Positions 1 to 30,482 of a DNA stretch of 30,482 nucleotides are shown in pieces. Origin of the DNA: a virus (Duplodnaviria; Caudoviricetes); the IMG/VR virus record IMGVR_UViG_3300044676_003370, positions 1 through 30,482 of that record. The stretch is one strand, 5' to 3'. Made by a program: the position numbers and the translations under genes. Numbering within the stretch: the stretch's first letter is position 1; every line of letters begins with the position of its first letter. Below the pieces are notes generated by a model. It did no database searches. It worked only from the letters and a program-made list of their open reading frames with translations, and had not been told where the DNA came from.

Positions 1-108
1 GGTCGAGCACAAGAACGAGTACACGCCTTCTGCGTGCTCGCGTGCTGATCGTGAGTTGCTGAGTATCAGTGGTTTGCTGCAGTCGCCGCAGATGATCTTG
101 TAATCCAT
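1..108 (-). CDS. Hypothetical Cys-containing protein, truncated by window edge (MDYKIICGDCSKPL...)
   Basis: ATG overlaps upstream TAA (TAATG); RBS AGAGGAG; CxxC. Confidence 0.6.
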   Translation of the reverse strand, partial: MDYKIICGDCSKPLILSNSRSAREHAEGVYSFLCST

Positions 109-383
109 TAGTTCTCCTCTCGGGCGTGTGCTTTCAGTGCCCTCATCTTGTATGGGCCGGGTCCGAATCGACGCCCGCAGGTGCAGTATGCGTAGCGGTC
201 GACGACGTAGTCGAATCCGTGGGTCACTGTTCGGTTGTAGTGCGCGTTTTCGCAGCGCAGATCGTGACAGACCGGCGGCTGCGACGTGACCCCGCCGCAG
301 ACAACGCAGGTCGTCCAGCGGGGCGGGGTGTCGTACTCGGGGATCGTGAGATCCGACATGCCTCCGAGGGTGTGACGGCTCAT
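108..383 (-). CDS. Hypothetical Zn-finger-like protein
   Basis: ATGA overlap with 380..565; CxxC, CxC and HxxE residues. Confidence 0.6.
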   Translation of the reverse strand: MSRHTLGGMSDLTIPEYDTPPRWTTCVVCGGVTSQPPVCHDLRCENAHYNRTVTHGFDYVVDRYAYCTCGRRFGPGPYKMRALKAHAREEN

Positions 384-565
384 TGGGTCACCGCCGCTTT
401 GCCAACGGTGTTGCCGTTGACGTCGAGCAGGGCACACGAACCGACGCCCCACTCGGCAGCGTTGGCGGCGTACTTCGTCAGGATGCGGGCCACCTCGGCC
501 TCACCCCCGAAGGCGCCTTGGAAGGCGTCGTTGTCGAGGTCGATCTCGATGATGAGTTTGCTCAT
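380..565 (-). CDS. Hypothetical phage protein
   Basis: RBS AAGGAGG; tight operon packing. Confidence 0.75.
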   Translation of the reverse strand: MSKLIIEIDLDNDAFQGAFGGEAEVARILTKYAANAAEWGVGSCALLDVNGNTVGKAAVTQ

Positions 566-574
566 GATTCCTCC

Positions 575-889
575 TTAGAATGATGGGTCGCGGTAGTCAC
601 GCTGGAATCCGACGACGAGTTTCGCGTACCACTTAGTGCGTCCGTCGTACTGGTCGACCTGCAGGTAGTAGCCGTTCTTCGAGCGGAAGCGACCGAAACG
701 TCCGGCCTGCAGTTCTTTGATCTGTCCCTTGCGTGCGCCGCTCTTGAATCGAACGACGTCGGTGACGGTGCATCCGTAGGAGTCGCTACCGACGTAGAAG
801 GTGGCAGGGTCGCCGACGTTGATCTCGGTGTCAGCGAAGGGCTTCGATGTGATGCCCATCTCTTGAATGATCTGAATGATGTGGGTCAT
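575..889 (-). CDS. Hypothetical phage protein (MTHIIQ...YRDPSF)
   Basis: Start reassigned to ATG 889 (ATGA overlap, GAGGTG RBS). Confidence 0.75.
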   Translation of the reverse strand: MTHIIQIIQEMGITSKPFADTEINVGDPATFYVGSDSYGCTVTDVVRFKSGARKGQIKELQAGRFGRFRSKNGYYLQVDQYDGRTKWYAKLVVGFQRDYRDPSF

Positions 890-1116
890 GCTGACACCTC
901 TTTGCTGTCGAGCGCCTCTTTGATCAAGGCGCTGGGGTTCGGTGACACGCTGTTTCGGTATTGACGGAACAGGTGCAGGTTGGCGTCGGTGACGATGTAG
1001 CCGTCGGGGCGCCCGTTGTTGGCGTCGGCGATCGACCACGCCACGGTGTTCTCGCTGTACTCGTCGAGTGCGGCTCGGACGATGCTGAGTAGTTCTTGGC
1101 GGCTGGTGTCTTTCAT
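886..1116 (-). CDS. Hypothetical protein (MKDTSRQ...)
   Basis: RBS GGAGAGGAG before ATG 1116; first gene after the leftward promoter. Confidence 0.75.
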   Translation of the reverse strand: MKDTSRQELLSIVRAALDEYSENTVAWSIADANNGRPDGYIVTDANLHLFRQYRNSVSPNPSALIKEALDSKEVSA

Positions 1117-1138
1117 GTTGGGTCTCCTCTCCCGTGGT

Positions 1139-1212
1139 GACAACCCGAGTGTAGCACACCCCCCGTCAGAACCATGAAACGGGGGTATGGTAGAATTGGT
1201 TTTTGACGGGAG
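1139..1212. promoter_or_regulatory. Divergent promoter pair
   Basis: Minus strand ACGGGGGGTG-TGcTACACT-CGGGTT (-10 at 1148-1153); plus strand AAACGGGGGTA-TGgTAGAAT (1177-1196); imperfect inverted repeat 1162-1173/1198-1210. Confidence 0.7.
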
Positions 1213-1221
1213 GGGAAACCT

Positions 1222-1491
1222 ATGACCAAACGACGCAAGAAAATCGTCCCCGCCATCCCCCACGGATGGACAGTTACAGACGAGATCCAAATCAACGGGC
1301 GCTACCTGCGACCCGGCACCGAATTCAAGGTCGCCAGACAACGCGGACGCTTCCGCTTCACACGCCACGTCACCACACCCACCTCAACATGGGTCGACGC
1401 CCGCACAAGCGACGGGCGCTTCAAGTCCTTCGACCCCGTCCACATCAAAACGGTCCACATCAAAACACGCCTAAGGGGGGCAGCAGCATGA
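1222..1491 (+). CDS. Hypothetical basic phage protein
   Basis: RBS GGAGGGG; ATGA overlap with next gene. Confidence 0.75.
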   Translation: MTKRRKKIVPAIPHGWTVTDEIQINGRYLRPGTEFKVARQRGRFRFTRHVTTPTSTWVDARTSDGRFKSFDPVHIKTVHIKTRLRGAAA

Positions 1492-2288
1492 CCCGAGTCA
1501 ACATCTACCGAGTCGACCCGCTCGTGCAGGCATACGCCAAAGAAACGAGCAGCACCTTCAAGAAACTCGACGCCCGCTACAAGCGCATCCTGAAATCGAA
1601 GCGCTTCCAAACCGCGTTCCCCAAGTACCGGAACATCGACCTCGAAGCCGGATCGGGCGGCGGCTCCTACGCACACTTCTACAGCCACCACGGCATCAAA
1701 AAGGAACGCGGCTGGATGATCAGCCTTGGCGGCAACCGCAGCGAAGCGGTCCTGCTGCACGAGATCGCTCACCACGTCGCCCGCCTGCATCCCGAGTTCG
1801 GGTTTTGCAGGGATCACGGACCCGGTTTCGCAAGTGCCCTGCTCGCCGTCGTCAAGGTGACGCAAGGCGCCGAAGCGGAGCGGGCCCTGAAGCACACCTA
1901 CAAGGCCATCGGCGTGAAGGTGTACAGCAAGGGCAAGCGCAACGGTGTCGCCGTTCGAGTGCGCGGCGATGCGCCCGAGAAGGCACAGCCCGTGATCGAG
2001 AAGATCGTCGGCTGGAAGAAGGGCGCCGCCGACAATCGAGCGTTCATCCGAGCGGCGATGGAGCAGACGCCAGCGAAGTACGAGGATCAGCAGATCCCGT
2101 GCCCGAGCGATGGCTGCGACGGGCTCGCTGACGTGCGCTTCTACCGCTACCACTCGACGGGCTATCGCAGCCGCATCGAGTTCACGATCGAGCATCGGGA
2201 CTGCAATCTGTTGGAGTGGACGAAGGTTCGGGAGGACTGGTTTCGGGAGCGGAGGGCTGCTGCTCTCGGGATCGCCGCCCACACCTAA
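1488..2288 (+). CDS. HEXXH zinc metalloprotein (SprT/Rv0185-like)
   Basis: VLLHEIAHH...DHGPGF; start reassigned to ATG 1488. Confidence 0.75.
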   Translation: MTRVNIYRVDPLVQAYAKETSSTFKKLDARYKRILKSKRFQTAFPKYRNIDLEAGSGGGSYAHFYSHHGIKKERGWMISLGGNRSEAVLLHEIAHHVARLHPEFGFCRDHGPGFASALLAVVKVTQGAEAERALKHTYKAIGVKVYSKGKRNGVAVRVRGDAPEKAQPVIEKIVGWKKGAADNRAFIRAAMEQTPAKYEDQQIPCPSDGCDGLADVRFYRYHSTGYRSRIEFTIEHRDCNLLEWTKVREDWFRERRAAALGIAAHT

Positions 2289-2315
2289 ACCCCCGTATGC
2301 TAATCTCGGGGTAAG
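2284..2315 (+). promoter_or_regulatory. Repeated phage promoter, class A
   Basis: CCTAAACCCCCGTA-TGcTAATCT-CGGGGTAAG. Confidence 0.7.
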
Positions 2316-2336
2316 TCACAAGGGAGAGGAACCCAC

Positions 2337-2597
2337 ATGAACAAGTACACCGCCACCGACAGCAAAGGCCAACTATTCAAGCGCGGCTCGAAGAACCGCA
2401 CCTACACACACTGCGTCGTCGCCGAATGGAGCAACGGTGAAGTCGAATCATCATGGGCAGGAAGCCCCACACTAGCCGCAGCCCGAGCACAAACTTTCGA
2501 CAACAAGCGCAACATCATCGGCACCGCCGACAAATACGGCTACGTCTGGAAAAACGAAATCATCCGAGTCGAGATCCTCGAAGCCAAGGAGGCATGA
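2337..2597 (+). CDS. Hypothetical protein
   Basis: RBS GGAGAGGA downstream of promoter. Confidence 0.75.
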   Translation: MNKYTATDSKGQLFKRGSKNRTYTHCVVAEWSNGEVESSWAGSPTLAAARAQTFDNKRNIIGTADKYGYVWKNEIIRVEILEAKEA

Positions 2598-2598
2598 C

Positions 2599-2817
2599 AT
2601 GCACGCCATCCCCACCATCGGAGATGTCATCCCCCTCGCTACGGGGGATGCCATCATCCTCGACATCCACCACTACCACGGAAGCATCCGCGTGCTCGCA
2701 TCCCGAGCCCACCCTGTCCACCCGTTCGCCGTGTGGAATTGGGACAACGGCGCCCTATTCCACGGGCGCTACTTCAAGACCCTGACCGAAGCCGAAACCC
2801 ACTGGGAGACATCATGA
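2599..2817 (+). CDS. Hypothetical protein
   Basis: RBS GGAGG; packing. Confidence 0.7.
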   Translation: MHAIPTIGDVIPLATGDAIILDIHHYHGSIRVLASRAHPVHPFAVWNWDNGALFHGRYFKTLTEAETHWETS

Positions 2818-3383
2818 ACGAGATCATGACCAAGTGCGCTCACTGCAGCGACGACATCAACACCGAAGACGACATCTTCTACGGCAGCGAAACGAACGGC
2901 AACACCTACTGCGAAACCTGCCACCACGCCGACATGAACGAAGGCTCCGTCGTCATGCTCACGGGCCCCGACTACGAACGCACCCCCGAAGGCCCGTACC
3001 GCATCATCGTCGGCGACTGGTTCGTCGAGGATCTGTGGGGCGAGTCCACAAGCGACCTGCTCGTGAACCGCGTCTACAAGTCCACCGACGCTTGGCGTGG
3101 CTACTACGAAACGAGCATCTACGACTGGACCGAGGTGCTGTCCGGCTGGACGACAGGCGGCGGGGGCGACCCGATCGCTGACCGGAAGCAAGCGTTCAAC
3201 GAATGGGCCGAGAGCCTGTTCGACGGCAAGAACGTGCCGCCCGTCAACATCGCTCTGATCACCGACCCCACCTCGAACGTCTTCTCGACAGCGATCGGCG
3301 TGTTCGTGCCGGACGAGCAGGTCGAGACCTTCGAGCAGTGGATCAACGGGGAGTTAGACAACCTGAGGTATGCTCTGTCATAA
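2814..3383 (+). CDS. Hypothetical protein with N-terminal CxxC...CxxC zinc ribbon
   Basis: ATGA overlap at 2814; CAHC...CETC. Confidence 0.75.
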   Translation: MNEIMTKCAHCSDDINTEDDIFYGSETNGNTYCETCHHADMNEGSVVMLTGPDYERTPEGPYRIIVGDWFVEDLWGESTSDLLVNRVYKSTDAWRGYYETSIYDWTEVLSGWTTGGGGDPIADRKQAFNEWAESLFDGKNVPPVNIALITDPTSNVFSTAIGVFVPDEQVETFEQWINGELDNLRYALS

Positions 3384-3405
3384 CCCCTCGACAGGGAGGT
3401 AAACC

Positions 3406-3621
3406 GTGGATACATGCACGATCTGCGCGACGCCCCTCGACCCCGTGTGGGTAGAGATCGGCAACGACCGCCACTCATGGTGCGTCGAGGCTGACTGCCA
3501 GCACGGGGAACCCCGAGGCTCCCGCTACTGCGCCCTATGCCGATACGCGAACCCGCTCATCGAGCCCCCGACCCCGCCCGTCAGCAAACGCCGACGACGC
3601 CGCAAACTGGTATCAGCCTGA
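3406..3621 (+). CDS. Cys-rich hypothetical protein
   Basis: RBS AGGGAGGT; GTG start. Confidence 0.65.
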   Translation: MDTCTICATPLDPVWVEIGNDRHSWCVEADCQHGEPRGSRYCALCRYANPLIEPPTPPVSKRRRRRKLVSA

Positions 3622-3648
3622 TACCGCTCGTCTTGGAGAGGAGACGAC

Positions 3649-3750
3649 ATGGACAACTTCACCGCCCCCGAAACACACGACCACACAATCTGCGACTGCA
3701 AAGACTGCCGACAGATCCGCTGGGAATACTGGTACGAACGCGGCCAGTGA
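3649..3750 (+). CDS. 33-aa Cys/His peptide (MDNFTAPETHDHTICDCKDCRQIRWEYWYERGQ), not in ORF track
   Basis: Strong RBS GGAGAGGAG; CxCxxC. Confidence 0.6.
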   Translation: MDNFTAPETHDHTICDCKDCRQIRWEYWYERGQ

Positions 3751-3872
3751 CATATCCCACCCCCGAAAAAGGGCGTGATTATTGGGTTTCTGCCATACTC
3801 GAACACATGCGAGCAGTCGTAGCGCCCAATAACCGCGCCTCTGCCCACGGGTCAGCCCCGCGAAACCGCTGA
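3747..3872 (+). CDS. Small hypothetical protein (MTYPTPEKG...)
   Basis: GTGA overlap. Confidence 0.45.
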   Translation: MTYPTPEKGRDYWVSAILEHMRAVVAPNNRASAHGSAPRNR

Positions 3873-3905
3873 CCTGCGTCCCTGTCCCCGAGTGATCGGA
3901 TATTC

Positions 3906-4352
3906 ATGTTCACGAGCCTTGTGCTGTCCGCAGCGCTGCTGTTGACGCCCACCGCTTCCGCAGACATCGAAACGAAATCAGCGGCCCTCTCAGGAGCCGC
4001 CAAAGACATGAAGGGTTACGAGCCGAGCCTGTACACAGGCAAGTGGTACAACCCGAAATACGAGAACACCCGCAAGTGCATCATGCGCCGCGAGTCCCGC
4101 TTCAACTACCGTGCCGCCAATCGCACGTCGAGCGCCCGAGGCGCGTATCAGTTCCTTGACTCCCAATGGCGCGTATCGCTGACACACATGCTGATGCCGG
4201 AGCACGCCGACATGAAGAAAGAAGTCAAGGCGCTCCGCAAGAAGCCCATCCACAAGTGGAACCGCTACTGGCAGGATGCCGCTTTCTGGACCGTGTGGCG
4301 CCACGGCAAAGGCGCGAAACACTGGTACTACGGAGGGAGCCTCGGATGCTGA
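3906..4352 (+). CDS. Secreted lytic transglycosylase (SLT/Rpf-like lysozyme fold)
   Basis: Signal peptide ending ASA; CIMRRES...SSARGAYQFL...W motif. Confidence 0.75.
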   Translation: MFTSLVLSAALLLTPTASADIETKSAALSGAAKDMKGYEPSLYTGKWYNPKYENTRKCIMRRESRFNYRAANRTSSARGAYQFLDSQWRVSLTHMLMPEHADMKKEVKALRKKPIHKWNRYWQDAAFWTVWRHGKGAKHWYYGGSLGC

Positions 4353-4468
4353 CCTACACCGACAGAATCGCCTACGTCGTCGCCTGCCCACGATGCGGCC
4401 TCTACGCATGGAAACCCCGGTTAGAGAAAGAGGGTTGTGCGAACTGTGCTGCCCTCGACAGCCGCTAA
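4346..4468 (+). CDS. Small zinc-ribbon protein
   Basis: CPRC...CANC; overlap with upstream stop. Confidence 0.55.
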   Translation: MLTYTDRIAYVVACPRCGLYAWKPRLEKEGCANCAALDSR

Positions 4469-4485
4469 GCCTCTACCCTTGACTC

Positions 4486-4770
4486 ATGGCGAAAAAGGGC
4501 GACAAAGCACAAGACCGTCCTGACGCGGCAGCATCCCAAGAGGCGAAACTACTGTGGGCGTTCGACGGCCTCATCGACGTTGAAGGCCCCGTCATGATCA
4601 CCGCATGGGTCACGATCATCGAATACATCGACAAAGACGGCGACACGCATCTAGCGCCCCTCAGTAGCGATATGCCGCCGTGGCGAATGACCGGGATCGT
4701 GGACAGTGGCCGAGAATCTCTGATCGAGGATTACGAGTTCTTCGACGAATACGACGACTGGGACGAGTAG
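4486..4770 (+). CDS. Hypothetical acidic protein, probably leaderless
   Basis: TACCCT 6 nt before ATG. Confidence 0.7.
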   Translation: MAKKGDKAQDRPDAAASQEAKLLWAFDGLIDVEGPVMITAWVTIIEYIDKDGDTHLAPLSSDMPPWRMTGIVDSGRESLIEDYEFFDEYDDWDE

Positions 4771-4809
4771 AACGTTGAAACCGAGCCCCGGTTAGTACAC
4801 ACTAGGCCG

Positions 4810-4902
4810 ATGCGGGGTGACTGGACGTGCTTCATATGCCACGTCGAAGGCAAAGGCGGCATGAAGGTTTTCTATCAGCACTACATGCAGGCGCACGCAT
4901 GA
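4810..4902 (+). CDS. 30-aa C2H2-type zinc-finger peptide (MRGDWTCFICH...HYMQAHA), not in ORF track
   Basis: TTGAAA-17nt-CACACT-6nt-ATG; ATGA overlap with whiB. Confidence 0.55.
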   Translation: MRGDWTCFICHVEGKGGMKVFYQHYMQAHA

Positions 4903-5222
4903 GTTGGCTACCGCAAGCAGCCTGCACAGGTGAAGACCCATCACTGTTCGACCACTACAAGTTCCCCGCCGCGCACGAGGCGCTCCGCATATGCGGTAAC
5001 TGTCGATTCACCGACGAGTGCATGGAATGGGTACGCCCCAACAAATCGTATTTCGATGGCGTAGCAGCAGGTGTAGTGTGGCGTAACGGTTATCGAGTTC
5101 GGCCTGATAACAGCACTCGCGAAGATCGTTTCATTCGTCTCCGTATGGAGAAAGGGGAGGATGTTGAGCCAGCCACCTTCGTACCCGAGATTCACGGGCA
5201 GCGAACCTTGCCGTTCGACTGA
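4899..5222 (+). CDS. whiB: WhiB-family transcription factor (divergent)
   Basis: W..AAC...CGNC...C, GVAAG in place of GVWGG. Confidence 0.8.
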   Translation: MSWLPQAACTGEDPSLFDHYKFPAAHEALRICGNCRFTDECMEWVRPNKSYFDGVAAGVVWRNGYRVRPDNSTREDRFIRLRMEKGEDVEPATFVPEIHGQRTLPFD

Positions 5223-5442
5223 CCCGGAGATTTTCTTCCCCGATGCTTTCTCGGCGCAGGCTGATGCGACGATCAAGGAAATCTGTGAATGGTGCCCGAT
5301 GCGGGAGCCGTGCGCGGAGTGGGGAATTTGGTTCGAGCGGGATGGTTATTGGGGTGGACTTCGACCTACGGAGAGGCGTAGTATCCGACGTCAACGGGGG
5401 ATAGTTATCCGAAGCAGTGAGTTGCGGCAGAGCGTCGCCTAG
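5161..5442 (+). CDS. whiB: WhiB-family transcription factor
   Basis: C..TDPEIFFP...CEWCP..EPC...GYWGG..PTER. Confidence 0.9.
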   Translation: MLSQPPSYPRFTGSEPCRSTDPEIFFPDAFSAQADATIKEICEWCPMREPCAEWGIWFERDGYWGGLRPTERRSIRRQRGIVIRSSELRQSVA

Positions 5443-5450
5443 GAGGAAAC

Positions 5451-5891
5451 ATGAGCACGAATGTCACGTTGACCGGCACGTTGGGTCGAGATCCCGAATT
5501 GCGTTTCACCCCGAGCGGTAAGGCTGTCGCCACGCTCAGCGTTGTCACCTCGAAGTCGGTGATGAATGAGGAAACGAAGAAGTGGGAGAACGAGGAGGAG
5601 ACGTGGTGGCGGGTCACGGCGTGGGAGAAAATGGCCGAGAACATCGCTGAGACGTTGCTGAAGGGCGACCCGGTGGTGATTGTGGGGCGCTCGTTCATGG
5701 AGACGTATGAGGACCGTGAGGGTAATCAGCGGCAGTCTCTGAAGGTGAACGCCTACAACGTTGCGTTGGACTTGAAGCGCCGCTCGGCTACCGTGAATCG
5801 GGAGCGTCGGGAAAACGCCCCTAAGGGGGCTTCTAGGCCCGTGGAGAATGATCCGTGGGCTGGTGGTCAGGAAGATGAGCCGCCTTTCTAG
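5451..5891 (+). CDS. ssb: Single-stranded DNA-binding protein
   Basis: GTLGRDPELRFTPSGKAVA; DPW...EPPF tail typical of actinobacteria. Confidence 0.95.
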   Translation: MSTNVTLTGTLGRDPELRFTPSGKAVATLSVVTSKSVMNEETKKWENEEETWWRVTAWEKMAENIAETLLKGDPVVIVGRSFMETYEDREGNQRQSLKVNAYNVALDLKRRSATVNRERRENAPKGASRPVENDPWAGGQEDEPPF

Positions 5892-5988
5892 TCCCGAGCC
5901 GGACGAGGAGTTCTGGCGGTGGTTGGAGGCGGCGTATGTGTGGCCGGATGATGACGACGACACACCTACCCCCACTACCACCGCCTAA
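5875..5988 (+). CDS. Small acidic hypothetical protein (MSRLSSPEPDEEFWRW...)
   Basis: Fills the gap from ssb to the promoter. Confidence 0.4.
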   Translation: MSRLSSPEPDEEFWRWLEAAYVWPDDDDDTPTPTTTA

Positions 5989-6016
5989 ACCCCCTGCTGC
6001 TACACTCGGGTTTAGG
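5984..6016 (+). promoter_or_regulatory. Repeated phage promoter, class A, with perfect inverted arms
   Basis: CCTAAACCC-cctgc-TGcTACACT-c-GGGTTTAGG. Confidence 0.75.
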
Positions 6017-6048
6017 ACGGGAGAGGCCCGTCGGGGAGGGGAGACCCC

Positions 6049-6438
6049 ATGACAACCAAAACCAAAATCGACTACGCCGCGCTCTACGAGCAAGCCGAAG
6101 CCGCCGGTCGCGCCGCCGCCGACGCGGCAGTCCCTGTGCCGATGATCGTCGGTGAGGAAACGAGCCCGTTCAGTGGCGTCATCGACCACTCCAAGCCCAC
6201 TTACTTCGTGTCCGATGGCCTGTGTGGCTTCGCGTGGGTGAAGTTCGCTGGCAACACCGGATTCGGTCGTTGGGCGAAGAAGGCCGGAAAGGCTAGGCCC
6301 TCCTATGGCGGTGGTCTGCAAGTTTCGGTGTTCGGCTACGGCCAGTCCGTCGCCCGTAAGGAGGCTTACGCGCAAGCCTTCGCCGACGTCCTGCGCGAAG
6401 CAGGCGTGACCGCCTTCGCTGAGTCACGTCTCGACTAA
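6049..6438 (+). CDS. Hypothetical phage protein (GLCGFAWV motif)
   Basis: RBS GGAGGGGAG. Confidence 0.8.
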   Translation: MTTKTKIDYAALYEQAEAAGRAAADAAVPVPMIVGEETSPFSGVIDHSKPTYFVSDGLCGFAWVKFAGNTGFGRWAKKAGKARPSYGGGLQVSVFGYGQSVARKEAYAQAFADVLREAGVTAFAESRLD

Positions 6439-6443
6439 TGACT

Positions 6444-6556
6444 CCCGACGCTGGGGTAGACCTCCCTAATCGCCCTAGCGTCGGGCCCCGCCCCGGGGTC
6501 TATGCGACCGCGAGCCGCCCCCCGTCTCGCACCGATTCGCTGGCCCCGGGGCTTTC
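6444..6556 (+). ncRNA. Putative two-hairpin structured RNA with C-rich loops
   Basis: Stem 6444-6456/6473-6485, loop contains ACCUCCCU; stem 6490-6500/6542-6552 with inner stems and a C6 loop. Confidence 0.45.
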
Positions 6557-6577
6557 CACTATCCGAAAGGAATCACC

Positions 6578-6958
6578 ATGAGAAAGATCCCCGCACTGGT
6601 CGCTGCTGCAGCGCTCGCCGTGAGCGCCGCCGTGTCGGCCCCTGTAGCGCACGCTGCTACGCCCGCTTCGCAGGCGACGATCGTTGATGCGAAGAAGTCT
6701 GATTACTCGAAGAAGAAGCGCAACCGTTTCTGGCGACTCGTCCGAGCAAGCGACCCCATAGCGGCGATGGTCGGCAAAAAGTCCGTCGTCGATCTCGGTA
6801 TGAGCACCTGTGACCTGCTGCGATCCGGTGCCGATCTGTACGACCTGACCTTTTTGCTGCTCGACGCTGACGCTGGTGAGGCCGAGGATTCGATCATGCT
6901 GATCATGGCTGCAGCGCCCGTCGTGTTGTGCCCCGATCAGCAGTACAAGTTCGAGTAG
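6578..6958 (+). CDS. Secreted DUF732-like protein
   Basis: Signal peptide (AHA); G..TCDLLRSG...AA...LCP pattern. Confidence 0.65.
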   Translation: MRKIPALVAAAALAVSAAVSAPVAHAATPASQATIVDAKKSDYSKKKRNRFWRLVRASDPIAAMVGKKSVVDLGMSTCDLLRSGADLYDLTFLLLDADAGEAEDSIMLIMAAAPVVLCPDQQYKFE

Positions 6959-6967
6959 GAGCCCGCG

Positions 6968-7081
6968 ATGAGATTGACTCGACGTGGCTGGATCGTCGTC
7001 TATGGCGGCGCCGTATTGCTCGGCGCTGTCATAGGTTTCGCTACCGCCGATTACTGCTGGTACGGGTACTGTGGGATCTAG
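6968..7081 (+). CDS. Small membrane protein (MRLTRRGWIVVYGG...), not in ORF track
   Basis: RBS AGGAG; one hydrophobic helix. Confidence 0.6.
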   Translation: MRLTRRGWIVVYGGAVLLGAVIGFATADYCWYGYCGI

Positions 7082-7089
7082 GAGGAGAC

Positions 7090-7248
7090 ATGACTTACAT
7101 CGAAGCGAAGTTCACTGCCGCTGACCTGAAGCGCGTCCAGCAGGGTCGACCCCTGTGGGATGTGTTCGCCGAGGATGATGAGGCTTACCATCAGCGTAAG
7201 GCCGCCATGGAGGGGTTCGAGGAGCAGACGGAGCCCGATTATGCCTAA
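7090..7248 (+). CDS. Hypothetical protein
   Basis: RBS GGAGGAG. Confidence 0.65.
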   Translation: MTYIEAKFTAADLKRVQQGRPLWDVFAEDDEAYHQRKAAMEGFEEQTEPDYA

Positions 7249-7354
7249 GAGCAAACAGGCCGTGTGCCCGCACTGCGGAGCCAAAGGCGAACCGACGAAT
7301 CGGTATCTATTGCGTTGCACACAATACGTCGAGTGCGGCAGGTACTTCGCGTGA
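7241..7354 (+). CDS. Small zinc-ribbon protein
   Basis: CPHC...C....CG; overlap packing. Confidence 0.5.
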   Translation: MPKSKQAVCPHCGAKGEPTNRYLLRCTQYVECGRYFA

Positions 7355-7599
7355 GCATCTGGGCGAGCATCGGATGCGACGAACCCGAGATCGAGATCCT
7401 TGAAAGCGGCTACGGGCAAGACGTCGACCCGAAAGGCTGGATCGACGTCGCCCACGGCTGGGGCAACATTCGCCTGATCGTGCGATGCGAGGACTACATA
7501 CCGGGTGAGGCGTCCGTCGCGTTCACCCCCGACGGTGCTCGACGGTTGATCGAGTTGCTGCAGCGGGCCATCGAATCGGCGGAGCATCGACATGAGTGA
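7351..7599 (+). CDS. Hypothetical protein
   Basis: GTGA overlap. Confidence 0.65.
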   Translation: MSIWASIGCDEPEIEILESGYGQDVDPKGWIDVAHGWGNIRLIVRCEDYIPGEASVAFTPDGARRLIELLQRAIESAEHRHE

Positions 7600-7894
7600 T
7601 CACGACCCGCACTGTCCACCGGGGTTGAAACCGGGAGGCCCCGACGAGTGCCCCACATGCGTACTGCTCAATGCAGCACGGGTCGAGGAGCGGGAACGCT
7701 TCGCAACGATCGCCGAGCAAGCCTACGTTCGAGGACGCGAAGACGCCGCCGTCGCAGTGCGAGAGTTCAGCGTCCACTCGATCCCGTTCCTACCGTCAGA
7801 CACCCCGCTTAGCATGGCGGTGCGGGTGAAAGACATCCTCGCTATCGCCGCTATTGGAGTGAAGCAACCTAATGAAACCGAGCCTGATCAGTGA
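7592..7894 (+). CDS. Hypothetical protein
   Basis: HDPHC...CPTC; RBS GGAG. Confidence 0.65.
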   Translation: MSDHDPHCPPGLKPGGPDECPTCVLLNAARVEERERFATIAEQAYVRGREDAAVAVREFSVHSIPFLPSDTPLSMAVRVKDILAIAAIGVKQPNETEPDQ

Positions 7895-8507
7895 CATCTT
7901 CGACACGTCGCAGTCCGATCGGTCGCTGCAGAAGGCGGTAGGGCCGAGCGAGATCGGCGGCTGCCGCCGGAAGGTGTACCACCGACTACACAATGCGGAC
8001 CCCGTGAACGACACTTTGGGGGCGGCGGCGTTCATGGGCACCGCCATCCACGAGAAGATCGAGCGGCGGTTGGCTGAGATCGGCGATGACCGTTACCTGA
8101 TCGAGACTGAGGTTGAGTTCGATGGCCTGCTCGGGCACGTCGACGTGTACGACACGGTCGACCGTGAGGTGATTGACTGGAAGACGATCACGTTGAAGAA
8201 AGCCCGCTGGTTCCCGAGCGATCAGCAGTGGCTGCAGGTGCAGATCTACGGGCTGCTGTTGACGGAGAACGGTTATCCGGTGGATCGGGTGACGCTGGTG
8301 GGTATCCCTCGTGACGGTAATGAGCGTGATGTGTTGGTGCGTTCGATGGCGTGGTCGCGTGATGCGGCGATGGAGGGGATGCAGTGGCTGCGGGAGGTGC
8401 GCGAGTTGGAGGCGCCGCCGGAGCCTGAGCGTCCTGTGAGTTTCTGCCGTGATTACTGCCAGTTTTATGACCGTTTGGGCTTGTTGGGCTGCCCCGGAGG
8501 CACATAA
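7872..8507 (+). CDS. Cas4-like / PD-(D/E)xK exonuclease
   Basis: PSEIGGC, GHVD, VIDWKT, QVQIYG, C-terminal C...C...C. Confidence 0.85.
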   Translation: MKPSLISDIFDTSQSDRSLQKAVGPSEIGGCRRKVYHRLHNADPVNDTLGAAAFMGTAIHEKIERRLAEIGDDRYLIETEVEFDGLLGHVDVYDTVDREVIDWKTITLKKARWFPSDQQWLQVQIYGLLLTENGYPVDRVTLVGIPRDGNERDVLVRSMAWSRDAAMEGMQWLREVRELEAPPEPERPVSFCRDYCQFYDRLGLLGCPGGT

Positions 8508-8533
8508 CCCCCGTATGCTATCCTCGGGTTAGG
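8503..8533 (+). promoter_or_regulatory. Repeated phage promoter, class A
   Basis: CATAACCCCCGTA-TGcTATCCT-CGGGTTAGG. Confidence 0.75.
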
Positions 8534-8551
8534 AGAGGGAGGGGATGCTAC

Positions 8552-8761
8552 ATGGACATTCAGTGTTCTAACTGCGTGGAGACTGTCTCCATCAACCTCG
8601 CTGCAGGCGAGGTCTCTCACACCACTAAGGCTCACGGGCGCGGCTCGAAGCGCGTCGAAGCCACCACCACCACGAATCCCGTCTTCGACGAGGGCGCCAT
8701 CTACGCATGGGAAGCGCCCTGCTGCGTCGACTACTGGGATTCCTACGAGAAGGGAGCCTGA
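8552..8761 (+). CDS. Hypothetical protein
   Basis: RBS after promoter; CxxC. Confidence 0.7.
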   Translation: MDIQCSNCVETVSINLAAGEVSHTTKAHGRGSKRVEATTTTNPVFDEGAIYAWEAPCCVDYWDSYEKGA

Positions 8762-8762
8762 C

Positions 8763-8975
8763 ATGGCGCTTGACACACTGACCCTAACCCCGGGCGCGAT
8801 CGTCACCTACGACGACATCGCTAACCCGCTCACCACCTACGAAGTCGTCGAAAAAGTCACCGACCGCTGGGCGACGTTCTTCCGCTTGAAGAACCTCGAC
8901 GACGACACCGACACCGAATTGAAATCATCCGACTGCCGTCAACACGGCTGGAACCTCGTAAGGGAGGGACGATGA
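8763..8975 (+). CDS. Hypothetical protein
   Basis: Packing, RBS. Confidence 0.7.
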   Translation: MALDTLTLTPGAIVTYDDIANPLTTYEVVEKVTDRWATFFRLKNLDDDTDTELKSSDCRQHGWNLVREGR

Positions 8976-9343
8976 CCACCACCATCCACGACGCCCTCGA
9001 AATAGCGTCCACCATCAAGCGACAGATCGGCATCGACGCATGGCTGGCTGTCAGCGCCCGCGATCCCCGCTACTACTCGACCGACGACGGCAACGTCACG
9101 TTCATGTTCCGGTTTGGTAGCCGCTACGGGCTCGCCAAGTGGTGCGAGATCACCTACAAGCGCGGCGCCGACACCTACGACATGGTCGCCTACAAGGTGC
9201 ATCGCAACGGCGTGAAGAAGACGCTCAGCATCGCCTCGAAGTACGAGCCCGATGGCGTCGAGAGCGCGTCCTACAGCAACGTCTACTTCGACATGCTGCC
9301 GTCACTGGTGCGGCAAGCCAACACGATCGGAGAACTGTCATGA
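8972..9343 (+). CDS. Hypothetical phage protein
   Basis: ATGA overlap, RBS GGGAGG. Confidence 0.75.
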   Translation: MTTTIHDALEIASTIKRQIGIDAWLAVSARDPRYYSTDDGNVTFMFRFGSRYGLAKWCEITYKRGADTYDMVAYKVHRNGVKKTLSIASKYEPDGVESASYSNVYFDMLPSLVRQANTIGELS

Positions 9344-9507
9344 TCGAGATCGTTGACGCGCTCTGCCCCGTGTGCTGCAGCACGAGCGACCACTGTCAGG
9401 GTCACGGTGAGATCGGCGACCCTGACGGGTTCGCCATCTTGCAGGCCCACGACAACGACGACCATTCCGGCTGCTGGCAGCACGCCGGGGAATGTGTAGG
9501 ACTGTGA
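9340..9507 (+). CDS. Cys/His-rich hypothetical protein
   Basis: ATGA overlap; CPVC..HCQGHG. Confidence 0.6.
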   Translation: MIEIVDALCPVCCSTSDHCQGHGEIGDPDGFAILQAHDNDDHSGCWQHAGECVGL

Positions 9508-9779
9508 TGAAGGTATCTGTTGAGTACGGCGCTCAGCCGTCACGCGAGTTTGAGGGCGACATCGCCGAGATCACACCCCTCGTTATGAACGCGGTGCGAG
9601 ATGGTCTCGTGTACGGCGACTACATCGTCGTCACGACGGAGTTGGCTGACATGCACTGGTGCGCGAAGTGCGGAACGACTGTGTCGACGCTGGCGCGGCG
9701 CGGTCAGGCTACGGAGGCGACGAAGGGTTATTTCGCGTGCCCGAAGTGCGGGTACATGAAGGAGGGAGTGCTGCCGTGA
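9504..9779 (+). CDS. Hypothetical protein with C-terminal zinc ribbon
   Basis: CAKC...CPKC; start 9504 or 9507. Confidence 0.65.
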   Translation: MMKVSVEYGAQPSREFEGDIAEITPLVMNAVRDGLVYGDYIVVTTELADMHWCAKCGTTVSTLARRGQATEATKGYFACPKCGYMKEGVLP

Positions 9780-10291
9780 GGTTCTGGCTGAATAGCCCTG
9801 AGGGGTGTCTGCAGTTCGCGGCGTTCGCGCACGCTGGGCAGGTGGATAAGCAGGGTGCCCCGTATGTTGCTCACGTTGCTCGTGTGGGTTCGGCGTTGTG
9901 GCGGTTCGGTCCTGAGTTCATGTCTGCGGGGTATCTGCATGACGTGGTGGAGGACACCGTTTTCACGGTAGATGATCTGTCTAGTATGGGGGCATCGCCT
10001 GAGGTGCTGTCGGCGGTTGAGGCAGTGACCAAGAAGCCCTCGGAGAAGGGCCTAGACGGCTACAGGGCCGCTATTGAGCGGGCTATGGGTGATCCGATCG
10101 GCAAGTGGGTGAAGGCCGCTGACGTGTCTGACAACGCTTCGCGGCTGGATGGGGTGATTTTCGGTCCTGTGCAGCAGAAATTGCAGCAAAAGTACGAGAT
10201 GGCTGAGCGGTTGATCGCTGAGGAGATCGAGGGCTACCGGGTAGGCGCTGGCCTGTACCCCCCCGAGGTGCTGTACCTAACCCGGGTTTGA
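9776..10291 (+). CDS. Stand-alone HD hydrolase, Mesh1/small alarmone hydrolase-like
   Basis: AHAGQVDKQGAPYVAH, LHDVVEDT, VKAADVSDN; GTGA overlap. Confidence 0.85.
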   Translation: MRFWLNSPEGCLQFAAFAHAGQVDKQGAPYVAHVARVGSALWRFGPEFMSAGYLHDVVEDTVFTVDDLSSMGASPEVLSAVEAVTKKPSEKGLDGYRAAIERAMGDPIGKWVKAADVSDNASRLDGVIFGPVQQKLQQKYEMAERLIAEEIEGYRVGAGLYPPEVLYLTRV

Positions 10292-10297
10292 TACGCT
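10276..10297 (+). promoter_or_regulatory. Repeated phage promoter, class A (left arm only)
   Basis: CCTAACCC-gggtt-TGaTACGCT, same spacing as the 8503 copy. Confidence 0.55.
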
Positions 10298-10322
10298 CTG
10301 AGTGTCTAGGAGAGGAGACACC

Positions 10323-10565
10323 ATGAGTAATTTCATGCTTTCGTATGAGACAAGTGTTGACGGCATCAATCGTGCATTTTTCTCGACGTATCAGGATGCC
10401 AAAGAAGCAGGCGATCAGTTGAACACTTATTACATCGTGCCGAACGTCGAACTTTCGCGCCTTGTTCCTGCTGGGCGTGATTACGAACGCGGAATCTTTG
10501 ACGAGCATGGCAATCGCTTTGCAGCCATCAGCACACCTGTTGTGAAGAAAGAGTGGGAGGACTAA
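10323..10565 (+). CDS. Hypothetical protein
   Basis: RBS GGAGAGGAG. Confidence 0.7.
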   Translation: MSNFMLSYETSVDGINRAFFSTYQDAKEAGDQLNTYYIVPNVELSRLVPAGRDYERGIFDEHGNRFAAISTPVVKKEWED

Positions 10566-10567
10566 TT

Positions 10568-10738
10568 ATGACCTGCAAAACGTGCGCCAAGACCATCGAC
10601 GCCCTAGAAGCGTTCCCCGGCGGCATCTGCGTCGACTGCTACGCCGCAACCCCCGCCGGACAAGCCCCCGTCACCGCCGAGCAGTTGACCGCTATGTGGG
10701 GTGGCCCCGTAACCAAAACGATCACTTGGGAGGACTAA
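10568..10738 (+). CDS. Small zinc-finger protein
   Basis: CKTC...CVDC. Confidence 0.65.
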   Translation: MTCKTCAKTIDALEAFPGGICVDCYAATPAGQAPVTAEQLTAMWGGPVTKTITWED

Positions 10739-11115
10739 TGGAAACCTTTTTCAACAAGAGTCAGCGATCGGTGACCACCGAGTTCCCGCTCACCGGAGAA
10801 CCGATCAGCAGCAGCGCCAACAGCAGCAGCCCGACCCTGAAACTACGGGTCAGCCATTCCGCTTCCGCTAAGGCGCTCACCGCCAGCGTGTCCTACGTCG
10901 AGAAGGACACGGGCGCCGGATACGCGATCGAGCACTGGCAGTCCGACTGGCCGCTGATCCGAGTCGCGTCGAAGCCCGTGAGCCGCTACAGCGCGAAGAC
11001 CCTGCTCACGTTCGCTGAGGAGACCCTGCGGGCACTGACCTACGGCGCCTACGACGACAACGAGACCATCGCGGCCCTTCGTGACCGCGTGATCACCGAG
11101 GAGGTGGCAGCATGA
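10738..11115 (+). CDS. Hypothetical protein (METFFNK...)
   Basis: TAATG overlap, GGGAGG RBS. Confidence 0.7.
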   Translation: METFFNKSQRSVTTEFPLTGEPISSSANSSSPTLKLRVSHSASAKALTASVSYVEKDTGAGYAIEHWQSDWPLIRVASKPVSRYSAKTLLTFAEETLRALTYGAYDDNETIAALRDRVITEEVAA

Positions 11116-11264
11116 CCCATCAACCGAAATGCGCTCAATGCAAGCACCCGGCAACCTTGTACGCGATCGACCCGATCCCTAATGGCTGGGGCGACTACTA
11201 CTGCCTCAGCCACAAGCCGAACGGCTGGCAGATCACTGACTACCTCTACCCGAACGGAAGGTGA
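11112..11264 (+). CDS. Small zinc-finger protein (MTHQPKCAQC...YCLSH), not in ORF track
   Basis: ATGA overlap, GGAGG RBS. Confidence 0.6.
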   Translation: MTHQPKCAQCKHPATLYAIDPIPNGWGDYYCLSHKPNGWQITDYLYPNGR

Positions 11265-11268
11265 CAAC

Positions 11269-11478
11269 ATGACAACCGAGACCCCGATCATCATCGAACC
11301 GTTCCCCCTCGTCGACTACATCGTCCAATACGAGTCCGGCGAACTAGACGACACTGAAACGATCCGCCTGTTCCAGTTCCTCGTCGACACCGGACAGGCT
11401 TGGTATCTCCAAGGCCACTACGGTCGCACCGCTACCGCACTGATCGACGCGGGGATCGTGACCACACAAACCACCTGA
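11269..11478 (+). CDS. Conserved phage hypothetical protein (YESGEL...LQGHYGR)
   Basis: Motif familiar from phage hypotheticals; start reassigned. Confidence 0.75.
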   Translation: MTTETPIIIEPFPLVDYIVQYESGELDDTETIRLFQFLVDTGQAWYLQGHYGRTATALIDAGIVTTQTT

Positions 11479-11629
11479 GGGTTTGCTTGGGTTACCTCAG
11501 GTCCGAGGCAGGGACGTCAAACCCGTTTCGTATCCTTTCGGGCAAGGACGTTCATGATGGTTACTCCAATCGCCGAAGACGTACCTACGTCCCCGCCTCA
11601 CCCCCCAATACCCCGGTACACTGGCTCGA

Positions 11630-11791
11630 ATGGAAGGCCAAGGTGCCGGGGTTCCGTCTGACCTGAGCCCGCTCGGAATGTGGGCGGCTCAGGCGCACGA
11701 GATGTACCTATCTCTGCTGGAAGCCGGATTCACCGGACCCGAAGCCCTCACGATCCTCGTCGGGATGACCCGACAGGCCGACACGGATTGA
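11630..11791 (+). CDS. Small helical phage protein (…HEMYLSLLEAGF…EAL), not in ORF track
   Basis: TACACT 7 nt before ATG; directly precedes portal. Confidence 0.6.
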   Translation: MEGQGAGVPSDLSPLGMWAAQAHEMYLSLLEAGFTGPEALTILVGMTRQADTD

Positions 11792-11802
11792 GTGGGAGAC
11801 GC

Positions 11803-13284
11803 ATGGCACCCCGAGTAGATATGCAAGAACTCGGCACCACTGGCCTGAAGCGCACAAGCGGTTTCATCTACGACGAGTTCCTCACCCGCCTACAAGGCAT
11901 CCAAGGCATCAAAACGTACCGGGAGATGTCGGACAACGACCCCGTCATCGGCGCGGTCCTGTACGCCATCGAGAAAGTCATCACCCGCCTCGAATGGCGC
12001 GTCGACCCGTACAGGGATCAGTCAAAAGACGGCGACCCCGAAGACGCCGACGTGGAGACCGCCGCGTTCATCGAGAGTTGCCTCAACGACATGAGCGACT
12101 CGTGGGATGCGACGCTGTCACAGATCCTGTCGATGATCATTTACGGCTGGTCATTCCACGAGATCGTGTACAAGAAGCGCATCGGCCCCGATCAGAAAGA
12201 CCCCACGAAGCGGTCGAAGTTCAGCGACGGGAAGATCGGCTGGCGCAAGTGGGCGATCCGAGGTCAAGAAACCCTGTATTTGTGGACGTTCGACGACGAC
12301 GGCGGTATTCAAGGGATGCAACAAGTCGACCCGTACACGGGCCACGGCAGAGTTGACATCCCCATCGAGAAGGCGCTGCTGTTCCGCACCACGGCAGCGA
12401 AAAACAATCCCGAAGGCCGCTCCCTGCTCCGCAACGCCTACCGCCCGTGGTGGTTCAAGCGCCGCATCGAGGAGATCGAAGCGATCGGTATCGAACGTGA
12501 CCTAGCCGGTCTGCCGATCGCTTACGTCCCGCCAGAGTATTTGAGTTCCTCCGCGACAACCGAACAGCAAGTCGTGCTCGCGGCGATCAAGCAAATCGTC
12601 ACATCAGTGAAGCGGAACGAAAACGAAGGCATCGTTTTCCCGCAGGTGTACGACGAATCCGGTAAGCCCCTGTTTGACTTGAAACTACTATCGAGCGGCG
12701 GCACTAGGCAGTTCGATATTGACAAGACCATCACTCGCCTCGACCAACGCATCGCCATGAGCGTCTTGTCGGACTTCATTCTGCTCGGGCAGGACCGTGT
12801 CGGTTCGTTCGCGCTCGGCGCTACGAAGATGGACTTGTGGAGCATGTCGGTCGATTCGATCGCTAAGACGATCGCTGACACGGTGAATCAGCACGCTATT
12901 CCCCGCCTGCTGCGGTTGAACGGCATGGATTCGCATCGCCCCCCGACATTGCAGTACAGCGAGGTCGCCCACATCGACCTGACGGAGATCAGCGACTTCA
13001 TCTCGAAGATGGCTGCAGCCGGGGTGCTCGCACCTGACCCGACGCTGGAAGATCATCTGCGGGATCTCGCTGGTTTGCCGCCCGCGAATCATGACGTGGA
13101 CGAGACGGGCGTCGATACGATGTCACCGGAGGACATGAAGGCTTTGATGGCTTTGCCGCCGCAGCAGCGCATCGTCGCCGAGCGGACAGGTATCGTTCCT
13201 GAGAAGCCCGCGTTCCCCGGCGGTAACCCACCGTTCGGTGGCGCCGCACCTGAGCAGGCCGGAGAAGACGAGCCCGAGGAGTAG
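11803..13284 (+). CDS. Portal protein (DUF935/Mu gp29-like)
   Basis: YREMSDND.VI, YGWS.HEIVYK, NNPEGRSLLRNAY..WWFK; position before MuF. Confidence 0.9.
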   Translation: MAPRVDMQELGTTGLKRTSGFIYDEFLTRLQGIQGIKTYREMSDNDPVIGAVLYAIEKVITRLEWRVDPYRDQSKDGDPEDADVETAAFIESCLNDMSDSWDATLSQILSMIIYGWSFHEIVYKKRIGPDQKDPTKRSKFSDGKIGWRKWAIRGQETLYLWTFDDDGGIQGMQQVDPYTGHGRVDIPIEKALLFRTTAAKNNPEGRSLLRNAYRPWWFKRRIEEIEAIGIERDLAGLPIAYVPPEYLSSSATTEQQVVLAAIKQIVTSVKRNENEGIVFPQVYDESGKPLFDLKLLSSGGTRQFDIDKTITRLDQRIAMSVLSDFILLGQDRVGSFALGATKMDLWSMSVDSIAKTIADTVNQHAIPRLLRLNGMDSHRPPTLQYSEVAHIDLTEISDFISKMAAAGVLAPDPTLEDHLRDLAGLPPANHDVDETGVDTMSPEDMKALMALPPQQRIVAERTGIVPEKPAFPGGNPPFGGAAPEQAGEDEPEE

Positions 13285-13287
13285 ACC

Positions 13288-15051
13288 GTGGCGCTGACTA
13301 TCGGTGGGAAGCGTGTCACGGTGCCGGGTGGTAGCGCCCCTGCGACGCCGTTGTCGCCGTTGGAGCGGCTGCTCGTCGACGGCCTGATCATTGTGAACCG
13401 TGAGATCGTGAACGCGATCAACGCGGAATCGTTCGCTGACGCTATCCGCGGCCTCGACCCTGACATGTTCGACCGCTTGTTGAATGAGGCGCTGCGTTGG
13501 GAGGACGTGCGGGAGATCCTCGATAACGCGCTGCGGGGTGTCGTGTTGGACGGTTCGCTGGCGCAGGCGCGTGACATTATCCGCAACAATCCGCGTATTC
13601 AACAAAGCCCGTTCGCTGACTTGCAGTACACGGGTAGACAGTTACCGAGTGGGATTATTCTTCCGAGCGATTTCGCGCCACCGTCACCTGACGTGGAGTT
13701 CGTGATTTCGACTCCGGTTGAGCAGATGTTCAATTATGTGAGTGAAGCGTCGGTGAATTATTCACGGGTCCGCTCGGGTCAGTTGATTCGATCTATCGAC
13801 GAGTCGACGCGCTTGTCTGTTCGTGAGTTGATTACACAAGCGTTCACGGAGCCGCGTTCGGTGGATGACACGGCCCGCCTTATCCGTAGGATCGTTGGTT
13901 TGCATCCTCGGTGGGCTCGCGCTGTTGAACGGTTTCACGACAAGAACGTGCAGGGTCTTATCCGTGATGGCATGTCGAGTTCGCAGGCTCAGAGGCGTGC
14001 TGATGAGATGACAGCGAAGTATCGGGATAAGTTGATTCGCCGTCGCGCTGAGATGATCGCCCGCACGGAAACGCAGCAGGCGTTGAATTTCGGTCGCCAA
14101 ATGTCGTGGGTGGCGTCGGATCGTGCGGGGCTGGTGGACCCTCGGACGATGAAGGAATGGCGTACGGCGCCGCTTGGGAGCCGTTATGGGCCTCCGTGTC
14201 CGACGTGCACGACGTTGCGGGGTACGCGGGTGGCGTGGAATGGGACTTTCGATAATGGGCAGCAGATGCCGCCTGCTCACCCGAATTGTCGTTGTACGGC
14301 GGTGTTGATTCCTCCGTCTCGTGGGTTGAAGGGTTTGCCGTCGCAGGTGTCGACGGAGTCGTGGATTGCTGAGTTGGAGGCGTTGGAGGCTGAGCAGATC
14401 CGCGAGTTGGAGGCGCAGCGGGTCTCGAAGCATAAGGGCGGCGGTCACGATCAGAAATCGCACGGTGCATGGGCGAAGGGCAAGAAACTACGGAATCAAG
14501 ACGCACCGATGAACCCTGAAACGGCGTGGGTTCATGAAGCAACGTGGTATCACGGAACGTCCCGACCCGATCTGGATGTGTTGGATGCGACGGGCAGGAC
14601 ACGCTATCCCGCGCAGGATAGGTATTACGCAATCCGGGGTGACAATTTCGCTACGACGGATAAAGATTTAGCCGCTCAGTATGCGCGTGAGTCAGCGGAC
14701 ATGGATATTGCGGCTGGTGTCGAGGGTGTGCGCCCGACGGTGTATCGAGTTGTGCCGACGTCGGATTATTTCGACCCTGATCCTCACTCGGGTCCGGGGG
14801 GCTGGAATGACGGCCCCAAGGACATGAATGAGGCATTTTTTTTGCACGACAATGGCGCTGGTATTTCTGTGCGTTTCCATGACGTGATGGATATTGCTGG
14901 TGCGTTTGATGCGGAGACTGGCGAGGAGTTGTCGGTCACGAAGATGCTTGAAATGTTGAAGCATCAGCGTGGGAAGCATGATCAAGCCGTTCATGGGGCA
15001 TGGGCCAAAGGCCGTGTTGATGATATTCGGGAGTATCGAGATGGTGTCTGA
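13288..15051 (+). CDS. MuF head morphogenesis protein fused to a C-terminal Arr-like ADP-ribosyltransferase domain
   Basis: AEMIARTET, KEWRT..CPTC, PPAHPNCRC; then WYHGT...FATTD...YA...VYRVVP..DPDP. Confidence 0.85.
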   Translation: MALTIGGKRVTVPGGSAPATPLSPLERLLVDGLIIVNREIVNAINAESFADAIRGLDPDMFDRLLNEALRWEDVREILDNALRGVVLDGSLAQARDIIRNNPRIQQSPFADLQYTGRQLPSGIILPSDFAPPSPDVEFVISTPVEQMFNYVSEASVNYSRVRSGQLIRSIDESTRLSVRELITQAFTEPRSVDDTARLIRRIVGLHPRWARAVERFHDKNVQGLIRDGMSSSQAQRRADEMTAKYRDKLIRRRAEMIARTETQQALNFGRQMSWVASDRAGLVDPRTMKEWRTAPLGSRYGPPCPTCTTLRGTRVAWNGTFDNGQQMPPAHPNCRCTAVLIPPSRGLKGLPSQVSTESWIAELEALEAEQIRELEAQRVSKHKGGGHDQKSHGAWAKGKKLRNQDAPMNPETAWVHEATWYHGTSRPDLDVLDATGRTRYPAQDRYYAIRGDNFATTDKDLAAQYARESADMDIAAGVEGVRPTVYRVVPTSDYFDPDPHSGPGGWNDGPKDMNEAFFLHDNGAGISVRFHDVMDIAGAFDAETGEELSVTKMLEMLKHQRGKHDQAVHGAWAKGRVDDIREYRDGV

Positions 15052-18000
15052 CGTTGTCGTGAAGCATCAACAGGGTTCGCATGATCAGAAAACTCACGGA
15101 GCGTGGGCGACAGGACGTGCGCCTGTCACGCTTGAGGGAACGGAGCAGTTTGGTTGGGCTGCTCAGGAATACATGGAAAACACTCTCGAACTTGATTATT
15201 TCGCGACAGCCGAGGGAGGTGATGGTGCTGGTCAGTTGAAGGCGGCAGTAGCGAGAAGAATAGCGACGCGAATGTCTGACGTTCCTGCTATGGAAATGGC
15301 TGAGGCCCTTGAATTTGCCGATGAGGATACTTATCTGGACGTGAAGTACGCAACGGGAGGGTTCCAAAATTACGCGGAATACCTAGGGGCTAGACGGGCT
15401 GATCTTCCAACTCCCGCTGAAATATGGGTGCAAGACGAGAATAAAGGCTTGTATCGAACACGCGACCATGATGAAGTTGTTGATCGGGTATTTGTTGTGG
15501 AGGGGAGATTAGCCTTCGTGAGTGAACAGGGAATAACATCATGGAAGGGTGGTGGGGAAGCAGCACCCGTTGGCTCAGAGTTAGCGGAACAATATGCCCG
15601 CGAGGTAGTAGTGTCGGAGTTCCTGAGAAATTGGGCTGCTACGTCTAACGGGAATAACCCTGTATCGCTTGCTCTGCAAGAGGCGGCGGCTGCTGAGTTC
15701 GATATCAAAGGTGCTGCTCCGTGGAAAACGACTACAAGTGTTCGTATGGACAAAGATGACATTCTTAGGACTTCGCAGCCAGTGTTACAGAGGTTCGTTC
15801 GCGAGCAATACAACGAGACGCAGGACTTCCTCAAGGGAACAGATGAGGTTGTTTTGTGGCGGGGGTCCACCCGTGCAAAGAGTGACCCTCTAGTTGAGGC
15901 CGGACTGGCGGCGAGGGAAGAAGGAGGAGCGGCTGAGGTAACGGTGCAGACACGGCCTATGAGTTCATGGTCAATTTCCTCGAAAACGGCGGGTTTCTTT
16001 GCACATGACGCGGCGACCAGCGCCGAATCACCCGCAGTCGTGATGAAGGCAACAATCCCTACAAGCAAGATTCTGTCTACCTCTCTGACGGGGTTCGGCT
16101 CCTACAACGAGTCAGAGTTCGTCACGATTGGCTCAACGTTGCCTGCTCAGGTGGCGGCGAGCGACGCTGTAAACGATATGCGTCCTTTTGATTCATTGTT
16201 CAAGGCCGCTGACATTGTCACAAACATCGACAACGACGACGACAACGCAGACTGGATAAAGCCACTCAACTCCGTCATCAAGCATCAACAAGGCGCGAAC
16301 CCACCATCGGCGAGGCCGTACCCGAAAGACCCCGAGGCTGCGATGATCAAGATCGCCCCGGGGTTGAAGCCCGTGTTGAAGCATCAGCGCGGCAAACACG
16401 ATCAGAGGGCGCATGGTCGACGTGACGGATCGGTGTCCCCGTTCTATGACGAGTTAGATCAAGAGCAGCGGGAAGCACTCGAATACTTGATGGGTGACCG
16501 TGCTTTCCCACCGGGGTACACGGATGAAGGTGTGCCGCCGCCGACGATCACTATCAGCGAATCGCTCGGCAACAAGATCCGCTCAGCCCGCAAGAAGATA
16601 AGCGAGTGGCGTGCCGATCGGGAGCGTCGTGCGTTGGCTCGAATGACACCGGATGAGTTGTCTGCGTTGGGTGCCGCGAATAGGGCGCGTGAAGCGTTAC
16701 GGCAAGGGTTCACTCCTGCGATGGCTAAATCAGTTGATCCGGCGTTGCGTGTGTTGTATCGCGTGTTCGGTGATGTGGTGGAGCCGGAGGTGTGGTTCGC
16801 GCTTGTGCAGAATGAGCGCCCGTTGGAGGAGATTGGCGGGCCGCTTGGGCGGCTGCTGGATGACATGCTGGGTGCAGCGTTGCCGGGGCCTGTGATGATC
16901 AAGTTGGCTCCGGGGTTGCGGCCTGTGTTGAAGCATGAGGGTGGGGGGCATGATCAGAAGTCTCACGGGGTGTGGGCTCGTGGCCGTGCTGGTCAGTTCA
17001 GTGAGTGGGGGGATCGTGCTGGGAGGATTCGTGTGGCTCGGGATGTTGGGCCGGATTTGAGTCGTGTTGCTCGGGTGTTTCAGAAGTCGAAGAATTATGA
17101 GTTGGATGAAGTGTATGAAGAAATGGTGTCGGAGCGTTACGGCGACATCATAGATGAGACTGTTGCGGATCGAGAAGCAGATATTCGCTCAATGGGTCAA
17201 GAAGAATTATTAGATGCTTACGGAATACCAGCGGATACTTTTGTTGGAGCAAGTATCAGGAATGGTAAGTCTTACTCGGAAGCAGTTGAGCAGTTCCGTG
17301 ACATGAAACTCTCGGACGTCCGAGGGCAAGTAGAATCGCAAATGCAAACAGACATGTATTTGGAAGTACGGTCGGCTCTCGAAAACGAATTACTTGACGA
17401 CATACGCCCGGGTCTTGAAGAAATGATGAACATTCGGCATCCGGTGACGATAAATGGTATGCCCGACGAAATTGTTACTGAGATTCAGAGCGTTGAGATT
17501 TACGGTCTCGGCTCAACCGAGCCGAAACTGGAAATCACAGGCACCATCAAAAACTCATCGGGAGAATGGATCGGTGAAGTTTTTGAGCGCGAAATCCGAT
17601 TGTCGGAAACATCAACATCCGGCAGGCCACAGTTGGAAGCCGAGAACAAACTGCTACGCATCAACGATGAGCGCTATCAACGTCAAGGATTCGCCACCGC
17701 GTTCAACGAACGCACCTACGACATGTACATCGCCAACGACATTGACACAGTGTCCGTGTACACGGCGTGGGAAGGTGGAGCGGTGTGGGCGAAGCGCGGA
17801 TTCGACTGGAACCCGAATAGGGGAGCCGACAACATAAATGTGGCGGCATATGCCTTGAATTATGTTGCAGACTCCCCGGATGCTTCATCGAAAACTCGTG
17901 ACCGAGCCCAACAAATGCTGGATGATATGGCTGTATCTAGCGGTGTTGACGATGTTGACTTTCCAACACCGATGGAAGTTGTCATGCTCGGATACACACC

Positions 18001-18487
18001 GAACGCCTCATCGTGGGTTGGTCAGGACGCGATGCTCAATCAGAATTGGTACGGCAAAAAATTCCTAACTCCCGACAACCTGAGCGATGTGAAACAACGC
18101 AAAGACGAGTTGAAGGTTATTGCTGAGCAAGACAGGCAAGCGGCGGGGCAGAAGAAACTGTTCACGAGAGATGAACTATCTACATCAGGAGCAAGTGGCA
18201 CTCAACCCCTCCCGAACCTCACGATTGAAGAACTATTGGAGCCCACATTCGGTGGCGTCCCGCGAGTTCGTACACCCGAAGGTGCCGCGAAATATGGGAA
18301 ACCGATCGGGGCACCGATCCGTGCGGTCGAGAAGAAAATGTCACGTTGGGACAAACTGCAGGCGCAGGCCGAGTTCTACGAGAAATGGCTCGAAGAAACT
18401 AACCGGGAGTTGGATGATGATGATCCCGAGGTGGAGCGCGAGTTTTACGCGGCTGCCGCTGAGGCTATGCCGTGGCTCCTCGACTAA
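15041..18487 (+). CDS. Polyvalent protein: R-S-E ADP-ribosyltransferase plus GNAT acetyltransferase
   Basis: LWRG (R 15860), SSWS (15962), NESEF (16109/16115); RYQRQGFA...GGAVWAKRGFDW; start reassigned to ATG 15041. Confidence 0.8.
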   Translation: MVSDVVVKHQQGSHDQKTHGAWATGRAPVTLEGTEQFGWAAQEYMENTLELDYFATAEGGDGAGQLKAAVARRIATRMSDVPAMEMAEALEFADEDTYLDVKYATGGFQNYAEYLGARRADLPTPAEIWVQDENKGLYRTRDHDEVVDRVFVVEGRLAFVSEQGITSWKGGGEAAPVGSELAEQYAREVVVSEFLRNWAATSNGNNPVSLALQEAAAAEFDIKGAAPWKTTTSVRMDKDDILRTSQPVLQRFVREQYNETQDFLKGTDEVVLWRGSTRAKSDPLVEAGLAAREEGGAAEVTVQTRPMSSWSISSKTAGFFAHDAATSAESPAVVMKATIPTSKILSTSLTGFGSYNESEFVTIGSTLPAQVAASDAVNDMRPFDSLFKAADIVTNIDNDDDNADWIKPLNSVIKHQQGANPPSARPYPKDPEAAMIKIAPGLKPVLKHQRGKHDQRAHGRRDGSVSPFYDELDQEQREALEYLMGDRAFPPGYTDEGVPPPTITISESLGNKIRSARKKISEWRADRERRALARMTPDELSALGAANRAREALRQGFTPAMAKSVDPALRVLYRVFGDVVEPEVWFALVQNERPLEEIGGPLGRLLDDMLGAALPGPVMIKLAPGLRPVLKHEGGGHDQKSHGVWARGRAGQFSEWGDRAGRIRVARDVGPDLSRVARVFQKSKNYELDEVYEEMVSERYGDIIDETVADREADIRSMGQEELLDAYGIPADTFVGASIRNGKSYSEAVEQFRDMKLSDVRGQVESQMQTDMYLEVRSALENELLDDIRPGLEEMMNIRHPVTINGMPDEIVTEIQSVEIYGLGSTEPKLEITGTIKNSSGEWIGEVFEREIRLSETSTSGRPQLEAENKLLRINDERYQRQGFATAFNERTYDMYIANDIDTVSVYTAWEGGAVWAKRGFDWNPNRGADNINVAAYALNYVADSPDASSKTRDRAQQMLDDMAVSSGVDDVDFPTPMEVVMLGYTPNASSWVGQDAMLNQNWYGKKFLTPDNLSDVKQRKDELKVIAEQDRQAAGQKKLFTRDELSTSGASGTQPLPNLTIEELLEPTFGGVPRVRTPEGAAKYGKPIGAPIRAVEKKMSRWDKLQAQAEFYEKWLEETNRELDDDDPEVEREFYAAAAEAMPWLLD

Positions 18488-18548
18488 CGATGTTCCCCAT
18501 AAGTTGGGGTTGGCGGTAACCTAAAGGGACGATACCCGGACTCTGAGG

Positions 18549-21500
18549 ATGCCCGTGACTGATACCGCTACCCGCCTCACGGGTCTTGCAGATGAAGACC
18601 TCATCGCTCTGCATGAGCGGCTCGACCGTCAAGGCGCTGTCGATTCTGCAGTGATTGAGGCACATCATCTTGCGGCGACTGAGTTGCTGAAGCGTGGCCT
18701 AACCCACGGTCATATGAATGACGAGTGGGTTGAGGCTGTCATTCTCGTGGAGAAAGCGCTCGTGAGTTCGGCTGACGAGATCGAGGCGCCGGAGGGGTTT
18801 GAGAAGGCGTGGGGTGAGTCCCTCGCTAATGGCGGCAGCGTGTCAGTGCTGTTGACGACGGACGGTTATGTGTTGAAGGCCGATCCGACGGTGTCGGATG
18901 TTCATCAGGACACGATCATGGGTGGTGGCCGGAAGAAGCCGCGCCGCATCATGCCACCTGAGGACATGGAGAAGACGATCCGCGAGGAGGGCGGCAAGTT
19001 CGTCGTCTATTCGGAGGATTTGCAGCGGAAGTTCGGGACGTATGACACCCGCACTGAGGCTGAGGAGCGGCTACGTCAGATTGAACGGTTCAAGAAGGCT
19101 GACGATTATTCGGTTCCGCGTGCTGTCCAGTCAGCGGCTAAGCAGGCGTTGAAGTGGATTCAGGACGGTAAGGCTGGTGGCGGTTTCACGAGTGTGGGCC
19201 GTAACCGTGCCCGCCAGTTGGCTGACGGCGGCACCGTGTCTCGTGCAACGCTAGTGAAGATGCGGTCGTATTTCGCTCGCCACGCTGTCGACAAGGATGC
19301 AAAGGGTTGGGGGGATAAGAGCAATCCGACGCCGGGGATGGTGGCGTGGTATGCGTGGGGTGGTGACCCGGGTCGAGCGTGGGCTAATCGGGTGCTCGGT
19401 GATGTCGAGAAGTCGTATGAGCCTGAGGATTCGCTGACGGATAAGGAGAAGGCCCTGTATGCGGCTTATGAGGCCGTAGCGGAACGGTACGGGGAGTTTA
19501 CGCCTGCCGAGGCTCACTACATGGCGGGGGAAGATAACCCGTTCAATGGGCAGGGCATGAATTGCGCGAATTGTGTGTTCTTCGAGGGTGGTGGCGGCTG
19601 CGAGATCCTGACGGAGCAGGTGGAGCCTGAGGGGTTGTGCAAGTTGTGGGTGATCCCGCAGGAGTTGATGCGCCACGATGAGCCCGCTGAGAAGGCCGTA
19701 GAGGCCCTAGCGAAATTCACCCTTCCGGGTGGTGCCACCTACGAGTTCAGTGTCCCCGTGTCGGCTGTGGGGCCGCTGACAGCCGTTCCTGAGGTTCCTG
19801 TCGCTAAGCATCAGCAGGGTAAGCATGATCAGGCGTCTCACGGGCGACGCGCTGGCGCTTCCGTGTCGCCGGAGGTCGCTCGGTCGATCATCGAACGGGT
19901 CGGCGAGCAGGGCGGTTTGAGCGTCAGCATGATCGACGGGTCGGAGCCACCGGACGGCTACATGGTCGCCCGCACCGAGGGTGTGAAGCCGTCGATTGTG
20001 AGCGCTGACGAGTTCTACGACGCTGACAGTGGGCCTGCCGCGTTGAGTTCATTCTTGAAGGACAACAAGGCAAATTTGACGGGGGGTGACTACCTCGGGG
20101 TTTGGCATGACACGGATAGCGGTAATGTATTCCTTGATGTATCGCAAAACGTCAAGGACCGTGCCACCGCTGAGCGGCTCGGTAGTGAACGCAATCAGAT
20201 CAGTATTTGGGACGTCATTGAAGGCAAGGAGATAGCGACAGGTGGCACAGGAGAAATCGCAAAAGCCGATTCAGGCGGTGAAGTTGCCGGATCTGTCGAC
20301 GATGACGGACGAGGAGATCGACGAGTTCGCGACGAGTCTGTGGGAGCAGATCAGCCAACAGTCGTAAAGCACGGGCAACCGGGCCGCGACAGTAACTATC
20401 ATCGTAAGCATCCGCATGATCGCGGTGGACCGGGCGGCTCGGGTGAGACCGAGGGCAAGGTGTATCGCACCCGTGACCATAAGCGTGCCATTTCGATGCT
20501 GGCTCGCGGTGAGAAGGTCATCCTTGAATCTGAGGGTGACGTCAACACGTTCCTAGAGAAACTGCATGATTACGCCAGCGACGCCCGCGAGAAGGGCGAG
20601 GACGCAGGCAAACTCGACCTGTGCCGCGTGTCTGTACCGGGCACGAACCTGTTCTGTACAGAGTCGTTGGGTGTGCCTCGTATTGAGATGCCGCAGTTGG
20701 CGGGTAAGCCCGTGAAGGATTCTCCGGCGGACAAGATGCCGAAGGACAAGAACGGCGAGGTGAATGTCGGTGACTTGTTCCGTGAAAGGTTGGAGGCTAA
20801 GGGTGTCGACGTGCAGGACACGGACGTTCCTGCCGCTTCGTTGAAGGCGTCACAGAATGAATTGAAGGGCGCCAACGTGGCGTTCATGATGAGCCCTGAG
20901 GGCCAGAAGGTCGTGAATCTGGAAGACACACGGATCTTCGTTTCGTCGGACGGGTATGTGATCGACGGGCATCACCGTTGGGCCGCGAACGTTGGTCTTG
21001 ACACGAGTGACGGCAAGTTGGGTGACAAGAAGATGAAGGTCACCATGATCGACATGCCGATCAGTGAGGTTCTGGCTGAGGCGAACACCTTCGCTGACGA
21101 TATTGGTATCGCACCGAAGGCCGCTAAGTCGCTCGATGGGCAGATGGAGAAGCACAGGGCGGGTAAGGGTCATGATCAGAAAAGCCACGGCGCGTGGGCT
21201 AAGGGTGGTGGCGAGCAGTACGGCGGCTATGAGTTGACCGAACCGGATAACCCGCCTGCTGAGTCGAAGCGTGGCGCTGATTCGATCGCTGCCGCGAAGG
21301 CTATGCGGGCGAAGGTCGCTGAGGTGGAGCCGCAGATCACTCGTGACATGATCGACGCCGCGAATAAGCATAAGGCGACGATGGTCGGGTTGAAGCATCG
21401 AATGAAGTCGGAGAAGTCTCTGGCTCGCAAGATCGACGATGAGAAGGATCTTGATTTCGGTGGGGATGCTGAGCGGGCTGCAGCGAACATGAACGATGTC

Positions 21501-21905
21501 GCTCGGTACACGATGGAGTACGACAGCGCCGATTACGTCAAGGGTGCTGAGGGTGTCATCGGTGACCTAGAGGGTCAGGGGTATTCGTTGAAGGTGAAGA
21601 ACTATTGGGATGATGGTGACCCGTATCAGGGCATCAACATCGCTGCGGTGCATCCGAATGGGACGCGGTTTGAGTTGCAGTTCCATACGCCTGAATCATC
21701 GGCGGTGAAGGGTAAGATTCACGAGCGGTATCAGACGTACCGTGAGTCGGATGATCCTCAGACGCGGTACAAGGAATACACGGGTATGCGGCGCACTGCC
21801 GAGGACATTACGGTGCCGGAGCCTCGGGAGGCTTTGATATCGATCGGTGAGTTGAAGTCGCAGCCGTTCACCCCCCGACCCGACGCACCCCCGGTTGAGA
21901 TTTAG
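18549..21905 (+). CDS. Polyvalent protein: small head-associated domains, HiPIP-like, SAM-lyase-like(?), ParB/Srx-like, RelA/SpoT-like synthetase
   Basis: CANC..F..C..V...GLC..W; LKASQ...VIDGHHRW; RMKSEKSLARK/NDVARY/YQGIN/FELQFHT. Confidence 0.8.
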   Translation: MPVTDTATRLTGLADEDLIALHERLDRQGAVDSAVIEAHHLAATELLKRGLTHGHMNDEWVEAVILVEKALVSSADEIEAPEGFEKAWGESLANGGSVSVLLTTDGYVLKADPTVSDVHQDTIMGGGRKKPRRIMPPEDMEKTIREEGGKFVVYSEDLQRKFGTYDTRTEAEERLRQIERFKKADDYSVPRAVQSAAKQALKWIQDGKAGGGFTSVGRNRARQLADGGTVSRATLVKMRSYFARHAVDKDAKGWGDKSNPTPGMVAWYAWGGDPGRAWANRVLGDVEKSYEPEDSLTDKEKALYAAYEAVAERYGEFTPAEAHYMAGEDNPFNGQGMNCANCVFFEGGGGCEILTEQVEPEGLCKLWVIPQELMRHDEPAEKAVEALAKFTLPGGATYEFSVPVSAVGPLTAVPEVPVAKHQQGKHDQASHGRRAGASVSPEVARSIIERVGEQGGLSVSMIDGSEPPDGYMVARTEGVKPSIVSADEFYDADSGPAALSSFLKDNKANLTGGDYLGVWHDTDSGNVFLDVSQNVKDRATAERLGSERNQISIWDVIEGKEIATGGTGEIAKADSGGEVAGSVDDDGRGDRRVRDESVGADQPTVVKHGQPGRDSNYHRKHPHDRGGPGGSGETEGKVYRTRDHKRAISMLARGEKVILESEGDVNTFLEKLHDYASDAREKGEDAGKLDLCRVSVPGTNLFCTESLGVPRIEMPQLAGKPVKDSPADKMPKDKNGEVNVGDLFRERLEAKGVDVQDTDVPAASLKASQNELKGANVAFMMSPEGQKVVNLEDTRIFVSSDGYVIDGHHRWAANVGLDTSDGKLGDKKMKVTMIDMPISEVLAEANTFADDIGIAPKAAKSLDGQMEKHRAGKGHDQKSHGAWAKGGGEQYGGYELTEPDNPPAESKRGADSIAAAKAMRAKVAEVEPQITRDMIDAANKHKATMVGLKHRMKSEKSLARKIDDEKDLDFGGDAERAAANMNDVARYTMEYDSADYVKGAEGVIGDLEGQGYSLKVKNYWDDGDPYQGINIAAVHPNGTRFELQFHTPESSAVKGKIHERYQTYRESDDPQTRYKEYTGMRRTAEDITVPEPREALISIGELKSQPFTPRPDAPPVEI
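20242..20367 (+). CDS. Nested +1-frame 41-aa ORF (MAQEKSQKPIQAVKLPDLSTMTDEEIDEFATSLWEQISQQS)
   Basis: RBS AAGGAG 20226-31; 34/41 codons end in G/C versus about 14/42 in the host frame (hand count). Confidence 0.6.
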   Translation: MAQEKSQKPIQAVKLPDLSTMTDEEIDEFATSLWEQISQQS

Positions 21906-21910
21906 ATCAT

Positions 21911-21925
21911 GGGGGTTGGTAGAAT
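21911..21925 (+). promoter_or_regulatory. Class B promoter for the protease gene
   Basis: GGGGGT-TGgTAGAAT, nearly identical to 1181-1196. Confidence 0.65.
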
Positions 21926-21943
21926 GACGACGGAGAGGAGTGG

Positions 21944-22810
21944 ATGATGCCACAGCGGTACTTCATCAAAGTAGACAACGCTGGCGCTCCCCTAACCCTG
22001 TTCCGGTTCTTCATCGACGATTCCACCGAACAAGCGTTCGAGCAGGAATGGCAAAACGGCTGGGAAGAAAGCACACGGCTCGGCGGCTACCTCATCAGCG
22101 GCGACCCACGGATAGCGGAGATCCCGAAAGACAAAGCCGAAGAACTGTTCCCCAATTCAATCACAGCCGAAAACGCCACACTCATGTCGAAACAGGTCGA
22201 GGAACGGATGTTCACCCTCGGCCCCATGTACATCCCCAACGTCAAAGACGCACACGCCGAATGGACCGATCCCGAGGAGTTGCAGAAAGCCGTATGGGAG
22301 TACGTCAAGAAAGGCGACCGCCGTATCCGCTTGCAGCACGATAAAAGCGTTGTCGCTGGCGAATGGCTAGAGATCATGGCGTGGCCGTATGAGGTCGAAG
22401 CCCCCATCATCATGAAAGACGCCTCACAAGGGAACATGAAGTTCCCCGCTAACACGGTGTTCCTTGGCGTGAAGTGGGAGCCGTGGGCGTGGCAGATGAT
22501 CAAGGAAGGCAAACTGCGTGGGTACTCGATTGGTGGGCGTGCCGAGCGGCTATTGGCGGATCTTCCTGAGGAGTACGTTGGGAAGGCTCAGGCCCCGTTC
22601 GAGGACGCTATTCGTATCGAAGCCGACGATGTCGCACCTCCGCCAATCGTGGCAGAAGCAGATTTGGAGGATAGAATCGCAGTGGCGGTGGCTGAGGCGA
22701 TGAAATCCATCAACCCCGTCGTGAATGTCGTCATGCCGGAGGACAAGCCCAAAGTACGTCGAGTTGAGCGGGATGAAAATGGCAACATCCTGCGCGTGAT
22801 TGAGGAGTAG
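21944..22810 (+). CDS. XkdF-like phage head serine protease with an extra N-terminal ~80-aa domain
   Basis: LGPMYIP..DAH.EW...EELQKA, IRLQHD, W..IKEGKLRGYSIGG. Confidence 0.85.
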   Translation: MMPQRYFIKVDNAGAPLTLFRFFIDDSTEQAFEQEWQNGWEESTRLGGYLISGDPRIAEIPKDKAEELFPNSITAENATLMSKQVEERMFTLGPMYIPNVKDAHAEWTDPEELQKAVWEYVKKGDRRIRLQHDKSVVAGEWLEIMAWPYEVEAPIIMKDASQGNMKFPANTVFLGVKWEPWAWQMIKEGKLRGYSIGGRAERLLADLPEEYVGKAQAPFEDAIRIEADDVAPPPIVAEADLEDRIAVAVAEAMKSINPVVNVVMPEDKPKVRRVERDENGNILRVIEE

Positions 22811-22812
22811 TA

Positions 22813-23169
22813 ATGGCAGGTTTGGTTGATGATGGCAAGCATCTCATGCTTGATGGGTTCGGCACTGGGGTGACCTTCGTCAGCCTGCACACTGCTGACC
22901 CCGGAGCCAGCGCTTCAGCGGAGGTTACTGGTGGCGCTTACACCCGTGAGGCTTCCTCGTGGGCTGCGGCAGCATCAGGCAGTGTCTCCACGAGCGCATC
23001 TATCGTTTTTGATGTCCCCGGTTCCACCACGATCACGCATCTTGGCTACTGGTCGGCGAGCACTTCCGGCACTTTCTACGGTTCACGCGCTTTGGATACG
23101 TCACAGACTTACGCGACCGCTGGCACTTACACGATCAGTACAGGGAATATCACTGAAACCATAACCTGA
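22813..23169 (+). CDS. Virion structural protein (fiber/decoration-like)
   Basis: VSLHTADPG..EVTGGAYTR motif; Ser/Thr-rich. Confidence 0.7.
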   Translation: MAGLVDDGKHLMLDGFGTGVTFVSLHTADPGASASAEVTGGAYTREASSWAAAASGSVSTSASIVFDVPGSTTITHLGYWSASTSGTFYGSRALDTSQTYATAGTYTISTGNITETIT

Positions 23170-24080
23170 TGGCTGCGGGGTTATTTACCCTTGATAGCGC
23201 CACTCTCGGCGTCCTTGACGAAAATGTTTTGGGCGGTGAGGGCACTGGCTTCATCGTCGGGAGTTCATCTTCTAGTGGCAGTGCCGTAGGCGCTGTCGGT
23301 TATGCGGGATCTGCGTCTGGCAGCGTCGGCTCTGACGGATCTGTTGCAGGCATTGTTGGCTACGTCGGGTCTGTTGACGGGACGCAGGGCTCGGCGGGGG
23401 ATTCCACGGGTGTAGCAGGTTTCGCGGGCTCGGTTACGGGTTCTACAACGTCTACGGGGGCTAATACTGGGGGACCGGGCCTGTCGGGTTCGAGTGTGGG
23501 TGCTGTCGCGAGTTCGGGTACCGCGAGCGGTAATCCTGCATTGAATGGCTCGATAAGTGGCTCTAATGATGCAGCGGGAAGCGTGTTCGGCGCTGAAGGT
23601 GACGCGGGAATAGTTGTTGGGTCGGTCGCAAGTAGTGGTTCGGCGTCAGGAACACCGGGCCTGTTTGGTGTCATTGGTGGTGTCACGAGTGATGCGGGCT
23701 CGGTGTCGGGCACTGAAGGGAACACAGGTAGCGCGACGGGCTCACAGAGTTCGATTGCCGCTGTCACAGGCTCTAAGGGTGCCGCAGGGTCGGTATCGGG
23801 TGTCAGTGTTTCTTCGGGTGCGATCGTCACGACGTCGGATAAGGCGGGATCAGTTGACGGGGTCAGCGTGTCGACGGGTTCGGTCACAGGTAGCGGTCCC
23901 GCACCGACCCCATCGCCTGTCATCGGTGGCGGGTCGATGCCGATCATCGTGGCGGTGCCGCAGGTATCACCTTTCGGATTCGTGTGGGCACAGTCCGACA
24001 GCGGCGGTTCGATCGGTGGCTCGAAGCGGCTCCGAGACGATGACGACTTCGAGTTGCTGACTGTGCTCGGTGTCCTATGA
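23169..24080 (+). CDS. Gly/Ser-rich repeat structural protein
   Basis: About 11 tandem 20-aa repeats; acidic-hydrophobic C-terminus DDDDFELLTVL. Confidence 0.7.
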   Translation: MAAGLFTLDSATLGVLDENVLGGEGTGFIVGSSSSSGSAVGAVGYAGSASGSVGSDGSVAGIVGYVGSVDGTQGSAGDSTGVAGFAGSVTGSTTSTGANTGGPGLSGSSVGAVASSGTASGNPALNGSISGSNDAAGSVFGAEGDAGIVVGSVASSGSASGTPGLFGVIGGVTSDAGSVSGTEGNTGSATGSQSSIAAVTGSKGAAGSVSGVSVSSGAIVTTSDKAGSVDGVSVSTGSVTGSGPAPTPSPVIGGGSMPIIVAVPQVSPFGFVWAQSDSGGSIGGSKRLRDDDDFELLTVLGVL

Positions 24081-24110
24081 CATCCCTGTAATTTAGGGGA
24101 TACTAGGGGC

Positions 24111-24440
24111 ATGTTTCTTTCGAGCGATGACGGTAAACCGTTCACTTTCAGTTCCCCTGTCAGCGTGTTGAAGGCTGATTGGAAGAAGGGGGATTTCGCG
24201 CAGTGGCAGTCCAGCGGTGGGACGGCTCGGGGGAAGATTGAGCGGATTGTTGATGAGGGTGTGTTGAATGTTCCAGACAGTGACTTCACGATCCGTGCTG
24301 AGGACGATGATCCTGCCGTTTTGTTGCGGATTTATCGTCGGTTTGGGGATGGCTGGCGAAAGACCCCGACGATGGTGGGTCACAAGGCGAGCACTCTGAA
24401 CAAGATTGACCCGTTGAAGGTCGTCGAGGGTGGAGAGTAG
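24111..24440 (+). CDS. SH3/Tudor-like (DUF2945/Hva1-like) head-associated protein
   Basis: KGDFAQWQSSGGTARGKI...VGHKASTL. Confidence 0.6.
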   Translation: MFLSSDDGKPFTFSSPVSVLKADWKKGDFAQWQSSGGTARGKIERIVDEGVLNVPDSDFTIRAEDDDPAVLLRIYRRFGDGWRKTPTMVGHKASTLNKIDPLKVVEGGE

Positions 24441-24627
24441 CGAAAATAGGCTCCCTGAGGCCCTTAGGGGCTGGATTGAGCAGTTGTTGGAGCCTGAGGT
24501 CACGCGGTTATTTGATGTCTTCCCTGACGCTCAGATTGACGTGCGTTTGAGTGCCTCTAAGGGGAAGATTCGGCGTCATCCGACGATTACGGTGAATGGT
24601 GGGCCGACGGAGATGATCGAGCCCTAA
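24430..24627 (+). CDS. Hypothetical protein
   Basis: Overlap packing. Confidence 0.55.
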   Translation: MESSENRLPEALRGWIEQLLEPEVTRLFDVFPDAQIDVRLSASKGKIRRHPTITVNGGPTEMIEP

Positions 24628-24642
24628 CCCCCTGTTCCCCCT

Positions 24643-24673
24643 CCTAAACCCCCCTATGGTAAACTGGGTTACG
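24643..24673 (+). promoter_or_regulatory. Repeated phage promoter, class A
   Basis: CCTAAACCCCCCTA-TGgTAAACT-GGGTTACGG. Confidence 0.7.
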
Positions 24674-24689
24674 GATTGGAGGGGAAACC

Positions 24690-25847
24690 ATGACCCGAAG
24701 TGAAATCAAGATTGACCCCACGTTGAACGTGTGGGCAGTCCAAGAGAAGGCCGAAAAGATCGCCGCACGAGCGATCAAGAAGGGCCTGTCCGGCGGTTAC
24801 ACCGTCAACATCGAAACGCGCACCGAGGAAGGCCCCAAGGGCCCCGTCGAGATGCGCTACCTGATCATCGAGGGTGAGCCTGCTCAGTTGAACGGCTACA
24901 CCTTCGTCGCGCTGGTCGAATGGATCGGCGAGCAACCTGTCGTCACCGGCAGCCCCTATTACGAGGGCGCCCCCGTCGACCGGTCAAAAATCGTCAAGGG
25001 CGGCTGCGACCACTGCGGCGTCAATCGGCAGCGGAAGTCCGTCGTCATCGTCGAGACCGCTGACGGTGAGCGGAAGCAGGTCGGCAAGTCCTGCGTCAAG
25101 GACTACTTAGGTAACACGCTGGCCCTATCGTGGTTCAAGTCCGCTGGCGACATCTTTGAGGAGTTCGACGGCTACACCGGTTACGGCTCACCGCTGGAGC
25201 AGGTGATCGAGATCCTGTCCATCGCCGCGTGTGTCGTGCGGACCCGGGGTTGGGTGTCACGGACCAACGCCTCGATCCTCGACAAGACTGCTACCGCTGA
25301 TCTGGTCGATTTCTGGTTAGGCCCCGCGCCGTCTAAGCAACGCAACTACTACGAGTGGGTCAAGTTGCGGGAGGGCTTCGACATCACCGTTGATGTGCCT
25401 GCCGCCAAGGCCGCGTTGGAGTTCGCGAAGACTCTGCCGGACACGAGCGACTGGGCAGCGAACCTGAAGGCCGTCGTGTCGCAGGACTACTTCAACACGC
25501 AAAAGCACTTGGGGCTGGTCGTCTCGCTGGCCGGTGTCTACGCTCGGAGCCTGCAAAAGGAGGCTGAGGAGGCCGCTGACCCCGTCGTCGAGGAGCCGTT
25601 CGGCACCGTCGGTGAGCGGATCACCGTCGAGTTGAAGGTCGTGTCCAGCACGGCGTTCGAGACGGACTACGGCTTGACCTACGCCAACACCTTCACGGGT
25701 GAAGGCCACAGGTTCAAGTGGCTGACCGGCACTCGGTCCTTCGAGGAAGGCGACACCGTTACCCTGAAGGGAACGATCAAGAAGTACGACGAGTGGAACG
25801 ACAAGGTCTTCACCGTCCTGACTCGATGCAAAGAGGTGGCCGCGTGA
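24690..25847 (+). CDS. Hypothetical protein with CDHC...C zinc site and probable C-terminal OB-fold
   Basis: CDHCG..R.RK, QVGKSC, FGTVGER...LKGTIK...TVLTRC. Confidence 0.75.
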   Translation: MTRSEIKIDPTLNVWAVQEKAEKIAARAIKKGLSGGYTVNIETRTEEGPKGPVEMRYLIIEGEPAQLNGYTFVALVEWIGEQPVVTGSPYYEGAPVDRSKIVKGGCDHCGVNRQRKSVVIVETADGERKQVGKSCVKDYLGNTLALSWFKSAGDIFEEFDGYTGYGSPLEQVIEILSIAACVVRTRGWVSRTNASILDKTATADLVDFWLGPAPSKQRNYYEWVKLREGFDITVDVPAAKAALEFAKTLPDTSDWAANLKAVVSQDYFNTQKHLGLVVSLAGVYARSLQKEAEEAADPVVEEPFGTVGERITVELKVVSSTAFETDYGLTYANTFTGEGHRFKWLTGTRSFEEGDTVTLKGTIKKYDEWNDKVFTVLTRCKEVAA

Positions 25848-25999
25848 ACCGCGTGACCCGAGTTCAAGGGCTCCGCCGCTCTAACGCGGCGGGGCGCCAC
25901 CCCGACCGACGCACAAAACGGCTCAGGAACCGGGGAGCGCAGAAACGCGCCGCTATTGCCGAGCAGAGAAACTCATATCCCAAACGGGGGTCGTGCTAA
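25844..25999 (+). CDS. Small basic protein (RRSNAAGRH)
   Basis: GTGA overlap, GAGGTG RBS. Confidence 0.6.
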   Translation: MNRVTRVQGLRRSNAAGRHPDRRTKRLRNRGAQKRAAIAEQRNSYPKRGSC

Positions 26000-26002
26000 C
26001 CT
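25982..26002 (+). promoter_or_regulatory. Class B promoter upstream of the scaffold/capsid operon
   Basis: AAACGGGGGTCG-TGcTAACCT. Confidence 0.6.
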
Positions 26003-26021
26003 CTTAGACGTCGAGACCTGT

Positions 26022-26065
26022 GGGTTGTCGCACAACGTATTCACGTTGTCTGGCAGCCCGTTTTT
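26022..26065 (+). terminator. Intrinsic terminator-like hairpin
   Basis: GGGTTGTC..ACAACGT-attc-ACGTTGT..GGCAGCCC then GTTTTT. Confidence 0.7.
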
Positions 26066-26080
26066 CATGTAGGAGGACTG

Positions 26081-26938
26081 GTGGGGCGACCTGCTCGCAA
26101 GATGGTCAATCTTTCCATTGAAGAAACCTCGGGCGTAGATCACCCGGCTCATCTGCATGAAGGTTGGCTCGTGATGAAAGCGGCTTCGCAAGAAGATGTC
26201 GACATGGCTATGCGTCGCGAAGCGGACCCAAATGAAGAAGAAATGCAGTCGATCCTGAAAGAGGCCGAGGAGGTCAACATGGACACGCAGGACGTGCAGG
26301 TCGAGGAGACCGAAATTGAGAAGGCTGATAAGCCTTCATATGAGGATCTCGAAATGATGCTGGAAAAGGCTAACGCTCGCATCGCCGAGATGGAGAAGGA
26401 AATGGGCGCCAAGAAGCCGAAGGCTGAAGGCGACATGGAAGGCGACGACGAGAAGTTGCCGGAGTTCCTTCGGAAGGAAGCACCCGAGGAGGTGCGTAAG
26501 GCTTACGAGTCGATGCAGAAGGCTGTTGCTGATGCTCAGGCTCAGGTCGAGGCCGCTGAGATGGAGTTGCGTAAAGAGCGTGCAGAGCGGGCGGACGCGG
26601 AAGCGGTCGTCAAGGCTCGCGAGTCCTACGCGAATCTCGGTCTTGATCCCGAGATGGTGGGTCCGGCTCTGCGCCGCCTCGCCGAATCGGATGTTGATCT
26701 CGCTAAGTCCGTCGAGGACGTGCTGACCGCCGCTAACGCGAAGGTCGAGTCCGCTGACATCTTCAGCGAGATCGGTAAGTCGGCTCGCCCGTCGGGCACG
26801 GCTTACGAGAAGGCCGAGGCTATGGCTAAGGCCGCTGTTGCGGATGGCAAGTCCGCGACGTTCGAGCAGGCTCTTTCTGACGTTTTCACGTCGGATTCGG
26901 ACCTGTACATGTCCTACCTCGCCGAGCAGGGAAAGTGA
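26081..26938 (+). CDS. Capsid scaffolding protein with an N-terminal protease-like strand
   Basis: LSIEETSGVDHPAH, then acidic coiled coil; upstream of cement and MCP. Confidence 0.8.
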   Translation: MGRPARKMVNLSIEETSGVDHPAHLHEGWLVMKAASQEDVDMAMRREADPNEEEMQSILKEAEEVNMDTQDVQVEETEIEKADKPSYEDLEMMLEKANARIAEMEKEMGAKKPKAEGDMEGDDEKLPEFLRKEAPEEVRKAYESMQKAVADAQAQVEAAEMELRKERAERADAEAVVKARESYANLGLDPEMVGPALRRLAESDVDLAKSVEDVLTAANAKVESADIFSEIGKSARPSGTAYEKAEAMAKAAVADGKSATFEQALSDVFTSDSDLYMSYLAEQGK

Positions 26939-26949
26939 GGGCCTGAACA

Positions 26950-27348
26950 ATGGCCTACGAGTTCAGTAACTATGCAGTAAAGGCCACGCTCGTTGCGGGT
27001 GCGGATCTTTCTGCGAAGCAGTACCACTTCGTCAAGATTGACAACGGCACCGGCAAGGTTGTCGCTGTCAGTGGAGCAACCGATCGTCCGGTGGGTGTTC
27101 TTCAGAACAACCCGACTGCCGATCAGGAGGCCGAGGTTCTCATCGTTGGTGGCACGAAGATCGCCGCTGGTGGGACCGCTTCGGCTGGACAACCGCTCTT
27201 TCCGAGCGCCTCTGGCAACGCCGTGACGCTCGCGTTCGGCACGACCGGGTCCGCTGCCTACGCCGTCGGCACCTTCGTGACCGCCGCCAGCGCAAGCGCG
27301 ACCGTGACCGCTGTAGTCGACTGCGCCAACGCAGGTCGCGGACTCTAA
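26950..27348 (+). CDS. Capsid cement/decoration protein (DUF2190-like)
   Basis: AGADLS.KQY.FVK...GVLQN.P; position. Confidence 0.75.
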   Translation: MAYEFSNYAVKATLVAGADLSAKQYHFVKIDNGTGKVVAVSGATDRPVGVLQNNPTADQEAEVLIVGGTKIAAGGTASAGQPLFPSASGNAVTLAFGTTGSAAYAVGTFVTAASASATVTAVVDCANAGRGL

Positions 27349-27361
27349 GGAGAACTGAGAA

Positions 27362-28342
27362 ATGCCACAGCCAACAATCAGTGACGTCCATGTTGACGCC
27401 ATTCTGACGAACATCTCCGTCGCCTACATGCAGAAGGCGGAGAACATGATCGCAGACAAGGTGTTCCCGGTCGTCCCCGTTGATAAGAAGTCGAACAAGT
27501 ATTTCACCTACGACAAGGCGGATTGGTTCCGTGACGAGGCTCAGCGCCGCGCACCGGGCACCGAGTCTGCTGGTGGTGGATACAACCTGTCGACTGACAC
27601 CTACGCGGCTGACGTGTGGGCGTTCCACAAGGACGTCGACGATCAGACGGTCGCCAACGCTGACACCCCGCTCAACCCGCTGCGTGAGGCCGCTGAGTTC
27701 GTTACTTCGCGTCTGCTGCTGCGTCGTGAGGTCCAGTTCATCACTGACTTCATGACCACGGGTGTGTGGGACAACGAGGTGACTGGTGTCACGTCGAGCC
27801 CCGTGTCGGGTACGTCGTTCTATCAGTGGAGCGACTACAGCAACTCTGATCCGATCGAGGACATCGAAACGGCGAAGGAAGACATTCTTTCGACCACGGG
27901 TTACGAGGGCAACACTCTCGTTCTCGGGTATCAGACGTTCCGCCAGTTGAAGAACCACCCTGACATCGTTGACCGCTACAAGTACACCACTTCTAGCGTG
28001 ATCACCGAGGAGATGATGGCTCGCCTGTTCGGCGTCGATCGCATCCTCGTCGCGAAGTCGGTGCGTAACTCCGCTGCGGAGGGCTTGACTGCCTCCTACG
28101 GGTTCAACTTCGGTAAGGCCGCGTGCCTGCTGCACGTTGCACCCAACCCGGGTCTGATGACCCCGTCCGCTGGCTACATCTTCGCGTGGACTGGCGTGTC
28201 GGGTGGGCTCGGTTCCACCATTGGAACGTCGCAGTTCCGCATGGAGAGCCTGAAGGCTGCCCGCGTTGAGGCTGAGGTCGCGTTCGACAACAAGGTTGTC
28301 GCCAACGATCTCGGTTACTTCTTCAACAGCGCCGTCGCCTAG
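27362..28342 (+). CDS. Major capsid protein
   Basis: HVDAILTNISVAY...IADKVFPVVPV; size and position. Confidence 0.9.
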   Translation: MPQPTISDVHVDAILTNISVAYMQKAENMIADKVFPVVPVDKKSNKYFTYDKADWFRDEAQRRAPGTESAGGGYNLSTDTYAADVWAFHKDVDDQTVANADTPLNPLREAAEFVTSRLLLRREVQFITDFMTTGVWDNEVTGVTSSPVSGTSFYQWSDYSNSDPIEDIETAKEDILSTTGYEGNTLVLGYQTFRQLKNHPDIVDRYKYTTSSVITEEMMARLFGVDRILVAKSVRNSAAEGLTASYGFNFGKAACLLHVAPNPGLMTPSAGYIFAWTGVSGGLGSTIGTSQFRMESLKAARVEAEVAFDNKVVANDLGYFFNSAVA

Positions 28343-28350
28343 GAGGAAGC

Positions 28351-28614
28351 ATGAGCAACCGTCTTACTCGTGGAGAAGCACTCGTCGGCGACTTGTCGAC
28401 CGATGACGATCTCGCAGTTGGCGATGACGCCACGGTTTCCGGTGACTTGACGGTCACTGGCAATCTGACCGCTGGCGGCACCATCGACCTCGGTGATCCG
28501 GTGTCGAACATCGCTGATCCGAGCGGTGGCGCCACTCAGGATGCTGAGGCACGCACCGCGATCGAGGCTATCCTCGACGCACTGGATGCTGTCGGGATCA
28601 TGGCGGCTTCCTAA
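28351..28614 (+). CDS. Small virion protein (head fiber-like)
   Basis: GDLTVTGNL repeats; AIEAILDALDAVG C-terminus. Confidence 0.6.
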   Translation: MSNRLTRGEALVGDLSTDDDLAVGDDATVSGDLTVTGNLTAGGTIDLGDPVSNIADPSGGATQDAEARTAIEAILDALDAVGIMAAS

Positions 28615-28626
28615 TCGAACATCCCT

Positions 28627-28668
28627 GTGGAGGGGGTCGGCGGGTTGATCCCTGTCGGCCCCCTCTGC
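28627..28668 (+). terminator. 18-bp hairpin after the capsid genes
   Basis: Stem 28627-44/28651-68 with G-U pairs on + strand; no U-tract. Confidence 0.6.
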
Positions 28669-28683
28669 GTGTAAGGAGCAGTA

Positions 28684-29097
28684 ATGACATGGTCTTATTC
28701 GGGTGATCCTTCGGATTCGTCGAAGGACAAGGTTCGGTTCCTGATTGGGGACACGGACACTGATGATCAGTTGTTGTCTGATGAGGAGATCACTTATGTG
28801 ATCACGGAGTCGGGTGGCTCGATCTATCAGGCTGCCCATGATGCGGCTTACGCTGTCGCGTCTCAGTTCTCCCGTAAGGCGCAGAGCAAGAGCGTCGGAG
28901 ATATGTCGATCTCGTATGCGGATCGCGCTAAGGCTTACTTCATGCTCGCGACTGAGTTGCTCGAATTGGGTGCTCGCCGTGAACCTCCGACGCCGTGGAT
29001 TTCGCCGAATAACATCAAGCGTGCCGTCGATAAGACGGTGCCGCCGGATAATGGCACAGAGTTCTACACGGGTCAGACTGATTATTACAGGGCGTAA
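28684..29097 (+). CDS. Head-to-tail adaptor
   Basis: DKVRFLIGDTD..DQLLSDEEI; KSVGDMSISY. Confidence 0.85.
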   Translation: MTWSYSGDPSDSSKDKVRFLIGDTDTDDQLLSDEEITYVITESGGSIYQAAHDAAYAVASQFSRKAQSKSVGDMSISYADRAKAYFMLATELLELGARREPPTPWISPNNIKRAVDKTVPPDNGTEFYTGQTDYYRA

Positions 29098-29099
29098 TC

Positions 29100-29432
29100 G
29101 TGGCTATCTCTAGTGAGTTTCTGCCGTTGATGTTGGAGACGGTGACGTTGAAGGGGCAGAGTTCCCTTGACCGTTACGGGAAGCAGACGTTTGCTGCTTC
29201 GGGCACGTCGTATCGCGCTCGCCTTGTGTGGGAGGAGCGGATTTTGCGGGATCAGCAGGGTCGCGAGATTGTGGAGACTGGTCGAGCGATTTTGTATGGT
29301 GCTGCAGCGTCGGCTACGACGCAGTGGCAGATCACGTTGCCAGATGGGTCGACACCGAAGATTACGAGTGTGGACACGATTCAGGATGAAGATGGGGATC
29401 ATCATTCTGTTATTGGGTTTGGGCAGGGCTGA
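29100..29432 (+). CDS. Head closure/stopper protein
   Basis: DRYGK, ITLPDG; synteny. Confidence 0.7.
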   Translation: MAISSEFLPLMLETVTLKGQSSLDRYGKQTFAASGTSYRARLVWEERILRDQQGREIVETGRAILYGAAASATTQWQITLPDGSTPKITSVDTIQDEDGDHHSVIGFGQG

Positions 29433-29866
29433 TGGCTAAGCGAGTTCGGGTGAAGAACTTGGAGCCTTTGATGAAGGCTTTCATTGTCGCTGGTCAGGAT
29501 GCTCCGAAGTTCGCGGCGAAAGCGTTGAAGGAAGAAGCCGATGAGGCTTTTGTGATGTCTCAGTCGTTTGTGCCAGTTCGGACAGGTAACTTGTTGACGT
29601 CGGGTGAGGTTCGGGGTCCGTTCGTTCGTGGATCGAAAATTGAGTGTTTCATTCGTTATGGCGGTCCTGCTGCTCCGTATGCGGCGATCGTTCATGAGGT
29701 GCCACCGAATAGTGGTGGCCGTTGGGGTACGGGTTACAAGCATGATTTCCCGACGCGCTGGAAGTATTTGGAGAATCCTGTGCGGCTTTACGCTCGTGGC
29801 ATGGGTGACCGTATGACGCATCGTGTGCTGGACATGATCGCTAAAAGATTTGAGATAGGCGCATGA
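29432..29866 (+). CDS. Neck protein (HK97 gp10-like)
   Basis: VPVRTGNL, PYAAIVHE, KYLENP. Confidence 0.8.
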   Translation: MAKRVRVKNLEPLMKAFIVAGQDAPKFAAKALKEEADEAFVMSQSFVPVRTGNLLTSGEVRGPFVRGSKIECFIRYGGPAAPYAAIVHEVPPNSGGRWGTGYKHDFPTRWKYLENPVRLYARGMGDRMTHRVLDMIAKRFEIGA

Positions 29867-30267
29867 GTACGATTCTTGAAGCCGTTGGTGATTATTTGCA
29901 GACGAATGGGTATGGCACTCAGGGGACAGATATTTTTCTCGCGGTGCTGCCGGAGTCGCCTGATGCGTGCATCGCCGTGTATGAGGCTGTTGGTAACACT
30001 CCTGAGTTCACGATGGGGTCGGACCCGTGGGCGATTGACCGTCCTGTGATTCAGGTGATTTGTCGCGCTGGTCGGGGTGATTACCCGACGGCTCGTAATC
30101 AAGCGGAGGCGATTCGGGCACTGTTGGGTGCTGTCACGAATACGATTATTTCGACTATCCCGATTTTGCGTATCCAGTCTCAGGGCTCGATTATTCCTAT
30201 GGGGGAGGATGAGAATCAGCGTCCTATGGTGTCCGCCAATTTTGAGTGCATGGTGCGCTATGAGTGA
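29863..30267 (+). CDS. Tail terminator/completion protein
   Basis: P.SPD, P.IQV..R, GEDENQRP...NF. Confidence 0.8.
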   Translation: MSTILEAVGDYLQTNGYGTQGTDIFLAVLPESPDACIAVYEAVGNTPEFTMGSDPWAIDRPVIQVICRAGRGDYPTARNQAEAIRALLGAVTNTIISTIPILRIQSQGSIIPMGEDENQRPMVSANFECMVRYE

Positions 30268-30400
30268 CCCCTATGGACGTACCGCTGTTACGGATGATGC
30301 CCCGAGGTGTTGGAGATGCAATAGAGTGTTAGCGGTGTTCGTGACAAGACCGTGGGCAGTGAAGTGCTCTCGGTGCAAGGCGGAAAACCGTAGCCAGTAG
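30260..30400 (+). CDS. Com-like zinc-ribbon protein
   Basis: RCWRCNRVLA...VKCSRCKAEN. Confidence 0.65.
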   Translation: MSDPYGRTAVTDDAPRCWRCNRVLAVFVTRPWAVKCSRCKAENRSQ

Positions 30401-30409
30401 GAGGCACGG

Positions 30410-30482
30410 GTGGCTCTGGCAGATGCGTTAGACGATTTGATGAGTGGGCCGGTGAAGGCTCCGTCGAAGCAGTGTGCTGTCG
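30410..30482 (+). CDS. Hypothetical protein, truncated by window edge (MALADALDDL...)
   Basis: RBS AGGAGG, GTG start. Confidence 0.55.
   Translation, partial: MALADALDDLMSGPVKAPSKQCAV

What the first reader, a model, noticed from the sequence alone, without database searches (positions are those of the whole stretch)
20226..20367. Hidden gene nested in +1 frame inside a polyprotein linker, directly after an effector domain
Seen: the host-frame linker ADSGGEVAGSVDDDGRGDRRVRDESVGADQPT looks like off-frame text (about 14/42 codons end G/C). The +1 frame has RBS AAGGAG, GTG 20242, 34/41 G/C-ending codons and an acidic amphipathic helix (DLSTMTDEEIDEFATSLWEQI). It stops exactly at the next tag's Lys codon. 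Inference: a toxin plus downstream immunity gene pair was captured whole into the polyprotein, so the antidote is translated separately (stays cytoplasmic) while the host frame reads through.
Basis: partly seen in the sequence, partly recalled or inferred. Interest (0 to 1): 0.8.

Follow-up and report, generated by a model that had tools for sequence, protein, structure and literature searches.

The report
Partner gene hidden in phage polyprotein
A conserved 41-codon gene lies one base out of frame inside a spacer of a large multi-domain phage protein, always directly behind the same unnamed domain, and likely makes a small separate inhibitor of that domain while the large protein reads through the same DNA as filler that would be cut away later.

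Summary
The nested gene is real. The window is a phage head module; ORF 18549-21905 is a chain of modules separated by KH-x-HDQ tags. The +1 ORF 20242-20367 has the stated SD, GTG and codon bias. Of 107 distinct junctions behind relatives of the upstream domain, 93 carry it nested, 11 free-standing (host frame stops), 2 are cut by contig ends and 1 is broken. In nested copies selection acts on the +1 frame (pN/pS 0.12-0.17, host frame 2.5-2.9). Start codon and SD shift together, and the host frame is kept open (about 1 of 36 expected by chance). The peptide follows the upstream domain, not the downstream module (14 kinds among 35), and is fused in frame to the domain in one protein. A hydrophobic-x-Lys motif flanks the filler on both sides, possibly protease sites. 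Not shown: translation, binding, toxicity. The domain folds confidently but matches no solved structure; a SAM-lyase resemblance is weak. Four cultured-phage relatives lack the partner. Verdict: nesting confirmed, partnership likely, inhibitor role about 60%. A new variant of phage effector-immunity pairing.

The parts
18549..21905 (+). Host polyprotein, 1118 aa, modules separated by KH-type tags, in a phage head module
   Evidence: (phrog_2859, phrog_17808, phrog_7625)
19806..19844 (+). Tag (hydrophobic-x-K then KH..G.HDQ..HG) before the partner domain; putative protease and packaging signal (inferred)
   Evidence: 9 of 9 KH tags in the three window polyproteins are preceded by hydrophobic-x-K
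19851..20252 (+). Partner domain, about 134 aa, unnamed phage family ending in Q-x-S-I-W-D ... T-G-G-T-G; putative effector
   Evidence: 1572 representatives at E<=1e-3; pLDDT 94; no clear PDB fold; 23 phage structural relatives
20226..20231 (+). Shine-Dalgarno AAGGAG formed from the domain's Lys-Glu codons
   Evidence: covaries with start position
20242..20367 (+). Nested +1-frame gene, 41 aa: short strand, L-P-D-x-S-x-M-T-D-E-E-I-D motif and an amphipathic helix
20256..20264 (+). Host-frame Ile-Ala-Lys (K572), hydrophobic-x-K motif right after the domain; putative cleavage site
   Evidence: 25 of 36 nested copies vs 7 of 144 control windows; 50 of 54 representatives with a downstream KH tag vs 14 of 44 without
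20265..20366 (+). Host-frame shadow linker: unconserved in amino acids, kept free of stops
20367..21149 (+). Next tag (K607) and downstream module (V-I-D-G-H-H-R motif; ParB-like label is recalled, no Pfam hit); varies among relatives
21150..21905 (+). Last tag and small-alarmone-synthetase-like (RelA/SpoT) module
   Evidence: 8vx3 SaSAS, E 1.7e-15
21944..22810 (+). XkdF-type prohead protease gene, candidate cutter of the tags (inferred)
   Evidence: PF14550, E 9.6e-13
11680..15051 (+). Portal gene and MuF-domain gene (the latter with two tags), defining the head-module context

Best explanation
A real 41-codon gene is nested in the +1 frame of a phage head-module polyprotein directly behind an unnamed domain, and it likely encodes a separately translated inhibitor of that domain, which would keep the domain quiet in the cell making virions and be left behind when the polyprotein is likely packaged. 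Shown: own SD and start built from the domain's last codons; purifying selection on the +1 frame; selection to keep the host frame open; tight linkage to the upstream domain in nested, free-standing and in-frame-fused layouts. Inferred: the tag-domain-partner cassette can sit mid-polyprotein only because the host frame is cleared of stops; the XkdF protease cuts after hydrophobic-x-Lys on both sides of the filler, freeing a clean domain; the untagged peptide is not packaged, so the domain acts only in the next host. The domain's activity is unknown.
For: Frame-specific selection over 18 core codons, 65 unique nested cores: +1 pN/pS 0.12 and 0.17 vs host 2.85 and 2.53 for close pairs; the upstream domain shows the reverse (0.20, 0.17 in host frame). 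Control: of 11 clusters of SD-preceded nested alt-frame ORFs printed from the loci, only this one varies most at its own third position. 93 nested, 11 free-standing of 107 junctions; 17 other stand-alone called proteins. Initiation signals covary: 10 of 11 copies lacking the downstream start have upstream GTG plus SD, 0 of 33 with it do; 28 of 28 with GGAGG on the Gly-Gly codons have a start 3-4 codons on. Host-stop-making T: 0 of 357 sites in nested vs 34 of 99 in free copies; 1.1 of 36 expected open by chance. Downstream modules fall into 14 clusters among 35, and the peptide HMM never hit a locus twice. In-frame fusion to the domain in P0132 (E 2.3e-5). Host-frame shadow detectable in 65 of 108 read-through representatives vs 0 of 108 shuffled and 0 of 89 downstream controls. 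Neighbouring modules are conflict enzymes (SAS-like; Zeta toxin in L009/L012). [quoted passage not shown]
Against: No translation or toxicity data; the one RNA run covers only 20333-20470 and 20511-20600. The domain has no assigned activity. 4 of 4 cultured-phage relatives examined lack the partner, including one inside a virion protein, P60 gp34; 2 of 3 cellular-genome loci show none by eye; 10 of 28 more distant junctions have no HMM hit, and 11 of 80 loci were dropped for lack of an anchor. L105 has a premature stop. Domain and peptide are both net acidic (-11 and -5 here; medians -5 and -2), so there is no simple charge complementarity. Sequence pairs are not independent; the 10 upstream-start copies form one clade. 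The 0 of 357 count is zero by construction; the chance expectation carries that argument. The hydrophobic-x-Lys motif could partly be a by-product of Ser-x-Lys in the +1 frame.
Confidence: 0.6

Rival explanations
1. The nested peptide is a real partner of the domain but not an inhibitor: a folding chaperone, activating subunit or adaptor, possibly packaged with it.
For: All linkage and selection data fit any obligate partner; in-frame fusion in P0132 and weakly in L247/L250 is awkward for an inhibitor meant to be left behind; toxicity is not shown.
Against: Stand-alone genes of the family in cultured phages have no partner (4 of 4), so the fold does not need it; separate initiation is kept even when nested, although in-frame fusion is available and rare.
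Confidence: 0.22
2. The +1 frame is reached by programmed ribosomal frameshifting, giving a truncated domain-peptide fusion that tunes how much full polyprotein is made.
For: A-rich runs near the start of the +1 ORF in many copies; natural fusions exist; P0106 shows a frame switch in its tail, which may be an assembly error.
Against: SD and start codon move together; in free-standing copies the host frame stops after 6 codons and the small ORF keeps SD and start; most copies have a +1 stop a few codons upstream; no conserved slippery site seen.
Confidence: 0.07
3. The peptide serves the downstream module or head assembly in general, and its position behind the domain is historical.
For: In L128 it is fused to the next tagged module; antitoxins often precede toxins (general knowledge).
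Against: Downstream modules are of 14 kinds among 35; no second copy behind any other module in the loci. Loci were selected by the domain, so partner genes without the domain were not surveyed.
Confidence: 0.07
4. The +1 ORF is a dead relic or chance pattern and only the host linker matters.
For: One premature stop (L105); no expression data.
Against: pN/pS 0.12 in the closest pairs, conserved SD and start, one break in 107 junctions.
Confidence: 0.02

Closest known systems
MuF polymorphic toxins with downstream immunity ORFs (PMC5576092, passages)
   Same: Phage head module, variable conflict domains (RelA-like among them), small ORF right behind the domain.
   Different: The domain is internal, in a tagged polyprotein without a MuF domain; the small ORF is nested out of frame and read through; the domain is of no known toxin family.
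Polyvalent proteins of phages (PMC5512222, passages)
   Same: Many conflict domains in one chain, proposed to be packaged, injected and released by peptidases, including assemblin-like ones.
   Different: No Pfam polyvalent domain in this ORF; repeated KH tags; no nested partner genes in the passages seen.
Two-component spanins Rz/Rz1 (PMC6139136, abstract)
   Same: Partner gene in embedded, overlapped and separated layouts within one family.
   Different: Lysis proteins, with both frames coding functional structure; here the host frame is disposable filler and the peptide has no cysteine, so no lipobox.
ShiLan domain, out-of-frame HNH in phage methylases (PMC11855218, abstract)
   Same: Out-of-frame gene with GTG start; host frame stop-free and read as a loop.
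   Different: A selfish homing nuclease inserted into an unrelated gene; here a 41-aa partner co-inherited with the neighbouring domain.
Phage SAM lyases, T3 gp0.3 and Svi3-3 (PMC7877911, PMC12255297, passages)
   Same: Small alpha/beta phage domain; conserved Gly, aromatic, acidic and Gln (G83, W85, D96, Q116) echo G56, Y58, E69, Q104; relatives sit among small genes near genome ends.
   Different: Structural scores are weak (6zm9 Z 2.7, rmsd 3.5 over 69; 7ock_L Z 2.8, rmsd 6.0 over 86); profile comparison gives probability 0.05%. The residue mapping is by eye.

Membership tests
MuF toxin-immunity pair | MuF domain in the same polypeptide as the toxin | tested here: not met
   MuF is in ORF 13288-15051; no Pfam hit in ORF 18549-21905
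MuF toxin-immunity pair | Located in the phage head module | tested here: met
   portal, MuF, protease, capsid
MuF toxin-immunity pair | Small ORF (<150 aa) directly behind the effector domain | tested here: met
   104 of 107 junctions intact, nested or free
MuF toxin-immunity pair | Domain toxic and neutralised by the small ORF | not testable with these tools
   needs expression and rescue
MuF toxin-immunity pair | Encoded by a temperate phage | not tested
   record is about 51% complete
Polyvalent proteins | Several conflict-type domains in one chain | tested here: met
   SAS-like module; Zeta and weak ART-PolyVal in relatives
Polyvalent proteins | Hallmark MPTase/LPD domains | tested here: inconclusive
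   no Pfam hit in either window polyprotein at E<=0.01
Polyvalent proteins | Packaged, injected and proteolytically processed | not testable with these tools
   only inferred from tags and the adjacent XkdF gene
Embedded gene of Rz/Rz1-type layout | Wholly inside another ORF, +1 frame, own initiation signals; separated forms exist | tested here: met
Spanin Rz1 | Lipoprotein with lipobox cysteine | tested here: not met
   no cysteine in the 41 aa
ShiLan-type hidden HNH | Out-of-frame ORF encodes an HNH nuclease | tested here: not met
   41 aa, no Pfam hit
SAM lyase (upstream domain) | PII/ferredoxin-like fold | tested here: inconclusive
   Z 2.7-2.8, among unrelated rows
SAM lyase (upstream domain) | Conserved Gly, acidic residue and Gln of the active site | tested here: inconclusive
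   G83, D96, Q116 at least 90% conserved, but hhalign finds no alignment
SAM lyase (upstream domain) | Trimer that cleaves SAM or SAM-AMP | not testable with these tools
   needs an assay

The most novel reading that the evidence does not exclude
Phage cargo polyproteins solve the effector-antidote problem by overprinting: a widespread family of capsid-delivered enzymes of an undescribed fold (possibly remote SAM-lyase kin) carries its inhibitor as a +1-frame gene inside a sacrificial, protease-excised linker. That makes tag-effector-inhibitor a stop-free cassette that can be shuffled into any polyprotein position, and annotation misses the inhibitor wherever it is nested.
Probability: 0.45. 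Interest if true: 0.85.

Novelty: new variant of a known kind. Interest (0 to 1): 0.72.

Why it matters
It shows how an internal module of a phage polyprotein can keep a separately made partner. It also gives a rule for finding missed genes: Arg/Gly/Asp-rich linkers between a domain and a KH tag are shadows of +1 genes (65 of 108 read-through representatives score as such). Free-standing, nested and fused forms in one family make overlap evolution directly testable. The peptide is a ready tool for finding the activity of a large unnamed phage domain family (1572 representatives).

Tried and rejected
Complex prediction of domain plus peptide was not available, so binding is untested. A single-sequence fold of the natural fusion P0132 had mean pLDDT 42 and is uninformative. 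No fold match for the domain: Foldseek PDB 0 hits at E<=1e-3, VIA wide best Z 4.5, VIA second look best Z 3.7; this does not show a new fold. SAM-lyase idea (recalled lead): hhalign against T3 alone and against five T3-like proteins found nothing. PDB sequence searches with domain and peptide profiles gave nothing significant (best peptide E 0.018). Pfam: none for the domain; PHROGs: only weak phrog_10757 for the peptide, 16 of 44 members. The ESM Atlas gave only 'hypothetical' clusters for the domain and no hit for the peptide. tblastn of the peptide in cultured phages: no match. RNA run X20 holds only a small share and does not cover the gene start. Assembly frameshift artefact: rejected. 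Other nested genes in these loci: none among 11 clusters. Literature searches listed no paper describing a nested partner gene in a phage cargo polyprotein; the library lacks most subscription journals, and no supplements were read.

Full report
Context. The window is a partial virus record (51% complete). It holds portal (11680), MuF (13288), two long ORFs without Pfam hits (14969, 18549), an XkdF-type protease (21944) and a capsid gene (27362). The three large ORFs carry nine KH-type tags, all preceded by hydrophobic-x-Lys. The last module of ORF 18549 matches a small alarmone synthetase (8vx3, E 1.7e-15). Runs holding this DNA are mostly estuary metagenomes (20 runs, 15 studies). One nested relative lies in an actinobacterial MAG (L173), a weak host hint because the contig may be mis-binned.

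Observation. High +1-frame GC3 alone is common in this ORF. The inversion is what is unusual: of 10 SD-preceded nested alternative ORFs in 8 large genes, only this one inverts so strongly and has homologues. Contigs of two DNA runs cross the region without gaps.

Relatives. Scans with the domain gave 1 locus, then the best 80 of 154 viral and the best 80 of 101 metagenome hits. Two loci lacked the anchor; the rest, with the window, gave 107 distinct junctions: 93 nested, 11 with a host stop inside the small ORF, 2 cut by contig ends, 1 with a premature +1 stop (L105). A profile of 44 non-redundant peptides hit 161 of 163 sequences and none twice; this is partly circular and includes duplicates. 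A later scan with distant members gave 28 new junctions: 18 with a +1 hit (14 nested, 4 free) and 10 without; three of those show plausible diverged +1 ORFs by eye, and 11 of the 80 loci were dropped for lack of an anchor. Seventeen other proteins called as stand-alone genes match the peptide profile. P0132 has it fused in frame to the domain; L128 has it fused to the next tagged module.

Which frame is selected. Over 18 core codons in 65 unique nested cores, pN/pS is 0.12, 0.17, 0.36 and 0.47 in the +1 frame across four divergence bins, and 2.85, 2.53, 1.42 and 1.38 in the host frame. The adjacent domain shows the reverse. Pairs are not independent. As a control, of 11 printed clusters of nested SD-preceded ORFs in these loci, only this one varies most at its own third position.

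Independent initiation. The domain's terminal codons supply the signals in two ways. Either GGAGG on the Gly-Gly codons with a start 3-4 codons on (28 of 28), or GTG on the first Gly with an SD upstream (10 of the 11 copies lacking the downstream start, 0 of 33 having it). The ten form one clade, and the one free member of that clade (L091) uses the other layout, so this reflects few events.

Read-through is maintained. A T-ending +1 codon before AA, AG or GA stops the host frame. Such T occurs at 34 of 99 sites in free copies and at 40% of equivalent sites in the domain, so about 1.1 of 36 nested copies would be open by chance. Nested and free states change 6 times on the tree, at least 3 forced; clustering is not clearly better than shuffles (51 of 500). 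In 149 representatives plus five earlier hits, 31 end at the domain, 15 lack the anchor and 108 continue. Of the 108, 65 score as shadows of the nested gene, against 0 of 108 shuffled and 0 of 89 downstream controls.

Whose partner. Modules downstream of 35 nested copies form 14 clusters, including Zeta toxin and weak RelA/SpoT and ART-PolyVal matches; the upstream domain is constant. Loci were chosen by that domain, so the converse was not surveyed. Against an obligate need: four cultured-phage relatives (P60 gp34 internal virion protein, Madraxi 108, Dagobah, phiKSUM) have no partner. That fits an inhibitor needed only for late-made cargo in three stand-alone cases, but P60 is a counter-example.

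The filler. Hydrophobic-x-Lys follows the domain in 25 of 36 nested copies (7 of 144 control windows) and in 50 of 54 representatives with a downstream tag (14 of 44 without). The same motif precedes the tags, so the shadow peptide may be cut out at both ends by the XkdF protease. This is inference; one search listed no paper on that protease's specificity, and the motif may partly follow from the +1 sequence.

The domain. The model is confident (pLDDT 94). It matches 23 predicted phage proteins, none named for this domain, and no solved fold clearly. Conserved G83, W85, D96 and Q116 resemble SAM-lyase catalytic residues (PMC7877911, passages), and two SAM lyases appear weakly in the fold lists, but profile comparison is blank. 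I put that at about 15-20%. Calling the domain an effector rests on context.

Comparison. It works like a MuF or polyvalent effector with a downstream immunity gene (PMC5576092, PMC5512222, passages), arranged like Rz/Rz1 (PMC6139136, abstract) or ShiLan (PMC11855218, abstract). It is a member of none by the tests run. An earlier AI note (e1-5993863) reports a similar 61-codon case in another genome; it is unchecked and not counted as support.

Verdict. Nested gene real, about 0.97; partner of the upstream domain, about 0.85; inhibitor left behind at packaging, about 0.6. New variant of a known kind; interest 0.72.

Noticed in passing
window 21944-22189: The XkdF protease gene has an 82-aa N-terminal extension of no known family directly behind the SAS-like module and ending near a Met-Ser-Lys motif; possibly that module's antitoxin fused to the protease (inferred; no Pfam hit).
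   Followed up: partly
window 18338-18487: ORF 14969 ends with an acidic 49-aa stretch starting at a Met right after V-E-K-K; it looks like a formerly separate small gene fused in frame.
   Followed up: no
window 15059-16280: Module with ADP-ribosyltransferase-like motifs by eye (label recalled; no Pfam or PDB hit), followed after an L-F-K-A site by a short acidic segment resembling the N-termini of P0002/P0003; possibly an in-frame partner.
   Followed up: partly
window 19539-19660: Four-cysteine segment in the polyprotein's first module with a weak HiPIP hit (E 0.008, below cut-off).
   Followed up: no
L071, L080, L082, L120 (host stop 25 codons after the Gly-Gly anchor): The host frame runs halfway through the small gene before stopping; in L071 and L080 the next tag lies in the third frame. 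Possible intermediates between nested and free layouts.
   Followed up: partly
L247, L250 directly after the domain: No +1 ORF, but a weak in-frame resemblance to the peptide (5-8 bits): possibly further fusions.
   Followed up: partly
P0106 vs P0168: The tail of P0106 begins as shadow text and ends identical to the tail of stand-alone peptide P0168: a frame switch, either assembly error or natural.
   Followed up: no
P0063, P0069, P0093, P0108, P0112, P0118, P0130, P0133 tails: Other tag types (R-S-E-A-G-R-Y-A-A; A-R-A-P-K-G..G-G-x-W) follow shadow-like linkers, so the cassette may work with several tag families.
   Followed up: no
L163 (phage P60 gp34) 2501-2839: The domain sits inside a podophage internal virion protein with D96 and D121 replaced and no nested gene.
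   Followed up: partly
L105 near 950: Single premature TAG in the nested gene; natural null or assembly error.
   Followed up: no
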